Part shown: in pieces, positions 1-64,000 of the stretch
How positions within the stretch are numbered: position 1 is the first letter of the stretch
How the letters are laid out: every line of letters begins with the position of its first letter
Source of the DNA: Escherichia coli
GTDB taxonomy: Bacteria; Pseudomonadota; Gammaproteobacteria; Enterobacterales; Enterobacteriaceae
NCBI RefSeq assembly: GCF_002854065.1
Contig: NZ_CP024152.1
Direction: 5' to 3' (one strand)
Length of the DNA stretch: 64,000 nucleotides
The notes under the pieces: model-generated
Told to the model about the DNA's origin: nothing
Database searches by the model: none
What the model saw: only the letters and a program-made list of their open reading frames with translations
Made by a program: the position numbers and the translations under genes

Positions 1-4
1 TACG

Positions 5-23
5 CCAGGTACCGGATTGGCAC
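5..23 (-). repeat. Shufflon sfx-type 19-bp recombination repeat, last repeat before rci
   Basis: Reverse complement of 5-23 reads GTGCCAATCCGGTACCTGG, matching the conserved GTGCCAATCCGG core of IncI1 shufflon repeats as I recall them; sits immediately upstream of rci. The rest of the shufflon is outside the window. Confidence 0.5.
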
Positions 24-73
24 GCTTGCAGAGAATGATTGTTGGCATTATTTTTTCCTCTTTTGAGGTTAGC

Positions 74-1228
74 ATGCCGTCTCCACGCATCCGTAAAATG
101 TCCCTGTCACGCGCACTGGATAAGTACCTGAAAACAGTTTCTGTTCACAAGAAAGGGCATCAACAGGAGTTTTACCGGAGCAATGTTATCAAGCGATATC
201 CCATTGCCCTTCGGAATATGGACGAAATAACAACCGTTGATATTGCTACATACAGAGACGTTCGTTTAGCAGAAATCAACCCCCGAACGGGTAAAGCCAT
301 TACAGGTAATACTGTACGTCTTGAACTCGCCCTTCTGTCATCTCTGTTCAATATTGCTCGTGTTGAATGGGGAACCTGTCGTACTAACCCGGTTGAACTG
401 GTTCGCAAGCCGAAAGTATCCTCCGGACGAGATCGTCGGCTAACGTCTTCAGAAGAACGTCGCCTTTCTCGCTATTTCCGCGAAAAAAATCTGATGTTGT
501 ATGTCATTTTCCATCTTGCCCTTGAAACAGCCATGCGGCAGGGCGAAATACTGGCCTTACGTTGGGAACACATTGATTTGCGCCACGGTGTGGCTCATTT
601 ACCTGAAACCAAAAACGGTCACTCACGGGATGTTCCTCTGTCCAGACGTGCCCGTAACTTTCTTCAGATGATGCCCGTTAATCTCCACGGCAATGTTTTT
701 GATTACACCGCATCCGGCTTTAAAAATGCCTGGAGAATAGCCACACAACGACTTCGCATCGAGGACCTGCATTTTCACGATCTACGGCATGAAGCAATAA
801 GCCGCTTCTTCGAACTGGGTAGCCTGAATGTAATGGAGATTGCTGCAATATCAGGACATCGTTCCATGAATATGCTGAAACGGTATACTCATCTTCGTGC
901 ATGGCAACTGGTCAGTAAGCTTGATGCCCGCCGGCGGCAGACACAAAAAGTGGCAGCATGGTTTGTGCCGTATCCTGCCCATATCACGACCATCGATGAA
1001 GAAAATGGGCAGAAAGCGCATCGTATTGAGATCGGTGATTTTGATAACCTTCACGTCACTGCCACAACGAAAGAGGAAGCAGTTCACCGCGCCAGTGAGG
1101 TTTTGTTGCGTACACTGGCCATTGCAGCACAGAAAGGCGAACGTGTCCCATCTCCCGGAGCGTTACCTGTTAACGACCCTGACTACATTATGATTTGCCC
1201 TCTGAACCCGGGCAGCACCCCGCTGTAA
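74..1228 (+). CDS. rci: Shufflon-specific tyrosine recombinase Rci (384 aa)
   Basis: ORF 17-1228; ATG at 74 preceded by GAGG. Tyrosine recombinase motifs ([16 protein letters not shown]) plus a ~110-aa C-terminal extension; position next to the sfx repeat. Confidence 0.8.
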
Positions 1229-1378
1229 ACATCATTCAAAACACATACAGAAAGGCGAGTTGCAACAACTCGCCAAACACATTCGATCTGCATGATCGAA
1301 ATTATTCGTTTCACCAGAAAAAACACCGAAGATACAATAACCACATGAGCTGAAAAGACTTTTTCAGTCGGAGGAACA

Positions 1379-2203
1379 ATGAGACTGAATACGACCGGTA
1401 TTGCGGCCCGAATGATGCTCTCGCTGGACAAAAAAGCAATCGGCGAAAAACTCATCAACGGTCGTCAGATAAACCCGACACCTCTGCAGGTCCGTTACCC
1501 ACAAGGGGTAAGAGAAGTTCTGGGGATAATGAGCGAACAATTAGCCATATCCACCGCTGATTTAACCCGAATCCTGCTTGAGGATGCTCTTCATAATATG
1601 TTTATGCCTGCGGATAACACCACAGGAAACATAATAAGCAGAATTGAATACATCATGCTGTCGCATGATATAAATGCGCCATTACTGGCAACATTGCTGT
1701 CGCCATGGAATATCCGCTCCACGGTTATACAGGACCCGGCCAGACTTGCAGACTATCTTTCAGCTGACGCTCTCGAACATCTTGCTGAATGTTTTAATCT
1801 CAATCCGGACTGGCTGAATGGCCATGAAAACTATCCGATAGCGTTGTCCGGTGAATGGCCAGATACTGCTGATAATTTCAGAATGCTTATTAATAATAGC
1901 AGCAACACTGAAGTTATTTTCTGGCATAGTTTCCCCTTCGCAGGAAACACGAAAAGAGAATATTGCGGGGTAATATTGAGACAGGAAAAAGAAATAAATG
2001 GCTCTGTAATATATCCGGCACTATCATTATCACCAACACTTCTGAACGATGAAAAAAGAAAATGGTTAACTGAATATACAACCAGGCAGAATACAACAAT
2101 GTCTTTGCGACGCGTCACGTTGAGACCTGGCCTTGCCGAGAACCTTATTACAGGGCAAATACTACCTGTTAGCTTATTTAATACGTCTTTATTACCCTGG
2201 TAA
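1379..2203 (+). CDS. traE: TraE-like protein (274 aa), first gene of the traE-traK block
   Basis: ORF with GGAGG RBS; size and position match R64 traE; contains an LxxLxExFxxNPDWLxxxENxP motif shared with ORF 28438-29424. Confidence 0.6.
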   Translation: MRLNTTGIAARMMLSLDKKAIGEKLINGRQINPTPLQVRYPQGVREVLGIMSEQLAISTADLTRILLEDALHNMFMPADNTTGNIISRIEYIMLSHDINAPLLATLLSPWNIRSTVIQDPARLADYLSADALEHLAECFNLNPDWLNGHENYPIALSGEWPDTADNFRMLINNSSNTEVIFWHSFPFAGNTKREYCGVILRQEKEINGSVIYPALSLSPTLLNDEKRKWLTEYTTRQNTTMSLRRVTLRPGLAENLITGQILPVSLFNTSLLPW

Positions 2204-2288
2204 ATACCAGATAGTACCAAAGTAAAAAATTACGGCACATCCGTGTCATAGCGTTGTTTTGTCTAAATTCTGATAAACAGGAAATTAA

Positions 2289-3491
2289 ATGATGAAGAAA
2301 AATCATATTACCCGCACCATCATTGCATCTGCTGTATTATTTTCCTTTAACGCTGCAGCAGCGACGTCATATTTTGAAGCGCGTAACGATGCAATGGGTG
2401 GCACCGGGGTAGCATCTTCCCATTATGGTGTGGCACCTCTGGCAAACCCGGCTTTACTGACAAAGCACAACAGCAATGATGATTTCAGCCTTCTTCTGCC
2501 GTCTGTTGGGGCACAAGTTGCTGATCCTAATGATGTATCAAATAAAGCTGATGATGTTAAAGATGACTGGGATTTGTTTGACAGTGCTGTAGATAACCAG
2601 CATGGCGTACAACAGGCAGCGGCAAATCTTAAACATCGTCTGCAGGAATTCCGCAATATCAATGCAGATGCTCAGGTAGGTGTATCAGCTGTAGCAGCCA
2701 TGGCAAATGACACTCTGCCGTTTGCCCTTATGGTCAAGTCTTACGGAACTGTCAGCGTAAACGGAAAAGTAAACGATGCAGACCTGGATTATCTGGACAA
2801 AGTTGCCAATGGAACAATTACCGACGTCGATAAGAATGCCCTGACCTCACGCGCATTCGGGCGTGCAGCTGTAATTACCGACGTCGGAATTTCATTTGCC
2901 AAAGAACTGGAAACGGCCGGACAAAAATGGTCTCTTGGCGTCACACCAAAATATCAGCGTGTGGACCTGTTTAACTACAACGTAACGGTTCGTGATTACG
3001 ACAAAGACGATTTTGACGGTGACAAGTACCACAACACGAAAAACGGATTCAACGCCGATATTGGTGCTTATACAGACCTGAATGACAACTGGACTGTCGG
3101 TCTTGTTGCCCAGAACATCATTCCACGCAGTATTGATACTAAAGTCGTCAATGGCTTTAAAGAAACCTTCAAAGTTCGTCCACAGGCAACCGCCGGTGTA
3201 TCCTGGCATAATGACCTGTTTACCACTGCTCTTGACGTTGATCTGACTCCTGCCAGTGGCTTCACTTCTGACAGCAAACGTCAGTTTGCAAGTGTTGGTG
3301 CTGAATTTAACGCATGGAAATGGGCGCAATTGCGTGCCGGTTATCGTCAGAACATGGCATCAAACTCCGGAAGCGCCTTCACCGCTGGCGTTGGTATCTC
3401 TCCATTTGACGTCGTACATATCGATGTTTCCGGCCTGGTAGGAACTGACCACGATTACGGTGCAATGGCACAACTTCAGTTCACTTTCTGA
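2289..3491 (+). CDS. traF: TraF-like outer-membrane protein (400 aa)
   Basis: N-terminal signal peptide (AAAATSYF cleavage region) and a C-terminal ...QLQFTF ending in Phe, typical of beta-barrel outer-membrane proteins. Confidence 0.6.
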   Translation: MMKKNHITRTIIASAVLFSFNAAAATSYFEARNDAMGGTGVASSHYGVAPLANPALLTKHNSNDDFSLLLPSVGAQVADPNDVSNKADDVKDDWDLFDSAVDNQHGVQQAAANLKHRLQEFRNINADAQVGVSAVAAMANDTLPFALMVKSYGTVSVNGKVNDADLDYLDKVANGTITDVDKNALTSRAFGRAAVITDVGISFAKELETAGQKWSLGVTPKYQRVDLFNYNVTVRDYDKDDFDGDKYHNTKNGFNADIGAYTDLNDNWTVGLVAQNIIPRSIDTKVVNGFKETFKVRPQATAGVSWHNDLFTTALDVDLTPASGFTSDSKRQFASVGAEFNAWKWAQLRAGYRQNMASNSGSAFTAGVGISPFDVVHIDVSGLVGTDHDYGAMAQLQFTF

Positions 3492-3550
3492 TTACTGTCC
3501 CCGCCCCCGGCACTAAACCCGGGGGTATTTTTATATTCATTTTAAATAAC

Positions 3551-4135
3551 ATGATGAAACCACGTTCTTCTTATTCAAAGACAGCATTCATTCTTTTATT
3601 TTCTGTTTTCCTGGTAGCTGCAGTGACAAAAGCAAAAAGCTCGCTTCCCGATATCACCCTAGAACAGGCAAAAGAAATTAATGCTGATAACACCGTTATT
3701 TTCCTTTTCCGCCATGGAGAACGTTGCGACCGTTCAGATATGCCATGCTATTCGGATAAAAGCGGAATCACTATTACCGGTACAGAGAAAGCACAGCAGG
3801 AAGGTATTAAGTTCGCAACAATCTTCAGTGAATATGATATTTACTCCAGCAATGCGGTAAGAACCATACAAACTGCAAAATTCTTCTCCGGTAAAGACCC
3901 CGTCGTTATGGACAGTTTATCAGACTGCAATAATGATCTTTATAAGACGCTTGAATCAATCGCAAGAGAATCTCATAAAAGGAACATAGTAATAATGACA
4001 CATAATCATTGTTTATCATTTCTGGCCAGAGATAGGCTCGGCAAGAAATTCAAACCGGCGTACCTTGATGCCCTGATCATGCATTACGATGGTACCCGGC
4101 TCATACTTGACGGAAAATACAACAAAGAGGCATAG
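3551..4135 (+). CDS. traG: TraG-like exported protein with histidine-phosphatase-type motifs (194 aa)
   Basis: Signal/TM segment, then FRHGER and later MTHNHC motifs resembling the RHG catalytic core of the histidine phosphatase fold. Confidence 0.55.
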   Translation: MMKPRSSYSKTAFILLFSVFLVAAVTKAKSSLPDITLEQAKEINADNTVIFLFRHGERCDRSDMPCYSDKSGITITGTEKAQQEGIKFATIFSEYDIYSSNAVRTIQTAKFFSGKDPVVMDSLSDCNNDLYKTLESIARESHKRNIVIMTHNHCLSFLARDRLGKKFKPAYLDALIMHYDGTRLILDGKYNKEA

Positions 4136-4529
4136 AGGATATTTGAATTTACATAAATTCTGATATACTCAGTAAGATACAAGAGTGTACGGGCACATGT
4201 GCCTGTCTGAATTGCAGGTCATCCGGACGAGGGCCGGGAACTGTTTCAGGGACAAGCGCCGGTACGTTCGATTCATAAATCGTCGAGTCATCCATCATGG
4301 ATCGATTCGGCGCGGAGCGTTAAAGATTACGCTCATATTCGTTTTATGTCTGACGACACATCAACCAGCCAGTATCAGGAATAATCACCTTCAGTAAACT
4401 ATGAGGCTATTTACCTGGCCACACTGGCATTTATTTCCGGTAACGCAAGTATAGCCGGAAACAAACATCATCCTGTCTGTACCGGAGCACCGGTATATCC
4501 CATTCTGATTTAACTGCTCAGGAATTATT

Positions 4530-4988
4530 ATGAACCGTATTATACCTGCGGGGTGTCTTGCCGCCCTTTTTCTGGCTGGCTGCAACTCCCCTTCTCAGCA
4601 TACTCCTGTTCCGCGTAACTACGGTGCTGCCTCTGATGTGGCGGTTACCCGGCACACTCAGTACACATTATGGGACAAAGGTGTGTTTTCCGGCCAACTT
4701 CCGGTTTCAACGGGGTCTCATCTTCTGACAGCTAACAGCGATCGCCTTTCCTTTGACTGGGAAGGTGATGCAATTGAATTACTGAACGAACTGGCCAGAG
4801 TCAGGGGGATGCAGTTTAACTACAATGGTGTCCGCCTGCCGTTACCAGTCAACCTTCACGTCCGGGATATGACGTTTTCCAATACGTTGAGACTTATTGA
4901 AGCCCAGACAGCCTGGAGAGCAACAATCCATCAATATCCGGGCTTGTTACAGGTCAGCTTCATGCAGCCGGAGAACCGGAAAAAATGA
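4530..4988 (+). CDS. traH: TraH lipoprotein (DotD-like), 152 aa
   Basis: Lipobox LAGC after a hydrophobic N-terminus; RBS present; gene order matches R64. Confidence 0.65.
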   Translation: MNRIIPAGCLAALFLAGCNSPSQHTPVPRNYGAASDVAVTRHTQYTLWDKGVFSGQLPVSTGSHLLTANSDRLSFDWEGDAIELLNELARVRGMQFNYNGVRLPLPVNLHVRDMTFSNTLRLIEAQTAWRATIHQYPGLLQVSFMQPENRKK

Positions 4989-5803
4989 AAGCACTCACCT
5001 CTCTCATTTTGCCAGTAATACTGCTTACTGGTTGTTCTTCTTCCCCTACCATCTCGCCAGGTGGTGTCAATACGCCACCACCTGACATTAATGCATGGCT
5101 TAAACCACGAAGTGAAAAGCCGGATAGTCTGTCAGAAACACGCTGGAAAATGCTGACCGACGCAGGTAAAACGCTTGGATTTCGTGGTGGCAAGGCTCAG
5201 CGTTCATGGGAGCTGATTCAGGCACTCAACTCCCGGGAAAGCACACTTAATGCCTTATACGATTTCCGGCCACTGATTAGCCCGGAAGGCTGGCTACCAC
5301 CGGTTATTGATGAAGCACAGGACGTAGCTCATATCACGCCAGATCAAATCCGGACCTCTTCCCGGGTCTGGACCATCATTCGCCCTGAACGCTTTGTCAG
5401 CAATCCACCGGGCTGGCGTGACTGGCTTCTCCGGGGGCTTTCAACAACAGCCACTCCGGGTACAGAAGGCAGCGTCGTTCCAGAAGACAGCGTGCAACGA
5501 AAAGTGTGGGAAACCGCATTACGGCAGGGATGGCAGGAAGGAAGACAAAACGCCGACCTGACGCTTGAAGCCAACCAGAAAACCCTCACCCGTGATTACC
5601 GGGGCATGATGCTGTACTCACTTCTCTGGCGTCAGGGCATGATCACCCGTCCGGATGTTTCTGATCAAATGCAAACCGTTACAGGTGACGGGAAAAAACT
5701 GGTCACTGGAGATCGTGTTCGTCGCCTTAAAAATCATGCGGAATTCAATCTTCAGAAATCTCACTGGCGTCCGCTTATAGGCACTGAAGGAGGCTCCCGA
5801 TGA
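4985..5803 (+). CDS. traI: TraI lipoprotein (DotC-like), 272 aa
   Basis: Lipobox LTGC; start overlaps the traH stop (translational coupling). Confidence 0.65.
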   Translation: MKALTSLILPVILLTGCSSSPTISPGGVNTPPPDINAWLKPRSEKPDSLSETRWKMLTDAGKTLGFRGGKAQRSWELIQALNSRESTLNALYDFRPLISPEGWLPPVIDEAQDVAHITPDQIRTSSRVWTIIRPERFVSNPPGWRDWLLRGLSTTATPGTEGSVVPEDSVQRKVWETALRQGWQEGRQNADLTLEANQKTLTRDYRGMMLYSLLWRQGMITRPDVSDQMQTVTGDGKKLVTGDRVRRLKNHAEFNLQKSHWRPLIGTEGGSR

Positions 5804-6948
5804 ATATTCCTGATGAGTTTGGTCTTTTTCCGTTTCAGCGTTTCACTGCAGATGAATTACGGCATTTCTTTGTCTGGTGTGCCGCACATAAAGTCAGTGA
5901 TGTGGATCTGACCGGTGGGTCACCTGTATCTGTCAGTCGCTTTGGCCGACGGGTGCGTTGTTCCAGTGCAACGTTACCAACCACACTCATGTCCTCCCTG
6001 ATTGATGAACTGTTCGGTCGGGAAGTCGTTCCCCGCGTTCTGGCAGGCAATCCGGTTGACAGGACGATACAGATTAACGGGGATGCATCCGGTCGCTATG
6101 GTCTTAAACGCGGAGAACGCATCCGGTTACGCTCCCACCTCATTCAGGGCACATCTGGTGCAGAGGAGAAAGCAGTCTCAATAACCATGCGTGTCATCCC
6201 GACAGAAATACCGGACATTCTCTCCATGAACATTGAACCAGACCTGCTTGAAGCAATGGTCTGCAAAAGCGGTCTGGGATTTGTATGTGGTGAAACCGGG
6301 TCAGGAAAATCAACGCTGTGTTCAGCACTGTACCGTTACATTATGGACAATTTCCCCGACGCCAAAATCGTGACATATGAAGACCCGGTGGAATATATCC
6401 TGGGAAATGAAAACGATCTGCTCCCACCGCATCAGGCAGAAATCGGGCGTGATGTGGTCAGTTTTGCTGCCGGACTGCGTTCTGCTGTACGACGTAATCC
6501 CGAAATTATCGGTGTTGGTGAGATCAGGGATAACGAAACCGCCGACGCAGCGGTACAGGCAGGCAACACCGGGCATTACTGCCTGAGCACCATGCATACG
6601 AAATCTCCTGGTGAAACGCTGGCACGTCTTCTTGGGCTGTTTCCCCCTGTCATCAGGGATTCGATGGCCTGGGCTGTCCTGTCACTGTTGCAGTTCATTC
6701 TGGTTCAGGTTCTGGTCAGAACAAATGACGGTGGTCGTAAAGCCGTCCGGGAATATATCGTCATTAACGATGAGCTTCGCGACAATCTTTCCGGAATGCC
6801 GCATGCAGAGTGGGGGCATCACATTGATGCCATAATCCGGCAGGAGAAGCGCCGTATCCGGGACCAGATTCTGGAAATGTATATCCGGAATGAAGTTGAC
6901 CGAAGAGAAGCGATTCTTTTTATCCCGCCAGGGGAGTTACGGTCATGA
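5800..6948 (+). CDS. traJ: TraJ secretion ATPase (DotB/PilT-like), 382 aa
   Basis: Walker A GETGSGKST and Asp/His boxes typical of PilT/VirB11-family ATPases. Confidence 0.8.
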   Translation: MNIPDEFGLFPFQRFTADELRHFFVWCAAHKVSDVDLTGGSPVSVSRFGRRVRCSSATLPTTLMSSLIDELFGREVVPRVLAGNPVDRTIQINGDASGRYGLKRGERIRLRSHLIQGTSGAEEKAVSITMRVIPTEIPDILSMNIEPDLLEAMVCKSGLGFVCGETGSGKSTLCSALYRYIMDNFPDAKIVTYEDPVEYILGNENDLLPPHQAEIGRDVVSFAAGLRSAVRRNPEIIGVGEIRDNETADAAVQAGNTGHYCLSTMHTKSPGETLARLLGLFPPVIRDSMAWAVLSLLQFILVQVLVRTNDGGRKAVREYIVINDELRDNLSGMPHAEWGHHIDAIIRQEKRRIRDQILEMYIRNEVDRREAILFIPPGELRS

Positions 6949-7235
6949 AAAGAGAAGGTTTCTGGCGATATGCAACACCGCCAGTCAACATCCAGGGCGT
7001 ACCTCTGCCGTTCACCATGATTTATCTGTTTATATGCCCCTTTCCCTCCAAAACAACCTTCTGGATTTGCACCGGCATCATTTTATTTTTCGTCATTCTC
7101 GACCGTTCAGGCTGGACTGTCAGGACGATCTGTACTCGCATTTTCAGCATTCTGAGAGGGGCCATCGCCTCCGGTCGTCCATGGTGGTATCGCCACCATA
7201 CGGAATCACCACGAGACTGGACTGGCCTCGATTAA
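6945..7235 (+). CDS. traK: TraK small inner-membrane protein (IcmT-like), 96 aa
   Basis: Small hydrophobic ORF translationally coupled to traJ; position matches R64 traK. Confidence 0.6.
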   Translation: MKREGFWRYATPPVNIQGVPLPFTMIYLFICPFPSKTTFWICTGIILFFVILDRSGWTVRTICTRIFSILRGAIASGRPWWYRHHTESPRDWTGLD

Positions 7236-7249
7236 ATTCTGGAGTCTTT

Positions 7250-7801
7250 ATGTCAGGTAAAAAAACTATCGTTACTCTGCTCCGGGTATCGCTACTGGCA
7301 TGCCCGTTACTGTTCACGACACCATCGTTTGCAATGATCGACACGCCATCCGTGAAGGTCGGCTTTTCTCCTGAAGGAAGCGCATCCGCTCTGGTGCTTG
7401 ACACAATCAACAGTGCGGAAAGCTCCATCAGGATGATGGCATATTCCTTCACCGACCCGGATGTAATGCATGCGCTGGCAAAAGCGAAAAAACGCGGAGT
7501 GGACGTCCGTATTGTTGTTGATGACAAGGGGAATACGAACCGGGCAAGTCAGGAAGCGATGAAATATATCAACCTGCTGGACATTCCTCTCCGGACTGTA
7601 GATGCCTTCCCCATCCATCACGACAAAGTCATCATTGTTGACGGAAACACGGTTGAAACTGGCTCCTATAACTTCTCTCGTGCTGCTGCACGCAAGAATT
7701 CAGAGAATGTCGTTGTGCTCAAGAATATGCCGGATGTAGCCGCACAATATCTTGAACACTGGCAGGATCGCTGGAATAAGGGTACAGACTGGAGACCCTG
7801 A
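7250..7801 (+). CDS. nuc: Nuc endonuclease, phospholipase D superfamily (183 aa)
   Basis: HxK(x)4D motif (HHDKVIIVDGNTVETGSYNFS), signal peptide, GGAG RBS before the ATG at 7250. Confidence 0.85.
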   Translation: MSGKKTIVTLLRVSLLACPLLFTTPSFAMIDTPSVKVGFSPEGSASALVLDTINSAESSIRMMAYSFTDPDVMHALAKAKKRGVDVRIVVDDKGNTNRASQEAMKYINLLDIPLRTVDAFPIHHDKVIIVDGNTVETGSYNFSRAAARKNSENVVVLKNMPDVAAQYLEHWQDRWNKGTDWRP

Positions 7802-7835
7802 CAAACATTTCTCCCCCGATTTTCTATCCCCCCAG

Positions 7836-7866
7836 CCACCCCCGGCTTTCGGCGGTGGTTTTTTTC
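7836..7866 (+). terminator. Rho-independent terminator after nuc
   Basis: GC-rich hairpin (CCACCCCCG...GGCGGTGG) followed by a T7-8 run. Confidence 0.55.
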
Positions 7867-7890
7867 CGTCTTTTTTCAGGAGAAGCACTC

Positions 7891-10800
7891 ATGCCGTCTG
7901 TATCCCGCTACCGCACCTGGCTTGCCGTGCCTGCAGATGAAATAGAAGATCTCAAAAAAGCACATCCCCCGATGAACGGGCACACGCCCGTCATCTGGGA
8001 CAAGGAGCACAAACTCTGGTTCGCCCGCCCGGGGGCGGACCTGTCCAGGCTGGACCGCTGGCTGCCCCGGCCACAGGACGTCTCCATGAACGGCAGTGAT
8101 CCGGTCACCGAGTTTGCCCAGGTTCTGGAGAATGCCGGACTGGTTCTGAAAGAACTGCCGGTCATGGACGGGAAAATCCACCGTGTCCCGACCGCCGATG
8201 ACAAAAAAGGACAAAAAAGTGGCGCATATCGCGGATTCCTGGACGGCAGACCTGCCGGCTGGTACAGGGATTATCGCAGCGCGGATAATTCGCCGATCAC
8301 CTGGACCTTCTCCGGCGGAGAACAGACAGATCCCCGCGCAAGACTCCACCTGAAAGCGCATTCAATGCAACGCAGGGAGGACGCGGAGCGGGAACTGAAA
8401 GCACAGTACAACCGACAGGCCGCGTATGCCCGCCGCTATATCAACAAATGGCCGCAGGCCACAGCACATGAATACCTGACCCGGAAAGGCATTCAGGCTG
8501 CACCGGGGGTGCGGGTAAACAACAAAAATGAACTGGTTATTCCCTTCAGTAACCGTAACGGCGCGATACGCTCTTACCAGCGTATTCCGGTCACCGGGGG
8601 GAAAGATGCCCGCATCCTGATAGATTCGGAGAAAACCGGTAACTGGTTTGCGCTGGGCACACCGCGCAACGGTCAGCCGGTACTGTTTGCCGAGGGCTAT
8701 GCCACTGCGGCCTCCCTGCACGAAGCCACGGGCCTTCCGGTACTGATGACGGTGGATGGAGGCAACATGATTGCCGTTGCCGAAAATGCCCGGCAAAAGT
8801 GGACGCAAAGCCCCTTTATCTTCTGTGCCGACAACGATCATGCAATCCGGGTTAACAAAGGTATCGTCAGTGCAACAAAAGCCGCAGAACTGACAGGAGG
8901 ATCGGTCATCTTTCCTGCGTTCACCGATGCCGAAAAAGCGCAGGGGCTGACCGATTTCAATGACCTGGACGCAAGCCGGGGACGGGCCGCTTTTCAGCAT
9001 GTCATCAACGCCCAGTTAGAACACATCGGGGTTTCCACCCCCAACAGTAACACCCCGGAAATGCGCGAGGCACTGGTGATAGGCAACCTCGTTTTTACAC
9101 CGGTCCACACTGAGGAAAAAACCATGACTCCGACAGAATATCCTGAAACATCACCCGATACAGGGCACAGCCATGACCAGGGACCTTCTCTGCCGTCCGC
9201 CACGCAGCAGGAACAACCAGCTGCTTCCAGCAGTAACATTGCTGATGAAACACAGTCATTTACCAGTCACGCCACTGAAAATAACGGCAAAGATGAGCGG
9301 CACGCTGATAACGTTCAGGCGCAAACGGAAAGCTCTGTAGTTCAGGACTCCCCTGCAGAATCACTGGCGTCCCCGGAAAGTACAACGGCGTCTGCCCCTG
9401 ATGAACCCGCTCATCCGGCGGAACCTCCGGAAAAAGTTGTCTCGGTGGCCACAGATAAAGACTGGCGTGAATTTGAAGCTGAACTGTCACAACCGGAAAA
9501 AAACGAGTCACAACAGGAATCCGGCACTTCACCTGAAATACCGGCCCCTGCTGCCACCACCGCATCCCCTGAAGACAGTCCCTCATCTGAAACCATGAAT
9601 GAATCAGCCGAGCCATCACCTTCCCCTGATGCAGTCAAAGAGGAAATGACCGCGATGACGGAGCCTGATGACAAACAAAGCACCGGAATATCCCCGGATA
9701 CTCCCCGGGAAGAGGCGGTCAACCATGTAACTGAAGACATTCCCCTTCAGCCAGAGCCGTTCCTTCCTGAGTCAGATGGTCCCGAAGAATACGAAAACTA
9801 CAGCGCATATCAGGAGCTGATGAACAATGAAAATCCTGAGCATCTGCAGGAAAACAGTGATATGCCGTCGCAACCGGACACAGGCCACGTTCAGGCTGAT
9901 GAGTCAGAACTTCAGGCCACAACAGATACAGTAGAACCGGCTGTCCGGGATGACCCCACTCCACAGCAACCTGTTCAGAGCACATCATCTTCTGATAATA
10001 CTTCATCGTTTCTCGACAAAGCGCGTGGCTTTTTTACGCGTAAAAAAACGGATTCACAGGCGCATGAGAACAGTGATCCCACACCCTCACCGGAAACCAC
10101 GACGACCACACCGGCACCTGACAGTATTGTCTACGCCCCGGAACGCCCTGATGCACCGATATCGCTCAATCTGGACGAAATCATTAAATCGCTGGAAGGT
10201 GAAGAACGAGCAGACAGAACCGTCCTGTACAAACTGGATGGCAAACCTGCCTTCATTGACCGGGTAAACCGGCTGGAAATGGTCAACGGTGCCAGCAATG
10301 ACGATCGCAGTGTTCTGGCTGCACTTGCTGTGGCCACTGATTTTTATGGTGGTGTCATTGAGCTGACGGGCAGTGATGCCTTTAAGCAAAAAGCGATGCA
10401 GTTGATCATCGAGCACAACATCAAAGTGCGCATGAAATTCCCGGATCAGCGAGCGGCGCTCGAAAAATTACGCAAGGAAATGGCTGTCGGTAAGGATACT
10501 GTTGTCACCCATAAGCCAACACCGGAACTTAACCGGAATACCCCTGAACAACCAGCAGTCCCAGACCCTGTTCAGGAAAAAGAAGCCACACAATCCCCGG
10601 CGTCCCCAGTAGCCCCTGAAGCATCAACCGTCAGCACCGTCCCTGCATCATCACCGGCTGAACCTGGCAAAACGGCAGATGCGGCACAAGGTGAAGAACC
10701 ACCAGGAAAACTTCGCCCGGGAGAGAGCGTGACTGCCGTACTGCACAATTTTGGTCGTGCTGAATATGCACCCGGCAAAGGAGAGAGTTTCTTTGTTGAG

Positions 10801-11658
10801 CTTAAAAACCGCAGTGGCAGCAAACTCTACTGGGGGGAACAACTGGAAAGTCTGGTCAAAAACCATCAGAAAGGTGACGTGGTGACACTGACACTTCAGA
10901 ACCGCGAACAATTCATCCTCCCGGGAGAGCAAAAAGCACGTTTCCGGAATAAGTGGTCCATGGAGTCAGTTACCAACGGGATCTCGGTATCACATGATAA
11001 TCCGGATAAAGGTCAGCGTATTCAGGCGATTCCGGTCGAAACCTTTATGAAAGTGGCTGCGCAAATCAGCCAGGGGTGGCCCGAAGAGATGAAAGCGTTA
11101 CGTATGCCAGAAAACGTCGGCTCACATCTGTTTATCGGTGAAGACCGACATCCGGTCTCCGCGCCACAGAACGCAAATCAGGTAACAGAAATAACCAGCG
11201 CAGCCCCTGACAAGCTGACACCTGTTCTGGGATCAGTGGATAAGGATACGCGTGAACTCAACCTGCTACTTGTCCAGAGTGCCGATGAACATCTGCAGGG
11301 TGTGGTCCGGCTGAACGGCACATTGTATCCGGCACTGGCCACCCCATCAGCCGACAACAGTCAGCTGGTTATCAATGCGCTGACCGACAAAGGTTTACGC
11401 TTTGCAGGTTATGGTGAAGCGGTAAACCACGATGCTGACAGCACGAATCGCCCTGCACCGGAGCTTATGCAGTTTCATCTGAAAACCCGGGAAGAACCGC
11501 TTTTTGCTGCTGTCTACACGCCGGAAAAACAACCTGATGCGTTGTACCGGAACCTGGGCTTCGAGCAGTCATGGCAGCAGTGGTCCAACAGCCAAAAGCC
11601 GGAGGACAGGCAGGAAAAAACTCTGCATCAGGATCTCTCCCACAGCCCCGGCCGATGA
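7891..11658 (+). CDS. sogL: Sog DNA primase, long form (1255 aa)
   Basis: 1255-codon ORF from the ATG at 7891 (GGAG RBS); N-terminal primase-like domain; long acidic Pro/Ser/Thr/Glu-rich linker; size and position match IncI1 sog. Confidence 0.8.
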   Translation: MPSVSRYRTWLAVPADEIEDLKKAHPPMNGHTPVIWDKEHKLWFARPGADLSRLDRWLPRPQDVSMNGSDPVTEFAQVLENAGLVLKELPVMDGKIHRVPTADDKKGQKSGAYRGFLDGRPAGWYRDYRSADNSPITWTFSGGEQTDPRARLHLKAHSMQRREDAERELKAQYNRQAAYARRYINKWPQATAHEYLTRKGIQAAPGVRVNNKNELVIPFSNRNGAIRSYQRIPVTGGKDARILIDSEKTGNWFALGTPRNGQPVLFAEGYATAASLHEATGLPVLMTVDGGNMIAVAENARQKWTQSPFIFCADNDHAIRVNKGIVSATKAAELTGGSVIFPAFTDAEKAQGLTDFNDLDASRGRAAFQHVINAQLEHIGVSTPNSNTPEMREALVIGNLVFTPVHTEEKTMTPTEYPETSPDTGHSHDQGPSLPSATQQEQPAASSSNIADETQSFTSHATENNGKDERHADNVQAQTESSVVQDSPAESLASPESTTASAPDEPAHPAEPPEKVVSVATDKDWREFEAELSQPEKNESQQESGTSPEIPAPAATTASPEDSPSSETMNESAEPSPSPDAVKEEMTAMTEPDDKQSTGISPDTPREEAVNHVTEDIPLQPEPFLPESDGPEEYENYSAYQELMNNENPEHLQENSDMPSQPDTGHVQADESELQATTDTVEPAVRDDPTPQQPVQSTSSSDNTSSFLDKARGFFTRKKTDSQAHENSDPTPSPETTTTTPAPDSIVYAPERPDAPISLNLDEIIKSLEGEERADRTVLYKLDGKPAFIDRVNRLEMVNGASNDDRSVLAALAVATDFYGGVIELTGSDAFKQKAMQLIIEHNIKVRMKFPDQRAALEKLRKEMAVGKDTVVTHKPTPELNRNTPEQPAVPDPVQEKEATQSPASPVAPEASTVSTVPASSPAEPGKTADAAQGEEPPGKLRPGESVTAVLHNFGRAEYAPGKGESFFVELKNRSGSKLYWGEQLESLVKNHQKGDVVTLTLQNREQFILPGEQKARFRNKWSMESVTNGISVSHDNPDKGQRIQAIPVETFMKVAAQISQGWPEEMKALRMPENVGSHLFIGEDRHPVSAPQNANQVTEITSAAPDKLTPVLGSVDKDTRELNLLLVQSADEHLQGVVRLNGTLYPALATPSADNSQLVINALTDKGLRFAGYGEAVNHDADSTNRPAPELMQFHLKTREEPLFAAVYTPEKQPDALYRNLGFEQSWQQWSNSQKPEDRQEKTLHQDLSHSPGR
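9124..11658 (+). CDS. sogS: Candidate in-frame internal initiation product of sog (SogS-like)
   Basis: In-frame ATG at 9124 preceded by GAGGAAAAAACC. IncI1 sog is known to give two products by in-frame reinitiation; the exact start is not verifiable here. Confidence 0.35.
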   Translation: MTPTEYPETSPDTGHSHDQGPSLPSATQQEQPAASSSNIADETQSFTSHATENNGKDERHADNVQAQTESSVVQDSPAESLASPESTTASAPDEPAHPAEPPEKVVSVATDKDWREFEAELSQPEKNESQQESGTSPEIPAPAATTASPEDSPSSETMNESAEPSPSPDAVKEEMTAMTEPDDKQSTGISPDTPREEAVNHVTEDIPLQPEPFLPESDGPEEYENYSAYQELMNNENPEHLQENSDMPSQPDTGHVQADESELQATTDTVEPAVRDDPTPQQPVQSTSSSDNTSSFLDKARGFFTRKKTDSQAHENSDPTPSPETTTTTPAPDSIVYAPERPDAPISLNLDEIIKSLEGEERADRTVLYKLDGKPAFIDRVNRLEMVNGASNDDRSVLAALAVATDFYGGVIELTGSDAFKQKAMQLIIEHNIKVRMKFPDQRAALEKLRKEMAVGKDTVVTHKPTPELNRNTPEQPAVPDPVQEKEATQSPASPVAPEASTVSTVPASSPAEPGKTADAAQGEEPPGKLRPGESVTAVLHNFGRAEYAPGKGESFFVELKNRSGSKLYWGEQLESLVKNHQKGDVVTLTLQNREQFILPGEQKARFRNKWSMESVTNGISVSHDNPDKGQRIQAIPVETFMKVAAQISQGWPEEMKALRMPENVGSHLFIGEDRHPVSAPQNANQVTEITSAAPDKLTPVLGSVDKDTRELNLLLVQSADEHLQGVVRLNGTLYPALATPSADNSQLVINALTDKGLRFAGYGEAVNHDADSTNRPAPELMQFHLKTREEPLFAAVYTPEKQPDALYRNLGFEQSWQQWSNSQKPEDRQEKTLHQDLSHSPGR

Positions 11659-11675
11659 GCCGGTAAGGAAGCCAT

Positions 11676-12023
11676 ATGAACATGCATAAGTCTCTGGTTG
11701 CCGTGCTCGGCCTTATCCTGATTTCATCCACGGCAAGTGCTGCAACCTGTCGTGCGGGTAGCGCGGCACAGGCCGGTAGTAATACAGGATATGAGCGAGC
11801 ACGTGCAGCTGCGGATGCATGGTCACAACGTGAAAACGATGTTTCCTCATCCCTGCAGTCCTGTCTGTCACGAATCAAAAAAATCAGCATAAACCTCCCC
11901 CAGTTCCCCAGCCTTGACGACATTCTGTCGCAGCTGGAAAACCAGGTCTGCGACGCGGTCGTGGACAAGGTGAATGAAAAGCTGCCGGGGAATATTGATC
12001 CCTGGAAGGACTACAACCTATGA
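11676..12023 (+). CDS. traL: TraL, exported small protein (115 aa)
   Basis: Signal peptide; RBS AAGGAAG; order matches R64. Confidence 0.6.
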   Translation: MNMHKSLVAVLGLILISSTASAATCRAGSAAQAGSNTGYERARAAADAWSQRENDVSSSLQSCLSRIKKISINLPQFPSLDDILSQLENQVCDAVVDKVNEKLPGNIDPWKDYNL

Positions 12024-12712
12024 CCGAAAATACCGAGCCATCCTCGCCATCACATCCGGCACCTGACCCGGAAATACTGAAGAGCACAATCAGGGCTATG
12101 AAGCAGTCAGAACAGCGGGCAAATAATGTCCCTGCGCTGATAAAAGCGCTTTTATGTACGGGCACATGTCTTCTTATCAGTATTACTGGTAACGCCATTC
12201 AGTACTGGCACTCAACGAATGTGGAGCGCGAATATTTCGCTACAGACAATGGTCGTCTGGTCAGGCTGGCACCAACAAGTCAGCCAGCATGGAGTCAGAA
12301 TGATGCAATGGCCTTTGGCAGCCAGGCACTGGCGACCGCATTCAACCTGGATTTTGTGCACTATCGTTCACAGATCTCCTCCCTGTCTCCGCGTTTTTCT
12401 GACGAAGGTTTTGTCGGATATGTGAATGCATTACAGGCATCTAACATTCTGGAGACGATCAAGAAAGAGAAGATGAATCTGACCGCCACGACAGGTGCTG
12501 GCGTTCTGGTACGACAGGGACAAATGTCCGACGGCGTATGGTTCTGGACATTCCAGTATCCTGTCCGTATGCGTCTGGTCGGCCAGACAACCAGCAAGCC
12601 AGAACAGTCTTTTGTTTTCGAAATCACCATCCAGCGTGTTGACCCCAGACTGAAACCATCCGGTATGGAAATCCGGCAGATGATCTCCCGTAACGCCGGA
12701 CCGAACTCCTGA
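12020..12712 (+). CDS. traM: TraM (230 aa)
   Basis: Start overlaps the traL stop; TM segment near the N-terminus. Confidence 0.6.
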   Translation: MTENTEPSSPSHPAPDPEILKSTIRAMKQSEQRANNVPALIKALLCTGTCLLISITGNAIQYWHSTNVEREYFATDNGRLVRLAPTSQPAWSQNDAMAFGSQALATAFNLDFVHYRSQISSLSPRFSDEGFVGYVNALQASNILETIKKEKMNLTATTGAGVLVRQGQMSDGVWFWTFQYPVRMRLVGQTTSKPEQSFVFEITIQRVDPRLKPSGMEIRQMISRNAGPNS

Positions 12713-12722
12713 GATAAGTAAT

Positions 12723-13706
12723 ATGCAATCACGTTATTTACTGAGCACACTGCTCCTGGTGTGCAGCGCCGCCACGTCTGCAGATAACGCAGGATGGCAG
12801 AACGCACGCACACCACAAACGACAAATTCTGCCAGCGATCACGTTCAGAACACCTCCCAAAACACCGGAGGTGTTCCGGCAACACTGGTAAAAGGTGAGC
12901 TGCCTGCCCCCGGGCAGGCCAGCCCGCTGGTACAGGATGCGGCAAGGCTTGATTCTGAGCTCTCCGCCGATGAGATTCGCTCACTACGCAGTCTCATGGC
13001 GGATAACGAGCGGGCCATCAATGCGCCCATCACCAGTGTTGTACCCCGTATCAGCTCTCTGACAGTTAATCTGTCCCCCGGTGCCAGCCTTCCTCTTGTT
13101 CGCACAGCCATGAACAACCTGAGCGTGGTGACATTTACCGATATCAACGGTTCACCATGGCCACAATCCGATCCTCCTTATAACGCGGCACCAAAACTCT
13201 TTGATGTGCAGTACAACGAGAACATGGTGACAATCACACCATTGCGGCCATGGGCATCCGGAAATATTTCTGTCTACCTGAAAGGTCTGTCGGTACCGGT
13301 CATCCTGAACGTAACCAGTGGCGAAACAGATACGCCGTCATCCAGTCAGGAAATGGACAGTCGTCTGGATCTGCGAATACCACGGCAGGGACCAACCAGC
13401 CCAGTTGTCTCCATCCCGACGGATAAGATCGCCCTGCATGATGCAACATTACAGGCATTTCTGGATGGTATTCCTCCCCGGGACCCTTCAGTTAAGAGGC
13501 TGAAATTCACAGGTAATGTCCCGGATACAACGATCTGGCAACACGGCGATGACCTTCTGGTTCGTTCCCGGGCGATGTTGCGCGATGAATTTGAACAGAC
13601 CTTGTCCTCTGCCGACGGAACTCATCTCTGGAAACTTCCCGTCACCCCACTACTGACTTTCTCTGTGAATGGCCAGTCCGTTCACGTGACACCAGAACTG
13701 GAGTAA
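12723..13706 (+). CDS. traN: TraN, exported protein (327 aa)
   Basis: Signal peptide MQSRYLLSTLLLVCSAATSA; order matches R64. Confidence 0.6.
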   Translation: MQSRYLLSTLLLVCSAATSADNAGWQNARTPQTTNSASDHVQNTSQNTGGVPATLVKGELPAPGQASPLVQDAARLDSELSADEIRSLRSLMADNERAINAPITSVVPRISSLTVNLSPGASLPLVRTAMNNLSVVTFTDINGSPWPQSDPPYNAAPKLFDVQYNENMVTITPLRPWASGNISVYLKGLSVPVILNVTSGETDTPSSSQEMDSRLDLRIPRQGPTSPVVSIPTDKIALHDATLQAFLDGIPPRDPSVKRLKFTGNVPDTTIWQHGDDLLVRSRAMLRDEFEQTLSSADGTHLWKLPVTPLLTFSVNGQSVHVTPELE

Positions 13707-13708
13707 TC

Positions 13709-14998
13709 ATGAGTGCTGAACAGGATGCCGGTAAATCCGGAAAGAAACTGGCTGCCCTGCTTGGACTGGGCAGCATCATCTTATTTGGCGGCGGCTATAT
13801 CGCGTTTTCCAAACTATCAGGGAGTAACAGCGATATGCAGTCAGCCGTGAACATTAACAGTGCAGCAAGCGGCGGAACGCGCAGCGTTACCGAAACGCCT
13901 CACTATCGTGAACTGTTAAGAGCGGATAATGAACGAGGGGCCGCAGCTGCAGCCCGCAATAATCAGACGTTCATTGCCAGTCTTCCACAGGGGCTTGATA
14001 TTCCGGACACTCCGGAAAAGCAACAACAGCCTGCAGCAAAACCGGAAAACTATGCTCATCGCCAGGCTTCCGGCACACCACAGGAGGATCGAGCAGCCAG
14101 TGAAAAACGTATGGAGCGGCTGCAAACGCTGATTGTAAGAATAAAAGATCAGCATCCTGCCGGTAGTACACCAACCATAGCAACGACTATGTGGAATAAA
14201 TCTCCGGCAGAAACAACAGGGCAGAATGGTACGCAGCAATTCGCATTACAGAATGCCAGCCTGTCCACGCCTGTAGCAGAAAAAGGGATACAACTGATAC
14301 CTGCTCTGACCCGTATACCGGCATATATTGATACTGCAGTGGATTCTGATAACCCGTCATCCAAGGTTATCGCAACCATTCCCGCTGGCCCCTGGGCAGG
14401 GGCAACGCTGTTCAGTCCGGGAGTCAAACTGGTGGGTAACGGCGTGGAGATCCATTTCGACCGGATGAGCTGGAACGGCATGGACCTTAAGGTCAATGCA
14501 TATGCTCAACGGGAAGACAACCTGATGTCATCCGTGGCCAGCAATGTGAATACACGCTGGTTTAAACATATCATTCTGCCGTCAGTGTTAGGAGGTGTGG
14601 GCAGTATTGGCACACTTTATAAAGATGCCAACACGCAGGTTATTCAGGGTAACTATGGCACGGTTACCGGACGCGTGGGAATGCCCAGTGGTGAAGCTGT
14701 TGCGGGCGTTATTGCCGGTGGTATGGCGGAAAGAGGAAGTCAGATATTAACCCGCCAGGCAGAAAGTGAGCCCTATAAACAGGTAGAAGTGTATCAGCAT
14801 GAAGTCGTATCAATTCTGTTTGTTGACCCGGTAATGACAAACGACGCCAGGTCATCTTCCCTTTCCAGTGGCATTTCCCCTTCAGTTAATCGTACATCAC
14901 AGGCGGAACAACGCTCGCAGGCACGAATGCAGACAGCCATGGAGCAAAGAAAAGCTGTGATGCAACGTCGGTATGATGAACAACCGGAGACACCATAA
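13709..14998 (+). CDS. traO: TraO (DotG/VirB10-like core component), 429 aa
   Basis: N-terminal TM helix, Pro/Gln-rich linker and conserved C-terminal domain; GGAG RBS. Confidence 0.6.
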   Translation: MSAEQDAGKSGKKLAALLGLGSIILFGGGYIAFSKLSGSNSDMQSAVNINSAASGGTRSVTETPHYRELLRADNERGAAAAARNNQTFIASLPQGLDIPDTPEKQQQPAAKPENYAHRQASGTPQEDRAASEKRMERLQTLIVRIKDQHPAGSTPTIATTMWNKSPAETTGQNGTQQFALQNASLSTPVAEKGIQLIPALTRIPAYIDTAVDSDNPSSKVIATIPAGPWAGATLFSPGVKLVGNGVEIHFDRMSWNGMDLKVNAYAQREDNLMSSVASNVNTRWFKHIILPSVLGGVGSIGTLYKDANTQVIQGNYGTVTGRVGMPSGEAVAGVIAGGMAERGSQILTRQAESEPYKQVEVYQHEVVSILFVDPVMTNDARSSSLSSGISPSVNRTSQAEQRSQARMQTAMEQRKAVMQRRYDEQPETP

Positions 14999-15702
14999 TG
15001 AAACCTGAAACAGAAATAGATGAAACCGGCAGCTTCGGTGAACCCGAAGAGAAACCCGCCCCCTTCTGGAAACGTTCCGTCTGGGGGATATCTGTAGCAA
15101 CATGGGGGTTATGTGCAATCGTGTTGCTCGCAGCCATATGGTATCTGTTCCTGAGAGCGCCATCGGAAACAGGCATGCCTCCGTTTAATGATGCGGATGC
15201 TGGCGTACAGACCTGGCAAACCACACAAGAATCATCACCTTCCGTTCAGTCCACTGAGACTATGACTGTCCGGACAGGAGAAGATATGAGCCAGCTTGCC
15301 CGGGATGTAAAAACAGAGCTGGATAACCGCGATGAAAAAATTCAGGCAACACTGAATATGCTTCACGACAGCATTAACAAGCTGGGCGAAGCTATAAAAA
15401 AGGATGAAGAATACGCACAGGAAACACGCCGTCAGCTGGATGATATCCGGAGCCGCCTGAACGGAATAATGACACAGAAAAGCGTCACTGAATCCTCTTC
15501 CACACCGCATCCAGCAAAGAAAAAAACGTCGTCTGTACTTAACGGAATGAAAATCATGTCGATGGAAACTGGTATGGCCTGGATTCGCTGGCAGGGTAGT
15601 ACCTGGGCTGTCAGAGAAGGTCAGACGCTGGGCAATGTGGTGATCCAGCGGATTGATCCGACTACCCGGACCATCATCACCAGTGCAGGGACGTTACGCT
15701 GA
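14998..15702 (+). CDS. traP: TraP (234 aa)
   Basis: TAATG overlap with traO; single TM segment then a coiled-coil region. Confidence 0.6.
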   Translation: MKPETEIDETGSFGEPEEKPAPFWKRSVWGISVATWGLCAIVLLAAIWYLFLRAPSETGMPPFNDADAGVQTWQTTQESSPSVQSTETMTVRTGEDMSQLARDVKTELDNRDEKIQATLNMLHDSINKLGEAIKKDEEYAQETRRQLDDIRSRLNGIMTQKSVTESSSTPHPAKKKTSSVLNGMKIMSMETGMAWIRWQGSTWAVREGQTLGNVVIQRIDPTTRTIITSAGTLR

Positions 15703-16229
15703 TGAACATGGATGCCCTGACCGCCATTGAGAACTTTGCCAGCAGTATTTTCAGTGCCGGAATGGATTTCCTGTTTACCTGGGGAGAATTCATCGGGGTG
15801 ATCAGCATGATTACCCTGTTTGCCCGCGCCCGTTCAGCCGGTCCGGTAAAAATGTCTCCCGGAAAATTTATTGCGGGGATGTTAACCAGCTGCATGCTCG
15901 TATCACTCCCGGCAATGATTAACGCCGGAGGCGTACAAATGGGATTCAGGGCTGACTCATTTGGCCCGATTGCATATGTACAACCTCAGACGTTTGGCGC
16001 TGCTGCTGGCGCAGCAAATGCAGTTCTGTCGCTGGCCAAGCTGGCCGGTGTTGGATTTGTAATGAACGGGATATCCATCTGGCGCAAGGCCGGACTCGAT
16101 GGACATACCGCACTGAGTGCCAGTGAATCCGTCAGTAAGGGAAACGTCAAATTTATTGCCGGCGTCCTGCTGGTCTTTATCGATCGTGTCCTCAATGCCC
16201 TGCTGGCAAGCATTGGAATCGTCTTCTGA
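15702..16229 (+). CDS. traQ: TraQ membrane protein (175 aa)
   Basis: Overlapping start; several hydrophobic segments. Confidence 0.6.
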   Translation: MNMDALTAIENFASSIFSAGMDFLFTWGEFIGVISMITLFARARSAGPVKMSPGKFIAGMLTSCMLVSLPAMINAGGVQMGFRADSFGPIAYVQPQTFGAAAGAANAVLSLAKLAGVGFVMNGISIWRKAGLDGHTALSASESVSKGNVKFIAGVLLVFIDRVLNALLASIGIVF

Positions 16230-16279
16230 TTTTTTTCACCTTCATATAAACCACTGATATATCCATTTAAGGAGAAACT

Positions 16280-16684
16280 ATGTCACGTATTCGTGTCGTA
16301 GCGGCCCGTCTGTACGCCGCATTTATCCACGCACAACTGTTTGTAATGTCATGCCGGAGCAAACTGACTAAGTTCCTGCTGCTCATTCCCATGATGTTGC
16401 TGCCCAAAGCCGTTCTTGCCGATGGAGATCTTGCCGATATGGTTCGCAATGTCGAACAAGGTGCCAAAACAGCACAGTCATCATCACTGACTATTGCGCA
16501 GTTCATCGGCGTAATTCTGTTTCTCGGGGGCCTGATTGGCCTGAAAAAAGTTGGGAAACAAGGGGGGATGGGACTGGCTAGTTGCATTGTATCTATCGTC
16601 ATTGGGGCGGTACTTGTCGCCGGACCTGAAATGATGAGTCGCAGCCAGAAACAGTTGGGGATTTCCTCAATTTCCATTGGCTAA
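16280..16684 (+). CDS. traR: TraR membrane protein (134 aa)
   Basis: AAGGAG RBS; hydrophobic helices. Confidence 0.6.
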   Translation: MSRIRVVAARLYAAFIHAQLFVMSCRSKLTKFLLLIPMMLLPKAVLADGDLADMVRNVEQGAKTAQSSSLTIAQFIGVILFLGGLIGLKKVGKQGGMGLASCIVSIVIGAVLVAGPEMMSRSQKQLGISSISIG

Positions 16685-16747
16685 TCTTGTCCAGGGCACT
16701 GGCATTTATCCGGTGCCCTTCCTGTTCGGCAATACAAGGAGGCACAT

Positions 16748-16936
16748 ATGTCTGCCTGGAGCCCGGAGCACATAACGTTACGACGAACAGAAAACGGCAA
16801 TGTGATTGCCCACGACAGTCGGGACGATCAGGAATTCATTTTTGCAGAATGCTGTTCCGATGAAATCGCAAACATCATTCTGGAAGCCGTGAAACGTTAC
16901 ACCAGTACGGAGCCTGCTCATGCAACACAGCATTAA
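16748..16936 (+). CDS. traS: TraS small protein (62 aa)
   Basis: AAGGAGG RBS 7 nt upstream; position matches R64. Confidence 0.5.
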   Translation: MSAWSPEHITLRRTENGNVIAHDSRDDQEFIFAECCSDEIANIILEAVKRYTSTEPAHATQH

Positions 16937-17720
16937 AAACTTGTGGTTGTATCCCTTTCCAGAAATTGATGTGGTTCATACACAGGAGCCACTGTTACCG
17001 GAACCGGAATTAACAACGCCCGGTCGATGTATCTGCTGCCGGCAAAACGTCAGGCACCGTTTCAGACTGGATGACTCATGGCCACTCAGACAGCTTACCG
17101 ACACAATCAGTGACACACGAGTTCGTCTTAATAAGGCCACAGAACATCTGGTTAAGTTAATCAGGCGTGGTGAACCAGTCGCAACCGGCGAAAAGGAAAA
17201 GTACAACACGGCAGTAAAAGCCGCTGAACGGGCGCTTGAGCAGGCCCGTCTGTCTGCCAGACGTCTTTCACTCCGCCATGTACAGAAAGCTGAAATCACC
17301 AGTACAGAGCCGTTGTCAGAGAAAGAGCAGGAACTGTTTCATGAAGACGGCCCGCCTTACAGCTTATGTGCTTTCTGCCACGCCTGGCATTCACTGAATG
17401 GTTATGCCGCAGCACAGGGCGTTATGGTGTGGCTACCCGACCTTCATCCATCCACAGTCGTGGCCCTTAACCGCCGTTCATTACAGGAAGTTTTCAGTAA
17501 TGATAAGTTCCGGGTCCGGCGGGGACGGGAAGCGCTCTCTGCACTGATGCAAAACAGACTGGCGGTTGAGGATAAATTCCGCAGTTTCCGCCCGGCCGAT
17601 TTCGCTGACGTTTTTCGTCGCTATCCACCTTCCGGTCGTTCGCCCCTGCGTGAAAAAATGAACGGGATTGCCCTGATTCTGACACCAGATTCATTCATCA
17701 AAAAAGAATACGTTGATTGA
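16920..17720 (+). CDS. traT: TraT (266 aa)
   Basis: ORF overlapping the traS end; Cys-rich N-terminal region. Confidence 0.55.
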   Translation: MQHSIKNLWLYPFPEIDVVHTQEPLLPEPELTTPGRCICCRQNVRHRFRLDDSWPLRQLTDTISDTRVRLNKATEHLVKLIRRGEPVATGEKEKYNTAVKAAERALEQARLSARRLSLRHVQKAEITSTEPLSEKEQELFHEDGPPYSLCAFCHAWHSLNGYAAAQGVMVWLPDLHPSTVVALNRRSLQEVFSNDKFRVRRGREALSALMQNRLAVEDKFRSFRPADFADVFRRYPPSGRSPLREKMNGIALILTPDSFIKKEYVD

Positions 17721-17809
17721 TTTTTCTTCATGCCACTCCAGCGCGGGGTGGCATTAAAAAAATCAAACTGCACAAACCTCCCTCCTGTAAGTCCGGAGTT
17801 CCCTCACCT

Positions 17810-20800
17810 ATGAACATAAACCGTTTAATCTTCACTATCGAAGACTGTCTGAACACGCTATCCCGTTTCTCTGTCGCAAGCAGTTTTGTTGAATATTGCG
17901 ATTTACGTACTGTAATTGGTCTGGACAGACAGGATCGTGAACGCCGCCCATGGCTGAATTCGCCCTATATTGCAGCCACAAAGCGTGGAGAATATCTCTC
18001 TGTCTTTGAAGTCAGCGGTGCTTTCAGGGAAATGGATGAAGCATCCGACCAGACTGGCCCAGGTTCACTGGAATCGCTGATCACCAGCATGAGTGACAGC
18101 CTGAATACGGCATATAAAAACAGCGGTCATAAAATCAGCTTCGTTTTTGAGCGTGATCCTGACATGGGGAAAGAAGAAATCGAAGACATGGTCGCCCCAC
18201 AAAAGCGCTCACTGGCTAATACAGGTATCCAGTTACAGGATGTGGTCGATGAGAAAGTCACAACACTGTCCCCATGGCTGGTCCGGGAGCGTTGCTGGCT
18301 GGCGATCTGGAGTGGACCCGACCTTATCAGCAACAGCGATCGCACCGCCCATGATGAGCTTGTCAGAAGACTGGCTGAACGGGTACCGAAAGCACGCTTT
18401 GCCCAGTCCCCCTGGCAGTGGGCCTTATCTGCACTGAAAATCCGCCACGAAGCTTTTCTTGATAATGTGGAACAGGCACTGAGACATTCATCTGATGGCC
18501 TGATTCTCCGGCTACTGGATATACACGAGGTCGGGCGTGAAATACGTCGTCAGACAGAACGGCACAGCACACCGCGTAACTGGCAACCCCACCTGCCTGA
18601 AGATGCCCAGCCAGCGGGATATCGCTGGACTGACGATGAATCCGTACTACATGCTCCTTCATTGCATTTGCAGTTATTCAACACTCAGGTGACCACACAG
18701 GGCAACCTGGTTCAGGCGGGCGGACTCTGGCACGGAATGGTATCGATTACTTTACCTCCGCAAAATCTGCAGACGTTTAACGAACTGGTCCGTGCCGTCC
18801 CCCGCGCAGTCCCCTGGCGCATCAGAATGGATCTGATGCCCGGCGGGATGAAGGCTCTTAATCTGAAGAAAACGCTTCTGACTTACAGCAGCTTCATTTC
18901 TGCCGTTCGTCCAATGTATGAATCCGTTATGACCCTGGCTGCAACGGATGAAAAAGAACCTGTCTGCATAATGACCATCATGGCCTCCACGTGGGGAAAA
19001 ACACGTGAAATATGCACACGAAACCAGGCCATTCTGAAATCGGCCATTGAAGGCTGGGGCGTATGTGGCACCACGACAACATTTGGCGATCCCCGACGCG
19101 CCTGGGTGAATACCATTCTCGCGGCATCCGGAGGCTCCGGCCCGGTTCCCCTGTATCCCCCGTTGTCACATGCCATCTCGCTTTTCCCGCTTAACAGGGC
19201 AGGCTCTGTCTGGCGAGGCAAAGGGAATCTGATGTTACATACAGAAGACGGTTCCGCATTTGAGGTTGGTCTGGCGTCATCCCAACAAAATAAACATACA
19301 GAACTGGCACCAGGCGATCCGGGACTGGGTAAATCAGTTCTGATTAATACGTTGTCGGAAATACAGATATCATCTGCTCAGAAAAACCTGCCCTTCATTG
19401 CCTATATCGATAAGGGATACAGTGCTCAGGGACTGGTTCAGCTTATTCGCGACAGTCTTCCTCCGGAAAGAAAAGACGAAGCTGTCGGTATTATTCTGAG
19501 CAATGATCCGGAATACACCCGTAACCTTTTTGACGTGATGTACGGCGCTAAAAAGCCTATTACGCCGGAAAAGAATTTCATGTCATCTGTGCTGTGTGCT
19601 CTCTGTGTCGATACCGGTACCGGTCAACCCTGTAACCCCGGAGACACCCGACAAATTATCAACCAGCTTATCGAGCTGGCTTTTAAAGAGTACGGTGAAA
19701 ATAATCCGCGACTTTATCGCGCCTCAACGGAAGAACTGGTGGATTCAGCACTGCAGGACTCGGGACTGTATGAAAAACATGATGCAGCCTGGTGGGCCAG
19801 ATCAACCTGGTTCGAAGTCCGGGATATGCTCCACAATGCCGGGTATATCATGGCGGCTCAGCGGGCACATTATCAGGCAATGCCCCAGCTTCCCGAAGTG
19901 TCCTCGATGCTGGGCCATACCAGTCTCAGGGATGTTTTCGGTACTGTTCAGCGTGATGGTTCAAACGAACTTCTGCTGGACTACATCCGCCGCGCTCTCG
20001 AGCAGGGACATAACGACTACCCCATGATATCCGGGTATACCCGGTTTATGATCAACCCGGAAACCCGGGTCATCGCTGTCGATCTGAATAATGTTGCCGG
20101 TGACAAAACGCCTGCAGGCAGGCTTAAAACCGGCATCATGTACCTGCTTGCAGGTCAGATCGCCGGTGGTGACTTCACCCTGCCACAATACAGGGATGAA
20201 GTGTTAAAGCAGCTTCCACGGGAATACCATGAAATCGCTCTTAAACGTATTAACCAACTTGATCAGGAGGTTAAGACAAAAGTTTATGATGAACTGCATA
20301 ACGCCCGGGGCATTGACTTCATCTGGGAAAATCTGGATACCCAGGAGCGTGAGCAACGCAAGTTTGCTATCCGCACGGTTCTGAGTACGCAGTATCTGAG
20401 GGACTACCCGGAAAGCGTTCTTAAGTCAGCAAATACTCTCTGGTTACTGCGCTACAAACCCGAAGATATCCCCGTACTGAGGGATAACTTCAACGTGCCT
20501 GAATTTATGCTGAAACGCTTCCTGAAAATGCCGGAAGGCCCGGCACCAGATGGTAGTGGTGTTCCTGTTCTGGGAGTATTCAGGGTAAAAAGTGGCACGC
20601 TTGCGAGAATACTCAAATTTACCGTCGGTCCACTGGAGCTATGGGCGCTGAACTCATCGCCAAAAGACAGTGCCCTGCGTAAAACACTGACAAATAAGTT
20701 AGGTTCAGTTCGGGCACGTAAGATTCTGGCCGAAAACTTCCCCAGAGGTTCTGCAACGTCATTAATTGAGCACCGGGCGGGCCAACATAACAGTGACAAT

Positions 20801-20854
20801 GTTATTGAAGAACTGGCCTCGGAGCTCATCCGAAAACAGGGATACAATCTCTGA
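17810..20854 (+). CDS. traU: TraU, VirB4/DotO-like ATPase (1014 aa from the ATG at 17810)
   Basis: Walker A GDPGLGKS; the ORF track opens at a TTG at 17717, but the ATG at 17810 gives 1014 aa, the size I recall for R64 TraU. Confidence 0.75.
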   Translation: MNINRLIFTIEDCLNTLSRFSVASSFVEYCDLRTVIGLDRQDRERRPWLNSPYIAATKRGEYLSVFEVSGAFREMDEASDQTGPGSLESLITSMSDSLNTAYKNSGHKISFVFERDPDMGKEEIEDMVAPQKRSLANTGIQLQDVVDEKVTTLSPWLVRERCWLAIWSGPDLISNSDRTAHDELVRRLAERVPKARFAQSPWQWALSALKIRHEAFLDNVEQALRHSSDGLILRLLDIHEVGREIRRQTERHSTPRNWQPHLPEDAQPAGYRWTDDESVLHAPSLHLQLFNTQVTTQGNLVQAGGLWHGMVSITLPPQNLQTFNELVRAVPRAVPWRIRMDLMPGGMKALNLKKTLLTYSSFISAVRPMYESVMTLAATDEKEPVCIMTIMASTWGKTREICTRNQAILKSAIEGWGVCGTTTTFGDPRRAWVNTILAASGGSGPVPLYPPLSHAISLFPLNRAGSVWRGKGNLMLHTEDGSAFEVGLASSQQNKHTELAPGDPGLGKSVLINTLSEIQISSAQKNLPFIAYIDKGYSAQGLVQLIRDSLPPERKDEAVGIILSNDPEYTRNLFDVMYGAKKPITPEKNFMSSVLCALCVDTGTGQPCNPGDTRQIINQLIELAFKEYGENNPRLYRASTEELVDSALQDSGLYEKHDAAWWARSTWFEVRDMLHNAGYIMAAQRAHYQAMPQLPEVSSMLGHTSLRDVFGTVQRDGSNELLLDYIRRALEQGHNDYPMISGYTRFMINPETRVIAVDLNNVAGDKTPAGRLKTGIMYLLAGQIAGGDFTLPQYRDEVLKQLPREYHEIALKRINQLDQEVKTKVYDELHNARGIDFIWENLDTQEREQRKFAIRTVLSTQYLRDYPESVLKSANTLWLLRYKPEDIPVLRDNFNVPEFMLKRFLKMPEGPAPDGSGVPVLGVFRVKSGTLARILKFTVGPLELWALNSSPKDSALRKTLTNKLGSVRARKILAENFPRGSATSLIEHRAGQHNSDNVIEELASELIRKQGYNL

Positions 20855-21468
20855 TGTGTACAATTCATATCACCCCACGCTGCCGGAGACCTGCCAGAGG
20901 GCAGGTATTTCTTAAAAAACTTGAGGTAAAAGGTGACAGTTTCTCATTCACTCTGCCGTCACGTGTCTTCAGGTTACATCCGGCCCCCAATCCCAGAGTG
21001 ATATACGCCTCGGATGCCAGAACACAGGGAAAGGTTACAGGCATGCGGCTGTTGTTGCCGTCCAGCACAGATGAGCTGATAACAACGGCAATATGGCAGG
21101 TTTCTGTCCCGGATGAAGCACCATTCGACGTTCAGCATGTCATCCAGTGGATACTCCCTTCACCGCTGGCTTCGCTGATGTCCGATGATACCTGGTTATG
21201 GCCATCCGTTCCCGGAACGCCGGCACTGAGTGCCGGTGACTGGCCTGTAATGGATACTGACCCTTCCACCTTACGGCGCGTCAGACGTCGTTCTTTCAGC
21301 ATCATCGATAACCGGAACAGGAAAGGTTATATCACCAGGCGATATCAGTGTTTCCCACTGGCCCCACTACCTGAAGACAGAAAATACGACAGCCTTCCTG
21401 ACCTTGTGCTCCACCCCGAGCAGGAGACAATAAAATGCAAAGAAAAACATTACTCGCAGCCCTTATAG
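20854..21468 (+). CDS. traV: TraV (204 aa)
   Basis: ORF coupled to the traU stop; order matches R64. Confidence 0.5.
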   Translation: MCTIHITPRCRRPARGQVFLKKLEVKGDSFSFTLPSRVFRLHPAPNPRVIYASDARTQGKVTGMRLLLPSSTDELITTAIWQVSVPDEAPFDVQHVIQWILPSPLASLMSDDTWLWPSVPGTPALSAGDWPVMDTDPSTLRRVRRRSFSIIDNRNRKGYITRRYQCFPLAPLPEDRKYDSLPDLVLHPEQETIKCKEKHYSQPL

Positions 21469-22637
21469 CTATCCTGAATGGAACGGCATACCAGGCTCAT
21501 GCTTATTCAGTCACCGTCGTCGCCAGCCGTCCCGTTGAACAGCAGGTCGTCCCCAGAATGGAGGCCATCAAAGGTGTGCTGAGTGACATACTGAGTACCC
21601 AGACAGCCACGGGTACCGCTATCAATCAGAACTCTGAAAAGCTGGCAAGTGTCATTGCCCAGAACGGACAGGCGACACGTCAGCAGATGATTTTCAGTAA
21701 TGAAACTCAGCGCCTCGAGGAGGCACGGAAAAGCTTCACCGTGCCAGACTCCATCTGCAGTGAATCCGCATCAGGGATTGCAACAGAAAGCAAAAGTGCC
21801 TCAGCATCCGCAGCCTCAAAACTCAGTAAAGGTGGCGGTGTGAGCAACCGTAGCATCCGCGACCGTCTGGCCAGCGCAGCAAACTCTCCCGTGCGGGAAG
21901 CTTATGATGGCGCGGCCATACACGCCAGTTACTGTACAGAAGCAGAATATGCACGTTTTGGAGGAACCGCCGTTTGTCCTTCTGTGGGCGAAATACCAGG
22001 TGGAGACAGTCAGGTACGCTCGATTTACCACGGCGCAGGTACAGCGGACACACCTGCGGCACTGACATGGGATCAGAAGCAAATAGATGCAGCGACGGCT
22101 TACATGAAAAACACTTCCCGCCCCTCTGCCGGTCGTGCTCTGGGTAAAGGAGAAGTGAATACCCAGAGTGGGCGAACCTACGTCGGACTCCAGAACGAAT
22201 ACAACGGCATCATTGATTCTGCGTCGAATCCCCAACTGACGTTGATTGCTGACAGCACGCCTAATGAAAGCACACGTAAAGCACTGGCTGAAACACTGCA
22301 GTCAGACTCAGCGGCCGCTTACTTCGACCAGGTGGCTTCACCAGAAGCAAAAGCACGGGGATATATGAGTACCCGTGAGTTTGAAGCTTTTGAGGCTGGC
22401 CGGCGCTACGCCAACACAGCATACCTGGTGGATTTACAGGAAATGCAGGGGGATAACCTGCTCCGTGAACTGGTAAGAATCACTGCGCAAATGAACTGGC
22501 AGCTGAACGATCTGAAAGAACAGATCCGCCAGGGTAATGTTATCTCTGGCCAGCAACTGGCTCTGACTGCCCGCCAGTATTATGAAAAACAACTCGGTAG
22601 CCTTGAGAAAACAATCAATCAGGCAAACGCACGTTGA
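21435..22637 (+). CDS. traW: TraW, exported protein (400 aa)
   Basis: Signal peptide MQRKTLLAALIAILNGTAYQAHA. Confidence 0.6.
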   Translation: MQRKTLLAALIAILNGTAYQAHAYSVTVVASRPVEQQVVPRMEAIKGVLSDILSTQTATGTAINQNSEKLASVIAQNGQATRQQMIFSNETQRLEEARKSFTVPDSICSESASGIATESKSASASAASKLSKGGGVSNRSIRDRLASAANSPVREAYDGAAIHASYCTEAEYARFGGTAVCPSVGEIPGGDSQVRSIYHGAGTADTPAALTWDQKQIDAATAYMKNTSRPSAGRALGKGEVNTQSGRTYVGLQNEYNGIIDSASNPQLTLIADSTPNESTRKALAETLQSDSAAAYFDQVASPEAKARGYMSTREFEAFEAGRRYANTAYLVDLQEMQGDNLLRELVRITAQMNWQLNDLKEQIRQGNVISGQQLALTARQYYEKQLGSLEKTINQANAR

Positions 22638-22665
22638 AAGCTGACGTCAGAACAGGACTGAAAAA

Positions 22666-23250
22666 ATGAATAAGTTACCGGAAAATTCAGACCAGACGAA
22701 AAACGTCAAAAAATCACCATCCATAACCCGCATAGCCACCCGGAGGATTATTAACATTTTTGTTCCGCTGATGGAGACTCGCCTGATAACGAATTCTGTA
22801 CAGCATATGCTGGAACAACAAAAACGCAGGCTGGACAGATTTCGTCAGGTAAATAATAAAAAGGCGCAACTCCACCTCACGTGGGAAGAAGCTCTGCAGG
22901 CCAGCCATATGTCAGTAGACGATCTGGATCGTCGTTTCCGCCGGCGCAGAACAGTATGGCGATTCTGTTGCTGGAGTCTGCTGGCCATCGCTTTGTTTCT
23001 CAGTGGTATGCTCTTTGCCGCCTCTTCATTACCTCTTACGACTCTGGTACGCGCCATCAGCACTCTTGTGTTGATACTGTCAGGCGTCGCTCTTTGTGCT
23101 TCCAGAGCACTGATTGTTACATACCGCCTCTGGCAGTTGCATGAACGAAAAGTCAGCGAACCCGAGCAGGGGACTTTCCGTGATTTTCTGAACGACCGCA
23201 ATGGCTGGCGCAATGCCACATTAATTGCCGTAACCAGTAAACAATACTGA
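22666..23250 (+). CDS. traX: TraX membrane protein (194 aa)
   Basis: Two TM helices in the C-terminal half; RBS present. Confidence 0.55.
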   Translation: MNKLPENSDQTKNVKKSPSITRIATRRIINIFVPLMETRLITNSVQHMLEQQKRRLDRFRQVNNKKAQLHLTWEEALQASHMSVDDLDRRFRRRRTVWRFCCWSLLAIALFLSGMLFAASSLPLTTLVRAISTLVLILSGVALCASRALIVTYRLWQLHERKVSEPEQGTFRDFLNDRNGWRNATLIAVTSKQY

Positions 23251-23277
23251 TCACGTCCAGATGCCAGTACCAGTGGC

Positions 23278-25515
23278 ATGTCGCCATCCCCCTTAATTAA
23301 ATCCTGTGTGGCCTTTGCCCATACGCAATTCTATTCCGGAGTTACTGTGAAAATTTTACTTCGCGCACTCTGTGCAGGCCTTGCTATATCCTCACTGCCG
23401 GCAATGGCTTCAGTGACCTATCAGGATATTGTGTCTGCCGCCACCAATCCTGACGATCTGTCCCGCCAGGCGCTGGTCACGATATTCGGTGATGTGGTCA
23501 CCAATCCACTGTCAACCAGCGACCCCACCCTGATCGGAAGCATGTTCTGGGTGTTCAACAATATCATTGCCGTACTTGCTATCGTCTGGTGTATCTTCAT
23601 TAGTATCCGCCATGTTGTGCGTTCGGGGCATCAGGGACAGGTATTCAGCGTCGGGCGCGATATTGTCGGCATACTGAGTTTCGTCGCAGGTTTTCTGATG
23701 ATCGTTCCTACCGGAAATGGCTGGAGTCTCGCTCAGCTCATTATGTTATGGGGCGCATCGATAATGGGGGTTGGGTCCGCCAATGTGATGGTGCAAGTTG
23801 CCGCTGATAATATCGCAAATGGTTATTCAATGACTGTACAGCCAGTTCAGGCATCCACACGAACAGCAGCGCGTGGCATTTTTGAAATGGAACTGTGTAA
23901 GTATGCGGTTAACGCAGGGCTAAATGATTTTAATCAGACGGCCAAATCCTCGACTTCACTGATGACAGAATCAGCTAAAACCGCCAGTGGTAATTACACT
24001 GTCACAGTATCCAATGGCAGCGGTATCTGTGGTACTGCCAGCCTGTCAGTAGAAGGGAACGGAACAACAGATCAGTCGACGATTGGAAAATTCTTTAATC
24101 CCTTCAGTAAAAACGAATACAGCGGTGTTATCTCAGCACAACGTGCAGCCATGGATAATATGATTAGCGACATGGACAACGCTGCCAGTGAGTTTGTGAC
24201 AACATTTCTGGAAAAAAGAAATTCTGGCAACGGAACACTGCCGGATATCGAGACACGAATTCAGAAAGCAGCCGACGAATACGAACGTGCTGTGCAAAAA
24301 TCGCTACCCACTGATAACGGAGAGCAATCCAGAAAAGAGGCTCTTAAATCTTATCTCACAACCTACGGGTGGGTAACGCTTGGCGCGTGGTATCAGACCT
24401 TTGCGACAGCTAACCAACGTCTGGCAGAGCTGGCTGACAGAGCTCCAGCTGTAACCTCAATGTCATCACTGGGAGAAGTTGGTGATACTGACTTATTCAG
24501 TGCAGTCATGAGTGCCTACAAGACTCAATTACAGAACACCACCTATACACCACCTCTGGGCACTGTTACATCAGCCAATGAGCAACGAATGGCCAATGCG
24601 CAAGATCCTAAGTCTGCCTTATCTGAAATGATGAGCTTCTTTGTCTATCGAACCAACTGGATAGCAACAGAGATAAGTGGCACAGGAACAACAAGCGATC
24701 AGGTCAATCCATTGATAAAGATGAAAAATATTGGTGATTATACATTAGGAACAACAGAGATTCTCTGGAGTGGATATACAACAGTTAGAGTTCTCGCGAC
24801 AGTAGGTGATAACTCTATTTTCGGAAAGGTTGCCAATTTATTCTCTGGATTACCTAAAGGATTAGTTGCTCTGCTGGATGCTGCAGCTCCCCCAATATAT
24901 TTCTTGTTGTTCCTGTTGTTTTGTGCGGGTTTTTCCTTATCAATTTACCTACCATTTATACCATTCATTTTCTGGATGACAGGCATTGGGAACTGGATAG
25001 TCAGTGTATTAATAGGATGTACCGCCGGACCTCTGTGGGCTGCAACACATCTCGGAACATCAGAAGACAGAGGAAGTCGGGCAGCCTACGGTTATATATA
25101 CTTAATTGATAGTATGATAAGGCCGCCCATCATGGTCTTTGGTTTTTTCTTTGCTTCTGTTGCCATCATCGCCGTAGGCACAATACTGAATGCATTATTT
25201 GGCGCTGCCCTGGTTAACGTACAGTTCAATTCGCTGACCGGTATTTTCAGTCTTGCTGGTTTCTTGCTGATATACGCCAGAATTTGTACAACCACTGTGG
25301 CTGCCATATTTGCCCTTCAGGCCTACCTACCTGATCATGTTATTAATTTCCTTGGTGGGCGTGAGGGAGCCAACACTCTTGGCAGCATGGCAAATTCTGT
25401 TAAAGAAATATTTATTGGAGGAAGTCGCAATATCCGACATACTCCTGGAATGAAAACAGATCGTCTTAAAAATAATACAAATGGAAGTGACGACAAGGAC
25501 GGAATAAAAGGATAA
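23278..25515 (+). CDS. traY: TraY polytopic inner-membrane protein (DotA-like), 745 aa
   Basis: Large ORF with many TM segments directly upstream of excA; exact start uncertain. Confidence 0.7.
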   Translation: MSPSPLIKSCVAFAHTQFYSGVTVKILLRALCAGLAISSLPAMASVTYQDIVSAATNPDDLSRQALVTIFGDVVTNPLSTSDPTLIGSMFWVFNNIIAVLAIVWCIFISIRHVVRSGHQGQVFSVGRDIVGILSFVAGFLMIVPTGNGWSLAQLIMLWGASIMGVGSANVMVQVAADNIANGYSMTVQPVQASTRTAARGIFEMELCKYAVNAGLNDFNQTAKSSTSLMTESAKTASGNYTVTVSNGSGICGTASLSVEGNGTTDQSTIGKFFNPFSKNEYSGVISAQRAAMDNMISDMDNAASEFVTTFLEKRNSGNGTLPDIETRIQKAADEYERAVQKSLPTDNGEQSRKEALKSYLTTYGWVTLGAWYQTFATANQRLAELADRAPAVTSMSSLGEVGDTDLFSAVMSAYKTQLQNTTYTPPLGTVTSANEQRMANAQDPKSALSEMMSFFVYRTNWIATEISGTGTTSDQVNPLIKMKNIGDYTLGTTEILWSGYTTVRVLATVGDNSIFGKVANLFSGLPKGLVALLDAAAPPIYFLLFLLFCAGFSLSIYLPFIPFIFWMTGIGNWIVSVLIGCTAGPLWAATHLGTSEDRGSRAAYGYIYLIDSMIRPPIMVFGFFFASVAIIAVGTILNALFGAALVNVQFNSLTGIFSLAGFLLIYARICTTTVAAIFALQAYLPDHVINFLGGREGANTLGSMANSVKEIFIGGSRNIRHTPGMKTDRLKNNTNGSDDKDGIKG

Positions 25516-25579
25516 TATAAATATTGCACAACCTCCCCATCGGCATTAAAATAATAGATAGTACGAGGGGAGGCATTGT

Positions 25580-26242
25580 ATGAAAGCTAAAAAAGAGACA
25601 CCTGACAGATTTCCAACTTGGTGGTTGTTATATTATGTATTAAGGAAGGCTTACTTCTTTTTAGGAATACCTTTCTTTTTATTTTGCGCACTGACATCTA
25701 CACTGATGTTATTTAGTTCTCGTTATTATGGTGACAACATTGAAGATTATGTTGTCACTTTTGGTAGTTGGTTCTTATTACTTGCACCAGGTATATGGAT
25801 GTATTCACGTGCAAAAACAAGGAGAGAAAAGATAAGAAAAGTTGTACAAACAATAAAAGAGTCAGGCTTCTACTCTCCAGAGAAGGGGTATGAAGGATTA
25901 TCTTTAACTCAGGGAGCTTATTTTGGTATTGACCTTAAAAATGGCACAATGTTGTATGTCCGTATCTATCCAGGCAACATTATGGATGTTATCGGTTTTG
26001 ACATTCATAATTTCACTCGTACTGTAACAGACGACAAAACACTGGAAATTCATACGAAATACATCAATCTGCCAATGGTTCCTATTCCATCATGGTGTAC
26101 TCATCCAGAAACCGCATCAAACACCATGCACGCTATGGCAAGTCGAGGATATGATTACCCTGTCGACTTTCCTCGTCTGATTCAGGAAAAGCGTAAGGAG
26201 TGGGAGCAGATTGCAGGCGTGCCTGTAGCCGAAGTATTTTAA
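25580..26242 (+). CDS. excA: Entry exclusion protein ExcA (220 aa)
   Basis: 220-aa AT-rich ORF with N-terminal TM segments immediately after traY; RBS GAGGGGAGG. Confidence 0.7.
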
Positions 26243-26261
26243 GATAAGCTCCCCCCATAAC

Positions 26262-26288
26262 AGCCGGTTCAAATGAGCCGGCTTTTGT
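26262..26288 (+). terminator. Rho-independent terminator after excA
   Basis: Hairpin AGCCGG...CCGGCT followed by TTTT. Confidence 0.5.
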
Positions 26289-26313
26289 TCATTACAACAG
26301 ATAACTTATGCCG

Positions 26314-26523
26314 TTACCGATAAATTCGACCAAGTGCTTTAATCGCAGCAATTTTTATTTCCATATCATCACTTTGACTCAATCTCTCTAATTCACGAAT
26401 GATGTTATCCGCCTGGCATCGACCTTCACCTAATGCATAGATCGCAGCAAGCGTAATGTCTTTTGATTTACTCTTCATCATTTCAAACAAGAAAGTATTA
26501 GCTATCGCAGGAGGCATGCTCAT
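26314..26523 (-). CDS. Small hypothetical protein with HEAT-like repeat signature (about 69 aa)
   Basis: Minus-strand ORF with AGGA RBS; repeated AA(I)xALG motifs; AT-rich context. Possibly a gene remnant. Confidence 0.3.
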   Translation of the reverse strand: MSMPPAIANTFLFEMMKSKSKDITLAAIYALGEGRCQADNIIRELERLSQSDDMEIKIAAIKALGRIYR

Positions 26524-26854
26524 AATCAATCCTCTTCATGAAATAAACAATGGCACTCACTTACAAACAGGAGTCCACTATCGCAAGCGACTCAACTTAG
26601 TAATATCTCTCAATTTGAATGAAAAAACCAGATGGCATGTGACAGGGAACCGTCCGCATGATGTCCGTGACCATTTAACCCCATAAACTGATAAAAAATG
26701 AATACCGGTATCTCAATGCGAAGAAATAATCTCCGTAGAATCCCCCATGAGAAAAATATCATATGGGAGAAAATCGCAATTATCACAGCCAGCGCATTCA
26801 TTATTTTCGCTGTCTTCTGGCATTAATTATTTTCAACACAAAAAGGAAAAAACA

Positions 26855-27031
26855 ATGAATCTGGTAGACGCCTTTGTCAAAAAAGTAATATCCGGTCCAT
26901 ATGAAGAATATGGAAAATGGTGGATAGATGTTGAATACATTTCATGGGGTGTTCCCGGGAAAACAAGACTGATGTTTGAGTCAAAGGAGCAGGCACTGGA
27001 AGTTAAAGAAGGGTACAAATTTTTAACGTGA
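26855..27031 (+). CDS. Hypothetical small protein (58 aa)
   Basis: ATG at 26855 preceded by AAAAGGAAAA; followed by a hairpin at 27047-27077. Confidence 0.35.
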   Translation: MNLVDAFVKKVISGPYEEYGKWWIDVEYISWGVPGKTRLMFESKEQALEVKEGYKFLT

Positions 27032-27095
27032 GATCTCTTTTTGTTAAAGGGCAGGAAGCGGTAACTCCCTGCCCTTAGTTACGTTTCCAGGCTTA

Positions 27096-27203
27096 TCAGT
27101 CGACAAGTTCCCGGATCAGTTCCAGAACAGCAATCAGCGCGTTTGCAACGGCAACTACTGCCCTGAGAACGATGATTAACAGATTAATCATCCGCTTCTC
27201 CAT
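27096..27203 (-). CDS. Candidate type I toxin, DinQ/TisB-like hydrophobic peptide (35 aa, or 31 aa from the ATG at 27191)
   Basis: Manual translation of the minus strand gives MEKRMINLLIIVLRAVVAVANALIAVLELIRELVD; GGAG sits 6 nt before the internal ATG; single predicted TM helix with a charged C-terminus; not in the 60-aa ORF track. Confidence 0.4.
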   Translation of the reverse strand: MEKRMINLLIIVLRAVVAVANALIAVLELIRELVD

Positions 27204-27449
27204 CACTGGAGGAAATCACCGTTGCTTACTCTTACATTGCCTGTCACAACGGCACTTTCAGTGTTAGTTGAAAAGAGACTTCCTCCTGCCAGAGCACTGA
27301 ACACAGCACCACCTGTTTGTTCAGCCAGGACTTAAAATCTTGCATCCATAGTCCCGATGGATATCACGGCAGAAGTGTCGCCAGACAGAGCTAACCTGCG
27401 GATTATAAGGATGGTTGCTATCAAATGAACAGCTCGCTATTATAAGAAC

Positions 27450-27537
27450 GTTAGTTGAAAAGAGATTTCCTCCGGTCAGGGCCACCCACTCTGTAACGGA
27501 ACAGTAAAAAAACCGACCTCACCAGTCGGTTTTTTTA
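27450..27537 (+). ncRNA. Candidate antisense sRNA (putative antitoxin) for the 27096-27203 peptide gene
   Basis: Sigma70-like -35 TTGCTA (27415-27420) and -10 TATTAT (27438-27443); intrinsic terminator hairpin plus T7 at 27511-27536. The transcript carries GTTAGTTGAAAAGAGATTTCCTCC, a near-exact copy of 27262-27285, so it would be complementary to the opposite-strand mRNA leader. Confidence 0.3.
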
Positions 27538-27689
27538 CATCTGTTGTTTCTCAAAATCCGCCCAACATGCCCGTCACACCGGGGAAACTCATGCTCTGAA
27601 TCAGAACCAACCATCTCAACTTTGCCGTCTCCTGAAAAAACTGGCACATTCAGTTCGATAACTACCCATAAATACAGAGAGAAAATCCG

Positions 27690-27941
27690 ATGTCAGAAAA
27701 GTGGAGTAAAGAATTCGACTCTTGCTTTCAGGTGGGGAGCATAGAAGAAATTGCAGATGCTCTCGAGAAACGCAGCGGAAGCGAGGAAAATGCGTTAGCC
27801 ATGCTGGCAATGACAGCCTTCACACTCATGACCCGACGTGGTATCTGCGAAATGCAGAACGTGGCCCCCGATGGCAAAGGCATTCGGCTGGAGCTAATCG
27901 GCTTCAGGGAAAATGAAACAATACCGGATACGCTTCATTGA
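27690..27941 (+). CDS. Hypothetical protein (83 aa)
   Basis: ORF with a weak RBS; ends just before the bidirectional terminator at 27981-28003. Confidence 0.35.
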   Translation: MSEKWSKEFDSCFQVGSIEEIADALEKRSGSEENALAMLAMTAFTLMTRRGICEMQNVAPDGKGIRLELIGFRENETIPDTLH

Positions 27942-27980
27942 AGAAGAAAGGGCGCAATGAGGTCAGCCTTCGCAACAAAG

Positions 27981-28003
27981 CGGCGGCAGAAAACCTGCCG
28001 CCG
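27981..28003. terminator. Bidirectional hairpin terminator shared by pndA and the 27690-27941 gene
   Basis: CGGCGGCAG-AAAAC-CTGCCGCCG perfect stem with T-rich flanks on both strands. Confidence 0.55.
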
Positions 28004-28012
28004 TGTTGCCCG

Positions 28013-28165
28013 TTAACGTTTAACTTCGTAGGCTAACGTTGCCACAAGCACTGTGTTTCCCTGCTGGAGCCGGAGTCCGCAAAGCGAATCCCTCACCATC
28101 CAGACAAAACACAGAATCGTCACACAGATGACGATTAACATCATTAAAAACGTTCGCTGTGGCAT
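28013..28165 (-). CDS. pndA: PndA, Hok-family type I toxin (50 aa)
   Basis: Manual translation: MPQRTFLMMLIVICVTILCFVWMVRDSLCGLRLQQGNTVLVATLAYEVKR, with the Hok-family pattern of a TM helix followed by SLC and AYE. Below the ORF-track size cutoff. Confidence 0.8.
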   Translation of the reverse strand: MPQRTFLMMLIVICVTILCFVWMVRDSLCGLRLQQGNTVLVATLAYEVKR

Positions 28166-28223
28166 CATAGCCCCTCCATTGCCTTACGGCGGTTATCGGG
28201 CTACTATAATGTTGTCTAGGCAT
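28020..28223 (-). CDS. pndC: PndC, Mok-like overlapping reading frame enabling pndA translation
   Basis: Overlapping frame (ORF 28020-28358) with an ATG at 28223; hok/mok/sok architecture. Confidence 0.5.
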   Translation of the reverse strand: MPRQHYSSPITAVRQWRGYDATANVFNDVNRHLCDDSVFCLDGEGFALRTPAPAGKHSACGNVSLRS

Positions 28224-28280
28224 TACAGTAGAGCCCTTGGTTGATTGATAAAAAAATCTCCAGGGGCTTTCTGCTGTATA
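28217..28280 (+). ncRNA. pndB: PndB, Sok-like antisense RNA (approximate)
   Basis: Plus-strand -10 TATAAT at 28205-28210; the transcript would be antisense to the pndC start region; imperfect hairpin plus U-rich tail near 28230-28280. Confidence 0.4.
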
Positions 28281-28437
28281 TGGTTTAGTTAACAAAGAGA
28301 GCCAGTGTTCCACTGAGCAAAACCAGTAGCTATTCATGCTTACAATTATCTTCTCCATATCTGAAATAACTCAAACAGCCCAATAGAAACATATTGTTAC
28401 ATCTAAGATCTTGAAAAGACCTCTTTGAGAAATCAAT

Positions 28438-29424
28438 ATGAGATCACGGTATGTTGATAGGATAATATATATGAAGAAACTATTGATTCGATTAATACCT
28501 GATGCAATATATGAGGCTCTGGAAAAGACAGCTCTGCATTCTGAACGCTCCCTGGAAGCACAGGCCAGATATATCCTTAGTTGCTCCGTAGATAATGAAA
28601 AACAATTAACTGGTGGTGAACGCTATCAAAGAGAAATAACCGCGCGTCTTAATCAAGCGTTATCAGAAGCTAATGAGGTCATAACAGCCATTAATCTTGT
28701 TCCCGCAAGAATTGCAGAACAATTAGGCCATCATGACGCCATAGAATCCGAAAATTGGTTCACCGGAAATGCTGTTCCTAGCTTTACAGAGCTTGACGAA
28801 TTAAGCGATATCTTTGGATGCTCTCCAGATTGGTTAAAGTTTGGCGAAAATGTACCTTATCCAAAGAGTTCTAAAGGAAGGATAAACTGGAATCGTGGCG
28901 GAGAAAAAGATATCGATGCACTTTTAGAGCCTGACAACAAAGGTCGTAAAGTCTCATCTATTCATATTTTCAGGGTAAATGAATCTGGCAATATACTAAT
29001 ACTGAGAGAATTTGAAAACAGCATAACTACAGATTTTTTCTCAACAAACCTTTACTTATCAGACAAAGAAAAAATAGGACAGGGCGGATTCCACGACCTG
29101 GTCGATTTCCTTGTAATTTTACAATCCCTTTATTTAAAATATATAAATAGCAATCTGTTAGTGAAAAGCTATAACATTAGCCAATATGTACTGGATTCCT
29201 GTTATAAGAGCGGAGAAAAGCACCCCATAACTATATGTAGTGCAGGTGAGACAAGTACCTGGTGGGAAGACATATGGCATGAAGACATGATAGCTCAATC
29301 GAGGAATAATGAGTCCTACTTCTGGGATGGTGACAAACCTCTTATTGATAGCCTTCATAAAGAACTTCAAAAAAATAACAGATTAAAGCCAAACAGTGAG
29401 TTAGATATGCCACTAATTGGTTAA
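28438..29424 (+). CDS. Low-GC hypothetical protein with N-terminal ribbon-helix-helix-like region, paralogous to TraE (328 aa)
   Basis: About 38% GC; Arc/MetJ-like N-terminus (LIPDAIYEALEKTALHSERSLEAQARYIL); shares the SPDWLKFGENVPYP motif with TraE (NPDWLNGHENYPIA). Confidence 0.5.
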   Translation: MRSRYVDRIIYMKKLLIRLIPDAIYEALEKTALHSERSLEAQARYILSCSVDNEKQLTGGERYQREITARLNQALSEANEVITAINLVPARIAEQLGHHDAIESENWFTGNAVPSFTELDELSDIFGCSPDWLKFGENVPYPKSSKGRINWNRGGEKDIDALLEPDNKGRKVSSIHIFRVNESGNILILREFENSITTDFFSTNLYLSDKEKIGQGGFHDLVDFLVILQSLYLKYINSNLLVKSYNISQYVLDSCYKSGEKHPITICSAGETSTWWEDIWHEDMIAQSRNNESYFWDGDKPLIDSLHKELQKNNRLKPNSELDMPLIG

Positions 29425-29641
29425 ACACCAATTAAAGATTATCTAGCTAAAACAACATCGTACACGCATACTGCAAAGCCCTTGGTGAGTTAATAGAAGA
29501 ATTACTAAGGGCTTATAAAAAATATATACCCCCACATTGGTGACACATTAAAATATTTTTTGTTGATGTGTTACCAGCCTGACCCAAAAACAATTTTTAA
29601 TCTTTCCGTTCGATTTAAATTCCAGAAATGGAGACTTTGTC

Positions 29642-30850
29642 ATGTCTTACAATCGACAGCCTGTCGCAGAAGATCCTATGCAGATATGGGGCGCTGTTGG
29701 TGTCCTTCTTATCCTGCTGCTGTTCGTCATATGGTTATTCTTGCCGGAAGTGGTTTACACCAGCTGCCTGATTCTTCATACCTTATGGGGACTGGTCGAC
29801 TGGGGACCATTTCATAACTATGCAGCACCACGATACAACCTGCTTGCCATGACCGGTAACAACGCCGCCAACATAAGCTATAGCCAGTGGGTTAACGTCA
29901 TGGAACAGACCATAGGTATTCTGTGGATGTACCTCTTACCTGTGACACTCTGGTGTTTGTGGGAATGGTATCAACATCCGGGACAAAGCCGTTTCACCCG
30001 CAGACCAGTAGATATTACCCGACTGCCACACATCTTTGCTTCGTTATCCCCTGCTATCGCCCCTGTACTGGCAGATGGTGATCCGAAAAAACTCTTTCAT
30101 GGTGGTAAACGACCTGAACGGCGGGTTGCTCTCACCCCGGAAGCATTTGTCGAACAGCATACTCTCATCACCAATATGCAGCTCGATGTTGCAGCTGCAA
30201 GACGATGTTTCATGGCCCAGTTGGGTAAACCTTTAACGTCCTGGAAAGACATGGCACCACATGAAAAAGCGCTCTTTGCCATATTTGGCCTTCAGTATTT
30301 CCTGGATGATCGGAAGGCAGCATTAAAGCTCATGGATACACTGAACCTCTCATGCAGAATTAAAAGCAAACGGGACAGCGGGAAATTCTGTACCCCTGTT
30401 TATTCACTGGCCAAATCAGCTTTCCAGAGAGTGATTAAAAGCAACGGAGCACAGCAATGGCTGAAACAACATCGCTACGTCCGCAGTGGGCTGGTCTGGC
30501 TGTATGCACATGACCTGCGGCTTACGCCACCCAACTGGATTTGGCTGAAAGGCGTGGACAGAACGCTGTTTTATGCATTACACCGCGCCAATACCACGAA
30601 AGGATTTATTGAAGGCGCTGGCGTGGTGGCCGTTGCACGTGCAGAGGCCGAAGCCATGCGTTTTGGTCTTCCCTGCCCTGAACCCTGTGTTGATGAAGCG
30701 GTGGAAGGCTTACGGCGGGATATGCTCAGTCTCGGTCTTATCTGGGATGAACCACAACCAGATCGCGACCGGAAACGCCGCATCCTGACCAACTGGTCCC
30801 TCACCGACGACATCCTGCCCCGCACACCTGCTACAGACAACGAATTCTGA
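29642..30850 (+). CDS. trbA: TrbA membrane protein (402 aa)
   Basis: GGAG RBS; N-terminal TM helices; size and position match R64 trbA. Confidence 0.65.
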   Translation: MSYNRQPVAEDPMQIWGAVGVLLILLLFVIWLFLPEVVYTSCLILHTLWGLVDWGPFHNYAAPRYNLLAMTGNNAANISYSQWVNVMEQTIGILWMYLLPVTLWCLWEWYQHPGQSRFTRRPVDITRLPHIFASLSPAIAPVLADGDPKKLFHGGKRPERRVALTPEAFVEQHTLITNMQLDVAAARRCFMAQLGKPLTSWKDMAPHEKALFAIFGLQYFLDDRKAALKLMDTLNLSCRIKSKRDSGKFCTPVYSLAKSAFQRVIKSNGAQQWLKQHRYVRSGLVWLYAHDLRLTPPNWIWLKGVDRTLFYALHRANTTKGFIEGAGVVAVARAEAEAMRFGLPCPEPCVDEAVEGLRRDMLSLGLIWDEPQPDRDRKRRILTNWSLTDDILPRTPATDNEF

Positions 30851-30868
30851 TTATCCGGAGAACTGAAA

Positions 30869-31939
30869 ATGACAATCGAGTACTTTGCAACACGCATTGC
30901 AAAACATATTTCCGTGCAGGCAATCTGGCCGGATGGCAGGACAGAAATTATTGCTGTCCTTCCACGGGATGCCCTGTCAGGGCTGGTAACACGAAATAAT
31001 CAACTGATTCATATAGCCTTTGACGCCATGGGCACCCGTAACAGAGAAACCGTCCTGATTGATAAACAGGAGCATAACGCTGACCAGATACTTACAGCTA
31101 TTGATTCCTGCCTGCGCCTTGAATATCTGATGGAACGCCGCTTCAGCAGAACACCTTTGTTCCGTGGCATAATCGCCAGCGTTGTGCTGTTCGTAATGGC
31201 AACGATTGGCTTCTCTCTGTTCCGCTATGTTGATCGTGTATTCTGGGATGATACAACGCCTGAAGCAGTACAGACAGCAGGTGAGCCACGACTGCTACCC
31301 CCTCACCTGAATCACACTGTGCCATTAAATGAAGGCATTCAACTCCCGGTTCCCCCGAAAAAAGACGTCCAGGTCCCGGAGAAAACAATCACAAGCAAAA
31401 ATCCGGAAGCCGCAGCTGCGCGACATAATCTGGCTACTGTTCTGAAGCGGAACGCCGATCGGGGCATGTTTACCATCAACCTGTCATCCGGTCATGAACG
31501 AACCCTGTTCGCATTTCTCGATCCTGCCTGTCCTAACTGCAGACTTCTGGAGCCGGCCTTAAAACGCCTGGCCAGCGACTTCAATGTCGTTATCTACCCG
31601 GTTTCAGTTATTGGTGGAGAGGAATCCACCGACCGTGTGGCACCACTGCTGTGTGAAAAAGATGCTCAGAAACGTGCTGCCGGCTGGCACCGACTGTATT
31701 CCGCAGATAACGGAATGATGACGCCATCAGAAGAAACAACGCCTGCAGATGAAACATGCCTGAAAGCAGCCAGAGCTGCGATTGATGTTAACAATGTCGC
31801 CTTCCGTAAGTTCGGATTTGCCGGTACCCCATGGGTGCTGTCCGACACCGGCTGGCATCTGCCTACAGGAATTCTGCAGGAAACTGGCACGCTTAATTTA
31901 TTCCTGAAAACCACCGACAGCGAGTCTGGCCATGAGTGA
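30869..31939 (+). CDS. trbB: TrbB, thioredoxin-fold disulfide isomerase-like protein (356 aa)
   Basis: CPNC active-site motif (FLDPACPNCRLLEP) in the C-terminal domain; TM anchor. Confidence 0.7.
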   Translation: MTIEYFATRIAKHISVQAIWPDGRTEIIAVLPRDALSGLVTRNNQLIHIAFDAMGTRNRETVLIDKQEHNADQILTAIDSCLRLEYLMERRFSRTPLFRGIIASVVLFVMATIGFSLFRYVDRVFWDDTTPEAVQTAGEPRLLPPHLNHTVPLNEGIQLPVPPKKDVQVPEKTITSKNPEAAAARHNLATVLKRNADRGMFTINLSSGHERTLFAFLDPACPNCRLLEPALKRLASDFNVVIYPVSVIGGEESTDRVAPLLCEKDAQKRAAGWHRLYSADNGMMTPSEETTPADETCLKAARAAIDVNNVAFRKFGFAGTPWVLSDTGWHLPTGILQETGTLNLFLKTTDSESGHE

Positions 31940-34223
31940 ACATCGCGTTAACCCCGAGCTTTTACACCGTACAGCCTGGGGAAATCCTGTCTGGAATGCA
32001 CTCCAGAGTCTCAATATCTATGGCTTTTGCCTGGTGGCAAGTCTTGTGGCCAGTTTTATCTGGCCACTTGCATTACCGGCATGTCTGTTGTTCACACTGA
32101 TAACAATGCTGGTATTTAGTCTGCAGCGATGGCGCTGCCCTCTTCGTATGCCCATGACGCTGGAATGTGCTGACCCGTCACAGGACAGAATGATTAAAAG
32201 AAGTCTTTTCAGCTTCTGGCCAACCCTGTTCCAGTATGAGGTCATTCTGGAATCACCGGCCAGCGGCATATTCTATGTTGGTTATCAACGCGTCAGGGAT
32301 ATTGGCAGGGAGTTATGGCTGAGTATGGACGATCTGACCCGCCATATAATGTTTTTCGCCACCACCGGTGGCGGTAAAACGGAAACCATCTTTGCCTGGG
32401 CGATTAACCCACTTTGCTGGGCAAGAGGATTCACCCTTGTCGATGGCAAGGCACAGAATGATACGGCAAGAACGATCTGGTATCTGGCCAGACGCTTTGG
32501 ACGTGAAGACGATGTGGAAGTCATTAACTTCATGAACGGAGGAAAATCCCGCAGTGAAATCATTCTGAGTGGTGAAAAAACGCGTCCTCAGTCAAATACC
32601 TGGAATCCCTTCTGTTACAGCACTGAGGCATTCACAGCGGAGACAATGCAGTCAATGCTGCCCCAGAACGTCCAGGGGGGCGAGTGGCAGTCCCGGGCCA
32701 TTGCCATGAATAAGGCACTGGTATTTGGTACTAAATTCTGGTGTGTGCGCGAAGGCAAAACAATGTCGCTGCAGATGCTCCGTGAACATATGACTCTCGA
32801 AGGGATGGCCAAACTTTACTGTCGTGGCCTCGATGATCAGTGGCCGGAAGAAGCTATCGCACCGTTACGTAACTACCTTCAGGACGTTCCCGGTTTCGAC
32901 CTGTCGCTGGTCAGGACACCATCAGCCTGGACGGAAGAACCCAGAAAACAACATGCTTATCTCTCCGGGCAGTTTTCTGAAACTTTCAGCACATTCACGG
33001 AAGCATTCGGGGATATTTTTGCTGAAGATTCCGGTGATATCGATATCCGTGACAGCATTCACAGCGACAGGATTCTGATGGTAATGATCCCCGCTCTGGA
33101 TACATCAGCGCATACAACGTCTGCTCTTGGACGAATGTTTATCACCCAGAAAAGTATGATTCTCGCCCGTGATTTGGGCTACCGCCTCGAAGGAACTGAT
33201 TCCGATGCACTGGAAGTCAAAAAATATAAGGGGCGTTTCCCTTATCTGTGTTTCCTTGATGAAGTGGGGGCATACTATACGGACCGTATTGCTGTGGAAG
33301 CCACTCAGGTGCGTTCACTGGATTTTGCTCTGATTTTGATGGCACAGGACCAGGAACGTATAGAAGGACAGACAACAGCCACGAATACGGCAACACTGAT
33401 GCAGAACACGGGGACAAAATTTGCCGGCAGGATTGTCAGCGAGGGCAGTACGGCCAGAACGCTGAAAAGCGCCGCCGGTGAAGAAGCCAGGGCGAGGATG
33501 AACAACCTGCAGCGTCAGGACGGCATATTTGGTGAATCATGGATTGACAGCCCACAAATCAGCATCCTGATGGAAAGTAAGATAGATGTTCAGGAGTTGA
33601 TTGAACTTCATCCTGGCGAGTTCTTTTCTATTTTCCGGGGAGAAACCGTACCATCAGCATCATTCTTCATCCCTGACGATGAGAAAAGCTGCAGCAGCGA
33701 TCCCGTTGTTATAAACAGGTATATCAGCGTGGATGCGCCACGCCTGGACCGTCTCCGCCGTCTTGTTCCCCGTACTACTCAACGTCGAATACCGTCACCG
33801 GAAAATGTCAGTGCCATCATTGGCGTCCTGACTGCAAAACCCTCCAGAAAAAGACGAAAAATTCGCACAGAGCCGCACACGATCGTGGATACATTCCAGC
33901 AACGCATTGCAGGACGTCAGGCGGCTATGGCAATGCTGGAAGAGTACGACACAGATATCAACGCACGTGAAAGTGCCTTGTGGGAAACAGCGGTGAATAC
34001 GCTTAAAACGACCACACGGGAAGAGCGACGAATTCGCTATATCACGCTGAACAGACCAGAACTACCTGAAACAAAAGAGGAAAATCAGATATCAGTGAGA
34101 GCAGAAAGAGCAGGTATAAACCTGTTAACGCTTCCACAGGACAATAACCACCCGACAGGGCGTCCTGTAAACGGGTTTCATCATAAAAAAAACAACCGTC
34201 CGGACTGGGACGGAATGTACTGA
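31932..34223 (+). CDS. trbC: TrbC, P-loop NTPase, probable coupling-type ATPase (763 aa)
   Basis: N-terminal TM helices; Walker A-like TTGGGKT; start overlaps the trbB stop. Confidence 0.65.
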   Translation: MSEHRVNPELLHRTAWGNPVWNALQSLNIYGFCLVASLVASFIWPLALPACLLFTLITMLVFSLQRWRCPLRMPMTLECADPSQDRMIKRSLFSFWPTLFQYEVILESPASGIFYVGYQRVRDIGRELWLSMDDLTRHIMFFATTGGGKTETIFAWAINPLCWARGFTLVDGKAQNDTARTIWYLARRFGREDDVEVINFMNGGKSRSEIILSGEKTRPQSNTWNPFCYSTEAFTAETMQSMLPQNVQGGEWQSRAIAMNKALVFGTKFWCVREGKTMSLQMLREHMTLEGMAKLYCRGLDDQWPEEAIAPLRNYLQDVPGFDLSLVRTPSAWTEEPRKQHAYLSGQFSETFSTFTEAFGDIFAEDSGDIDIRDSIHSDRILMVMIPALDTSAHTTSALGRMFITQKSMILARDLGYRLEGTDSDALEVKKYKGRFPYLCFLDEVGAYYTDRIAVEATQVRSLDFALILMAQDQERIEGQTTATNTATLMQNTGTKFAGRIVSEGSTARTLKSAAGEEARARMNNLQRQDGIFGESWIDSPQISILMESKIDVQELIELHPGEFFSIFRGETVPSASFFIPDDEKSCSSDPVVINRYISVDAPRLDRLRRLVPRTTQRRIPSPENVSAIIGVLTAKPSRKRRKIRTEPHTIVDTFQQRIAGRQAAMAMLEEYDTDINARESALWETAVNTLKTTTREERRIRYITLNRPELPETKEENQISVRAERAGINLLTLPQDNNHPTGRPVNGFHHKKNNRPDWDGMY

Positions 34224-34228
34224 ACAGT

Positions 34229-34261
34229 GGCCGCGCCGGATTCTGGCGCGGCCTTTTTTTT
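34229..34261 (+). terminator. Rho-independent terminator between convergent trbC and nikB
   Basis: GGCCGCGCC...GGCGCGGCC stem followed by T8. Confidence 0.6.
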
Positions 34262-36959
34262 AACCTGGAGAAGGCGGTTCCCAGCGTTTATCCTGCTCCG
34301 GCGGAGGCAGTGATGCGTCATCGTTGCTGTTCGCCGCGATATAATCGCGGTAGTAGCGTTCACTTCCTTCACGGTGATGATCCACGTCCGGTCGCGTAAT
34401 CCTGTAGTCTTCGTGACCGGTACGGCCTGTCACATTATGCCAGGCAACCATTTCAGCAAAGACCTGGTTAAATTGTTTGTCGTTTCCTTCTGGTTCAAAA
34501 CCCATGCGTGGATCACGCCCGAATAATACCGGTGCAATCAAATCCAGTTTATCTGCCAGCGCATTGCGGTCATGGTGATTACGGAAAACAACCCTGTCAC
34601 CATAATCCGTACAGACAAACTCTCCCGTCCGACGGTCACGGAAACGAACACTCCCGTTCTTCTGCAGACGGGCCTCGAGATCACCGGTATTACCGTATAC
34701 CGGCGTTCCGCCCGGTTCACAAAGCACGACACAGCGGTCTGTCGTCGTTGTGCGTGACCTGTCTTTACGGCGATCGCGATAATCCCAGCCTCTCAACTGC
34801 GATACAGCAGCCCTGTCTCCCTGAGCAGCCTGAATTTCGACCCACTGACGGTAAGAGGGTGGATACCACTTCCCGTCAGCAATAAGTTTCTGTCGCTCAT
34901 CCCTGATGTCTTCTTTCAGCCTGATCAATGCCTGCATTCGCTGAACTTCTGCAATGTGATAATGCAGCTTACGTAATGCCGGATCATCGTACTGCGCACG
35001 AATGTGTGACTTCCGCAGACGGCATGCCTGATGAATTTCCCGACAACGTTCCCCATAACGCAGATCTGGTTTACGCCATTGTTCACGCCATGCCAGATAG
35101 CGGGCACGCAGGTCAGCACGGGCCTCAGCTCTGGCTTCACGTCGCTGCCGGCGCAGCATTGGGTCACGTTTACTGCTGACCCCGTACCTGTCACTGACAG
35201 CCAGCTCCGGGTTATAGCGACTTTCAGGTTGCACCCTGTCAAACAAATCTGCTGGGGCACTCACAAAAGGTCCGGCCTGTGGCTCTGCACGCCCCAGTGT
35301 CAGATCAGGATGAATGCTGCTGGCCTTCACCGGCGTTTGCTCATGATTAAAGGCATCAACGACAACAAGCCCGTGATGTTGTTTCTGTAGCATCAGTCCC
35401 TGTTGTGCAAACAGCTCATGACAACGCTGCCAGGTAAACTCACCCTGTGTGATCATTTCTTCAATCTGAGGGCTACAATGGCTGATGCTGTATCCCCACA
35501 GACTTTCTTTGTCAGAAAACAGTTCGCGTTTGATAGCCCCCTGCGGCCCCGTGCCTGTACGCATACGGTGCCATTCTTTATCGGTCGCAGGACAGCTCTC
35601 CATACGACGACCACGGAAGCGTTCTGTTGGCGTAACCTGGCGGAAAATATCTGTTGGTACAGGCTGCCAGCCACCATCGAGTTGATTCACATTGTCGAGC
35701 GTCAGCAGCGACCATACGCTGTCAGCACGAACGGGAGTCTGGTTATGATCATAACCGTCACAGATAACCAGGTGACCATGCTGAACACGCATCCATAATC
35801 CCGCTTCAGCCAGTGTGCGGTGAATAGCCTGGCAGTTTTCCAGCCGTCCTTCCCGTGCCATTTCCGGCAGACGTTCTCCAAGGTGACGACAGGCATACTG
35901 CTGCAGACTTTCTGTTTCAGCGATTTTTTCCGGGCGAACATCAGCGGCAATGAAGTCCGGATTATAGCGTCCTGGTGCTTCCACCTGGCTGAAAATGTCT
36001 TTTGGTACTGGCGTGTAGTCACCCATTTTTTTCATGAGTTTTTCTGCACACCAGGAGGGACCAAACGAGTCAAGCTGTACACCTTCCCTGTTGCGATCCC
36101 AGCCATCCATCACCAGAAATTTTCCTTCCATCTGAGACAGGTACAGACCATCTTCCGCAAGACGACGATGCAGGGATAACCAGTCATTTACAGGTTCACT
36201 GCGTAAACCAGCGACCGCTGTCTGCGCGACATACTCGCGAAAAGTTTGTTTTTTTCCGCGTGTCCACGCGTTCTGGCGATCACGTTCAACGGCAGTTTTG
36301 CGAACGATACGATTTCCCGGCGCATGGACCCAGCAACCGTTATCCGGAGCAAAACCATGCTTCAGTTCAAGTTCACGGCAGGCACGGCTGAGTTTTTCCT
36401 GACTCCATGAAAGGCAATTCAGATAACCTGTAACCGGATGTACCCGGTTGACCGCAACGTGAACATGCAGGTTATCAGTATCGGTATGTACGGCAGAAAC
36501 ATACTGATGTTCACCCAGCCCGAGGGATTTCAGGGTATGGCGTACACTGTCATAAATCTGTTCCGGACGCGGGCTTTCATGGGCCTGCCAGGAAAGAATG
36601 TAGTGAAAAACAGGATCAGTATTATCTTTCGCATAGTGTGCCTGCTGTGCAATGTACTCCATATCTGCAGCAGCAGTTTCAAGCGATGTACAGTTGTGAA
36701 AACAGGTCACACCGTAAAAGTTAACCCATTCGCAGCCGTCCTTCATGACATCAACCAGCGCCACGAATGACTCATTTCGAAGGCGTGTCGCATAATCAAC
36801 AAGGCGACTGAAACGGCTCCGGTGCGGTTGTTCAGCCTGCGAAGAAGAAGATAAATTCAGTTCCTCATCGGTCATGTCATCCCGGACCGAGACGTAGGAC
36901 ACCAGGTCTTCGAACGAAGACTTGCCGTCCCTTCTCTTTTTCGGAATGACTGCATTCAC
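34260..36959 (-). CDS. nikB: NikB relaxase (899 aa)
   Basis: Relaxase His-triad motif HTDTDNLHVHVAVN; large ORF adjacent to nikA and oriT; GTG start with GAGGA RBS. Confidence 0.85.
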   Translation of the reverse strand: MNAVIPKKRRDGKSSFEDLVSYVSVRDDMTDEELNLSSSSQAEQPHRSRFSRLVDYATRLRNESFVALVDVMKDGCEWVNFYGVTCFHNCTSLETAAADMEYIAQQAHYAKDNTDPVFHYILSWQAHESPRPEQIYDSVRHTLKSLGLGEHQYVSAVHTDTDNLHVHVAVNRVHPVTGYLNCLSWSQEKLSRACRELELKHGFAPDNGCWVHAPGNRIVRKTAVERDRQNAWTRGKKQTFREYVAQTAVAGLRSEPVNDWLSLHRRLAEDGLYLSQMEGKFLVMDGWDRNREGVQLDSFGPSWCAEKLMKKMGDYTPVPKDIFSQVEAPGRYNPDFIAADVRPEKIAETESLQQYACRHLGERLPEMAREGRLENCQAIHRTLAEAGLWMRVQHGHLVICDGYDHNQTPVRADSVWSLLTLDNVNQLDGGWQPVPTDIFRQVTPTERFRGRRMESCPATDKEWHRMRTGTGPQGAIKRELFSDKESLWGYSISHCSPQIEEMITQGEFTWQRCHELFAQQGLMLQKQHHGLVVVDAFNHEQTPVKASSIHPDLTLGRAEPQAGPFVSAPADLFDRVQPESRYNPELAVSDRYGVSSKRDPMLRRQRREARAEARADLRARYLAWREQWRKPDLRYGERCREIHQACRLRKSHIRAQYDDPALRKLHYHIAEVQRMQALIRLKEDIRDERQKLIADGKWYPPSYRQWVEIQAAQGDRAAVSQLRGWDYRDRRKDRSRTTTTDRCVVLCEPGGTPVYGNTGDLEARLQKNGSVRFRDRRTGEFVCTDYGDRVVFRNHHDRNALADKLDLIAPVLFGRDPRMGFEPEGNDKQFNQVFAEMVAWHNVTGRTGHEDYRITRPDVDHHREGSERYYRDYIAANSNDDASLPPPEQDKRWEPPSPG

Positions 36960-36969
36960 CGGAGAATCC

Positions 36970-37302
36970 TCAACCTTCCATTAACTGTTTACGCAATGTA
37001 TTTGTAAGTTCGGTTATGGCAACAAGCACTTCTGCGTATTCCTTGTCACCGGTTCTTTTTCCCTGAACAAACAGATGCTTCTGCATCCTTCCCAGTCTCA
37101 TTAACTCCTTCAGAAAAGCATCATCTGTACGGGAGTTAATTCGCTTATTCAGTGCTGCATTTCGGATGTAAGCAGATACAGTAAGTCCGGAATCTTCAGC
37201 TTTTTTCCTGATGGTTTCATCCTCAACAGGAGAGAATCTGAGTGTCCTGACAACTGTCTTTTGCCGTACCTCACTTTTCTTTCTTACCGCACTATCACTC
37301 AC
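36970..37302 (-). CDS. nikA: NikA, oriT-binding relaxosome accessory protein (110 aa)
   Basis: Small basic ORF immediately upstream of nikB and next to the oriT inverted repeats. Confidence 0.8.
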   Translation of the reverse strand: MSDSAVRKKSEVRQKTVVRTLRFSPVEDETIRKKAEDSGLTVSAYIRNAALNKRINSRTDDAFLKELMRLGRMQKHLFVQGKRTGDKEYAEVLVAITELTNTLRKQLMEG

Positions 37303-37420
37303 TTCAGGCTCCTTACGGGGTGTCGGGGCGAAGCCCTGACCAGATGGTAATTGTAATAGCGTCGCGTGTGACGGTATTACAATTACACATCCTGTCCCGT
37401 TTTTCAGGCCATTATAGCCT
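37303..37420. other. Origin of transfer (oriT) region with inverted repeats
   Basis: Inverted repeat GTCGGGGC...GCCCTGAC (37331-37349) and AATTGTAATA-N16-TATTACAATT (37358-37393), directly upstream of nikA; a nick site is expected at the 3-prime side of the right arm. Confidence 0.6.
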
Positions 37421-37529
37421 GTTATTTTTGTGCATCATAGTCTTATGCAGACGGCAGAAGCAGGGCGCAGCCCTGCCAGGAGTCAGTTTTTGATGATAAA
37501 ATCAGACTTCAACATGAAACGGAGAGAAA

Positions 37530-37871
37530 GTGCCAATGGCTTCTAAAAAATTTTACTCAGATGATGACATCCAGCTGGCAAAAGCTGCCTTATCGGAATT
37601 GCCGGACCTCACCGCTCAACGGAAAACATTGCGTGATTTTCTTGATGCCATTCGTGATGACATCATTGTCCTGGTAAGGACAAAGGGTTATACACTGGCA
37701 GATGTTCGTGACACGCTTAAAAATGCAGGGTATGAAGTAGGAGAGAAGGCACTTCGTGACATTATTCGGGAAGCAGAATCGAAAAAACCATCCCGCCGTT
37801 CTTCCTCTAAAACAGCACCTAAAAAGACAGATTCAGGCAGGAAAGATGGCATCGATATGAACAACAATTGA
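37530..37871 (+). CDS. Hypothetical protein with basic C-terminal tail (113 aa), first gene right of oriT
   Basis: ORF with a perfect palindrome GATGTGACAATGTCACATC immediately after the stop; no recognisable catalytic motif. Confidence 0.45.
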   Translation: MPMASKKFYSDDDIQLAKAALSELPDLTAQRKTLRDFLDAIRDDIIVLVRTKGYTLADVRDTLKNAGYEVGEKALRDIIREAESKKPSRRSSSKTAPKKTDSGRKDGIDMNNN

Positions 37872-37956
37872 TGTGACAATGTCACATCGTGTTCTGAGAT
37901 TATGATGGTTACAGAAAAAAAAGCCCCGGCATAAATACCAGGGCTTTTCTGTTTAA

Positions 37957-38808
37957 TCAGACTCGTGGCGGCAATGCACCAGGATAATGCCGTGCAATAA
38001 TATCATTCAGTTTTTCAACAAGGTCAGGACGCTTAAAGACAATGTGTACGGTCCCTTTCTGGTAGCCACGCACCGTAAAATATTCCCCTTCTAACAGCTT
38101 ACCGACGTTGTCGCCGTTCCCGAGAAATTCACCATACTGCGCCCCGATGCTGCTCCGGAAGTCAGGAACGTTGCGCCCCTCCAGCAGATAAAAAGGACGT
38201 ACCAGGTCATCCAGTGCCTCCCGTCCGCTGCAGTCCAGCGTCACACGCCCGTTACTCCAGCGGTACAGCATGTTTTCAATAATGATTCTCTTGCCCAGAC
38301 GGCAGGGATTATTGGTTCTGTAATCCCATGACAATTTCCGGTAGACATCAATCAGTCCCTGTTCAAACGTCTGCATCTTGCTGGTATTAAGATGGCGGAA
38401 TGTTGCCAGTACATTGTCCAGGGTGATTTCAGGACAGGTGTCGCTCATCAGCTGGCTGTTCCACTCATCACGCTGGCATGAACTCATGAAGGTGTACATG
38501 CCCGTATCTGTCATCAGGCGGTCCCAGATTTTCCGGTCGGCAAGACGGGTGATATTCCTTTTCGCTTCTTCCGGCTTATCCATGCGACGAACGGAATCAG
38601 TCACGCAGTCTTCAAACCCGTAAAGAAAAATATCACCTGACGCATCGAGCAGAATCCTGCGCGCTGTCGCCAGGCATTCCATCGCCTGCATGAATAGTGC
38701 AATACCTTCGTTACGCTGCGCGATGATGCGGTCGATAGCCACAGACGGAATAACATCTGTCGTGCCGGCAGTATTCAGGTCAGCAGTGGGTAAAGTCTGA
38801 TTCATCAC
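37957..38808 (-). CDS. Hypothetical leading-region protein (283 aa)
   Basis: Minus-strand ORF directly downstream (in transcription sense) of structured repeat copy 1; function not recognisable from sequence. Confidence 0.5.
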   Translation of the reverse strand: MMNQTLPTADLNTAGTTDVIPSVAIDRIIAQRNEGIALFMQAMECLATARRILLDASGDIFLYGFEDCVTDSVRRMDKPEEAKRNITRLADRKIWDRLMTDTGMYTFMSSCQRDEWNSQLMSDTCPEITLDNVLATFRHLNTSKMQTFEQGLIDVYRKLSWDYRTNNPCRLGKRIIIENMLYRWSNGRVTLDCSGREALDDLVRPFYLLEGRNVPDFRSSIGAQYGEFLGNGDNVGKLLEGEYFTVRGYQKGTVHIVFKRPDLVEKLNDIIARHYPGALPPRV

Positions 38809-38853
38809 ATTGTCTCCTCATCGTCACGACTGCCGGGTCAGCCAGGTCATTTC

Positions 38854-39180
38854 CCGGAGGAGCGAAGCTCCTTCTGCCGTCCGGGTCTTAGGGTATTTCC
38901 CCGCAGTGGACCTTTCCGACGGGGGACGCTCACCACGTCACGGGGCAGTTGTCCGGGGGCAGACGCAAAAGTTTTTGACGCCAGCGGCAAAAAGTTTTGT
39001 GGCTGGTACATCTCTCCCCTGGACGACTGAAACGGGATGTGGTCGTGTATGTACCCCCGGAAAGTCCGTCTGCGGAGAACAGGCCGCAGTGCGGCGGCAG
39101 ACAGGCAAGAGACAGCTGCGCCATCAGGCGCAGTGGCCTTACACACCGTAAGGTGTGCAGGGAGCGCCGCATCCGGCGCG
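38854..39180. promoter_or_regulatory. Structured repeat family 1, copy 1 (ssi/Frpo-like single-strand promoter candidate)
   Basis: About 330 bp, highly similar to 41711-42207 and 48054-48551; contains internal palindromes (GCGCCATCAGGCGC, ACACACCGT-AGGTGTG). Confidence 0.55.
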
Positions 39181-39281
39181 TCTGAAGAAAAACGACGGCA
39201 CAACAATGGCATGTGGTGGTCACTGGCACACCACTCCCGCACAGGTGAAAACAGAGAAAACCGCACGACATTTACAAACAA

Positions 39282-39378
39282 AAAAAGTGAAATTTCTTCA
39301 CTTTTTTACACTTATTTATCGCGCTGATTTGGCAATTGTGATGATAAAATAAAGTGAAGTTTTTTCACTTTTTCAAAG
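39282..39378. promoter_or_regulatory. Two palindromic operator-like sites flanking the putative promoter of the HTH gene
   Basis: AAAAAGTGAA-ATTTC-TTCACTTTTT (39282-39307) and AAAGTGAA-GTTTTT-TCACTTT (about 39350-39375), sharing the half-site AGTGAA. Confidence 0.45.
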
Positions 39379-39385
39379 GTGTTTT

Positions 39386-39637
39386 ATGACCGGCTGGGAA
39401 CTGCGAATCTGGCGAAAAAGCATGCTATGGTCACGCGAAAAAGCGGCCAGAGAATTTGGCGTGACGCAGAGAACATGGCACGCCTGGGAAAATGCGGAAC
39501 AGGTGGACGTCACCGTCTGGAGGACCACTCAGGCACTTTCAGTCCGTGACCTGCTGCCTCACATGCAGGGGATGCGCAAGGCAGATATCATCAGGCGTCT
39601 GGAAAATGAACTGGGGGAAACGGCAGGGAATGTGTGA
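39386..39637 (+). CDS. Helix-turn-helix (XRE-like) DNA-binding protein (83 aa)
   Basis: HTH signature SREKAAREFGVTQRTWHAWE; AGGTG RBS; palindromic sites upstream. Confidence 0.55.
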   Translation: MTGWELRIWRKSMLWSREKAAREFGVTQRTWHAWENAEQVDVTVWRTTQALSVRDLLPHMQGMRKADIIRRLENELGETAGNV

Positions 39638-39667
39638 GCGTGATTCACAGCCTGGCAGAATGTCAGG

Positions 39668-39838
39668 CTACTGCTCATCAGGAAACAGCTTTTTCAGTTC
39701 TTCACCGGAAAGTCCGGTCGCCTCCTGAATCCGTTCCGGCGTCCAGCCCATATCCCGCAGCCGGCAGGCTATTTCCCGCGCCACTTCAAGAGCACCTTTT
39801 TCAAAACCTTTCTGTATAAGACGTTCTGCAATCGTCAT
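39668..39838 (-). CDS. Standalone small protein homologous to the Rpn C-terminal tail (56 aa; RpnS-like)
   Basis: MTIAERLIQKGFEKGALEVAREIACRLRDMGWTPERIQEATGLSGEELKKLF aligns residue by residue with the last 57 aa of the upstream Rpn protein; separated from rpn by an intrinsic terminator. Confidence 0.5.
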   Translation of the reverse strand: MTIAERLIQKGFEKGALEVAREIACRLRDMGWTPERIQEATGLSGEELKKLFPDEQ

Positions 39839-39862
39839 GCTGTTTGCTCTGCTCCTGCTGAC

Positions 39863-39887
39863 AAAAAAGCCCGGCATTTTGCCGGGC
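39863..39887 (-). terminator. Rho-independent terminator after the rpn-like gene
   Basis: On the minus strand, GCCCGGC-AAAAT-GCCGGGC hairpin followed by T6. Confidence 0.55.
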
Positions 39888-39900
39888 TGTGAGGTTCTCA

Positions 39901-40860
39901 TCAGTGAATGATTTTCTTCAGTTCGTCATCGGAAAGTCCGGTAGCCTGCTTAATCTGCTCCGGCGTCATCCCCATTTTCTGAAGCTGGCACGCAATAGCC
40001 AGGGCTTTTTCAAGCGCACCTTCCATCCTGCCCTCCTGGCGACCTTTTTGCTCAAGACGTTCTGCGATAGTCATCAGTTTATCCTCATGCTGCGGCAGAC
40101 GCTCAGCCAGCGCCCGCATAAATTCCGGTGATACAGAGTCCCCTGCGTTAACGATGTAATGAATCAGAACACGCACCTGCTCGTCTGAAATTTCCACCAT
40201 GACCTGCGGGAGTTTGTCCAGCAGCTCCATCATGTCACGATGGCGGATATGCTTCATCAGCAGCGTCAGTGCGGCCATCCGGCGATGGTTCATGATTTCA
40301 TTGTCATCAACGACAGTGATATCAACCAGCGGAAACGGCTTTGTGTATATTTTAGCCGCAAGTGCCGGATTCTCAAAACAGTCCAGCCAGTTCATGCTGT
40401 ACGGGTACGGGCTGCGCTCACCATGATAGAACAGCACAGGAATCACCAGTGGCAACGTTTTGTGCTGCTCCAGATGTCTCTGCATCGCCGCCACACTGTA
40501 ACGTAACATGCGGAAAGGCATGTACAGATTTTCGGTGCTCTGGTGCTCGATGAGCGTATAAACATAGCCGTCTTCACCCCCGGTGGTTTTCACACTCCAG
40601 AGGATATCGCTGGCGTACTGATGCAGGTCCGGCTCAACAAAGGTGGCGGGTTCCAGCTTCAGCGTGGACAGGTCGCACAACTGCCGGTACTCCGCCGGAA
40701 GATGCAGTTCCAGAAAATCTCTGGCGACGTCGGGATTCGCCAGGAACGACCGGAACGCGGCATCATGCGGCGTGGGCGTCGTGGTGGTTTTCTTCTTACT
40801 CACGGTTCCTCCTGGTGAGATGTCTGAACGTATCCTGCCGCCTGCACAGGCAGACGGCAA
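39901..40860 (-). CDS. Rpn-family (YhgA-like, PD-(D/E)xK) recombination-promoting nuclease (319 aa)
   Basis: Rpn/YhgA-type N-terminal nuclease-domain signature and the characteristic C-terminal tail; internal in-frame ATG at 40074 with a GAGGA SD could produce the C-terminal small protein. Confidence 0.6.
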   Translation of the reverse strand: MPSACAGGRIRSDISPGGTVSKKKTTTTPTPHDAAFRSFLANPDVARDFLELHLPAEYRQLCDLSTLKLEPATFVEPDLHQYASDILWSVKTTGGEDGYVYTLIEHQSTENLYMPFRMLRYSVAAMQRHLEQHKTLPLVIPVLFYHGERSPYPYSMNWLDCFENPALAAKIYTKPFPLVDITVVDDNEIMNHRRMAALTLLMKHIRHRDMMELLDKLPQVMVEISDEQVRVLIHYIVNAGDSVSPEFMRALAERLPQHEDKLMTIAERLEQKGRQEGRMEGALEKALAIACQLQKMGMTPEQIKQATGLSDDELKKIIH

Positions 40861-40867
40861 GGGTTAA

Positions 40868-41134
40868 TCAGTGGCAGACCCGCTCAATTTCAAGCGCGCG
40901 GAGCAGGTGGCCCCATTCGCTGACTTTCATAGCGGGGATACGCACCCGCTTCTGCTCACTGCAGCGTCTGGCGATATGGCCGCTCATCGCCAGGACGTCC
41001 GGGTTAATCTCATCCTGTGCCAGCTCCTGACGTCTGAAGCGGGTATGGCGGTGCAGGGGTTTATTCTCCCGCAGGCACTCTTCACGCAGACGCTTTACAT
41101 ACTCGGCGGTTGCGAAGATAATTGATGGTCTCAC
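40868..41134 (-). CDS. Hypothetical leading-region protein (88 aa)
   Basis: ORF downstream of structured repeat copy 2. Confidence 0.4.
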   Translation of the reverse strand: MRPSIIFATAEYVKRLREECLRENKPLHRHTRFRRQELAQDEINPDVLAMSGHIARRCSEQKRVRIPAMKVSEWGHLLRALEIERVCH

Positions 41135-41225
41135 AAATATTTCTCCTTATGTTGTTGATGACTGCCGCTCTTCCTGGCGGGGAAGTAACGGCGGAGAGAG
41201 GCAGGGTTTATCGCCCTGCCTTTTT

Positions 41226-41660
41226 TCATTTCGGACAGCGACGCAGTGCCAGCGCGAGCGCTTTCATCTTCCAGCCTTCCGGCGTGCGGTACATCACCTT
41301 CCAGTAGCCGTCGATGAACACATAATGGAAGCGCACCTCTTCAGTGCTTTCAGTGGCAATAGCCTCCATGAAAGAACGGTACTCACGCGCCTCACTGTCC
41401 ATCCGGAAACCACTGTCACGTCCGTAATAAGCCGTCACACCGTCCACCGGGTTCTGAAGCGTATGCCCGGCGGGTTTGTCGCAACGGGGACCGAGGCAAC
41501 GGATATCACCGTGTTCAACCAGGGCTTCGGCCTGCTGACCGGTGGCATAGTGGGTATGCAGGATGCGACCGTTCCAGGTCGGCTCACCGTGCAGGTGGCA
41601 GTAAACGGTACGGAACACCCCGTCGCGGCAAAAAACGGAAATCGTGCTGCTGACTGTCAT
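41226..41660 (-). CDS. Hypothetical leading-region protein (144 aa)
   Basis: First ORF downstream of structured repeat copy 2; Cys/His-containing N-terminus. Confidence 0.45.
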   Translation of the reverse strand: MTVSSTISVFCRDGVFRTVYCHLHGEPTWNGRILHTHYATGQQAEALVEHGDIRCLGPRCDKPAGHTLQNPVDGVTAYYGRDSGFRMDSEAREYRSFMEAIATESTEEVRFHYVFIDGYWKVMYRTPEGWKMKALALALRRCPK

Positions 41661-41710
41661 GAAAACGTCTCCTTCTGCTGAATCAGGTCGCCGGGCCGAC
41701 CGGTTGCTCC

Positions 41711-42207
41711 CCGGAGGGGCGAAAGCCCCTTCTGCCGTCCACTTCTTCGGGGTTTCTCCCCGCAGTGGACCTTTCCGATGGGGCGTCCGTCACCACGTCA
41801 CGGGGCAGCTGTCCGGGGGCGGACGCAAAATTTTTTGCCGGGTTTATGGCTAAAAATTTTGTGGACGGTATATCTTCCCCTGGACTGCTGAAACGGGATG
41901 TGGTTACTCCAGCCCCCGGAAAGTCCACAGCGGGAAACAGGCCGCAGGGGTGGCGGCGGAAGGGTTGACTGCGCCATCAGGCGCAGTGGCCTTACACACC
42001 GTCAGGTGTGCAGGGAGCGCCGTTTCCGGCGCGACAGGGGCGGCGCGACCGGAACGGTCGCTGCAAGCCTGGTTTTTCAGACATCGGACCGTAGCGGCAG
42101 CCCGAAACCGCGCCAGCGGGTTCGGCGGAGACTGGCGGGTGCGCCAGCAGCTGCCTGTCGGAGTCGGGCCTGACGACCGGATGCCGCCAGGCAGCCGGGA
42201 GCCGAAG
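41711..42207. promoter_or_regulatory. Structured repeat family 1, copy 2 (ssi/Frpo-like)
   Basis: About 500 bp, near-identical over most of its length to 48054-48551 and over about 330 bp to 38854-39180. Confidence 0.6.
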
Positions 42208-42388
42208 GTGTCCCCGCCTCCGGAAATCAGAACAACAGAAACGACATAACAGAAAAATGCCTCACACCATGACGGGCAGGAAGGGCAGCGCCGCAGGCGC
42301 GGCCCTCCTGCATTTCAGGCAGGCGTAAGCCTGCCAGGGTTTTCCGGCGGCCTGGCAGGCCATACCCCCGCCGGAGCGGGGGAGTAAA

Positions 42389-42889
42389 TCACCGACGGAA
42401 CACATGACCGTCAATAAAGGTGAAGGAGTCCAGGAATAAATCCCGCGCATACGCCTCATAGTCAAAATAGAGCGCCACCGTCTCCGGCACGTCAGCCAGC
42501 AGGCCGGTATCACTGGCGAACTCAACCGCAAAAGCCTCCTCACTGTCAGCCTCGCCCCACCAGGCATCGCGGAAGGTGTCAAAATCCGTCTCACCGGTAT
42601 CCTCCACCCAGAGACGATAAGCCTCTTCGCAGCCTTCATCCCGTGCCTGGCGGAAGCCTTCAACCCAGGCCCAGTTGATATGGCATTCAGAGGCCATATT
42701 CCCCGGGAATCCCTCATAATCCTGAAACATCAGTTCAGGATCGGCTTCATCCTGGTGAAGAGCACGGCAGGCGGCGAAAAAGTCGCGCTCATCATCAAAC
42801 GTGGTCAGGTCAAACCAGCGTCCGGCGATGCTTCCACAGTTGTATTTGTGCCAGGTTCCAACGTATACAGCAGGTGCAACAACAGACAT
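42389..42889 (-). CDS. ardA: Antirestriction protein ArdA (166 aa)
   Basis: Starts [27 protein letters not shown] and has the acidic DNA-mimic composition; GGAGGA RBS. The ORF-track 301-aa reading is an upstream extension through the repeat. Confidence 0.85.
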
Positions 42890-42921
42890 TCCCGAATCCT
42901 CCATAGTCACATGTTCTGCGG

Positions 42922-43248
42922 CACCGGGCGGTGCCGTGCCTCCATAAAAGCCGGGCGATAAGGCGGGGATGCATAGGGCGCAAGGGAAGCCGCAGCCTGA
43001 CGCACACGGCTGGCGGGAGTTGGAGGGTGAGACCGCGAAATCTGAGCGGGTGAACGACCGGAAAATCACGGCAGACGGGAAGGAGGGACCGGGTGACCGC
43101 AGCGGCGAAGCGTACCCTTGCATCCCTGCCAGCCCGGCTAAGATGGAGGCACGGCACAGCCCGCACACGACGCTGAGGCCACAGAGCTGAAAACCCACAA
43201 GGCCATGCCCCGCATGGCCGGGTAAAAGCGGAGCCGCCGGCGACTTCC
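42922..43248. promoter_or_regulatory. Structured repeat family 2, copy A (ssDNA promoter candidate upstream of ardA)
   Basis: Perfect 15-bp inverted repeat GTGCCGTGCCTCCAT (42931-42945) / ATGGAGGCACGGCAC (43143-43157) about 200 bp apart, plus further paired arms; second copy at 49870-50192. Confidence 0.55.
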
Positions 43249-43351
43249 TTATTCCGGCGAGTGCAGAGGACACGCCGCATGACCTCCAGACCACCCCTGA
43301 TATGAAACGATCATGATCGGCGTGTCCCTGCGTAAAATATACATGTCTGGT

Positions 43352-43948
43352 TCACCGGAGAATATCTGTGATATCCACAAGTTTTCTGTCGCACAGCCAG
43401 TCCTGCGCTTCACGCACCACGCTACTGTCGGGTTTCACCGCTTTCAGCGATGATGCCAGTCGCTTGATCAACATAACCAGTTCCCGTGTCTGTATGTCCG
43501 GCATTGTCTCCGGCGGAGCAGAGGGACTCTCATTTCCGACGCCCATCCCATGCGCTTCCAGTGTGGCACGGACAAACCAGGCGGCATCGACCAGTTGCTG
43601 GCGAATCCAGGTCAGATCGGCATTTCTGTCACGGGCTGCCATTCGCTCACCCGACAGCGCCTTGCTGATATGGCTGCGCACCAGATTATCCAGGAGTTCC
43701 TGCGCTTCTTCCGGTGAAAAGCCACCTGGTATCTCTGTGCGCAACAGTCCTTTCCTGTACAGTAGCTGCAGCAGATCAATCTGCGACCGCACTGCAACTA
43801 TCAGTACATAACGGACAATATTCGCACTGGCGGTGGTTTCTGTATCATTCAGCAGTTCCTCCGGATCATTACCACCGGTATTGCAGAGCAACGGCAACAG
43901 AGGTCGCATCCACACGGGAACCTGATATTGTTCGTCTGATTTCATCAT
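43352..43948 (-). CDS. Hypothetical protein (198 aa), coupled to psiA
   Basis: ATGA overlap with the psiA stop at 43945-43948. Confidence 0.45.
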   Translation of the reverse strand: MMKSDEQYQVPVWMRPLLPLLCNTGGNDPEELLNDTETTASANIVRYVLIVAVRSQIDLLQLLYRKGLLRTEIPGGFSPEEAQELLDNLVRSHISKALSGERMAARDRNADLTWIRQQLVDAAWFVRATLEAHGMGVGNESPSAPPETMPDIQTRELVMLIKRLASSLKAVKPDSSVVREAQDWLCDRKLVDITDILR

Positions 43949-44664
43949 ATTGCGTTCTCCAGCTTGTTCGGGATCATCCACTGCTCAAGTGCACGTACCT
44001 GTACCGGTGCACCACGACCGGCCTCACCGGCTTCAAAAATCAGCCGCCAGAGTGGTTCCTCCTGCCAGAAAAACCGGTCAAATGATGACAGTGATGGAAA
44101 ACGCCCGCACCACCCCCAGAAAATCGTTTCCAGATCATGCTCCTCAACAACACCAGACCAGCGGGACAACCAGCTTCCGACCGTGGCGGGAGTATGAAAC
44201 GCAAGGTCAATCTGCGCCTGAGCAAAACATGTCTGGTATTCCAGTTCCCGTCGTTCTGCCTCACGTTCCCGCTGGCGGCTGTATTTCTGCTCTGTCAGCG
44301 TGGTTTTCTGACGACGACGCTCACCTTCACGAAAAGGCACGGACGGGAACAGACGGTGCCCCGCATCGGATGGCAGGGGAAGAACACAGACTTCCCCAAA
44401 ACTTTCAATCAGTTTATCCACGGCAGCCAGCCACAGGAGACGGTTGCCATGAAATTCCTCCTTCGTCAGCGCAGGGGCAAAAAAGCGGAGATCGGTCAGC
44501 GAAATCCGGCGACTGCCATTCAGGCAGCGAAAGAAAGCGGTGGCATAAGGCCATGCTGGAAGTGTGCGTCCCTGACGACGACGTTGTTCTGTGACAGCCA
44601 CCGCCTGCATGGCGGCCTGTTGTTCTGCGCTGAGGGGGATCAGTGCCCGTGAACGTGCGCTCAT
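43945..44664 (-). CDS. psiA: PsiA (239 aa)
   Basis: 239-aa ORF immediately downstream of psiB, overlapping its stop; recognised PsiA sequence. Confidence 0.8.
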
Positions 44665-45098
44665 GCCTGACCTCCTTCTGCCATCAGGATATGGATGATG
44701 TCGTTAACACTGTATCCCTGCGCATCAAGTGTCGCGGCAAGCGCCAGCGTGTGACTGATCGCGACAGGCGTGAAGATATGTTGCACCTGAACGACGGCGA
44801 AAGGCTGTCCACCACCATTCACCAGAACCAGCATCCAGAGCTGAGAGACGTCTCCCGGCGAACATAATGCCAGGTGGAAACGTTCGTGGGCTGGCGTGAA
44901 ACGAACCTGGACGGGGAAAAAGCCCCCGAACTCGCTGCCATACTCTCCGTTCATCATCCAGTTAGCCGGTGCGTCCACTTCACGCATCACCTCGTGAGTG
45001 AGATTACGGCGCATATCGCTTCCCGCAGCACGGATTTCTTCATATTCCTGGGCATTCATGGACTGCAGGGCATTCAGTGTCAGTTCGGTATTCATCAT
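44661..45098 (-). CDS. psiB: PsiB, plasmid SOS inhibition protein (145 aa)
   Basis: Sequence [25 protein letters not shown]...[12 protein letters not shown] is recognisable as PsiB. Confidence 0.85.
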
Positions 45099-45149
45099 CG
45101 TATTTCTCCCTCTGCCGCCCCGTCTCCGGCGGGGCGGTGTGGTTGTTCA

Positions 45150-47114
45150 TCAGGCGGCATCAGCCAGGTTATCGGCGCGTTCAGTGGCATCCGTCTGTGG
45201 ACGTGGTGAACACATCCAGCCAGGCACCCAGCGGTTGTCTTTCATATGGAACTCTGCATGTTCAGCGGCATCGCCTTTCTTCATCTTCTCTGCGTCCCGT
45301 GCGGCACCGGACAGTCCGGCATCATTCAGGGCTGCGATAATCTGCGGCTTTTTCAGGTGTCCGAAGAAGTTTGCTTTCGTCGGCTGCCACCAGTCGCGCA
45401 TGTGAAAACCGATGGCGCTCTCCAGTGAGTCAAGCGGACTGCGTGACGTGCGACCACACTCGCGGGTCTGGACACCGTTAAGGCTGCATGCGGTGCAGAA
45501 ACTGAGCAGGGATAACAGCACCTCCTGACTGAGTGACAGGAACGTCGTCATGTCCCGTGACCATCCCTCCGGTAACAGGGCCGCAAGACGGGCTTTTTCT
45601 GCCATCAGCGCCAGGAATGCGGCACCTTCCTTCCCTGACGGCGCATCGCTGGTCAGCGAATAATGTTTACATTCCAGGCTGATTTGTGCTGGTTTACTGT
45701 ACGCTCCGCTGTCAAACACATTCAGGCAGAGCGTCCATGCCAACAGTGCCAGAGATTTGTCCGGTTGCTGCATCAGTGCTGCCTGGACTGCCAGCGTGCG
45801 TTCGGAAGACATTTTCGTCAGCAGTGGCAGACTGATTTCCTCCACTGACGCTTTTTCCTGCACCTGTTCCGTGCGGTCAGCGTCGTCAGCCGCATCATCC
45901 TCACTGCGTAACTGCACACCACGCTGGACACATACGTTTCCATAACGCCAGGACACCACCACTCCACCTTCGGCACGCATCTCCGGCGTCCACGCTCTGA
46001 CCTTCGCCATGCAGCGCATCAGCTTCATTTCTGCTTCCAGCAGGTCAGATTCCTCACACTGGTTTTCCAGCGCGTCGTAACGTGCCATCAGTTCGTTCAG
46101 ACGTTCTTCTTCCGCCTCGGTCAGCACCGCTTCCGGCTCCGGCAGACAGCGGTATGTTCCGGCATCCTCACGGCACTCACCGACAGGCTCCATGCGTCCG
46201 GCGCACCATTCCCAGCCTTCGGCTTCCCGAAGGAACTCTGCGACAGCCTGGAGTTTTTCCAGCAGGGCGGCATCGAGCGCCACGCAGTCCACATAGCCAC
46301 CCTCGTCGTCGCTGAACAAATCGGTGCGCAGTTCGTCTGGCGAGAAGGCATCAGCCCCCACGAAGCGGAATTTACTGTTCCCCGCCACCGCCACTTCACT
46401 TTCCGTAATCAGATTGCGGATAACCCGCACATCCGGTTTACCGCCCCATCCCGACTGACAGGCAGCTTCAAACACCTGCACCTGACGCGCGGTGTCGTTC
46501 TCCAGCGCCAGCGCCTGACAGTGTTCGGTGGTGATGCGGTCTTCTGCCAGCGCATCGAGGATGACAGGCGCAAGGTCAGCCAGTTTCAGCATTCGCTGAA
46601 CGTGGCGGGGTGAATAGCCCAGCAAATCACCGATTTGTGCAGGTGTTTTGCCTTCCTGCGCCATTGCGCGGAATCCGGCAATCTGTTCAGCAGGGTGCAT
46701 ATCCCGACGATGACCGTTTTCAGTCATTGATGCCGCCGTCGCCAGCTCCTGCGGAATGACCTTCACACGGACAGGCCAGTCAGCCGGAATGATGCCACGC
46801 TCTGCCAGCATGTTGAGTGCAGCCAGTCGGCGACCACCTGCGGCGACACCGTAACGGTCACCAGGCAGGGTATGCACGACCAGATTCTGCAACAGGCCAA
46901 CGCCCTTAATGGACTCCGCCAGTTCGCTGACGGACTCCGCAGAATACGGCACCGTGCGCACATTCAGCGGTGATTTAATCAGCGAGGCCAGCGGCACGCT
47001 CACTTCCTCCGTCTGCGCCAGCAGGGCAGACAGGACAGTTTCCTGCGTTTTTGCAGATTTACGGCTTGCTTTGCGGGTGGTTTCTGGTTCACACTTCGTT
47101 ACAGGCATAATCAT
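45150..47114 (-). CDS. ParB-like nuclease-domain protein (654 aa)
   Basis: N-terminal ParB/Srx-type motifs (GLLQNLVVH, AGGRRLAAL); no adjacent ParA partner. Confidence 0.65.
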   Translation of the reverse strand: MIMPVTKCEPETTRKASRKSAKTQETVLSALLAQTEEVSVPLASLIKSPLNVRTVPYSAESVSELAESIKGVGLLQNLVVHTLPGDRYGVAAGGRRLAALNMLAERGIIPADWPVRVKVIPQELATAASMTENGHRRDMHPAEQIAGFRAMAQEGKTPAQIGDLLGYSPRHVQRMLKLADLAPVILDALAEDRITTEHCQALALENDTARQVQVFEAACQSGWGGKPDVRVIRNLITESEVAVAGNSKFRFVGADAFSPDELRTDLFSDDEGGYVDCVALDAALLEKLQAVAEFLREAEGWEWCAGRMEPVGECREDAGTYRCLPEPEAVLTEAEEERLNELMARYDALENQCEESDLLEAEMKLMRCMAKVRAWTPEMRAEGGVVVSWRYGNVCVQRGVQLRSEDDAADDADRTEQVQEKASVEEISLPLLTKMSSERTLAVQAALMQQPDKSLALLAWTLCLNVFDSGAYSKPAQISLECKHYSLTSDAPSGKEGAAFLALMAEKARLAALLPEGWSRDMTTFLSLSQEVLLSLLSFCTACSLNGVQTRECGRTSRSPLDSLESAIGFHMRDWWQPTKANFFGHLKKPQIIAALNDAGLSGAARDAEKMKKGDAAEHAEFHMKDNRWVPGWMCSPRPQTDATERADNLADAA

Positions 47115-47166
47115 CCCCTTATAATTGCTTATGTCCTGCCGGACGTTCGCGCGTCCGGCACCTCTC

Positions 47167-47400
47167 TTACTTAAGAATCCCGAAATCCCTGATGTACTGG
47201 TTCATCCAGTACCCGGCACAGTCCTCAAAATTCCAGGAGCGCCAGATCAACGTGCCATCCTGACGGACAACCAGGCGAAAATGCGTTCCCTGATCATCCT
47301 CGATAAAGACGTTCTGGTACTGTGCGGCAACGGCTTCCGCCTGTTCGCGGGTAAAGGAGCCGTCCGGCAGTCCCTGAAGTATTCTGAAATATTCGCTCAT
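47167..47400 (-). CDS. Hypothetical small protein (77 aa)
   Basis: ATG at 47400 with GGAG RBS; lies between ssb and the parB-like gene. Confidence 0.4.
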
Positions 47401-47457
47401 CCTCATATCTCCGGTGATGCCCCGCACAGGGCGGGGCGGTTGTCACAGTCAGCCCGA

Positions 47458-47985
47458 TCAGAACGGGATGTCGTCTGAAAACCCGTAATCCTCCCCCTCC
47501 GGCGGTTGCGGCTGAGGCTCTGGCTGCGCGGCCTTACGTCCACGGCCTTTCGTTTTCGCGCCACCTTTTTTCGTCGCGTCAGCACTCTGTGGCTGCCCAT
47601 TCTGCTGAGGCTTCGGTTGCGCCTGAGCGTTCTGCTGTGGTGCACGTCCCAGCATCTGCACGGTGCCCGTGGTCTTAACAAGAATTTCAGTGACGTAACG
47701 GGTGATACCGTTATCTTCCCAGCTACGGGTGCGAAGCTGACCTTCGATGTAGACCTGCGCACCCTTGCGCAGATATTCACCTGCCACTTCCGCGAGCTTG
47801 CCGAACAGCACCACGCGGTGCCATTCCGTCTGCTCCCGCATCTCCCCCGTCTGTTTGTCACGCCAGCTTTCTGATGTGGCCACCTGCAGGTTTGCCACTG
47901 CGCCCCCGTTGGGGATGTAACGGACTTCCGGATCATTGCCCAGACGCCCGACGAGGATGACCTTGTTGATACCACGTGCACTCAT
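47458..47985 (-). CDS. ssb: Plasmid single-stranded DNA-binding protein (175 aa)
   Basis: OB-fold N-terminus ([15 protein letters not shown]), Gly/Pro/Gln-rich linker and acidic C-terminal tail DDIPF. Confidence 0.9.
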
Positions 47986-48053
47986 AAGAACCTCCTGACT
48001 GAAAGATGTGAGATAAACCGGATACCGGCGACGGGACGTTCATGTGCCCCTTC

Positions 48054-48551
48054 AGAGGAGCGAAAGCTCCTCCTGCCGTCCACTTCACAGGGGTTTCTCC
48101 CCGCAGTGGACCTTTCCGATGGGGGCCCGTTTACCGCCTCACGGGACAGCTGTCCGGGGGCGGACGCAAAATTTTTAGCCGGGTTCATGGCTAAAAATTT
48201 TGTGGCCGGTGCATCTCACCCTGGACAGATGGAACGGGAGGGGGTTACGTCTGCCCCCCGGAAAGTCCACAGCGGGAAACAGGCCGCAGGGGTGGCGGCA
48301 GGAGGGAGGACTGCTGCGCCATCAGGCGCAGTTTCCTCACACACCGTCAGGTGTGCAGGGAGCGCAGGTCACGGCGCGACAGGGGCGGCGCGACCGGAAC
48401 GGTCGCTGCAAGCCGGGTTTTCACGCATCGGACCGTAGCGGCAGCCCGAAACCGCGCCAGCGGGTTCGGCGGAGACTGGCGGGTGCGCCAGCAGCTGCCT
48501 GTCGGAGTCGGGCCTGACGACCGGATGCCGCCAGGCAGCCGGGAGCCGAAG
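48054..48551. promoter_or_regulatory. Structured repeat family 1, copy 3 (ssi/Frpo-like), upstream of ssb
   Basis: About 500-bp near-duplicate of 41711-42207, positioned immediately upstream (minus sense) of ssb. Confidence 0.6.
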
Positions 48552-48753
48552 TGGGCGCAATAAAAGACAGCCAGAAACGGTGACAGTGTCACGGAATATC
48601 ACACCTGTTCCCTGCATACAGCCATACACTACCTTCTGACCGGAAAGCCGGGCCGGCAGCGCCGCAGGCGCTGCACCCCGCATTTCCGGCAGGCGTCAGC
48701 CTGCCAGGGGTTTTCGCGCGGGCTGACAGGCGGCCTCCACCGCCTGCCCTGTA

Positions 48754-48945
48754 TCACCTGTTTCTGCTGCCCTGAAGGATATAGTGACCACCGAGGAAAA
48801 CCGCCTGCTGATTCGCCACAAAATCGCAGATTTCATCAACAATCTGCGCAGTGGTGAGCGGTTTCTGCCCCATTTCACGACGCCGCGCATTAATCACGGC
48901 TTTGTAATTGCGCAGAATTTCGCGGGTTTCTGTGCTGATATTCAT
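48754..48945 (-). CDS. Hypothetical small protein (63 aa)
   Basis: ORF coupled to the upstream 140-aa gene. Confidence 0.35.
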   Translation of the reverse strand: MNISTETREILRNYKAVINARRREMGQKPLTTAQIVDEICDFVANQQAVFLGGHYILQGSRNR

Positions 48946-49364
48946 GACATGTGCTCCCCGTCCAGCGCCTGTAACACAACGTCCATTGCTTCGCGTTCTT
49001 CCCTGACGAACGCATCACCGTCGCCCCCGTTCTCACTCCCGACGGCATACAGGCGCTTCATTTCACTGCCTGCCAGCGCCAACACTTTTTCCAGCATCAC
49101 CGCCGGGACTGTCACCTGACGGCTGGCGCGCTTTTCTTCCATCAGTTCACGAACAACGTCGTGAACAACGCTGACATCCGCACCATGCTCAAAGGCATCG
49201 TCCAGCCGCTGCATGACGGTTTCCAGCTCATCGTCTGTCAGACTCCAGTCCTGGGCTATGTGACGCACATCCCCACGGGTCAGCACCACGGCAAAAACGC
49301 ATTCACTGTCCGGCACGTCTGTATCCAGCACTTCGCGGATAATTTCTTTAACAGTACAGTACAT
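48942..49364 (-). CDS. Hypothetical acidic leading-region protein (140 aa), paralog of 51063-51497
   Basis: Shares N-terminal architecture and the RQVTVPA motif with the protein at 51063-51497. Confidence 0.5.
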   Translation of the reverse strand: MYCTVKEIIREVLDTDVPDSECVFAVVLTRGDVRHIAQDWSLTDDELETVMQRLDDAFEHGADVSVVHDVVRELMEEKRASRQVTVPAVMLEKVLALAGSEMKRLYAVGSENGGDGDAFVREEREAMDVVLQALDGEHMS

Positions 49365-49410
49365 GTTCTCGTCTCCTTTACAGGGGCGGCATTGCCGCCC
49401 CGTCCGTTAA

Positions 49411-49836
49411 TCAGTCCAGAGCCGCGTAAATCGCGTTGCATTCGGGGTGAAATTCGATGTGACGCCACAACTGCGCATCGCGCATCCGGTAAAGCTGGGT
49501 CAGTCCTGCATCCCCGCTGTCGTGGTACAGCCACAACTGGCGGTTAATCACAAGGGAGGTCAGGATGATGCCTGCGGCATCAGCACTCACGGTACGGTCA
49601 AACCAGTTTGCACCGTTCACCATGTGGAAACGGTCGCCATCCGGCATCATGTAACCGCCACCGTCCGGCAGGCGGATGAAGTGCCAGAAGCCTCCCTGAT
49701 ATTCCGGCATCATTTTTTGCGCCAGCGCGTACACATACGCCTCGGCATACAGAAAATCGTTGCCAAACAGATACGGCAGAAAGGAGAGACGGTCGCACTC
49801 TTCAACATTCAGAGTGACAGGTTTCGCATATTGCAT
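49411..49836 (-). CDS. KlcA/ArdB-family antirestriction-like protein (141 aa)
   Basis: Family-typical motifs EYQGGFWHF and [10 protein letters not shown]; located directly downstream of a structured repeat, like ardA. Confidence 0.65.
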
Positions 49837-49869
49837 GATGTTTTCCTCCGTTGTTCACATATTCCGCGA

Positions 49870-50192
49870 CACCGGGCGGTGCCGTGCCTCCATAAAAGCC
49901 GGGCGAACAGGCGGGGATGCAGGGGCGCAAGGGAAGCCGCAGCCTGACGCACACGGCTGACGGGAGTTGCAGGGTGAGACCGCGAAATCTGAGCGGGTGA
50001 ACGACCGGAAAATCACGGCAGACGGGAAGGAGGGACCGGGTGACCGCCGCGTTCATTTTACCCTTGCATCCCCGCCAGCCCGGCTAAGATGGAGGCACGG
50101 CACAGCCCGCACACGACACGGCGGCCACATAACTGAAAACCCACAAGGCCATGCCCCGCATGGCCGGGTAAAGCGGAGCCGGCGGCGACTTC
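49870..50192. promoter_or_regulatory. Structured repeat family 2, copy B (ssDNA promoter candidate)
   Basis: Near-duplicate of 42922-43248 including the 15-bp inverted repeat arms. Confidence 0.55.
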
Positions 50193-50247
50193 CTTTGTGC
50201 TCTGTCCGGGACCGGCAGGAAAAAGGCGGGGATTTTCCCCGCCATCA

Positions 50248-51018
50248 TCAGCCCCTGATTTTTGCCAGGGCATCCGCCACGCTACGGATTTCGGCCCGGG
50301 CTTCCCGGACAACTTCCCGCAGAACACAACGGTCAAACCACCGGCGGGGCGGTTCATCCGGTATACGCAGCACATCGCAGGCCAGCCCACTGGACAGGAT
50401 ATGCTCAATACAATCGCTGACCAGATACATTTCCACCGCCGAAAAACGTGCGCCCCGGTTCAGGATGGCATCGAGCACCACGGGCAGGTTTTCGTCATCT
50501 TCATCAAGCCAGCAGGGGTAATCGCTTTCCTTCACGACCAGGCGAAAGCGGCGCGTCTGGCGGGTCAGTAACGTCTGACCGGTTGTGGTCAGCGCCGCCC
50601 GGATACGCCGCGTATCTTCTGCCACCTGGTAACTGACACAGCGTACTGCATCGCGTACCGCATCAAGAACTGCCCTGATTTCGTCCTCTGCCAGCCACTC
50701 ACCGGCATACGGAAAAGACACCTGTGTTCCGTCTGCCGGAAGTACCGGCAGCGACTGCCACTGACTGCCGGACAGTACCAGTTCCGCCCCGGTTCCGGTC
50801 AGTTTCTGAATGGCGGAGGCCAGGTGCGGCGGCAGCACGCCATCGTGGCGGTTAACGAGTAACGTCGCCAGCCGGGGCGCATCCAGCCGCACGTAAATGC
50901 TGATCCAGCCCGGATAGTTCGGATTTCGCTGGTCAACATCCGTCTCTTCCGGCCAGCCCTGCGCCAGCAGCAGGTTACGGGCGTGGCGACAAATCAGTGC
51001 ATTCAGCGTTTCGTTCAT
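50248..51018 (-). CDS. Hypothetical leading-region protein (256 aa)
   Basis: ORF with no recognisable motif; reads toward repeat family 2 copy B. Confidence 0.45.
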
Positions 51019-51062
51019 GATTCATGGTCTCCCTGAATCGCCGCCCGGAGGCGGCGATAACA

Positions 51063-51497
51063 TCAGTCGGTTTCGCGTGTGTTGTTTTTCAGCAGGGCGC
51101 GGGCCTGATTAACCACCGCCTGTCGGCGGGTGACGCATTCCGGGACGGCGAGGTCGTTATCACGGGCGGCCCACTCACGTTTCCACAGTGCCTGTTCAGC
51201 GGTCTGAATCAGGGACGCCAGCAGTTCAGCAGGGACGGTCACCTGGCGGTTTTCTCTCACGTTATTGATGATCTCCATCGCCACGCCGGAAGAAATACCG
51301 GACTCAATCCGCTGGTCTTCCGGGATGTCCTCCAGGCGCGCCAGGACGGTCCTGATTTCATGATCGGACAGGGAAATATCCATTCCGTCAGCGAGGGCCT
51401 GAATCTCTTCAGGGGACCAGACAACCAGCATCAGCGGCGTGTCTCCCTGATACTTTGCTGCCAGCTCCCGGCAGAGTATTTCGCATGTTCCGTACAT
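51063..51497 (-). CDS. Hypothetical acidic leading-region protein (144 aa), paralog of 48942-49364
   Basis: ATG at 51497 with GGGGAG RBS; RQVTVPAELL motif shared with the paralog. Confidence 0.5.
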   Translation of the reverse strand: MYGTCEILCRELAAKYQGDTPLMLVVWSPEEIQALADGMDISLSDHEIRTVLARLEDIPEDQRIESGISSGVAMEIINNVRENRQVTVPAELLASLIQTAEQALWKREWAARDNDLAVPECVTRRQAVVNQARALLKNNTRETD

Positions 51498-51508
51498 ACT
51501 CTCTCCCC

Positions 51509-51730
51509 TCAATCTTTGAAGCAGGAATCCAGTTCCAGAATTTCGGTATATGCCTCCATCAGGAGGCGGTTTGCGCGAAACAACGTCTGACGCACCAGAC
51601 GTTCCGGCAGGGTGTCAGCATTAAAGCTGTACCGCCGCTCCATCTCATTCATGGTTGTACGCAGGTCGCACATGGCATTGGCCACCTCCGCCACTTCGGC
51701 GCGAAGTTTTTCATGTCCGGCATAGTTCAT
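51509..51730 (-). CDS. Hypothetical small protein (73 aa)
   Basis: ORF immediately downstream of the methyltransferase gene. Confidence 0.35.
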   Translation of the reverse strand: MNYAGHEKLRAEVAEVANAMCDLRTTMNEMERRYSFNADTLPERLVRQTLFRANRLLMEAYTEILELDSCFKD

Positions 51731-52414
51731 TTACGCAGCCTCCGGCATAAACCAGTCATCATTCGCGGCCCCCTGCTGCATGGCCCGCTGTACGGCAGCC
51801 AGACGTTGCTGTCCGGCACGGTGATACTGCTCAAGCAGCTCGATACCGATATACCGGCGTCCGGACTGGAGGGCGGCGACGCAGGTTGAGCCGCTGCCTG
51901 CAAACGGGTCCAGCACAATCGCGTTCGGGTGTGTGAAGCTCTCAATCAGCGGTTGCAGGCTGGTAACGGGCTTTTCCGTCGGGTGATGACGGTTGCCCGA
52001 ATATTTCCAGCCCAGCACGTCCGGCAGCGGGTTTTGTGGCAGACGTGGACGGCCTTTTGCCAGGATGTAGGCGCATTCGTGGCGATAGCCCACATATGCG
52101 GCCTTCGATGTGTAGTTTTTGGTAAACACCAGGTGTCCGACCACGCTGAATCCCGCATTTTTCCAGGCGGCCATAAAGCGATCGACGCGGTTCCAGCCGT
52201 AGAAGCTCACCATCAGCGCGTCTTTTTTGAGTACGCGGTACATTTCATTACAGGCCGGTTGCAGCCATTCATCGGTTTTATCGCCGGCGATGGTGCGCCC
52301 GGAACGGTCACGAAAACCGACGAGATATGGCGGGTCAGTTAATATGAAATCAATGGCGTTATCAGGGATACGCGTCATAACATCGATGCAGTTACCAAGG
52401 ACAAAACGGGACAT
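51731..52414 (-). CDS. Orphan DNA methyltransferase, N6-adenine/N4-cytosine beta-class (227 aa)
   Basis: Motif IV DPPY precedes the AdoMet motif I FAGSGST; no adjacent restriction endonuclease. Confidence 0.75.
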   Translation of the reverse strand: MSRFVLGNCIDVMTRIPDNAIDFILTDPPYLVGFRDRSGRTIAGDKTDEWLQPACNEMYRVLKKDALMVSFYGWNRVDRFMAAWKNAGFSVVGHLVFTKNYTSKAAYVGYRHECAYILAKGRPRLPQNPLPDVLGWKYSGNRHHPTEKPVTSLQPLIESFTHPNAIVLDPFAGSGSTCVAALQSGRRYIGIELLEQYHRAGQQRLAAVQRAMQQGAANDDWFMPEAA

Positions 52415-52797
52415 ACGAAACTCCTTCTCTTACAGAGGGCACCGGGAGGGCACCCCTGTGGTGCCCGTTCCCCGCTGCCTGTGGGCTGTTCACCGCGTCC
52501 GGTAACGGGTCAGGCCGACCGTGGAATATCGCAGCCGTCGTCTTTTTGACGGCGAGAATATGCCGCGAAAGCGGCTTGAAGGGCGTTCATCAGAAAAGGG
52601 CGACAGGCTGGCGTACACTGTCATCGACGCCAGCCGGGAGCGGTAAAAGCGCCCGTCCCGTGCCCGCCGGACGCGGGACACTGACCACAGGCAGCGTTTA
52701 TGCCGCGCCGCGTCAGCCGGCGCAGTAAAAAGAGGAGCACGGCGACATCCTTTGTCGGAAAAGAAGCGGGCGGTTTCCCGCCCGTCTCCGTCATACT

Positions 52798-53553
52798 TCA
52801 TCCGCCATAATGCGCCACATTGTCGACTATCCACGCAGGTCCGGTGACTTCCGGCAGCTCATCGTCATCTGTCGGGGAAGACCATTCCAGTTCCCCCCAC
52901 AGCACATCAACAAGCTCTCCGCGCTCATACAACTGCCAGCCACAGAAATCACAGCCCTGTTCGGCGTACCAGTGCTCCAGCGTGCAGCCGAAAAGGCGGC
53001 TTAATTCTGCAACAACGTCGCTCTCCGGCTGACACCACGGCGTGTCGAAATCTACCTGAATGAAGTTTTCCCCCTGACTGCTGATATTCAGGTCATACCC
53101 ACAAGGCCACTTCACGCCATACCGTTCTGTATACCAGTGATATGCAGAAGGAACACCGTTCAGAACACCGCCGTTAAAGCCATTCACTTCAATATCCAGG
53201 CGGGTCGGCAAAACCGTCAGCAGGTCAAACGGCATGGTTTTTTCCGGCAGTACGTTGTCACACAGACGGTTCCACCACACCGATACATCCTCGTTACTCC
53301 AGAAGCCACACCAGTCACCTCTCTTTGCGGTGAAAAGTGCGGTGATGGTATCCCTGACATCGTCCGGTAATCCTTCCCAGCGACGCTGTTCAGTACCGCT
53401 CTGCAGCCAGAGTTCATGCAGCATCAGGCAGTTTTGTTCATCCAGTAGCACACCGTTCTGCAGGTGTGTCAGCCAGCGTGTGAACGCGATATTCTCCGGC
53501 GATACAACACCACGTCCGGCAGCCGTCAGTCCGGGGCACGGTTCAAACTGCAC
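52798..53553 (-). CDS. Hypothetical Trp-rich leading-region protein (251 aa)
   Basis: ORF with GTG start; no recognisable catalytic motif. Confidence 0.4.
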   Translation of the reverse strand: MQFEPCPGLTAAGRGVVSPENIAFTRWLTHLQNGVLLDEQNCLMLHELWLQSGTEQRRWEGLPDDVRDTITALFTAKRGDWCGFWSNEDVSVWWNRLCDNVLPEKTMPFDLLTVLPTRLDIEVNGFNGGVLNGVPSAYHWYTERYGVKWPCGYDLNISSQGENFIQVDFDTPWCQPESDVVAELSRLFGCTLEHWYAEQGCDFCGWQLYERGELVDVLWGELEWSSPTDDDELPEVTGPAWIVDNVAHYGG

Positions 53554-54077
53554 ATCTTCGTGGTCTGCAGAAGTCCGGCACTTCCGGCCAGAAACAGCTG
53601 AATACCTTCATTTGTGGCGCGGCGATAAAACGGTGTGACTGCGCCGCTGGCCAGTCGTTTAATCTCAGCGATCTGTGCCGGTTCACCAGAAAAATACATA
53701 CGATTCGAGCACCAGTTTGGCATGGGAATTCTCCTCTCACATGCGGCCTCCATCAGGCCGTGCCGCACCTGTAACCGGGCGACCGCATACGAATGCAGGT
53801 GCGGCCCCGAAGCCGCAGCGCGTGGAGGAGGAACGACGAAACGTGACCGGGTGAGGAGGCCGGCGACAGCGACACACTTGCATCGGATGCAGCCCGGTTA
53901 ACGTGCCGGCACGGCCTGGGTAACCAGGTATTTTATTCACAGAACCGTGCGCAAAATGCTGTGGATAAGCTGAACACAGCAGTCCACAGCAGGCATACAG
54001 CCACACTCTCAGAGAATTGAGCGCTTTTTAGTCACAATAATGACATTTGACTGTGTGTGGATTCAGTTATTAGAATA

Positions 54078-54093
54078 CTGTATATGCATACAG
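54078..54093 (+). promoter_or_regulatory. LexA (SOS) box at the impCAB promoter
   Basis: CTGTATATGCATACAG matches CTGT-N8-ACAG exactly and sits about 24 nt upstream of the impC start. Confidence 0.75.
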
Positions 54094-54116
54094 CAACAGA
54101 AAAGGGAGATGAGAAC

Positions 54117-54365
54117 ATGATCCGCATTGAAATTCTTTTCGACCGCCAGAGCACAAAAAACCTCAAATCAGGCACACTTCAGGCGCTACAGAATGAAATC
54201 GAACAACGTCTGAAACCACACTACCCGGAAATCTGGCTGCGTATAGACCAGGGCAGCGCCCCGTCTGTATCTGTCACAGGAGCCCGCAACGACAAGGATA
54301 AAGAACGTATCCTGTCTCTGCTGGAAGAAATCTGGCAGGACGACAGCTGGCTGCCTGCAGCATGA
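54117..54365 (+). CDS. impC: ImpC, DinI-like small SOS protein (82 aa)
   Basis: ATG at 54117 with GGGAGATGAG RBS; DinI-like size; first gene of the imp operon. Confidence 0.7.
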   Translation: MIRIEILFDRQSTKNLKSGTLQALQNEIEQRLKPHYPEIWLRIDQGSAPSVSVTGARNDKDKERILSLLEEIWQDDSWLPAA

Positions 54366-54800
54366 GTACCGTTTATCACCGTCCGGCTGACCCTTCAGGC
54401 GATGACAGTTACGTGCGCCCGTTGTTTGCCGATCGTTGCCAGGCCGGTTTTCCTTTCGCCTGCCACTGATTATGCTGAGCAGGAACTGGATCTGAACAGC
54501 TATTGCATCAGCAGACCTGCAGCCACCTTCTTTCTGCGCGCCAGCGGTGAATCGATGAACCAGGCTGGCGTGCAGAATGGTGATCTGCTGGTAGTGGACA
54601 GGGCCGAAAAACCACAACACGGGGACATCGTTATCGCTGAGATCGACGGTGAGTTCACCGTCAAACGACTGCTGTTGCGCCCACGCCCGGCACTGGAGCC
54701 GGTTTCAGACAGCCCGGAGTTCCGCACACTGTATCCGGAAAACATCTGTATTTTTGGTGTTGTCACTCACGTGATACACAGGACGCGGGAGTTACGCTGA
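54362..54800 (+). pseudogene. impA: impA (UmuD-like) interrupted by a +1 frameshift in a T run near 54454-54456
   Basis: The N-terminal 34 codons (MSTVYHRPADPSGDDSYVRPLFADRCQAGFP) are in one frame from the ATGA-coupled start and hit TGA at 54464; the rest (SPATDYAEQ...SGESM...KRL) is in another frame (ORF 54402-54800). The UmuD-type GFPSPA motif is restored by removing one T. Confidence 0.6.
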
Positions 54801-56073
54801 TGTTTGCACTGGCTGATATCAACAGTTTCTACGCCTCATGTGAAAAAGTTTTCCGCCCGGACCTTCGCAACGAACCGGTCATCGTACTCAGCAATAACGA
54901 TGGCTGTGTGATCGCGCGCAGCCCGGAGGCAAAAGCCCTTGGCATCAGAATGGGGCAGCCCTGGTTTCAGGTGAGACAAATGCGCCTGGAGAAGAAAATA
55001 CATGTATTTTCCAGCAATTATGCGCTGTACCACAGCATGAGCCAACGGGTTATGGCTGTTCTGGAGTCGCTTTCTCCCGCAGTTGAGCCCTACTCAATTG
55101 ATGAAATGTTCATTGATTTGCGGGGGGTGAACCGTTGCATCTCTCCGGAGGTTTTGGTCATCAGCTCAGGGAACAGGTAAAGAGCTGGACAGGACTCACC
55201 ATGGGGGTGGGCATTGCGCCTACAAAAACGCTGGCTAAAAGTGCACAGTGGGCAACAAAGCAATGGCCACAGTTTTCCGGTGTGGTCGCGCTGACGGCAG
55301 AAAACCGTAATCGGATCTTGAAGCTACTGGGGCTGCAGCCAGTTGGTGAGGTCTGGGGAGTAGGACGCAGACTGACGGAAAAGCTGAATGCACTGGGTAT
55401 TAACACAGCACTGCAGCTGGCGCAGGCTAACACGGCATTCATCCGGAAAAACTTCAGCGTCATTCTTGAGCGTACGGTACGCGAACTCAACGGCGAGTCC
55501 TGCATATCCCTGGAAGAAGCACCACCGGCAAAACAGCAGATTGTCTGTAGTCGCAGTTTTGGTGAACGAATCACAGACAAAGATGCCATGCACCAGGCTG
55601 TTGTTCAGTATGCAGAGCGGGCCGCAGAGAAACTACGTGGGGAGCTTCAGTATTGCCGGCAGGTGACGACATTTGTACGGACATCCCCCTTTGCAGTAAA
55701 AGAACCCTGTTACAGCAATGCCGCTGTGGAAAAGCTTCCATTGCCCACACAGGACAGCCGGGACATTATTGCCGCCGCATGCAGAGCCTTAAACCATGTC
55801 TGGCGTGAAGGGTACCGCTATATGAAGGCAGGAGTCATGCTGGCTGATTTCACACCATCGGGTATAGCGCAGCCGGGATTATTTGATGAAATCCAGCCCC
55901 GTAAAAACAGTGAAAAGTTAATGAAAACACTCGATGAACTGAACCAGTCGGGAAAAGGGAAAGTGTGGTTTGCGGGGCGAGGAACCGCCCCTGAATGGCA
56001 AATGAAACGGGAAATGTTGAGTCAGTGTTATACAACTAAATGGCGAGATATTCCCCTGGCCAGGCTGGGTTAG
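54800..56073 (+). pseudogene. impB: impB (UmuC-like Y-family polymerase) interrupted by a -1 frameshift in a T run near 55152-55155
   Basis: ORF 54800-55180 (MFALADINSFYASCEKVFRPD...DEMFIDLRGVNRC) and ORF 55135-56073 (FGHQLREQV...) are consecutive parts of a UmuC-like protein in different frames; adding one T to GTTTTG restores continuity. Confidence 0.6.
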
Positions 56074-56074
56074 T

Positions 56075-56491
56075 TCAGTCATCTCCGAACATATTTTCAG
56101 CGTTTCTTCTGGTCTGGTCTTCACCGTCATTTCTCGACAGACTCTGCTCTGTAAGAGGAGTACTGCAATCCACAGACGTATGGAGACCAGATTGTTTTTC
56201 CAGTAATTCAAGCAATTTCTTTTCAACCGAAAAAGCACCTGGTATCACGCTGGAAATCACCTTATTAATATCATCCAGAGTCGTATTTTCTGTCAGTAAC
56301 TCCGATATCAGCAAAGGAAGACGTTTATCTATAGCTGCAAACGCCGCACCAGTAACTAACATCGCGCGCATGAAACGTCCCCGCTCCTTCAGTTTTTCAT
56401 TTGCAATGAGCTCATCTGCTATCTTATCTCCTGTCCGTTCATCCGGGAAAAGTTCAAATGAGCAGCGTCTGGATTTATTTTCATCACTCAT
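56075..56491 (-). CDS. parR: ParR/StbB-like partition adaptor protein (138 aa)
   Basis: Small gene immediately downstream of, and overlapping, the ParM-like gene. Confidence 0.5.
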   Translation of the reverse strand: MSDENKSRRCSFELFPDERTGDKIADELIANEKLKERGRFMRAMLVTGAAFAAIDKRLPLLISELLTENTTLDDINKVISSVIPGAFSVEKKLLELLEKQSGLHTSVDCSTPLTEQSLSRNDGEDQTRRNAENMFGDD

Positions 56492-57464
56492 TAGTCACAC
56501 CACCTTTCATTTTTATCATTCCCATGACTAAATCAAACTGCGGGGATGAGCTCAGATAAAAGCGCTCATCAGGAACCTTAGTCAGGTTCTTCACAGCCTC
56601 GGCCACAATTTCAGCCCCACCACCAACACACATTACATGTGTATAGTCGGTGAAACGGCTGATGACATCATTAACTCGTTTAATAAGCAACTTCTGCCGT
56701 TCATTGATAACATTAATGATAGACTCACGCTGTTCAGCATTATAAATGCGACGGGAAAGGTAGTCAGGTTCATTACGGTGCACAATGATATTGTCAGCCT
56801 GGAATGAGCTCACTCTTGTATTAGCATGTACAGCCATCTGTTCCTTAACCCCGGATGTAATCAGGGACACGCCGATATTTGGATCACACCAGGTTTTTGT
56901 AATCCCTGTCATTTTGCTACGAACATGCGACACATCAAGAGTTGTACCACCGAGATCTACGATCAAAAGGGATTCATCATCCTCAAGCCCCGCAAGAACA
57001 CTGAAACCAGCGGGAATACTTTCAGGAAGAACGGAAACACTGCGAATAACAAATGCATCACTCCCCTGCACCCGTACTTCACGCATCACATTTTTTTTCT
57101 TTCTTTCAATGTTTTGCTTATTTTTCTGATTGTTGGCGTCAAGGTATTCAGAGATCGGCAATGTGACGATGACATCAACAGGCTGCGCTTTCAGGCCGGT
57201 CTGCTGTAGCGCATGCTGAATGGCCACAACATTCACATCACTGTACTGATAGCGTGTTTCAGTCGTTACGACAGCATCAGCACTTAATGGATCAAATGAA
57301 AACTTCTCGCCGTCGATCTCGTAATTAGCCGGGGCAGCATCATCCAGTAAACTAAAAGACCATTCCGGTTTAAAGCTGTTAGGGCTGATTAACGTTTTCA
57401 CGTCACCATCCTCCAACCAGGCAAGTTTAATGTTGGTAGAACCATCATCAATAAAGATTTTCAT
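56484..57464 (-). CDS. parM: ParM/StbA-like actin-type segregation ATPase (326 aa)
   Basis: Actin-fold phosphate motifs (KIFIDDGSTNIKLAW, VDLGGTTLD, CVGGGA); ATG at 57464. Confidence 0.7.
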   Translation of the reverse strand: MKIFIDDGSTNIKLAWLEDGDVKTLISPNSFKPEWSFSLLDDAAPANYEIDGEKFSFDPLSADAVVTTETRYQYSDVNVVAIQHALQQTGLKAQPVDVIVTLPISEYLDANNQKNKQNIERKKKNVMREVRVQGSDAFVIRSVSVLPESIPAGFSVLAGLEDDESLLIVDLGGTTLDVSHVRSKMTGITKTWCDPNIGVSLITSGVKEQMAVHANTRVSSFQADNIIVHRNEPDYLSRRIYNAEQRESIINVINERQKLLIKRVNDVISRFTDYTHVMCVGGGAEIVAEAVKNLTKVPDERFYLSSSPQFDLVMGMIKMKGGVTNE

Positions 57465-57720
57465 AACCAGTCTCCGTTGCTCATAAACAAATAGAAAAAA
57501 CAAACATGCTTCATACATGCAATGTATATTCAATTATAATGAAAAAACGGTCTTTCTGAAAGGACAAATGCAACATAAAAACACGATAAATTGCATGTAC
57601 ATTGTACACACAACTTTAAGACCAGAGGAAATCATAGATACAAAAACATTATGAAGGTTATATGTGATACATAAATGCAATATAAAAACATCGTGGACAT
57701 CATGGTTCAGGTTAGGGGAA
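57465..57720. promoter_or_regulatory. AT-rich centromere/promoter-like region upstream of parM with repeated TGCA-containing motifs
   Basis: Repeated ACATGCAATGTA / AAATGCAACATA / AATTGCATGTACATTGTACA / AAATGCAATATA elements in an AT-rich leader. Confidence 0.35.
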
Positions 57721-57877
57721 AAGGAATGAAATGGTGAAACTGAGAGGAAAGGAAAGCGGTGACGAATCATGTCACCATAAACAGAAAGATGTCTAATGGG
57801 GACTCTTTAGGTACGTGAAGAATCCCCATAACGCATTTAAAAGACACACATCAGATACCTTTAAGGTATCCGATAGT

Positions 57878-58186
57878 TTATTGACCTATTGCACCATCAC
57901 GTTCAAGCTTCTCTCTTATAGCCTCAATAATATATGAGCTAAAATCCAGAGATGTTTTACTGGTCGCTTTAAGTTCCGCATGAGCTTCAAAATACGACAG
58001 CGGTATGGCCTTAAGATTCTTAGCCTTCGTCCTGGCAGCCACGGGACGACCTGAAACTTCCTCTGCACCTTCATTTGGCTGAGACGGGGCTGTTGCTGTT
58101 ACGGCAGAAGAAGAAGTTTGTAATCTGGCAGAATCCACCAGGTTTTTCAGTTTTTCAGCCTGTGCACTAAATTTCGCTTTGCTCAT
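57878..58186 (-). CDS. ParG-like small centromere-binding protein (102 aa)
   Basis: Small ORF directly downstream of parA; flexible N-terminus and C-terminal helices consistent with ParG/RHH partition proteins. Confidence 0.5.
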   Translation of the reverse strand: MSKAKFSAQAEKLKNLVDSARLQTSSSAVTATAPSQPNEGAEEVSGRPVAARTKAKNLKAIPLSYFEAHAELKATSKTSLDFSSYIIEAIREKLERDGAIGQ

Positions 58187-58272
58187 GAGATAACCCAGGA
58201 TGTTTGTTAGATACTTAAAAGATATCCATTAAAAGCCCAAAGGATACTATATGGATACCCAATAGACACACC
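58187..58272. repeat. GATATCC / GGATAC iteron cluster between parA and parG-like genes
   Basis: GATATCC (58221-58227), GGATACT (58242-58248) and GGATACC (58253-58259); related motifs at 57853-57874 and 58973-59077. Confidence 0.4.
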
Positions 58273-58917
58273 TTACTGTTTGTTATTTTCAATCAGATGA
58301 TTGATTTCTTCGATCAGGGCAATAACTTCCTTACCTCCTGCCGAATAGCGCCCATGAACAGACTCTGTGATTCCCATCCCAGTCTCAATGACATCCTCAA
58401 ATTCTGCACGAGCAGAAATGCGGCTCTTCATCAGCTTCAGATGTTTGAACGATGGCAGGATTGCATCAAGCTTAGGGAATTTCTTCTTGTTAGGATTAAC
58501 TTTACAGAGATACAGGTGAGCAGTTATATCGGTCCCCATGATAGAGCTGATTTCGTCCAGTACTCCATCAAAATGCATCAGACCAATACGTTCAGTCAGG
58601 GAGTCTTTTGAAGGAACAATAACGCAGTCTGCAAAGGCAATCGCAGTACGGGTAAGATCTGAGTCAAATCCCCCACAGTCAATAAGTAACGTCTTATCGC
58701 TGTTCTTGTAGGGAGTCATAATTTCGATTAACTCATCCACTGTTTTGGGTACTTTCACGGAAATTTCTTTTCCTTCAGGTCTCAGCCCCAGAATGATAGA
58801 AAGCCCGGTATGAGTATCCAGATCAACTGTATCAGACTTCATTTCACCAACAATGTTTACGGATGAAGTTGTCTTACCCACACCACCTTTGGGATGCGTA
58901 TTAGCAATAACAGGCAT
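58273..58917 (-). CDS. parA: ParA-family Walker-type partition ATPase (214 aa)
   Basis: Deviant Walker A KGGVGKTT; ATG at 58917 with GGAGA RBS. Confidence 0.75.
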   Translation of the reverse strand: MPVIANTHPKGGVGKTTSSVNIVGEMKSDTVDLDTHTGLSIILGLRPEGKEISVKVPKTVDELIEIMTPYKNSDKTLLIDCGGFDSDLTRTAIAFADCVIVPSKDSLTERIGLMHFDGVLDEISSIMGTDITAHLYLCKVNPNKKKFPKLDAILPSFKHLKLMKSRISARAEFEDVIETGMGITESVHGRYSAGGKEVIALIEEINHLIENNKQ

Positions 58918-58959
58918 AGTGTATCTCCAGAATCCACATGTAATACCCATAAAGACCCC

Positions 58960-59096
58960 ATAAGACACCTTTCGGATATCCAAGAGGTACTCAATAGATG
59001 TTTTTTTACTCTATACCGGTCCTGCATGTCAACAGAATATGAAATACCGATAATATATCCATGAGATATCCGAAAGGGATTTAAAAAAGTCAGAGC
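58960..59096. repeat. Iteron cluster upstream of parA (putative centromere/operator)
   Basis: CGGATATCC (58973-58981), ATATATCC (59053-59060) and GAGATATCCGAAAGG (59063-59077). Confidence 0.4.
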
Positions 59097-59876
59097 TTAT
59101 GGAATTCTTTTGAGCATAGACACCGCATCGGACTCAGGCATCGAAAACTGCACCCGGTGCCGTGCAGCCACATCCAGTGCAAACACCTTCGTGTAGACCT
59201 CCGTTGAGCTGATGGACTTATGCCCCATCAGACTCTGCAGGACCTTCAGCGGTATACCGGCATACAGCATATGCATCGCATAGGAATGGCGGAACGTATG
59301 TGGCGTGACCGGGACAGAGAACGTCACACCATCAGCGGCAGCGGCGGCAACCGCCTCCCCAATCCAGGTCCTGACCGTTCTGTCCGTCACTTCCCAGATC
59401 CGCGCTTTCTCTGTCCTGCCTGTTCGTTTATTACGCCGTTCCATGGGGATTTTCAGTGTGGCCACCATCGTCTGCAGCTGGCTGACGTACCAGGCGTCGG
59501 AGAGCGGAACCAGACGGTGAGTCTGCTGACCGGCGGGCATCCTTCCTGCCGTCCTGGCGGCTTTTTCTGTCCGCTGCTTCAGAGTGGCCAGTTGCACAAA
59601 CGGATACGGAGACGTGAGCGAAAAATCCCCCCGCGTCAGCGCCAGTGCTTCATTAATGCGCGCACCGGTGTTCCACAGTGTGGCCAGCAGCATTTTGCGG
59701 CGCAGATCCGGCACGTAATGGAGCAGGGCGCTCACTTCAGGGGCCAGCAGGTATTTTGGCAGTTCATCATGAACCATCGACATCTGGCGGAGTGCCAGCG
59801 CTGCCGGATAATCGATGGCAACAGGAAGCTGAGCGGCATCCCGGGCATGGTGGATCGGTGACGGCAGGTGCTGCAT
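59097..59876 (-). CDS. Tyrosine site-specific recombinase, probable multimer resolvase (259 aa)
   Basis: Catalytic motifs HTFRHSYA and LGHKSISSTEVYT (R...H-x-x-R...Y); ATG at 59876. Confidence 0.75.
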   Translation of the reverse strand: MQHLPSPIHHARDAAQLPVAIDYPAALALRQMSMVHDELPKYLLAPEVSALLHYVPDLRRKMLLATLWNTGARINEALALTRGDFSLTSPYPFVQLATLKQRTEKAARTAGRMPAGQQTHRLVPLSDAWYVSQLQTMVATLKIPMERRNKRTGRTEKARIWEVTDRTVRTWIGEAVAAAAADGVTFSVPVTPHTFRHSYAMHMLYAGIPLKVLQSLMGHKSISSTEVYTKVFALDVAARHRVQFSMPESDAVSMLKRIP

Positions 59877-59877
59877 A

Positions 59878-60291
59878 TCAGTGTTCACTCCACGGGGAAA
59901 CGTCGGGCAGTTTTTCCACAACACGGTACTTTCCCGGATAACGGAGCTGGTTACCGCCACGCGTCCAGACGGTGACAACAAAACCCCCTCCCTGGTTGTT
60001 TTCGGGGAGCAGGCGATCGCACTGCTCACTCAGCATGTGGATCACAAACGGCGCATCGCTGCCGTCTTCAAATACCAGTTCCAGCGCATCGCGGCCATTC
60101 AGCGTTCCCTTACTGATGATGACGTACTCAGCCCCCCGCATCTCCCTGAGTAAATGTTTTGCCGCATCCGGGACAAGCAGCCTGGCTGCGCCGGCATTCC
60201 AGCTGAGGTAGACATATCCGGCCTGCGCCTGTACAGACTGCCAGTAATCCGTTCTGGCGACAGCCTGACCTTCATTCTCAATAAAAAACAT
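59878..60291 (-). CDS. Hypothetical protein coupled to the resolvase gene (137 aa)
   Basis: AAGGAG RBS before the ATG at 60291; its stop overlaps the resolvase start (TGATATG). Confidence 0.45.
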   Translation of the reverse strand: MFFIENEGQAVARTDYWQSVQAQAGYVYLSWNAGAARLLVPDAAKHLLREMRGAEYVIISKGTLNGRDALELVFEDGSDAPFVIHMLSEQCDRLLPENNQGGGFVVTVWTRGGNQLRYPGKYRVVEKLPDVSPWSEH

Positions 60292-60859
60292 GGGTGACTC
60301 CTTTTTTCTTTTCCGGGCAGGGACGGTCATGCGATAACGTCATCCATCATCACTGCCCTTACCGTCACGCCGTCAGATAACATCATGCCGTTATCATCAT
60401 CACCATGATAACAAGCATCCATATAACCACGCCGTTAAATTACCGGAGAGCCGTTTCCGTCAGATCCGACTTTCCGAAATATCACAACTTTCCGGAAGTG
60501 TACCACGCTGAGAAAATCATCATATCGCTGTTTTCCGCCCCTGCGCGGCGCATCACAGGTCAGGGAGATGACACAACATATAGTGTCATCAGCAGCTGAA
60601 TTCAGCACTACATGTTGTGCTGACAGGAGGTGGCGTTATGTGGGGGAAGAGGAAGATCCGTCTCCGCCGGAAACCGGATCTGCGCGACGGGAAACGGGCA
60701 AGTGATATGATAATTGAGCAATACACACAAAATCATATCAGATATGATTTTCATCATTGATGATAAAACCATATATGATATTATCAGAAATCAGGAGCAC
60801 ACAAATCATGCGGGATATTATTTTTACCTGTCAGAACATTATCAGATGGAGCGTGCAGG

Positions 60860-61114
60860 ATGGATGAAGAAAGGGTGTTTTCACTCAGCTATGAGCAACT
60901 AACCCGAATAGCGGAAAAAAATATCCGTGAATGTGGGCTGGACAACCAGAGCGCCAGGTGTATCAGTGAACTGAAGGCCTCAGCTCTGCTGTGGTTGTGG
61001 TATGAACTGGCCATTCATGGTGCGCCACAGAACAATCACGCACAGGCCCGGGAACGCATCGATACCGATTATCAGCGCCTCAAAAAACTCATCTGGTCGG
61101 AGGGTGACAGTTAA
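60860..61114 (+). CDS. Hypothetical protein (84 aa)
   Basis: ORF translationally coupled (TAATG) to the downstream 196-aa gene. Confidence 0.35.
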   Translation: MDEERVFSLSYEQLTRIAEKNIRECGLDNQSARCISELKASALLWLWYELAIHGAPQNNHAQARERIDTDYQRLKKLIWSEGDS

Positions 61115-61704
61115 TGACTCAGAGCCGCCGACCGTCGCCACTGCAGCGGAGAGTGCTGATTGTGCTGGCTGCGCTTGATGAAAAACGGCCGGGCCCCGTG
61201 CTGACGCGGGACCTGGAACGGGTGCTGGAGCGAAGCGGGGAAGCCCCGGTCTACGGGCCAAACCTGCGCGCCTCCTGCCGTCGTCTGGAGGATGCCGGCT
61301 GGCTGCGTACCCTGCGCGCCCCGAACCTGCAGCTGGCAGTGGAGCTGACGGACGCCGGCCGGGCCGTGGCACAGCCTCTGCTGCTGGCAGAACAGGACCG
61401 CCTCCGGGCAGAACAGCGTGCGGCAGAAGTCGTCGTACTGCCGCTGGTCCCGGCAGCAGGTCTGCCCGCAGACGGCACTTCTGCCACTGATCTGGCGGTG
61501 GAGCTGAACGGCATAACGTATCAGGCCTGCCGCGGGGATTTTGTGGTGCGTCTCGACGGCAGCACCTGTCTGCAGTTATGGAATAAAGAAGGCAGGGTGG
61601 TACGCCGGGAGGGCGATCCGCTGGAAGTGGCGCAGTGGCTGCAGGCCTGTCATGACGCAGGAATAGAGGTTCGCGTACAGATAAATGAAAGTGCCGCTCC
61701 GTAA
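61114..61704 (+). CDS. GC-rich hypothetical protein with winged-helix-like N-terminus (196 aa)
   Basis: GGAGGG RBS; N-terminal RRVLIVLAALDEKRPGPVLTRDLERVLERSG resembles a wHTH; about 65% GC versus neighbours. Confidence 0.45.
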   Translation: MTQSRRPSPLQRRVLIVLAALDEKRPGPVLTRDLERVLERSGEAPVYGPNLRASCRRLEDAGWLRTLRAPNLQLAVELTDAGRAVAQPLLLAEQDRLRAEQRAAEVVVLPLVPAAGLPADGTSATDLAVELNGITYQACRGDFVVRLDGSTCLQLWNKEGRVVRREGDPLEVAQWLQACHDAGIEVRVQINESAAP

Positions 61705-61723
61705 GAACACGCCTGTGCACGGT

Positions 61724-62071
61724 TTACACATCATCCCATGGTGGCAGCCGGTTAACTTTCCTGCGCCACCAGTGGAAAGAGGCCATGCACAGTCCGAACA
61801 AAAAACCACCCGTGATACTTATAATAATGGCCTCACCTGCCACCATTCCTGACGGCCCCCAGTAGGTAAACCACATTACACATCCCCAGGAAATGCCCCA
61901 TAAGCCCCCCGTCAGCACCGTGACCTGCCAGAACGGCATAAAGGGTAATGGCGGAAGCCGGATACCCAGCCGCCATAGAATACGCAGAAGAGGAGGGGCA
62001 TAATTGCTCCGCCACATCTTTTTGCTGTCCATCAGGGCAATGGCCCGGGCTTTTTTCTGCTCAAAGGTCAC
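61724..62071 (-). CDS. Hypothetical integral membrane protein (115 aa)
   Basis: Three predicted TM helices, Trp-rich; adjacent to the colicin immunity gene. Confidence 0.4.
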   Translation of the reverse strand: MTFEQKKARAIALMDSKKMWRSNYAPPLLRILWRLGIRLPPLPFMPFWQVTVLTGGLWGISWGCVMWFTYWGPSGMVAGEAIIISITGGFLFGLCMASFHWWRRKVNRLPPWDDV

Positions 62072-62199
62072 AGGAGCACCTCCGTTCCATGATGTAAACG
62101 TGACACAGCTTATTGTTATTGATTATTATTATCATGCTGTGGTTATGTTGTCATGCATCAGTACACTGACAAAAGTGCAAAAGAAAGGAAAACTGGCAG

Positions 62200-62535
62200 A
62201 TGAACAGAAAATATTATTTTAATAATATGTGGTGGGGATGGGTGACGGGGGGATATATGCTGTATATGTCATGGGATTATGAGTTTAAATACAGATTACT
62301 GTTCTGGTGTATTTCTCTCTGCGGAATGGTTTTGTATCCGGTTGCAAAATGGTATATTGAAGATACAGCTCTGAAATTTACCCGGCCTGATTTCTGGAAC
62401 AGCGGTTTTTTTGCTGATACACCTGGAAAAATGGGGTTGCTTGCGGTTTATACGGGTACTGTTTTCATATTATCTCTTCCGTTAAGTATGATATATATTC
62501 TTTCTGTTATTATAAAAAGGCTGTCTGTAAGATAG
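62200..62535 (+). CDS. Colicin Ia/Ib-type immunity protein (111 aa)
   Basis: Starts MNRKYYFNNMWWGW; polytopic membrane protein convergent with the colicin gene; 111 aa fits colicin Ia immunity better than Ib. Confidence 0.7.
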   Translation: MNRKYYFNNMWWGWVTGGYMLYMSWDYEFKYRLLFWCISLCGMVLYPVAKWYIEDTALKFTRPDFWNSGFFADTPGKMGLLAVYTGTVFILSLPLSMIYILSVIIKRLSVR

Positions 62536-62556
62536 ACAGCCTGTCTTATATTTTAT
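62519..62556. terminator. Bidirectional terminator between the immunity and colicin genes
   Basis: GGCTGTCTG-TAAGATA-GACAGCC hairpin with T-rich flanks. Confidence 0.5.
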
Positions 62557-64000
62557 TTAAATACCCCAGAACTTATTCGCTTTTTCCACAAGCGATTCAT
62601 CAATCAGCGCACCGGTGACAGCCATCAGTAAACCATACCCGATAATGCCTAAAGCGCTTCCGGTAAGAATACTGAAGACCAGTGCCACAAGAGCCGTTGC
62701 GGCATTGCCTGCTATGATGGTTTCTGTTTTAACAAAAAGAGGACGCCAGTTCTCTGTCCGGACAGCCTTACCAAACTCAGTGATCCAGTCAGCAAGACTT
62801 GTAAATTTTCCTGCATATCCCAGTCCCCGACTGAATCTGTTCAGATTAGACGATATATCAGACAGCTTCACAGACTCAAGGGCTGCGGCAATCGCTGCAC
62901 GATCTTTTGCATTAATTTTTTTGTTAATGTCAGCCCGGTACTTTTCATACGTTTTTAATGCCTCTTCAACATTACGTATTTTCTTCCCTTTAGCCTGCCC
63001 GGCCATCTCTCTGGCTAACTGCTCAGCTTTTGCACCATATTTTTCTGAAACTGATTTCAGGAACTCTGTTGTGAAATTAATTGCGTCTTTCGTTGCCTTC
63101 AGTTCATCCTGTTTTCTTTTCTCTTCCGCTATCTTCTGATTGATGCCGGAAAGCTGGTTACGGATATTCTCTTTTTCCTTCAACAGGGCATTAAGAGCGT
63201 CATTTGCATGCTTTTGCTCATTTGTTCTGGCACTGAGGTTATTTCTCGCCGAATTTACCGCAGATTCAGCAGAGGTGATTTTATTTCTGGCATCAAGCAA
63301 TCTTTGCCGTAACTTATCCCATTCAGCAACTTCAGCATTATAAATTTTCTTGTCACCTTCCACATCCTCTGTCACCACCGGATTCCGGTCATTCAGAATA
63401 TTGCGTTTATAGTCCAGACCGGAATGGCTCAGAAGATAATTCAGGTTTGCACGGTTATCGATGACTGCGCTGGTTGTGATTTTTATCGTACCGGCAAATC
63501 TCGGATCACCGCTCACAACAATAGAATGATTTGTTGATGAACGCCCCGGGAATTTTTCAGGGGAAACTATCGTTTTGCCGTCAGGCGTGTTTTTCTGTTG
63601 CGTCAGCTGTTGTTCAGCTCTGGTTAATGCATTACGGGCCGTGTTAAGCGATTCCGTCACTGAACTGAGTTTATTCCGGGCCTCTGAAATGGCCCTGTCA
63701 TTCCGTGTCTGCTGCCCGAGCAGACGGGCCTGTTGTGCATCAAGAACGGCAAGGGCTGCCCCGCCATTTTTTTCCAGCTCTGACAACCGGGTGTCCAGAA
63801 TACCTTTTCTGCGCTCGTATTCAGCAAGCATATCAGCGGCCTTCTTGTCTGCGTTCTGCGCATCCTTCTGCCGTTTTTCAGCCTGTTCGATTAACGACCT
63901 GGCCTCCCGGGGAGATATACGAAGAGAATCAGCATCAGCAAACAGCATCCGGCTCTCTGTATGCAGCCGGAGGGCGTCATATCCGGCGATTTCAGTACGG
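62557..64000 (-). CDS. cia: Pore-forming colicin Ia/Ib, C-terminal ~480 aa (5-prime end beyond the window)
   Basis: Ends ...ALVALVFSILTGSALGIIGYGLLMAVTGALIDESLVEKANKFWGI (channel-forming hairpin); the reading frame stays open to the window edge. Ia versus Ib not resolved. Confidence 0.7.
   Translation of the reverse strand, partial: RTEIAGYDALRLHTESRMLFADADSLRISPREARSLIEQAEKRQKDAQNADKKAADMLAEYERRKGILDTRLSELEKNGGAALAVLDAQQARLLGQQTRNDRAISEARNKLSSVTESLNTARNALTRAEQQLTQQKNTPDGKTIVSPEKFPGRSSTNHSIVVSGDPRFAGTIKITTSAVIDNRANLNYLLSHSGLDYKRNILNDRNPVVTEDVEGDKKIYNAEVAEWDKLRQRLLDARNKITSAESAVNSARNNLSARTNEQKHANDALNALLKEKENIRNQLSGINQKIAEEKRKQDELKATKDAINFTTEFLKSVSEKYGAKAEQLAREMAGQAKGKKIRNVEEALKTYEKYRADINKKINAKDRAAIAAALESVKLSDISSNLNRFSRGLGYAGKFTSLADWITEFGKAVRTENWRPLFVKTETIIAGNAATALVALVFSILTGSALGIIGYGLLMAVTGALIDESLVEKANKFWGI

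Follow-up and report, generated by a model that had tools for sequence, protein, structure and literature searches.

The DqlB-AgrB module of the IncI1 plasmid R64, a probable plasmid branch of the Escherichia coli dinQ-agrB type I toxin-antitoxin family

The stretch of DNA analysed here (64,000 nt; the window) shows 100% identity to the IncI1 plasmid R64. In the RefSeq annotation the locus is flanked by excA and the Hok-family gene pnd, the position given in a preliminary description that had been made from the raw sequence; that description had recognised a real type I module and had its coordinates and architecture almost right. Kristiansen et al. (2016; PMC5066626) defined the dql family, and the DqlB-AgrB system of R64 is already known, being both named and annotated in RefSeq. 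One study reports dqlB on 67.4% of IncI1 plasmids (PMC12365149), and work of 2025 established that DqlB-AgrB acts as an addiction module on pOXA-48 (PMC12365149) and pOXA-484 (PMC12317039). A literature search on the R64 and IncI1 copies found no expression, toxicity or stability data, and what is said below of the R64 transcripts and their ends, of 5' processing, toxicity, rescue and a stability phenotype is read across from relatives. The features of the locus are collected in Table 1.

Table 1. Features of the dqlB-agrB locus (window positions).
Feature	Position	Strand	Description and basis
dqlB mRNA terminator hairpin	27047..27076	-	inverted repeat I6
dqlB coding sequence	27096..27191	-	31 aa (MINLLIIVLRAVVAVANALIAVLELIRELVD) plus stop; NCBIfam, RefSeq WP_001303310.1
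Shine-Dalgarno (SD) GGAG (element 4)	27198..27201	-	sequence; 6 nt upstream of ATG 27191
Anti-SD element (element 3), GAUUUCCUCCAG	27206..27217	-	CUCCA/UGGAG hairpin with the SD, or alternative pairing to element 2
AgrB target with element 2 (GGCAGGAGGAAGUCUC)	27263..27295	-	direct-repeat copy 1; mRNA about +101 to +133
Weak LexA-box-like sequence, ACCTGTTTGTTCAGCCAGGA	27311..27330		in the 5' UTR, about +66 to +85; function doubtful
Candidate element 1 (CGACACUUCUGC)	27369..27380	-	mRNA +16 to +27; position matches dinQ element 1, U16-C28
dqlB promoter, -10 hexamer TATAAT	27402..27407	-	gapless alignment to the K-12 dinQ -10 (TATGAT)
Inferred dqlB primary transcript, about 350 nt	27040..27395	-	homology with the 331-nt +1 dinQ transcript (PMC5066626)
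AgrB promoter, TTGCTA-17-TATTAT	27415..27443	+	promoter scan, 9/12 matches; aligns with K-12 agrA/agrB promoters
AgrB sRNA, about 89 nt	27450..27538	+	5' single-stranded arm, internal stem-loop, Rho-independent terminator
AgrB intrinsic terminator	27504..27538	+	14-bp stem then T-run; inverted repeat I2, 100% complementary

Homology of the peptide is established by family models. In the profile search against type I toxin families that had been proposed, the NCBIfam model NF041473 ("DinQ-like type I toxin DqlB") is matched at 66.3 bits (cut-off 35), profile positions 1-31 of 31 aligning with residues 6-36 of a 36-aa ORF, and the RefSeq CDS of the same name (gene dqlB) occupies exactly the interval 27096-27191 in R64. 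The 35-codon ORF noticed earlier (27096-27203) is present and would become one of 36 codons from a GTG at 27206; the GGAG at 27201-27198 lies 6 nt 5' of ATG 27191, as had been said. This ATG is the RefSeq choice and the conserved start. In alignments of related plasmids the upstream ATG/GTG is swapped for CTGGAG or ACGGAG, so the 35-aa form is probably not made, and the 31-aa form is, as judged from these alignments, the conserved product. The R64 peptide is 81% identical to pOXA-48 DqlB, and codon differences in dqlB, summed over six comparisons with relatives, are 40 synonymous versus 15 non-synonymous.

The peptide had been likened to DinQ and to TisB, and the first likeness stands while the second does not. 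Against DinQ, only the C-terminal 17 residues align (11/17 identical), and the DinQ equivalog NF041472 is matched below its cut-off (19.9 bits versus 30). No TisB family appears in the NCBIfam scan (E<=1) and no IstR in the Rfam search (E<=10), and membership of TisB/IstR-1 is rejected. Pfam yields no family match to the peptide, even at E<=10. Searching plasmids by tblastn with the 31-aa peptide retrieved nothing at E<=1e-3, an uninformative null that is probably due to the low-complexity filter and the short query; plasmid relatives were sought by a DNA-level search in its place.

Upstream of dqlB, the inferred transcription start is G27395, placed by gapless alignment with the K-12 dinQ +1 (GTTAGCTCTG). 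The -10 is kept as TATAAT or TATACT in all plasmid loci; the -35 is poor, and a generic promoter scan did not report the dqlB promoter. Both GGAG and its spacing are retained in all aligned loci, and in 9/9 loci the motif sits in the 3' arm of a predicted hairpin. At the other end, the terminator hairpin carries compensatory changes (R64 GGGCAGGGAG...CUUCCUGCCC versus K-12 GGGCUAAGAG...CUCUUAGCCC) and could also be used by a convergent plus-strand ORF at 26856-27031. The unit thus combines the traits of the dql family, namely a sigma-70 promoter (with its poor -35), a Rho-independent terminator and the SD spacing.

The leader contains the parts of the dinQ switch. Element 3 is homologous to dinQ element 3, U167-U178 (PMC5066626), and the AgrB target aligns with the agrB site of dinQ, G88-A119. 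Pairings 1:2, 2:3 and 3:4 are all predicted, with the SD held in hairpin 3:4; the energies are -7.0 kcal/mol for the SD hairpin (3:4) and -18.9 kcal/mol for the 2:3 duplex. In R64 the match to the 1:2 "lock" element is loose. With low confidence, candidate element 1 could lock the full-length transcript through element 2 or the SD region, the predicted duplex energies of the 5' 60 nt being -26.0 kcal/mol (element-2 region) and -19.0 kcal/mol (SD region).

The antitoxin RNA is encoded divergently, its -35 lying back-to-back with the dqlB -10. Its homology is likewise established: Rfam AgrB (RF02891) matches 27451-27538(+) over the full model (1-84) at 55.3 bits (gathering score 40, E=8e-8). Alignment to K-12 agrB points to a start at G27450, and nucleotides 1-21 are unpaired in the predicted fold. 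The sigma70-like promoter of the preliminary description was recovered at the same place by the promoter scan, and a terminator scan returned the intrinsic terminator of this plus-strand unit. The Rfam OrzO-P model gives a weak match, mostly in the terminator half (33.6 bits, far below its gathering score of 60), and no ZorO family is matched in NCBIfam; membership of ZorO/OrzO is rejected.

AgrB and the dqlB leader share a direct repeat, as had been noticed, although its extent is 33 nt at 88% identity (27263-27295 and 27450-27482), one base off the earlier placement, and the sRNA-leader pairing, correctly proposed, runs over 33 nt instead of about 24. Three of the four differences between the repeat copies become G-U pairs in the RNA duplex, so that the AgrB 5' arm and the dqlB 5' UTR pair through 29 Watson-Crick and 3 G-U pairs with 1 mismatch, a complementarity that is established for this locus. 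For the first 35 nt of the sRNA the duplex energy is -51.6 kcal/mol, about 10 sd beyond shuffled sequences (n=200; mean -24.3, sd 2.8, minimum -32.5 kcal/mol). AgrB also carries a near-copy of element 3 (inverted repeat I1). A further repeat in the region (D2, 27195-27218 and 28350-28373, 75% identity) was judged a chance match.

How would AgrB binding silence the toxin? In dinQ, element 2 acts as an anti-anti-SD whose partner is the anti-SD element or, alternatively, AgrB, a structural switch demonstrated by SHAPE and in vitro translation (PMC5066626). With the AgrB target blocked, the predicted probability that GGAG of R64 dqlB is unpaired falls to 0.00 for every 5' end tried, compared with 0.12-0.52 when it is unblocked. 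The minimum-free-energy folds of the free mRNA give no clean contrast between open and closed states, GGAG being mostly paired even without AgrB. Folds of 5'-truncated mRNAs, examined for an active species like dinQ "+44", revealed no clear open state, the highest P(unpaired SD) being 0.52, for a +80 end.

By analogy with these relatives, a minus-strand mRNA of roughly 350 nt would arise from the promoter with its consensus -10 and poor -35, and the 3' part of this mRNA would encode a 31-aa single-helix membrane toxin. The anti-SD element UUUCCUCC, upstream of GGAG, would close it in a short hairpin, and GGAG would open when this element pairs instead with GGAGGAAG, about 75 nt further upstream. 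The divergent, better promoter would yield AgrB, a roughly 89-nt RNA whose free 5' arm, with its UUUCCUCC-containing sequence, would pair over the 33 nt of the GGAGGAAG region. This would free the anti-SD element and shut the ribosome-binding site, and the duplex would probably also be an RNase III substrate. As long as the plasmid is present, AgrB would hold the toxin untranslated; once the plasmid is gone, the sRNA would presumably be shorter-lived than the mRNA, leaving the toxin to kill or arrest the cell (post-segregational killing).

The module is found well beyond R64. At the DNA level the region occurs at >=99% identity in 483 plasmid records, and AgrB adjoins a dqlB sequence in all eight related plasmid loci examined, which span the replicon types IncI-gamma/K1, IncK2/Z, IncFIB and IncHI2; the co-occurrence of the two is therefore established. 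The module is intact in six of these loci and decayed in two: one (L010) has lost the region between the two repeat copies and has a shortened ORF, and the other (L009) has lost the ORF beside an IS66 element. In the six intact loci each AgrB 5' arm fits its own target at 21-24 of 24 positions, compared with 11-20 for unrelated targets, which establishes the covariation of arm and target. Across the nine loci, elements 2 and 3 vary in concert, in three sequence classes. A cross-locus energy matrix for elements 2 and 3 gives -16.9 kcal/mol for cognate pairs versus -14.3 kcal/mol, weak evidence alone, the advantage being small because most loci share one class.

R64 groups in its arm/target class with the IncK2/Z locus (L004), the IncHI2 locus L008 with L007a, and L005 with L007b; K-12 and pOXA-48 each form a separate class. 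R64 AgrB pairs with the IncK2/Z target through 22 Watson-Crick and 2 G-U pairs of 24, and IncK2/Z AgrB fits the R64 target at 24/24. From the sequences, the classes look mutually orthogonal. One Shigella plasmid has two tandem modules of different classes, and some plasmids keep AgrB with the toxin lost or disabled.

The closest validated systems, those of the IncL plasmid pOXA-48 and the IncX3 plasmid pOXA-484, share the R64 layout of divergent genes in which the 5' arm of the sRNA repeats a segment of the toxin 5' UTR. The toxicity of pOXA-48 DqlB is countered by agrB, and the toxin is lethal to cells that have lost the plasmid (PMC12365149); a test plasmid becomes more stable when it carries the pOXA-484 module (PMC12317039). 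R64 and pOXA-48 have dqlB annotated in RefSeq and a common terminator loop (CCUCACCAG/AUCUCACCAG), and differ in arm length (33 nt in R64, 35 nt in pOXA-48), in the sRNA body, since R64 AgrB keeps the internal stem-loop whereas the shorter pOXA-48 AgrB has no Rfam match (E<=0.1), and in context (excA-pnd-trbA versus repA-trbC). Their arms are unrelated in sequence, which places them in different specificity classes.

The dinQ-agrB architecture proposed at the outset is borne out, the AgrB Rfam and DqlB NCBIfam thresholds being passed and the locus being colinear with K-12 dinQ from the -10/+1 to the terminator, through the agrB site, the GUGACAGGCA and GAGUAAGC blocks, the SD and the ORF. By sequence, the R64 locus is a true homologue of dinQ-agrB as a whole. 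The four-element leader logic, including the SD hairpin, is kept, AgrB has the same fold and terminator, and DinQ and the R64 peptide share an ALIAxLELIR core. In contrast, the R64 peptide (31 aa) has an N-terminal half unlike that of DinQ, the context is a plasmid and not a chromosome, and R64 has one agr gene compared with two in K-12; this gene lies at the position of the non-repressing agrA, yet pairs as well as agrB. The locus is thus very probably the DqlB-AgrB type I toxin-antitoxin module as carried by R64, and belongs to the branch of the E. coli dinQ-agrB family that is found on plasmids.

Several other readings bear on how, or whether, this module works. AgrB might occlude a ribosome standby site at GGAGGAAG, as IstR-1 does on tisB, in place of the SD-hairpin switch. 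The target does contain this SD-like stretch, about 75 nt 5' of the SD and single-stranded in some predicted folds, and the preliminary description had read it in that way; it is better read as element 2 of the dinQ switch (PMC5066626). The homologous dinQ works by closure of the SD hairpin upon agrB binding, as SHAPE and in vitro translation have shown; R64 retains all the pieces of the switch, with element 3 complementary both to element 2 and to the SD; AgrB mimics element 3; and elements 2, 3 and the AgrB arm covary across loci. Standby-site occlusion is accordingly quite improbable. That R64 bears a decayed, non-functional remnant kept by hitch-hiking only is very improbable: decayed relatives exist and the dqlB -35 of R64 is weak, but its ORF, SD, -10, target, AgrB promoter and body and both terminators are intact, the region is nearly identical among hundreds of plasmid records, and the ORF substitutions are mostly synonymous while arm and target covary. 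Short hydrophobic ORFs are common (66 ORFs of >=20 aa in 4 kb here), which would favour a chance ORF beside a chance repeat, with no gene at all. This idea is refuted, and has virtually no probability left, since the locus clears the thresholds of a curated protein family model and a curated RNA family model, shuffled sequences come nowhere near the repeat, and conservation spans replicon types.

A different question is whether the same module serves mainly as an SOS- or stress-inducible membrane toxin under LexA and not as an addiction module. Chromosomal dinQ is LexA-regulated (PMC3567139, PMC5066626), and the 20-mer at 27311-27330 is identical to one that a study of IncI1 pTF2 proposed as the LexA site of its dqlB (PMC12211044); the heterology index, 11.64, is below the usual limit of 15. 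However, the K-12 LexA box over the dinQ -10 (CTGTATGATTATCCAG) is replaced in R64 by CCTTATAATCCGCAG, with loss of the first half-site, and R64 thus lacks the promoter-overlapping box that marks DinQ proper. The pTF2-type site falls inside a conserved predicted RNA hairpin, at about +66 to +85 relative to the inferred start, and it has one mismatch to CTGT-N8-ACAG (CTG-N10-CAG), a kind of match expected about 22 times by chance in the 64,000-nt window. No rise in DqlB was seen in a LexA-defective strain, though DqlB was not detected at all in the proteome of IncI1 pTF2 (PMC12211044), and close relatives behave as addiction modules. There is little chance that SOS induction is the main role. 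LexA regulation is rejected on the grounds that the promoter box is absent and that the sole candidate lies in the UTR and does not exceed chance.

The DqlB-AgrB module of R64 can also be set beside other type I systems. In tisB-istR-1 and zorO-orzO, and by prediction in R64, the mRNA of a small hydrophobic toxin has a long, structured 5' UTR requiring processing, to which an sRNA transcribed divergently binds far upstream of the SD; tisB differs in its mechanism, standby-site occlusion, from the one supported for R64. R64 carries, 800 bp away, another type I addiction module with a small membrane toxin, pndCA/pndB of the hok/sok family. The two have no sequence relationship. The pnd antisense RNA is encoded in cis, overlapping the leader, and pnd translation is coupled via mok/pndC; the pnd locus matches Rfam sok and NCBIfam Hok, families different from those of dqlB-agrB, and the independence from pndCA claimed earlier therefore stands.

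As a discovery the locus adds little, the dql family being already represented in NCBIfam, in Rfam and in the R64 RefSeq record, and DqlB-AgrB having been demonstrated in 2025 to act as a major addiction system on carbapenemase plasmids. On R64 two type I modules that are unrelated to each other, dqlB-agrB and pnd, lie next to one another, and the share of dqlB-agrB in R64 stability could be small because pnd is already adjacent. Automated counts of antitoxins will be uneven because the Rfam AgrB model detects the IncI-type sRNA and misses the validated one of pOXA-48. It is conceivable, but in our judgement unlikely, that the arm classes mediate interactions between plasmids, a resident AgrB of the same class disarming the toxin of a competitor (anti-addiction); if so, arm diversification would be driven by escape from cross-neutralisation. 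The loss of the LexA box of the dinQ promoter on the plasmid fits a change from an SOS-induced toxin to a constitutive addiction module.

The locus between excA and pnd that the preliminary description proposed as a DinQ/TisB-like type I toxin with a trans-acting antisense sRNA is a known, annotated DqlB-AgrB system, correctly rediscovered there. Positions 27030-27560 of the window match the IncI1 plasmid R64 (NC_005014.1) at 100% identity and a further 483 plasmid records at 99% or more. The suggested profile search identifies the toxin, scoring the peptide at 66.3 bits (cut-off 35, residues 6-36) with NCBIfam NF041473, "DinQ-like type I toxin DqlB"; the NCBIfam DinQ model gives 19.9 bits, under its cut-off of 30, and Pfam holds no model for the peptide. 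AgrB and the sok of the adjoining pnd module are the only Rfam families at gathering score in the window. As far as sequence can tell, the locus has every feature of a DqlB-AgrB system; it does not qualify as DinQ proper, TisB or ZorO/OrzO.

Features of the dqlB-agrB module and the neighbouring pnd module, in window coordinates
Feature	Position	Strand	Details
dqlB ORF, long forms	27096-27203, or 27096-27206 from GTG	-	sequence
dqlB	27096-27191	-	RefSeq annotation in R64, WP_001303310.1
SD GGAG	27201-27198	-	6 nt before ATG at 27191
Element 3 (anti-SD), GAUUUCCUCCAG	27217-27206	-	
Direct repeat	27263-27295 (copy 1), 27450-27482 (copy 2)		33 nt, 88% identical
AgrB promoter TTGCTA-17-TATTAT	27415-27443	+	
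AgrB sRNA unit		+	Rfam RF02891 end-to-end, 55.3 bits, gathering score 40, E = 8e-8
AgrB terminator	27504-27538	+	14-bp stem
pnd module	28013-28380	-	adjoins dqlB-agrB
Hok-family ORF	28013-28168	-	51 aa; NCBIfam Hok matches under equivalog cut-offs
sok-family RNA	28163-28380	-	74.9 bits, 84-nt insertion vs model

The minus-strand ORF and its SD lie where they had been described. Of the two proposed products, 31 and 35 aa, the shorter holds: ATG 27191 and GGAG are invariant among aligned relatives, whereas the upstream ATG/GTG of the 35/36-codon ORF is replaced by CTGGAG or ACGGAG, and the product is therefore a 31-aa peptide. Codon differences in the ORF are 40 synonymous versus 15 non-synonymous (six comparisons, non-independent). 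By homology with dinQ, the R64 dqlB transcript would start at ~27395 and run ~350 nt to a hairpin at 27076-27047. The module is flanked by small conserved hypothetical ORFs of 58 aa (26856-27031, +) and 83 aa (27690-27941, +), neither with an NCBIfam match, and the 58-aa ORF converges on this same would-be dqlB terminator.

The plus-strand unit does begin with the second repeat copy and has both promoter and terminator, although the repeat is longer than first reported. AgrB nt 1-33 pairs with mRNA +101 to +133 through 29 Watson-Crick and 3 G-U pairs with 1 mismatch; of the four positions at which the DNA copies differ, three turn into wobble pairs in the RNA duplex. The AgrB-leader duplex reaches -51.6 kcal/mol versus a mean of -24.3 for shuffled arms (sd 2.8, minimum -32.5, n=200), and AgrB nt 1-21 are unpaired in the predicted fold. 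Only 7 nt separate the dqlB -10 (27407-27402, -) from the AgrB -35 (27415-27420, +); the upstream regions of the divergent promoters therefore overlap, and the two might compete for RNA polymerase. The same arrangement is found in K-12 dinQ/agrA. The 3' half of AgrB (27471-27536, +) weakly matches Rfam OrzO-P (33.6 bits vs gathering score 60) and shares its terminator loop CCUCACCAG with the OrzO consensus, a likeness that could reflect distant agr-orz kinship or a convergent terminator.

In dinQ, SHAPE and in vitro translation established that element 3 sequesters the SD; in the 5'-processed mRNA element 2 (anti-anti-SD) pairs with element 3 instead and so frees the SD, while AgrB on element 2 closes it again and also promotes RNase III cleavage (PMC5066626). 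The K-12 dinQ locus is colinear with the R64 minus strand: the alignment takes in the -10 hexamer (TATGAT vs TATAAT), the transcription start (GTTAGCTCTG), the block AAGTCCTGG...GGTGGTGC, the agrB site, the blocks GTGACAGGCA and GAGTAAGC, the anti-SD, SD and start codon, the LELIR-encoding core, and the terminator, whose stem shows compensatory changes. Anchoring the published numbering on the SD (G184-G187) recovers elements 1-4 and the agrB site G88-A119, element 1 being recognisable only loosely in R64. The R64 leader holds the same switch pieces, and its element 3 can pair with either the SD (CUCCA/UGGAG, predicted -7.0 kcal/mol) or element 2 (GGAGGAAGUC, predicted -18.9 kcal/mol); AgrB bears a near-copy of element 3 (inverted repeat I1). 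In fold predictions, which define no processed active species, blocking the AgrB site brings the probability of an unpaired GGAG to 0.00 at every 5' end tried, versus 0.12-0.52 unblocked. An SD hairpin is predicted in 9/9 loci, and elements 2 and 3 covary in three classes. Unlike the K-12 dinQ locus, R64 carries just one agr gene; it occupies the agrA position next to the toxin gene, the two promoters lying back to back, and nevertheless pairs as well as K-12 agrB.

Is dqlB under SOS control? In a study of the IncI1 plasmid pTF2, dqlB is named and assigned a putative LexA site with the same sequence as 27311-27330; the DqlB peptide was not detected there (PMC12211044). The LexA box over the K-12 dinQ -10 is not conserved in R64 (CCTTATAATCCGCAG). 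The sole box-like sequence at R64 dqlB lies in the UTR (+66 to +85), within a conserved predicted hairpin, and is not beyond chance, ~22 one-mismatch sites being expected per window. We infer that R64 dqlB transcription is constitutive, which fits an addiction role, though it may yet be under SOS control. Across the whole window CTGT-N8-ACAG with at most one mismatch occurs 46 times versus 22.3±4.9 (maximum 34) in dinucleotide-preserving shuffles, an excess that may stem simply from trinucleotide/codon bias (CTG/CAG), which shuffling at the dinucleotide level does not retain. At 54078-54093 lies a perfect LexA-box core, CTGTATATGCATACAG.

The dqlA/dqlB genes were defined on Enterobacteriaceae chromosomes and natural plasmids, with the same leader logic (Kristiansen et al., 2016; PMC5066626). 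On pOXA-48 (IncL) DqlB is toxic, agrB neutralises it and the system kills after plasmid loss; the same 2025 study finds dqlB on 67.4% of IncI1 plasmids (PMC12365149). DqlB-AgrB of pOXA-484 (IncX3) is likewise a toxin-antitoxin pair and stabilised a test plasmid (PMC12317039). R64 and pOXA-48 DqlB are 81% identical, and our literature search found no experiment on an IncI1 dqlB-agrB copy. The validated pOXA-48 AgrB (NC_019154.1, 3338-3420, minus strand) pairs with its own leader over ~35 nt (-54.7 kcal/mol) but goes unrecognised by the Rfam AgrB model even at E<=0.1; the IncL/M branch therefore escapes RF02891.

Eight related loci from IncI-gamma/K1, IncK2/Z, IncFIB and IncHI2 plasmids were compared. 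All eight carry AgrB above gathering score, divergent from the dqlB sequence; repeat and ORF are kept together in related plasmids, so that the refuting case named in the preliminary description, their separate fate, does not arise. Two IncK2/Z loci are altered. In L010 (NZ_CP141240.1, 1230-1510) the AgrB reverse complement is joined directly to the part of the dqlB leader that follows the target, with loss of the two promoters and of ~100 nt at the start of the leader; the module appears to have collapsed via recombination between the direct-repeat copies, and its ORF has a 12-nt deletion (annotated 27 aa). L009 (NZ_AP027160.1, 1140-1530) retains intact AgrB, dqlB promoter and leader, diverges shortly before the SD without a toxin ORF, adjoins an IS66-family element and looks like an antitoxin-only remnant. 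In the Klebsiella IncI-gamma/K1 locus L003 (NZ_CP129821.1, 1670-2382) the stretch from dqlB to pnd holds an additional sok-like element and three AgrB-like copies, which score 56, 46 and 37.7 bits. A good match to the dqlB target at this locus is seen for the first copy alone; the second is nearly identical to R64 AgrB.

The AgrB arms vary widely between loci, as in R64 (GTTAGTTGAAAAGAGA), L005 (GTCAGTTATAGACAGT), the IncHI2 locus L008 (GTTGGATGTAGAGTAT) and K-12 (GTTAGATAAGAACTCT). Among the six intact-module loci, 21-24 of 24 positions agree between an arm and its own target, versus 11-20 for unrelated targets. An IncI-gamma/K1 locus of Shigella sonnei, L007 (NZ_OP038271.1, 569-1754), holds two complete dqlB-agrB modules in tandem whose arms fall in different pairing classes, L007a with L008 and L007b with L005. 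Such distinct pairing classes may bear on plasmid-plasmid interactions.

Follow-up and report, generated by a model that had tools for sequence, protein, structure and literature searches.

In the hok/sok family of plasmid killer systems, translation of the toxin is coupled to that of a leader open reading frame (ORF), named mok in hok/sok and pndC in pnd, and in hok/sok the antisense RNA spans the mok translation start. Slow 3′ trimming removes the fbi element from a stable, inert toxin mRNA in hok/sok. In plasmid-carrying cells, a short-lived antisense RNA (PndB in pnd) binds the toxin mRNA and the duplex is degraded; in plasmid-free cells PndB decays first, so that pndC is translated, coupled synthesis of PndA follows and the inner membrane is damaged. 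In the structural model of hok, the 5′ tac element pairs first with the 3′ fbi, which leaves the full-length mRNA inert, and this pairing of the ends keeps the mRNA both inert and stable; once the 3′ end has been processed, tac pairs with ucb instead, and the mok ribosome site and the antisense target become free (PMC9841398). In hok of plasmid R1, toxicity is abolished by all substitutions at tac G4, C5 or U6, which block the open conformation (PMC9841398). For pnd, the pndBCA module was present in 125 of 125 IncI1 sequences examined, the canonical IncI1 module has been shown to mediate post-segregational killing or plasmid stabilisation, and plasmid pJIE512b was cured by neutralising pndBCA alone (PMC5330492). 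The interval between trbA and pndC is one of the fragments used for plasmid multilocus sequence typing (pMLST), and the trbA–pnd interval is variable through insertion of finQ (PMC2887853).

We analysed one such locus in a 64,000-nt stretch of Escherichia coli plasmid DNA (hereafter, the window). The locus is very probably the pndBCA module of an IncI1-type conjugative plasmid, a type I toxin–antitoxin system of the hok/sok family whose mRNA leader has been replaced. The module itself is already known and already annotated in identical public plasmids. Positions 27000–28700 were 100% identical to at least 19 plasmid records among the matches listed by BLAST, and these identical plasmids are conjugative, belong to IncI-gamma/K1 (IncI1-type) and reside in E. 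coli, Salmonella, Shigella and Citrobacter. Gene order in the window is that of the transfer region of psg_wt5, NZ_CP037994.1 (traE...traY, excA, dqlB, pnd, trbABC, nikBA, ardA, psiAB, ssb), with pnd lying between excA and trbA as in the IncI1 transfer region and flanked by excA, dqlB and trbABC. The two coding frames of the module are the following.

28013..28165, minus strand: pndA, Hok/Gef-family membrane toxin of 50 aa, identified from the ORF listing and Pfam HOK_GEF
28020..28223, minus strand: pndC, mok-like frame of 67 codons, with its ATG at 28223–28221 and its stop codon ending at 28020

An ORF listing with a minimum of 20 aa contained a minus-strand ORF of 51 aa at 28013..28168, MMPQRTFLMMLIVICVTILCFVWMVRDSLCGLRLQQGNTVLVATLAYEVKR (MMPQRTF...YEVKR). 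The 50-aa form of PndA begins at the second ATG, at 28165, which is the start annotated in RefSeq and lies 7 nt from a Shine–Dalgarno (SD) sequence, GGAGG, at 28177–28173; the ATG at 28168 is an alternative start yielding the 51-aa product. The preliminary description had recovered this peptide by manual translation and attributed its absence from the ORF track to a 60-aa cut-off, and the cut-off proved to be the sole cause: the ORF at 28013–28165 is present on the minus strand. Cut-offs of 60 aa hide type I toxins. The Mok-like frame that had been placed at the ATG at 28223 is likewise real, open to the stop codon ending at 28020; it overlaps pndA in a different frame, and its start lies 5′ of the toxin start. 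The window and the canonical p9134 module have the same pndC frame, with a single change at codon 2 (Pro versus Leu), and in pESBL this frame is annotated as PndC (PMC4288162). An in-frame upstream ATG at 28337 was considered as a pndC extension unique to the window allele and was discarded, since an in-frame AUG upstream of pndC is found in the canonical allele as well.

The membership of PndA in the Hok family was upheld by the profile comparison that had been set beforehand as its refutation test: the peptide scored 47.4 bits against Pfam HOK_GEF (PF01848; cut-off 22, E = 1.4e-12), the match spanning profile positions 3–42 of 42. Scores against two narrower NCBIfam models, the HokA equivalog (68.8 bits, cut-off 89) and the Hok subfamily (44.3 bits, cut-off 73), were both below the curated cut-offs. 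The identical 50-aa sequence belongs to a public protein cluster named "Protein PndA ... PNDA2_ECOLX" (Swiss-Prot) or "Hok/Gef family protein", and a RefSeq CDS named "Hok/Gef family protein" in psg_wt5 coincides with pndA in its coordinates. At the RNA level, Rfam family RF01794 matches the window at 28163–28380 on the minus strand with 74.9 bits, above the gathering score of 59. It is scarcely conceivable that the small ORF is open merely by chance and belongs to no toxin system, a reading that can appeal to the small size of the ORF and its absence from the 60-aa list and to nothing more, and that is contradicted by the HOK_GEF E-value, the exact match to a named PndA, the Rfam leader above its gathering score, and the conservation and annotation of the ORF in ~1,900 plasmid records.

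The Rfam family itself calls for care. RF01794 is named "sok antitoxin", yet it matches the sense strand of the toxin mRNA and ends at the toxin AUG, and its consensus structure is the tac–ucb form of a hok-type leader, not an antisense RNA; strand calls made from the family name "sok" would be misleading.

A predicted antisense gene and its candidate promoter lie on the opposite strand.

28214..28275 (ends approximate), plus strand: predicted PndB (Sok-like) antisense RNA, identified from its fold and conservation
28179..28210, plus strand: candidate PndB promoter, with −35 TTGCCT at 28179–28184 and −10 TACTAT or TATAAT

In the predicted PndB, the 5′ tail is complementary to both the pndC start and the target loop, and a long hairpin resembling a terminator comes after it. 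The fold of 28214–28284 on the plus strand has a free energy of −31.2 kcal/mol (z = −5.16; 0 of 200 shuffles equally stable), and the region is the same as in canonical pnd loci except for 2 nt. A plus-strand gene with so strong a hairpin facing the pndC start agrees with the earlier suggestion that a Sok-like antisense RNA would run across that start. The −35 TTGCCT is separated by 17 nt from TACTAT (28202–28207) and by 20 nt from TATAAT (28205–28210). The plus-strand TATAAT that had been taken as the −10 is present, but the true −10 may sit 3 nt to its left, at the TACTAT with the 17-nt spacer. The candidate promoter was not reported by a consensus scan with a threshold of at least 4/6 matches per hexamer and 9/12 overall, TTGCCT-17-TACTAT scoring 8/12; its layout corresponds to conserved positions of the Rfam consensus when these are read as the reverse complement, and we infer the promoter from this conservation within the family. 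With either −10, PndB would start at about 28214–28217 and the RNA would cover the pndC start at 28223–28221.

The loop of the antisense-target hairpin, just past the pndC AUG at 28214–28220, is polymorphic among pnd loci, with the alleles CCUAGACAA in the window, CUUCGACAA in p9134 and AUGAACAA in IncK2/Z. The window allele of the target loop, searched as a 70-nt sequence, occurs in 439 PLSDB records, and ~970 records fall in the band of 95–99% identity. Such differences could alter cross-neutralisation between plasmids. According to a published statement, pndB is identical across all IncI1 plasmids, and the polymorphism conflicts with it.

The window allele departs from canonical pnd at the 5′ end of the toxin mRNA. 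The elements of the mRNA outside the coding frames are listed here.

28345..28374, minus strand: candidate sigma-70 promoter for the hybrid toxin mRNA (TTGAGT, 18 nt, GATAAT), a 9/12 consensus match only
28281..28344, minus strand: substitute 5′ leader, in place of the canonical 41-nt tac and 5′ hairpin
28231..28270, minus strand: closed hairpin between ucb / anti-SD AAAGCCCC (28270–28263) and the pndC SD AAGGG (28238–28234)
27981..28003, minus strand: terminator-like 3′ stem-loop directly downstream of the pndA stop codon, an inverted repeat of 10 pairs, 8 of them G–C
27950..27962, minus strand: fbi element CCUCAUUGCGCCC, intact, its 5′ partner missing from the window allele

The extent first proposed for the module, 28013–28290, located it correctly and understated its size, the functional unit running from about 28374 (the candidate promoter) to about 27945 (the 3′ fbi). 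In alignments with p9134, an IncK2/Z plasmid, ETEC-2264 and pC16EC0050-2, homology to canonical pnd ended at 28280, placing the junction at 28280/28281; from 28280 to ~27940 the window differs from the p9134 module at 3 nt, two in the target loop and one in pndA. Most of the ~1,970 plasmids that matched 27960–28400 in a BLAST search aligned no further than 28280. When a 90-nt probe across the junction was used, 103 of 1,931 PLSDB records spanned it and ~1,830 stopped exactly at 28280. The canonical mRNA begins with GGGCGCUUGAGGCUGUAUGCCGAAAGCGUUUUGUGGACGG, which corresponds to position 1 of the RF01794 model, and is preceded by the promoter TTGTTG-16-TAGAAT. Both this native promoter and the initial 41 nt of the pnd mRNA, comprising tac and the 5′ hairpin, have given way to different sequence in the window. 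The substitute leader was found in ~104 PLSDB records and in 102 of 5,426 complete E. coli genomes.

Related plasmids account for the origin of the replacement. ETEC-2264, pRHB15-C22_2, MARGA_4 and pC16EC0050-2 carry tandem copies of the leader, in which the upstream copy is partial, having the substitute promoter and leader and being truncated after ...ATTATAGTAGCC, and the downstream copy is a complete canonical pnd. The substitute region of pC16EC0050-2 is identical to that of the window. The tandem repeats lie 296 bp apart and share an identical 24-nt crossover segment, TATACAGCAGAAAGCCCCTGGAGA. The window allele has the sequence expected of a 296-bp deletion by recombination between tandem leader repeats, and we attribute the leader swap to a deletion between two leader copies that both survive in related plasmids. 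No complete donor locus with the substitute leader was found in PLSDB or among the complete E. coli genomes, and the leader was confined to the IncI1 context. An alignment of the substitute upstream region with the canonical promoter was abandoned as evidence of homology because MAFFT returned two conflicting registers; the octamer GAATAGCT common to the two regions is suggestive and fixes no transcription start. We found no description of a tac-less recombinant pnd allele on a subset of IncI1 plasmids in the searchable literature.

Extra copies of the leader are not limited to these tandem arrangements. Several IncI1 plasmids carry the pnd leader and PndB region a further time in truncated form (in pESBL-EA11 at locus positions 1449–1606; in another plasmid at 1899–2030), and all of these copies have one end in common, ...ATTATAGTAGCC, which lies within the PndB promoter. 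In pESBL-EA11, which has a finQ insertion, a decayed partial leader lies beside trbA in addition to a complete canonical pnd. The shared end points to a recurrent junction for the insertion of accessory genes such as finQ and the ORF found beside pnd in the window, and some of the truncated copies might encode an orphan PndB-like RNA. The accessory ORF of the window is the following.

28438–29424 (RefSeq start 28471), plus strand: ORF of 317/328 aa between pnd and trbA

Its N-terminus resembles a FitA-like ribbon-helix-helix (Pfam, 28.2 bits) with an additional weak helix-turn-helix match. It occupies the site where other IncI1 plasmids have finQ and is unrelated to FinQ; homologues with ~40% identity are common on Klebsiella plasmids. 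We located homologues on plasmids of Providencia, Klebsiella and other E. coli, and in the two loci inspected, on Providencia and E. coli plasmids, no hok-like gene was annotated near the homologue; linkage of this ORF to a hok-like gene is thus not conserved. On the other side of the module, a conserved hypothetical ORF of 83 aa (27690–27941, plus strand) faces the pnd transcript, converging on its 3′ end and stopping ~9 nt past fbi; it had no match in Pfam or NCBIfam. An IncK2/Z plasmid has a different small ORF that overlaps the 3′ end of pndA; it is annotated as "antitoxin", on a basis that is not evident.

We compared the ability of the canonical and window leaders to form the two pairings on which the hok model depends. 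In the minimum free energy (MFE) fold of the full-length canonical mRNA, the 5′ sequence GGGCGC.UGAGG pairs with the fbi element, whereas the corresponding fold of the window hybrid has no 5′–3′ pairing. RNAduplex energies gave the same picture. The canonical 5′ end formed a duplex with fbi of −28.1 kcal/mol (shuffles −20.4 ± 3.4; 6 of 300 as good) and with ucb of −21.9 kcal/mol (shuffles −13.5 ± 3.0; 3 of 300 as good), whereas the values for the window 5′ end were −13.7 kcal/mol with fbi (shuffles −12.5 ± 3.0; 95 of 300 as good) and −11.5 kcal/mol with ucb (shuffles −9.2 ± 2.8; 57 of 300 as good). The tac–fbi pairing of the ends is thus missing from the window allele, its 5′ partner being absent and its duplex at shuffle level, and so is the tac–ucb pairing, the tac-stem positions of the Rfam model contributing nothing to the score of the window. 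RF01794 scored 131.7 bits for the IncI1 canonical leader, 124.9 for IncK2/Z and 74.9 for the window, and the loss of 57 bits relative to IncI1 was confined to the tac-stem part at the 5′ end of the model, which aligns to the window only by way of an 84-nt insertion with non-canonical pairs. The tac-like GGGCUGUUUGAG at 28381–28370 to which this alignment leads was rejected: its duplexes with ucb and fbi do not exceed shuffle level, it overlaps the predicted −35, and it is reached only through the 84-nt insertion. Pairing of GGCUCUCU with AGAAAGCC, a candidate for opening ucb, is possible and no better than in shuffles.

The remainder of the mRNA architecture is conserved. The ucb hairpin and the 3′ stem-loop are identical to those of canonical pnd. 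The ucb–SD hairpin was predicted in all folds and is also part of the Rfam consensus structure; in the hok model it hides the ribosome site of the leader ORF (PMC9841398). By analogy with hok, the 3′ stem-loop would protect the processed mRNA at its 3′ end; destabilising mutations in the equivalent last stem-loop of hok lead to loss of function (PMC9841398). In the MFE fold of the hybrid, fbi pairs with the SD region of pndA, whose probability of being unpaired is 0.04, versus 0.48 in the canonical fold. MFE and partition-function folds of the 3′-truncated mRNA missed the published open tac–ucb form even for the canonical allele, and the 3′-truncated folds were therefore not used to judge activity.

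We propose a model for the hybrid allele, in which pndA, pndC, the PndB gene, ucb, the 3′ hairpin and fbi are intact and essentially as in the canonical module. The hybrid toxin mRNA would be transcribed from the substitute promoter (candidate TTGAGT-18-GATAAT); neither the lock of the ends by tac and fbi nor the activating switch from tac to ucb would be able to form; and the mRNA would stay closed, such that PndA would be poorly activated and PndB would still be made. We give an even chance to the hybrid being an attenuated or silent killer allele that still produces PndB, an expectation based on analogy with hok, because tac is absent here and substitutions in tac abolish the toxicity of R1 hok. 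The term "killer" module, used in the preliminary description, accordingly holds for the parts, toxin, leader frame and antisense RNA all being in place, and is not assured for killing by the window allele, in which tac and the native promoter are replaced.

A somewhat less probable alternative, implied by the preliminary description, is that the window allele is a fully functional killing module like canonical pnd, transcribed from the substitute promoter and with the substitute leader opening the pndC ribosome site in another way. The coding and antisense elements are all intact and a 9/12 promoter-like site lies upstream, as such a module would require, and the allele is found on many widespread plasmids (in E. 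coli, Salmonella, Shigella and Citrobacter). The presence of the hybrid on many successful plasmids with pndA, pndC and PndB intact is also what would be expected of a functional module. The carriers are, however, near-identical, too similar for decay of pndA to accumulate or to inform on selection, and their persistence therefore says little about selection. The complementarity of the leader to fbi and ucb is at shuffle level, the Rfam score is lower by 57 bits, all of them in the tac stem, and point mutations in tac abolish the toxicity of R1 hok (PMC9841398), all of which weigh against full function.

The missing lock could also act in the opposite direction: freed from tac–fbi pairing, the hybrid mRNA might be more translatable rather than less. 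In a deregulated module of this kind, the mRNA would be either bound by PndB and degraded or translated at once, leaving no stable reservoir of toxin message; killing would be weak on this account and not through a closed ribosome site. We regard this reading as improbable. It would be in keeping with an fbi that has no 5′ partner and that pairs with the pndA SD region in the hybrid fold, and with hok mRNA being held inert and stable by the pairing of its ends (PMC9841398). On the other side, the ucb–SD hairpin is still predicted and its opening requires tac in the published model, and the folding predictions are too unreliable to choose.

If the window allele is indeed attenuated or silent, plasmid stability would rest on other systems, among them dqlB–agrB, and attempts at curing that target pnd would have a different outcome. 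Surveys of resistance plasmids commonly score pnd as present or absent, and presence of pndA need not equal a working killer. Tentatively, we suggest that a tac-less pnd allele may be spreading on IncI1 resistance plasmids, having kept PndB and lost the switch that turns on its own toxin, or else having a tac-independent route of activation. If so, a plasmid with the tac-less allele would escape the cost of its own addiction and, given a matching target-loop allele, could neutralise pnd killing by a displaced competitor IncI1 plasmid, which would make it a natural counterpart of the engineered "interference plasmid" (PMC5330492). The window allele is also a natural tac deletion, through which the refolding model of hok mRNA could be tested in another member of the family.

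The second system mentioned above lies next to pnd and has three parts.

27096–27191, minus strand: DqlB peptide of 31 aa, NCBIfam NF041473 "DinQ-like type I toxin DqlB" (67 bits, cut-off 35)
27451–27538, plus strand: AgrB-family small RNA (sRNA), Rfam RF02891 (55.3 bits, gathering score 40)
27263–27295 and 27450–27482: 33-nt direct repeat, 88% identical, giving complementarity between the sRNA and the 5′ untranslated region

It had been suspected that two independent type I systems lie within 1.2 kb here, and this is the case: the second is dqlB–agrB (27096–27538), which is independent of pnd, and both systems are already known. Experiments on pOXA-48 and pOXA-484 have validated the dqlB–agrB pair as an addiction module, and it is reported to occur on 67% of IncI1 plasmids (PMC12365149, PMC12317039). 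A motif scan of the whole window in six frames revealed no further Hok-like peptide, and a whole-window Rfam scan no additional type I RNA families.

Comparison with described systems places the locus closest to pndBCA of the IncI1 and IncB plasmids R483, R64 and R16, with which it shares an identical PndA, the pndC frame, the PndB gene, ucb, the 3′ hairpin and fbi as well as the position between excA and trbA, to which the window adds the ORF of 317/328 aa between pnd and trbA. It differs from them by the 296-bp deletion, through which the promoter and tac have given way to unrelated or very weakly related sequence. The same architecture, a toxin of the Hok/Gef family of ~50 aa with an overlapping leader ORF, is found in hok/sok (parB) of R1 and in srnB and flm of F, which, like the window, have a cis-encoded antisense RNA over the leader-ORF start and a 3′ hairpin with fbi; their primary sequences differ, and the window lacks the pairing of the 5′ and 3′ ends and the tac–ucb switch. 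The neighbouring dqlB–agrB resembles pnd in having a small hydrophobic membrane toxin under the control of an antisense RNA but differs in that its toxin belongs to another family (NF041473) and its sRNA acts in trans through the 33-nt repeat, without overlapping transcription.

Follow-up and report, generated by a model that had tools for sequence, protein, structure and literature searches.

Introduction

Genes for ESBL and AmpC enzymes are carried to a large extent by IncI1 plasmids. Ever since the transfer region of these plasmids was sequenced, its TraE protein has stood as “function unknown”. Proteins of the ribbon-helix-helix (RHH) type, which also enter into this study, are obligate dimers that bind DNA through a paired beta-ribbon. 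In MPF_I systems the function of TraE is described as “still unknown” (PMC4027160). The gene table of pESBL places Rci next to TraE, and TraE is non-essential for transfer of pESBL, with a TnSeq probability of 0.93 (PMC4288162); it is likewise given as dispensable for transfer in the passage of PMC6112013 that cites Komano 2000. The finQ cassette of IncI1 plasmids has been described as “RD1” (PMC8004404).

Here we analyze a gene that lies between pnd and trbA on a plasmid of this type. We hold with moderate confidence that it is an acquired accessory gene encoding a transcription regulator of an uncharacterized family, composed of an RHH domain, a helix-turn-helix (HTH) domain, and a C-terminal domain (C-domain), and that TraE belongs to the same superfamily as a highly diverged member.

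A low-GC cassette at the pnd-trbA junction

The window, i.e. the whole 64,000-nt stretch of DNA analyzed here, is an IncI1-type (IncI-gamma/K1, MOBP, MPF_I) conjugative plasmid. Positions 28000-29700 are 100% identical to many plasmids of E. coli, Salmonella, and Shigella, such as pAMSC6. The gene under study (hereafter the ORF) and its neighbors are as follows:

28438-29424, + strand: accessory ORF from its upstream ATG, as in the ORF list and the PGAP call (328 aa)
28471-29424, + strand: accessory coding sequence from its likely start, the second in-frame ATG (MKKLL...; 317 aa)
28013-28168, - strand: pndA, a Hok/Gef-family toxin gene and left neighbor (ORF list; annotation of the identical plasmid)
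28163-28380, - strand: pnd leader and antisense (sok-type) RNA region (Rfam RF01794)
29642-30850, + strand: trbA, right neighbor and first gene of trbABC

The ORF product is identical to RefSeq WP_001257838.1, which is labeled “hypothetical protein” in PLSDB; current RefSeq uses the name “FitA-like ribbon-helix-helix domain-containing protein”. A preliminary description of this DNA, made from the letters alone, took the product to be 328 aa long. The frame at 28438-29424 does exist, but the likelier start is 28471: the product is probably of 317 aa rather than 328 because its homologs (12 close, 99 distant) all begin at this ATG, their N-termini aligning to M12 of the longer form, and because a Shine-Dalgarno AGGA lies 8 nt upstream of it. 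On the left, the sok match at 28163-28380 covers the full Rfam model with 74.9 bits (gathering score 59). The ORF has a GC content of 38.1% (GC3 32%) and is more AT-rich than the trb genes, as had been remarked, with trbA, trbB, and trbC at 51.0, 51.1, and 49.9% and the window at 51.2%.

Comparison with other IncI1 plasmids delimits the segment to which the ORF belongs, together with features on its right-hand side:

28281-29584, strand not applicable: low-GC segment marking ORF-bearing plasmids, 1,304 bp (blastn against empty and finQ sites)
29469-29514, + strand: 13-bp hairpin in a stretch that imperfectly (72%) repeats the pnd-leader hairpin segment 28224-28269
29537-29576, + strand: second strong hairpin in the ORF-trbA interval (RNA fold z = -3.7)
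29585-29641, + strand: trbA upstream stretch common to ORF-less plasmids (only 57 bp shared)

The segment, with a GC content of 37.0%, stands in place of 120 bp of the empty pnd-trbA site (blastn against pSD107) that most IncI1 plasmids possess, so the ORF was rightly called inserted between pnd and trbA. Its left junction falls within the pnd leader, the distal 100 nt of which (28281-28380) are divergent yet fit the sok model. Since 29469-29514 copies the leader segment 28224-28269 (46 nt, 72%), a degenerate direct repeat flanks the ORF. Among IncI1 plasmids the site is mostly empty; some carry finQ, and the ORF cassette is present in ~5% (IncI1-like). The ORF is covered in 94 of the 1,943 plasmids that match the flanks, and a copy at ≥90% identity occurs in 103 plasmids (tblastn). 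It is intact and 99-100% conserved in ~100 plasmids, 100% identical in ~94 of them, and it is found in 103 of 5,426 complete E. coli genomes, where 102 of 104 copies are plasmid-borne. The ORF is thus a foreign, horizontally acquired accessory gene located where the IncI1 backbone has a variable hot-spot, and the pnd-trbA junction is defined as a cargo site that holds either finQ or this ORF.

The cassette also bears on the genes downstream. Neither hairpin (29469-29514, 29537-29576) is followed by a U-run, a consensus scan found no + strand terminator between the ORF and trbA, and promoter and terminator consensus scans at the locus performed no better than on shuffles. Because the cassette leaves only 57 bp of native DNA upstream of trbA, with no intrinsic terminator in front, the ORF may alter expression of trbABC in carrier plasmids, to judge from the geometry of the locus alone. 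In ~5% of IncI1 plasmids the essential trbABC operon has thus lost its native upstream region to other DNA, and transfer regulation could differ in these plasmids.

The location suggests a rival explanation, because the ORF is allelic with finQ and IncI1 plasmids have been reported to carry both FinQ and FinU: the ORF would be a plasmid-competition (fertility-inhibition) factor, a functional analog of FinQ, that binds promoters or DNA of a co-resident plasmid such as an F-like one and stops its transfer, and it could be FinU, for which we know of no sequenced determinant. The two genes are mutually exclusive low-GC cargoes (38.5% for finQ, 37% here) at exactly the same pnd-trbA site, and a protein with two predicted DNA-binding domains is plausible as a transcriptional inhibitor. 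FinQ and FinU are both reported to lower the level at which transfer genes of F are expressed (bioRxiv 10.1101/2025.04.21.649884). However, a common locus is guilt by association only, the ORF has no sequence similarity to FinQ (BLASTP E 8.3), and its homologs reside on a Serratia chromosome and on numerous replicons that are neither IncI nor enterobacterial. We therefore regard fertility inhibition as quite unlikely to be the role of the ORF.

Domain architecture of the ORF product

The favored reading of the ORF as a regulator gene derives first from its domains, which are three:

28471-28611, + strand: Arc/FitA-type RHH, residues 1-47 of the 317-aa form
28612-28851, + strand: long linker helix (residues 48-70), then a Cro/C1 (XRE)-type HTH (~75-127)
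28867-29421, + strand: C-domain, ~180-185 aa

An AlphaFold2 model built from the family alignment is confident (pLDDT 94.3, pTM 0.87) and consists of two RHH helices, the long helix 48-70, a compact helical domain at 78-124, and then the C-domain.

The RHH segment that had been recognized at the start of the ORF is well documented. Pfam places FitA-like_RHH (PF22513) on residues 15-48 at E 3e-6, and 54 of 99 family members match this model, with 31 of 99 matching Arc (PF03869). The family profile matches Arc, AmrZ, Mnt, and FitA structures in the PDB at about E 1e-8 to 2e-4, and Arg7, the DNA-contact residue in the RHH beta-strand, is nearly invariant across 99 homologs. The two RHH helices are seen in the model at 11-23 and 28-44; the strand is missing from the monomer model, as expected because the RHH ribbon takes two chains.

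Evidence for the second DNA-binding domain is more diffuse. HTH_3 (PF01381) falls below threshold on the ORF (E 0.06, model positions 28-55 only), and among relatives it is detected in 13 of 99 at E≤1e-3 and in 45 of 99 at E≤0.1. XRE proteins in the PDB are matched weakly by the family profile, and across PADLOC, PHROGs, and NCBIfam the ORF drew only generic repressor matches, at the HTH. The region does have the five-helix cI-like fold of Cro/C1 (XRE) domains.

The C-domain runs in the order helix, three-stranded beta-meander, long helix, strand, and helices ending in WWEDIW, with near-invariant residues R168, G173, G203, P252, W264, and W285. It corresponds to no family in Pfam (99 relatives), NCBIfam, PHROGs, or PADLOC and has no PDB match. 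Since no catalytic constellation was found among the conserved residues of 99 homologs, we read it, from sequence conservation, as a probable binding, assembly, or sensor domain rather than an enzyme. Its alpha-beta-beta-beta-alpha-beta order led us to consider a PD-(D/E)xK-like nuclease, which was rejected as there are no conserved acidic or Lys residues. A fused toxin-antitoxin was likewise rejected, there being no catalytic residues and no partner genes, and so was a type II antitoxin of FitA/HigA-like kind: the protein has 317 aa, no partner toxin gene is adjacent to it here, and none is conserved in 13 homologous contexts. The pnd locus, on the other strand, is a type I system in its own right. 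While the DNA-binding superfamilies to which the ORF product belongs are known, its three-part architecture, closed by an orphan domain at the C-terminus, is undescribed.

TraE as a remote homolog

The second line of argument concerns TraE, encoded at the far end of the window, with which the ORF had been said to share a motif:

1379-2203, + strand: traE (274 aa), remote homolog with Arc-like “QVRYPQG” RHH remnants, a degenerate HTH, and a C-domain of like topology
17-1228, + strand: tyrosine recombinase (Rci-type), directly upstream of traE (NCBIfam Xer-type matches)
28792-28863, + strand: ORF motif LDELSDIFGCSPDWLKFGENVPYP, spanning HTH helices 4-5 and the start of the inter-domain linker
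1772-1843 (within 1379-2203), + strand: TraE motif LEHLAECFNLNPDWLNGHENYPIA

The motif does recur: LDELSDIFGCSPDWLKFGENVPYP and LEHLAECFNLNPDWLNGHENYPIA are both present, and they are the only two sites with “PDWL” in a six-frame translation of the window. BLASTP between the two proteins aligns just this 22-aa motif, with 10/22 identities at E 5e-4 (a single comparison). The motif alone is weak evidence because it equals HTH_3 model positions 28-55, the generic helix 4-5 signature in the C-terminal half of Cro/C1-type HTH domains.

This gives substance to the view that no specific relationship exists between the ORF and TraE, each carrying a generic RHH and/or XRE HTH, with any remaining alignment over-extended. 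In its favor, HMMER comparison of the two families yields only 10-14 bits, database searches started from either family do not retrieve the other, and tblastn iterated from a Citrobacter TraE of divergent sequence found no member of the ORF family. The 50 nearest AFDB neighbors of the ORF model and of the TraE model do not overlap. Those of TraE include entries named “XRE family transcriptional regulator”. Profile-profile comparison argues otherwise. A shallow hhalign comparison (12 versus 15 sequences) reached 49% probability and was superseded by a deep one, in which a 109-sequence family alignment matched TraE at 94.5% (E 7.6e-8, score 57) over 222 columns, ORF 2-264 against TraE 34-274. 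Adding more divergent TraE sequences raised the match to as much as 95.7% (E 1.1e-8, score 63), whereas a reversed TraE profile scored 15.7 and 30 column-shuffled profiles at most 20.3. The similarity thus extends past the motif.

Most of this signal comes from the RHH-linker-HTH part. Taken separately, the RHH gives E 5e-4, linker plus HTH E 1.3e-7, and RHH plus HTH E 1.3e-8 over 110 columns. The C-domains alone give E 7.5e-3 and 5% probability, which favors the view of unrelated proteins, but their score of 20.1 lies above all 30 shuffles (maximum 15.0). Pfam, NCBIfam, PHROGs, and PADLOC assign TraE to no family, and the TraE family profile has zero matches among PDB sequences even at E≤10, RHH and HTH structures included; since it does match the ORF family, at 1e-8, it stands nearer to this family than to generic HTH proteins. 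The “PLQVRYPQGV” segment of TraE resembles an Arc-type strand.

Structure prediction is in agreement. An AlphaFold model made from TraE sequences only (pLDDT 75.9; 80-93 in the C-terminal half) shows two helices, a long helix, a helical bundle, a helix, three strands, a helix, a strand, and further helices, and this secondary-structure order is the same in the independently built ORF model, as is the order of domains. We therefore consider it unlikely that the two proteins lack a specific relationship. For the N-terminal two-thirds there is good support for remote homology and a common architecture; for the C-domain both are plausible. To call the ORF a paralog of TraE, as was done at the outset, has profile-level homology over 222 columns behind it but overstates a very remote relation, as BLAST and HMMER are blind to it and the C-domains alone are marginal (E 7.5e-3).

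The two genes differ in distribution. TraE is present in ~1,900 plasmids and in nearly every IncI-type plasmid, and the sequence-detectable TraE family is restricted to IncI-complex and related enterobacterial plasmids, with rci-traE-traF synteny kept even in a Citrobacter MPF_I plasmid. The ORF is rare by comparison (~100 of ~1,900 IncI-type plasmids), so the two are not an obligatory pair; given also that TraE is dispensable, the suggestion of a regulatory pair is not supported. That they bracket the transfer genes is true only in rough terms, since trbABC and nikAB are situated on the far side of the ORF.

The position of traE directly downstream of the Rci-type tyrosine recombinase gene, in IncI1 and in the Citrobacter MPF_I plasmid alike, raises another explanation, namely that these are accessory or architectural DNA-binding proteins for a site-specific recombinase, acting in multimer resolution or, for TraE, in shufflon control. 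Some homologs of the ORF are divergently adjacent to a serine or tyrosine recombinase gene, and a recombinase lies within ~5 kb in about 8 of 13 homolog contexts (raw count). On the other hand, recombinases are common on plasmid backbones, none is found within ~5 kb of the ORF in the window, and Rci is not known to need accessory proteins from the plasmid for its activity in vitro, which we count against this reading. Assistance to a recombinase is, in our judgment, highly improbable.

Genomic contexts of the family

The reading as a tripartite regulator can also be set against the wider family. An exhaustive search recovered 177 cluster representatives at 50% identity, from Proteobacteria, 92 of them at E≤1e-10, and some 600 homologs are plasmid-borne. 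Most representatives are ~300 aa long and align end to end, and Foldseek against AFDB50 found full-length relatives in Salmonella, Actinobacillus, Acidithiobacillus, Pseudomonas, Acinetobacter, Vibrio, Acetobacter, and others. All of these relatives are uncharacterized, being unnamed or named by their DNA-binding domains only. Rare variants have the RHH swapped for transmembrane segments or for a weakly TIR-like domain. A profile scan of genome contigs with a narrow alignment returned one short MAG contig, and the metagenomic contigs of distant members are mostly too short to show gene context.

Where context is visible, the genes are solitary, with upstream intergenic DNA typically of 250-790 bp, and belong to the accessory or maintenance parts of their plasmids and islands. 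Their neighbors include resolvases/integrases, ParA/ParM, TA pairs, and a type I R-M system. A Serratia homolog has a T6SS effector island on one side and a CBASS operon on the other.

Such neighborhoods raise the prospect of an anti-phage or anti-MGE defense factor, resembling a repressor, that would silence or sense phage or plasmid DNA entering the cell, with the C-domain as sensor. Besides the Serratia case, there are homologs beside the type I R-M system with a KAP NTPase and near DUF4238, HigB, and ParE. Phage repressors typically have Arc-type and cI-type domains, and in one variant (P0112) the RHH gives way to an N-terminal domain with weak likeness to TIR (CAP12-PCTIR_TIR E 5.7e-3; PADLOC TIR E 0.05). 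IncI1 plasmids are also described as changing the phage type of Salmonella (PMC8004404). The TIR match is nevertheless sub-threshold and confined to one protein, and plasmid accessory regions are generically rich in defense genes. No PADLOC family matches the ORF or TraE at E≤1, a search of 50,697 phage records found no homolog of the ORF family, and the family has no conserved set of enzymatic or effector residues. A defense role thus appears rather improbable to us.

Candidate operator and proposed mechanism

A repeat that may serve as an operator is present around the start of the ORF:

28409-28420, + strand: half-site of a candidate operator, TCTTGAAAAGAC, upstream of the start (repeat)
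28518-28529, + strand: second copy of the candidate operator, TCTGGAAAAGAC, inside the coding sequence, 109 bp from the first

The candidate repeat TCTKGAAAAGAC has two matches in the window (28409 and 28518); it was chosen post hoc, and 13% of shuffles give at least two matches. It was not found near traE or trbA, and the lack of a shared candidate operator at these genes is a further count against a regulatory pair.

The best-supported role that we infer for the ORF product is that of a dimeric, sequence-specific transcription regulator, probably autoregulated. Two chains would pair through their RHH domains to form a DNA-reading beta-ribbon, and the dimer would bind specific operators with RHH and HTH together, acting as a transcription regulator and probably as an autorepressor. 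The C-domain may provide higher-order assembly or may sense a partner or ligand. Both the ORF product and TraE are probably gene regulators and not parts of the conjugation machine; the ORF product would be neither a component of that apparatus nor an obligatory partner of TraE. The suggestion of an acquired accessory DNA-binding factor, made in the preliminary description, is supported by the mapped low-GC foreign insertion, its rarity, and the RHH domain, with DNA binding as a prediction.

A bolder version can be formulated, which we think very unlikely: the ORF family and MPF_I TraE would form an unrecognized superfamily of tripartite regulators (RHH, XRE-HTH, orphan sensor domain) with which mobile elements compete against one another, the pnd-trbA junction would be a “competition cassette” site, and the ORF, in the manner of finQ, would inhibit co-resident plasmids or incoming phages through DNA binding and could be FinU. 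Apart from this, the pnd-trbA hot-spot is a good place to seek determinants of plasmid-plasmid or plasmid-phage interaction. Under the favored reading of a divergent superfamily of regulators, the ORF family ties TraE to Arc-type and cI-type domains, a link that is invisible to Pfam and to a PDB profile search for TraE alone, and TraE becomes a testable candidate regulator and not a presumed “thick pilus” or T4SS component.

Comparison with known systems

Among described DNA-binding proteins, the closest to the N-terminus of the ORF product are Arc, Mnt, FitA, and AmrZ. Its first ~45 aa fit RHH profiles, with the strand Arg conserved and the helix-helix unit predicted. Those proteins are 45-110 aa long and either stand alone or bear short partner-binding tails, whereas in the ORF product the RHH is followed by another DNA-binding domain of unrelated type and by a large orphan domain, and there is no cognate toxin gene. 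In relation to XRE regulators such as lambda cI, P22 C2, ImmR, and C-proteins, its sequence scores below threshold, and it differs from them in having no S24 peptidase or other known C-terminal domain and in its extra N-terminal RHH.

By location the nearest counterpart is FinQ, the IncI1 inhibitor of F. Both genes are low-GC cargo between pnd and trbA, in the same orientation, and non-essential for IncI1 transfer, but their sequences are unrelated, as the BLASTP comparison indicated. The cassettes also differ: that of finQ has 1,250 bp, 38.5% GC, and a perfect flanking duplication of 171-173 bp, and that of the ORF only the 46-nt degenerate copy.

By architecture the nearest counterpart is TraE of IncI1/MPF_I plasmids (R64, ColIb-P9, pESBL), which shows the same order of RHH, long helix, HTH, and C-domain, is encoded on the same plasmid, and is, like the ORF, dispensable or accessory. 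Identity in the profile alignment is 17%, and similarity at the level of BLAST and HMMER is limited to 22 aa. TraE has a 32-aa N-terminal extension that is not found in the ORF product, whose last ~50 aa, including WWEDIW, are missing from TraE. Finally, TraE is the product of a backbone gene between rci and traF, whereas the ORF is rare cargo between pnd and trbA, absent from ~95% of these plasmids.

The pnd-trbA junction as a cargo site

The junction between the type I toxin locus pnd and trbA is a hot-spot for cargo, as comparison of the window with an empty and a finQ-bearing site makes plain.

Features of the pnd-trbA site
Window 28193-29641: pnd-trbA site carrying the accessory ORF
Window 28281-28380, (-): distal part of the pnd leader/antisense region, divergent, matching Rfam sok
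L005 1794-3385: finQ-bearing pnd-trbA site
L004 1794-2001: empty pnd-trbA site (pSD107)

In the majority of plasmids the junction is empty; in others it holds either a finQ cargo of 1,250 bp (38.5% GC), which is flanked by a duplicated 171-bp stretch of the pnd leader, or the ORF cargo of 1,304 bp (37% GC). Both cargoes are alike in being low in GC and oriented toward trbA. In one plasmid, NZ_AP027832.1 (hit H21), the pnd-ORF-trbA region is interrupted by an element of the TnpB family of RNA-guided endonucleases.

On its left side, the divergent segment has its junction inside the pnd leader/antisense region, of which the distal 100 nt are unlike those of other IncI1 plasmids and still match the Rfam sok model (74.9 bits), suggesting that the ORF cargo came in through recombination with another hok/pnd-type locus. 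On the right, only 57 bp of the DNA upstream of trbA (window 29585-29641) are common to ORF-less plasmids, and the essential trbABC operon has had its native upstream region exchanged in the ORF-bearing plasmid. A search for a terminator between the ORF and trbA found none. The N-termini of homologues and the Shine-Dalgarno sequence favor a start at 28471; the one annotated by PGAP at 28438, giving 328 aa, probably lies 11 codons too early.

Genomic neighborhoods and unusual family members

Immediately 5' of traE, a remote relative of the ORF, IncI1 plasmids carry an Rci-type tyrosine recombinase gene (both genes together, window 17-2203), an order also found in a distant Citrobacter MPF_I plasmid (L024 1148-3786). 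Site-specific recombinases adjoin ORF homologues, or lie within about 5 kb of them, in roughly 8 of the 13 contexts inspected, a raw count.

A few family variants retain the HTH and C-domain with the RHH exchanged: P0112 (L022 293-1648) has a weakly TIR-like domain in its place (CAP12-PCTIR_TIR, E 5.7e-3), and P0104 and P0114 (L023 5028-6203) have N-terminal transmembrane segments. The closest homologue outside IncI plasmids (56% identity) is chromosomal, in Serratia sp. 14-2641 (contig LXKR01000028; L018 1-12963), between a T6SS effector island (VgrG/VRR_NUC/TsiV/PAAR) and a CBASS operon (SMODS, bacHORMA, AAA, DUF6602) with an HTH/M78 regulator pair. In Klebsiella MPF_I/IncFII plasmids (L002 6001-7261), a 69-aa ORF comes directly after a 352-aa homologue and overlaps it by 8 nt, so that the two may be translationally coupled. 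A further Klebsiella plasmid (L015 5013-5599) has just a 127-aa C-terminal fragment, the end of which is overlapped by a small ORF in a similar position.

Other genes in the window

The excA-pnd interval (window ~26314-27200, located by correspondence with L001 4315-5192) encodes, per the annotation of that identical plasmid, a HEAT-repeat protein together with dqlB, a type I toxin resembling DinQ, which makes a second small-toxin locus near pnd. For TraF (2289-3491, +), a dispensable protein in R64, the NCBIfam model NF033709 of the PorV/PorQ outer-membrane beta-barrel family gives a match at E 4.7e-15, under the curated cutoff. TrbA (29642-30850, +) matches the type IVB coupling-complex family DotM/IcmP at E 5.5e-21, also under the curated cutoff; this fits the relationship between IncI1 and Dot/Icm systems.

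What the first reader, a model, noticed from the sequence alone, without database searches (positions are those of the whole stretch)
37303..37420. oriT inverted-repeat architecture
Two inverted repeats (GTCGGGGC/GCCCTGAC and AATTGTAATA-N16-TATTACAATT) lie directly upstream of nikA, matching the organisation I recall for R64-type oriT, with the nick expected just right of the second repeat. This fixes transfer polarity: the region to the right enters recipients first.
Basis: partly seen in the sequence, partly recalled or inferred. Interest (0 to 1): 0.3.

Follow-up and report, generated by a model that had tools for sequence, protein, structure and literature searches.

The report
R64-type plasmid transfer origin (oriT)

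Summary
Both inverted repeats are present at the stated coordinates, directly upstream of nikA (36970-37302, minus strand).

Over 37290-37540 the window is 98% identical to the oriT of plasmid R64. NikA is 100% and NikB 99% identical to the R64 proteins.

- **Long repeat:** it has 17-nt arms (37347-37363 / 37370-37386, 16 of 17 complementary, 6-nt spacer), not 10-nt arms with N16.
- **Short repeat:** it is 7 of 8 complementary, with a G·T pair (37322-37329 / 37333-37340).
- **Nick site:** by homology it lies 8 nt right of the long repeat, in CATCCTG|TCCCG, between G37394 and T37395 on the plus strand.

The polarity call holds. The nicked strand reads rightwards. ArdA, PsiA, PsiB, SSB and an ArdB-type gene lie to the right, all coded on the minus strand, so the incoming plus strand is their template.

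Across 20 diverse related oriTs, 9 of 17 pairs of the long repeat show compensatory changes. The short repeat and the nick region are invariant in sequence.

The only differences from R64 inside the repeats are one compensatory pair, C:G to T:A at 37348/37385.

Verdict: already known, correctly read, low interest.

The parts
34260..36959 (-). nikB, MOBP relaxase (899 aa)
   Evidence: 99% identical to R64 NikB. Pfam Relaxase and TraI_middle domains. NCBIfam TraI_MobP_relax 414 bits against a cut-off of 250.
36970..37302 (-). nikA, ribbon-helix-helix relaxosome accessory protein (110 aa, GTG start)
   Evidence: 100% identical to R64 NikA. Pfam NikA-like, E = 2e-22. Matches PDB 2BA3 'NikA' over residues 2-52.
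37306..37311 (-). AAGGAG Shine-Dalgarno sequence of nikA, 3 nt before the GTG start
   Evidence: Read directly from the minus-strand sequence.
37316..37400 (+). Conserved portable oriT module: short repeat, long repeat and nick region
   Evidence: This is the extent of homology shared with nikA-less small plasmids of 1.5-6.8 kb.
37322..37340 (+). Short inverted repeat GTCGGGGC-GAA-GCCCTGAC (7 of 8 plus a G·T pair)
   Evidence: Sequence-invariant, including the G·T pair, in 19-20 of 20 related oriTs, with no covariation.
37347..37363 (+). Nick-distal arm of the 17-nt inverted repeat
   Evidence: Co-varies with the proximal arm. T37348 is C in R64.
37370..37386 (+). Nick-proximal arm of the 17-nt inverted repeat (NikA-binding 'repeat A' in R64)
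   Evidence: A37385 is G in R64, compensating T37348. Binding of NikA to one arm is taken from the title of Furuya & Komano 1995 as cited in PMC5789077. That the inner arm is used for initiation is from PMC5863519.
37387..37399 (+). Nick region ACATCCTG|TCCCG, with the inferred nick between G37394 and T37395
   Evidence: Identical to R64. R64 nick from PMC5789077 Table S1. CACATC[C/T]TGTCC is invariant in 20 oriTs. This is the only exact match in the window.
37405..37421 (.). 5-bp inverted repeat CAGGC-N7-GCCTG enclosing a minus-strand TATAAT (37416 to 37411); tentative -10 box of the nikAB promoter
   Evidence: Conserved in the large I-complex plasmids but not in the small oriT-only plasmids. 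No good -35 box was found, so the promoter assignment is inference only.
37536..37871 (+). Divergent yggA-like ORF (111 aa), with a promoter-like site at 37473-37502
   Evidence: R64 YggA is reported as a homologue of pCTX-M3 Orf35, a repressor of nikAB and tra (PMC6112013).
37957..49836 (-). Leading region: DUF4942 gene (37957-38808), ardA (42389-42889), psiA (43945-44664), psiB (44661-45098), parB-like gene (45150-47114), ssb (47458-47985) and an ArdB-type antirestriction gene (49411-49836)
   Evidence: Pfam hits. Same order as in R64 and in NZ_CP019215.2. All are on the minus strand.

Best explanation
Window 37316-37400 is the origin of conjugative transfer (oriT) of an IncI1/R64-type (I-complex, MOBP) plasmid.

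Initiation (by homology with R64): NikA binds the nick-proximal arm of the 17-nt repeat (37370-37386) on double-stranded DNA. This positions the relaxase NikB on the adjacent nick region. NikB cuts the plus strand between G37394 and T37395 and stays attached to the 5' end at T37395.

Transfer: the plus strand is then transferred 5' to 3'. DNA to the right (yggA, then the ardA-psiAB-ssb leading region) enters first. The repeats, nikA, nikB and the trb/tra genes enter last.

Termination: when the trailing end arrives as single-stranded DNA, the two repeats, which lie 5' of the nick on the transferred strand, can fold into hairpins. The complete repeat set is needed for the termination and rejoining reaction.

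The same region is also the 5' leader and promoter region of the nikAB operon.

What was shown here: sequence identity with R64, the anatomy, covariation of the long repeat, and the position and orientation of the leading-region genes. What is inferred by homology: binding, nicking and termination.
For: - **Identity with R64:** 98% identity to R64 oriT, with an identical nick region. NikA is 100% and NikB 99% identical.
- **R64 architecture and nick site from the literature:** PMC3817090 and PMC5789077 Table S1.
- **Roles of the arms:** inner arm for initiation, whole repeat for termination (PMC5863519, citing Furuya & Komano 2000).
- **Covariation in 20 oriTs (IncI1, I-gamma, K2/Z, B/O, L/M and small plasmids):** 9 of 17 pairs of the long repeat carry double-sided changes, in 44 cells. 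0 of 500 shuffles reach the observed covariation score, cells paired or cells with a double-sided change; 19 of 500 reach the number of pairs with a double-sided change. Slid controls give 3-5 pairs. 91.5% of cells are paired against 31-47% when slid.
- **ssDNA fold:** z = -7.9.
- **Rarity:** the 17-nt repeat is unique in the 64 kb and absent from shuffles.
- **Independence from nikA:** small plasmids without nikA keep exactly this module, so it works as a portable cis-acting site and not only as a nikA operator.
- **Leading region:** its genes lie to the right, all on the minus strand, matching the published leading-region pattern (PMC11541004).
- **Context:** an IncI type IVB transfer region lies to the left, with TraO, TraY, ExcA, TrbA and TrbC.
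- **Distribution:** 2442 plasmid records match the 361-bp region and 4690 match the 111-bp core.
Against: - Nothing in the sequence argues against it.
- No experiment was done on this particular sequence.
- The primary Furuya & Komano papers could not be read. The 8-nt distance, the G|T nick and the roles in termination therefore rest on secondary sources and my recollection of the abstracts.
- The nick-proximal arm differs from R64 at one base (A37385 instead of G) although NikA is identical. The effect on binding is untested. The T:A form is very common, with about 554 records at 99% identity or more, which argues that it is functional.
- Covariation of an inverted repeat could also arise from a symmetric double-stranded protein site rather than a hairpin.
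Confidence: 0.95

Rival explanations
1. The repeats are mainly a double-stranded operator or leader for autoregulation of the nikAB operon by the ribbon-helix-helix protein NikA, or by the divergent YggA-like protein, rather than transfer signals.
For: - They sit between a possible -10 box (minus-strand TATAAT, 37416 to 37411) and the nikA Shine-Dalgarno sequence.
- NikA is an RHH protein, weakly related to the regulator and oriT-binding protein TraJ.
- In IncL/M pCTX-M3, the YggA homologue Orf35 represses nikAB (PMC6112013).
Against: - The same 85-bp module is kept on 1.5-6.8 kb plasmids that have no nikA next to it.
- R64 oriT function is experimentally established (PMC3817090 and PMC5863519).
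- A regulatory role is compatible with oriT function and does not replace it.
Confidence: 0.04
2. Polarity is the reverse: the minus strand is nicked, and nikAB and the tra genes enter the recipient first.
For: The table that lists the R64 nick gives it in GenBank orientation (CGGGA/CAGGA), which on its own does not say which strand is cut.
Against: - The same table also lists RP4 (CCGGG/CAGGA) and R388 on the complementary strand. From my own knowledge, their nicks are ATCCTG|C and GTCT|ATAGC, so the table is not strand-specific.
- The MOBP motif ATCCTG|Y reads on the plus strand here.
- The repeats lie 5' of the nick, as needed for a termination role.
- ardA, psiB and ssb lie to the right, with the plus strand as template.
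- The relaxase gene is typically in the lagging region (PMC11541004).
Confidence: 0.01
3. The repeats are chance palindromes or a transcription terminator unrelated to transfer.
For: 8-nt repeats with one mismatch are common by chance.
Against: - The 17-nt repeat is unique in the window and absent from shuffles.
- It is near-identical to R64.
- It covaries across 20 origins.
- No T-run follows either hairpin on either strand.
Confidence: 0

Closest known systems
oriT of IncI1 plasmid R64 (NC_005014, 66816-67047), studied by Furuya & Komano
   Same: Same position upstream of nikAB. Same 8-nt and 17-nt imperfect repeats, same 6-nt spacer, same nick region and same 8-nt distance. Identical NikA and 99% identical NikB. 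Same leading-region gene order.
   Different: Within the 111-bp core there are three base differences: C to T at 37348 and G to A at 37385, which together are one compensatory stem pair, and G to A at 37406, outside the module. A large class of records (98.2% identity, for example NZ_CP029975.1) carries the R64-type C:G pair.
oriTs of other I-complex plasmids (IncI-gamma, IncK2/Z, IncB/O; for example pSH-04-1, pTMSA970, p3521-type)
   Same: Identical short repeat and nick region, and a long repeat in the same register.
   Different: The arms of the long repeat differ in sequence and co-vary (for example GGGGAATGTCTGAG / CCGACATTCCCC). They go with divergent NikA proteins (WP_001291056, WP_001291058, WP_001281051).
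oriT of IncL/M plasmids (pCTX-M3, pOXA-48 family; pJEG011 here)
   Same: 74% identity over the core and the same three-part layout. CACATCTTGTCCCG at the nick region. Low-frequency cross-mobilisation with ColIb-P9 is reported (PMC6112013).
   Different: Different arm sequence in the long repeat, C to T in the nick motif, and nikAB fused to the tra operon rather than tail-to-tail with trb.
oriT of IncP plasmid RP4/RK2 (TraJ and TraI)
   Same: Nick motif ATCCTG|Y. An inverted repeat 5' of the nick whose proximal arm binds a small accessory protein. NikA weakly matches the TraJ model. RP4 nick CCGGG/CAGGA is in the same table.
   Different: No detectable DNA similarity outside the nick motif. A 19-bp rather than 17-nt repeat (my own knowledge). 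Different relaxase subfamily.
oriT-only small mobilisable plasmids (pBuzz-type rolling-circle and ColE-like plasmids)
   Same: They carry the same 85-bp module at 78-97% identity. pBuzz is mobilised by a B/O plasmid without its own relaxase (Moran & Hall 2019, as cited in PMC9282650).
   Different: No nikAB and no leading region. Here the module is on its native conjugative backbone.

Membership tests
R64/IncI1-type (I-complex, MOBP) oriT | Nick-region sequence CATCCTG|TCCCG (MOBP motif YATCCTG|Y) | tested here: met
   37388-37399 is identical to R64. R64 nick from PMC5789077 Table S1. Invariant in 20 related oriTs.
R64/IncI1-type (I-complex, MOBP) oriT | 17-nt imperfect inverted repeat whose nick-proximal arm ends 8 nt 5' of the nick | tested here: met
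   Arms 37347-37363 and 37370-37386, 16 of 17 complementary. 37387-37394 is the 8 nt before the nick. The R64 architecture is described in PMC3817090.
R64/IncI1-type (I-complex, MOBP) oriT | 8-nt imperfect inverted repeat further 5' of the long repeat | tested here: met
   37322-37329 and 37333-37340, identical to R64.
R64/IncI1-type (I-complex, MOBP) oriT | Located immediately upstream of a nikA-nikB operon encoding the cognate RHH accessory protein and MOBP relaxase | tested here: met
   nikA starts at 37302. NikA is 100% and NikB 99% identical to R64. Family hits.
R64/IncI1-type (I-complex, MOBP) oriT | Leading region (ardA, psiAB, ssb) on the 3' side of the nick, coded so that the transferred strand is the template | tested here: met
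   All these genes are on the minus strand, to the right of 37395.
R64/IncI1-type (I-complex, MOBP) oriT | Complementarity of the long repeat maintained by selection (a hairpin or symmetric site) | tested here: met
   9 of 17 pairs show compensatory change, against 3-5 in slid controls; 0 of 500 shuffles reach the observed covariation score, and 19 of 500 reach the number of such pairs.
R64/IncI1-type (I-complex, MOBP) oriT | NikA binding, NikB-dependent site- and strand-specific nicking, and mobilisation in cis | not testable with these tools
   These need EMSA or footprinting, nick mapping and mating assays.

The most novel reading that the evidence does not exclude
The most novel reading concerns the two repeats, not the origin itself.

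**Long repeat:** NikA is reported to bind only its nick-proximal arm. The distal arm nevertheless tracks the proximal arm through many compensatory changes. These include the two common IncI1 alleles, C:G in R64 and T:A here, with the T..G intermediate seen in 5 of the 21 related sequences compared (four small plasmids and pTB44P4). This would be natural-variation evidence that the single-stranded hairpin form, not only a double-stranded protein site, is under selection. That fits the termination step.

**Short repeat:** it is fixed in sequence, including its G·T mismatch. It may therefore be read as a specific sequence, or as a specific folded mini-hairpin (GCGAAGC-type loop), by NikB or another factor, rather than being merely any stem.
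Probability: 0.35. Interest if true: 0.25.

Novelty: already known. Interest (0 to 1): 0.08.

Why it matters
It fixes the annotation of this window. The oriT core is at 37316-37400, the inferred nick is at 37394|37395 on the plus strand, and transfer proceeds rightwards. The ardA-psiAB-ssb block is therefore the leading region, and nikAB, trb and tra enter last.

This helps in reading the early-expressed anti-defence genes and the Frpo-like single-strand promoters nearby. It also helps in predicting which small co-resident plasmids this relaxosome could mobilise.

It adds nothing new to conjugation biology.

Tried and rejected
- **Primary papers:** I tried to read the R64 papers (PMC179678, PMC94506, PMC161590 and PMC208999). 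None is held, so I used secondary sources.
- **Literature search:** a search for 'R64' + 'ATCCTG' + 'nic' with match 'anywhere' returned only irrelevant papers.
- **Third helix:** the ssDNA minimum-energy fold adds an outer helix, 37315-37320 with 37395-37400, that would enclose the nick. I rejected it. In the 20-sequence alignment its columns are invariant or change without compensation: p203740_80 has C to A at the column of 37397, and s6835 and s4715 change both sides to a C-T mismatch.
- **nikAB promoter:** the promoter scan found no minus-strand site at its threshold. A perfect TATAAT (37416 to 37411) without a good -35 box is only a tentative candidate.
- **Rfam:** no family matches at the oriT.
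- **YggA-like ORF:** it has no credible Pfam or NCBIfam hit.
- **Second oriT in the window:** only two 2-mismatch matches to the nick motif exist, at 30809 and 50390. That is within chance expectation, and neither has the repeats.

Full report
**Observation.**
- The short repeat is GTCGGGGC (37322-37329), GAA, GCCCTGAC (37333-37340). It is 7 of 8 Watson-Crick, with G37325 opposite T37337.
That repeat has 17-nt arms, 37347-37363 and 37370-37386, is 16 of 17 complementary, and has a 6-nt spacer.
- A repeat of this size with at most one mismatch occurs once in the 64-kb window and never in 20 dinucleotide-preserving shuffles. Only one other hairpin-type repeat with arms of 15 nt or more exists in the window, at 48161-48208.
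- The short repeat would not be remarkable alone. 8-nt arms with one mismatch occur 343 times in the window and about 158 times in shuffles.
- Folded as single-stranded DNA, the plus strand of 37315-37400 gives -28.5 kcal/mol (z = -7.9), with both hairpins predicted.

**Surroundings.**
- Directly to the left on the minus strand lie nikA (36970-37302) and nikB (34260-36959). nikA has a GTG start with AAGGAG 3 nt upstream. It hits Pfam NikA-like and matches PDB 2BA3. nikB hits Pfam Relaxase and NCBIfam TraI_MobP_relax.
- Further left are TrbC, TrbB, TrbA, ExcA, TraY and TraO of an IncI type IVB transfer system.
- To the right lies a divergent yggA-like ORF (37536-37871).
- Beyond it lies a run of minus-strand genes: a DUF4942 gene, an Rpn/YhgA-like gene, ardA (42389-42889), psiA, psiB, a parB-like gene, ssb (47458-47985) and an ArdB-type antirestriction gene (49411-49836).

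**Comparison with R64.**
- R64 is held as NC_005014, and its nikA-upstream intergenic region is at 66816-67047.
- The window aligns to it at 98% identity over 37290-37540.
- NikA is 110/110 identical and NikB 891/899 identical.
- Within the repeats and the nick region there are exactly two differences, T37348 (C in R64) and A37385 (G in R64). These are the two partners of the second pair of the 17-nt stem, so C:G has become T:A.
- A large class of records carries the R64-type C:G pair and differs from the window only at that pair.
- In the spread sample, rows at 100% identity and at 98.2% identity are both frequent. No row sits at the single-mismatch level. A T..G intermediate does exist on an IncX1 plasmid that captured nikA-oriT and on some small plasmids.

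**What the literature available here says.**
- R64 oriT lies immediately upstream of nikA and is recognised by 17-bp and 8-bp imperfect inverted repeats (PMC3817090).
- NikA binds one arm of the 17-bp repeat (title of Furuya & Komano 1995, cited in PMC5789077).
- Initiation needs the arm nearest the nick, and the whole repeat is needed for termination (PMC5863519, citing Furuya & Komano 2000).
- The R64 nick is tabulated as CGGGA/CAGGA, the complement of TCCTG/TCCCG. RP4 is listed the same way as CCGGG/CAGGA (PMC5789077 Table S1).
- In the window TCCTGTCCCG is 37390-37399. The inferred nick is therefore between G37394 and T37395 on the plus strand, 8 nt beyond the end of the proximal arm.
- My recollection of the primary abstracts agrees: a G|T nick 8 bp from the 17-bp repeat, a 44-bp core for initiation and a longer sequence for termination. 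I could not read those papers.

**Independent test by comparison.**
- I collected 20 related origins: IncI1, I-gamma, K2/Z, B/O and L/M plasmids, and ten small plasmids of 1.5-6.8 kb. I aligned them.
- The region CGGGGTGTCGGGG...CCCTGACCA and the nick region CACATC[C/T]TGTCC are essentially invariant. The arms of the long repeat differ widely but stay complementary.
- For the long repeat, 9 of 17 pairs have changes on both sides, in 44 cells. No shuffle of 500 reaches the observed covariation score or the observed share of paired cells; 19 of 500 reach the number of pairs with a change on both sides. Sliding the 3' partners by 1-3 columns gives only 3-5 such pairs and 31-47% of cells paired, against 91.5%.
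- The short repeat shows no covariation at all, and its G·T pair is kept in 19 of 19 sequences. It is conserved as a sequence, so the alignment is uninformative about whether its stem forms.
- The small plasmids have no nikA next to the module. Their homology begins near 37316 and ends near 37400. This delimits a portable cis-acting unit and argues against the repeats being only a nikA operator.

**Polarity.**
- The nick motif reads on the plus strand, and the relaxase stays on the 5' end, so T37395 leads and DNA to the right enters first.
- The repeats lie 5' of the nick and therefore arrive last. That is where a termination signal has to be.
- The genes to the right are the classical leading-region genes. 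All are coded on the minus strand, so the incoming plus strand is their template.
- This matches the published finding that anti-defence, SSB and related leading genes are placed for transcription from the transferred strand, by way of Frpo-type single-strand promoters (PMC11541004).
- Three copies of a repeat of about 500 nt lie at about 38,810-39,300, 41,700-42,210 and 48,050-48,550. Each is immediately upstream, on the minus strand, of a leading gene.
- The copy next to ssb folds as a long imperfect hairpin with z = -9.6.
- Frpo-containing repeats in this position are described for IncI plasmids (PMC3817090).

**Mechanism.**
- Shown here: identity with the R64 site and proteins, the anatomy, selection on complementarity of the long repeat, invariance of the nick region and short repeat, and the position and orientation of the leading region.
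- Inferred by homology: NikA binds the proximal arm on duplex DNA. NikB cuts at 37394|37395 and pilots the plus strand rightwards. The hairpin-forming repeats at the trailing end support recognition and rejoining at termination.
- The region is also the leader of nikAB. A minus-strand TATAAT (37416 to 37411) inside a small repeat (37405-37421) is a tentative -10 box, but no good -35 box was found.

**Verdict.**
Three details needed refining: arm length and spacer, the mismatch in the short repeat, and the exact nick position. The element is an already known, very common sequence, with 2442 plasmid records matching the 361-bp region and 4690 matching the 111-bp core. The only mildly interesting points are the compensatory allele relative to R64 and the clean natural covariation of the long repeat.

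Noticed in passing
window 38810-39300, 41700-42210 and 48050-48550: Three copies of a GC-rich repeat of about 500 nt (69-98% identical in blocks). Each lies just upstream, on the minus strand, of a leading-region gene: the DUF4942 gene, a 144-aa ORF and ssb. The ssb copy folds as a long imperfect ssDNA hairpin (z = -9.6). They look like the Frpo/ssi single-strand promoters described for IncI leading regions.
   Followed up: partly
window 37536-37871 (+): The divergent 111-aa ORF next to oriT is named 'molybdopterin-guanine dinucleotide biosynthesis protein MobC' in many RefSeq records. That looks like a naming error. It has no credible Pfam or NCBIfam hit. R64 YggA is reported as a homologue of pCTX-M3 Orf35, whose deletion raises nikA and nikB transcripts 23-40 fold (PMC6112013), so it may repress nikAB.
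   Followed up: partly
loci L012-L021 (small plasmids of 1.5-6.8 kb, for example CP056793.1, NZ_CP069837.1 and NZ_CP103549.1): Many tiny Col-type or rolling-circle plasmids carry only the 85-bp oriT module, with no nikAB. Each has the long-repeat arms of a particular I-complex or L/M lineage: pJD8 matches the K2/Z-B/O type and the 1748-bp plasmid matches IncL/M. Some are typed 'non-mobilizable' by MOB-suite, and 206 such records appear among the hits. They are probably relaxase-in-trans hitchhikers like pBuzz.
   Followed up: partly
window 34260-36959 (nikB), residues 105-182: Seven of the eight amino-acid differences from R64 NikB cluster in residues 105-182 of the relaxase domain: R105Q, D113N, S126A, A149G, D150E, E176V and R182C. 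The rest of the 899-aa protein has one change. This could be a recombination patch or co-variation with the oriT allele. I did not examine it.
   Followed up: no
window 42907-43226 and 49855-50172: About 320 nt upstream of ardA is repeated at 93-98% identity upstream of the ArdB-type antirestriction gene. This suggests a shared regulatory region for the two antirestriction genes.
   Followed up: no
window 28163-28380 (-) and 27451-27538 (+): Rfam matches to the sok antitoxin RNA (74.9 bits) and to the AgrB antisense RNA (55.3 bits). These correspond to the pnd (hok/sok-type) and DinQ-like type I toxin loci annotated between trbA and excA in R64.
   Followed up: no
window 37405-37421: A small inverted repeat CAGGC-CATTATA-GCCTG followed by a T-run on the plus strand (flagged as terminator-like). 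It lies 10 nt 3' of the inferred nick and encloses a minus-strand TATAAT. It is conserved in the large I-complex plasmids but absent from the oriT-only small plasmids. Its function is unclear: possibly the nikAB promoter, or an early structure on the leading end.
   Followed up: partly
window 37326-37332: The tip of the short repeat reads GCGAAGC. From my own knowledge, this is the sequence of an unusually stable DNA mini-hairpin. The loop is not strictly conserved among relatives (GAA, TAA, AAA and GCA), so its significance is uncertain.
   Followed up: no
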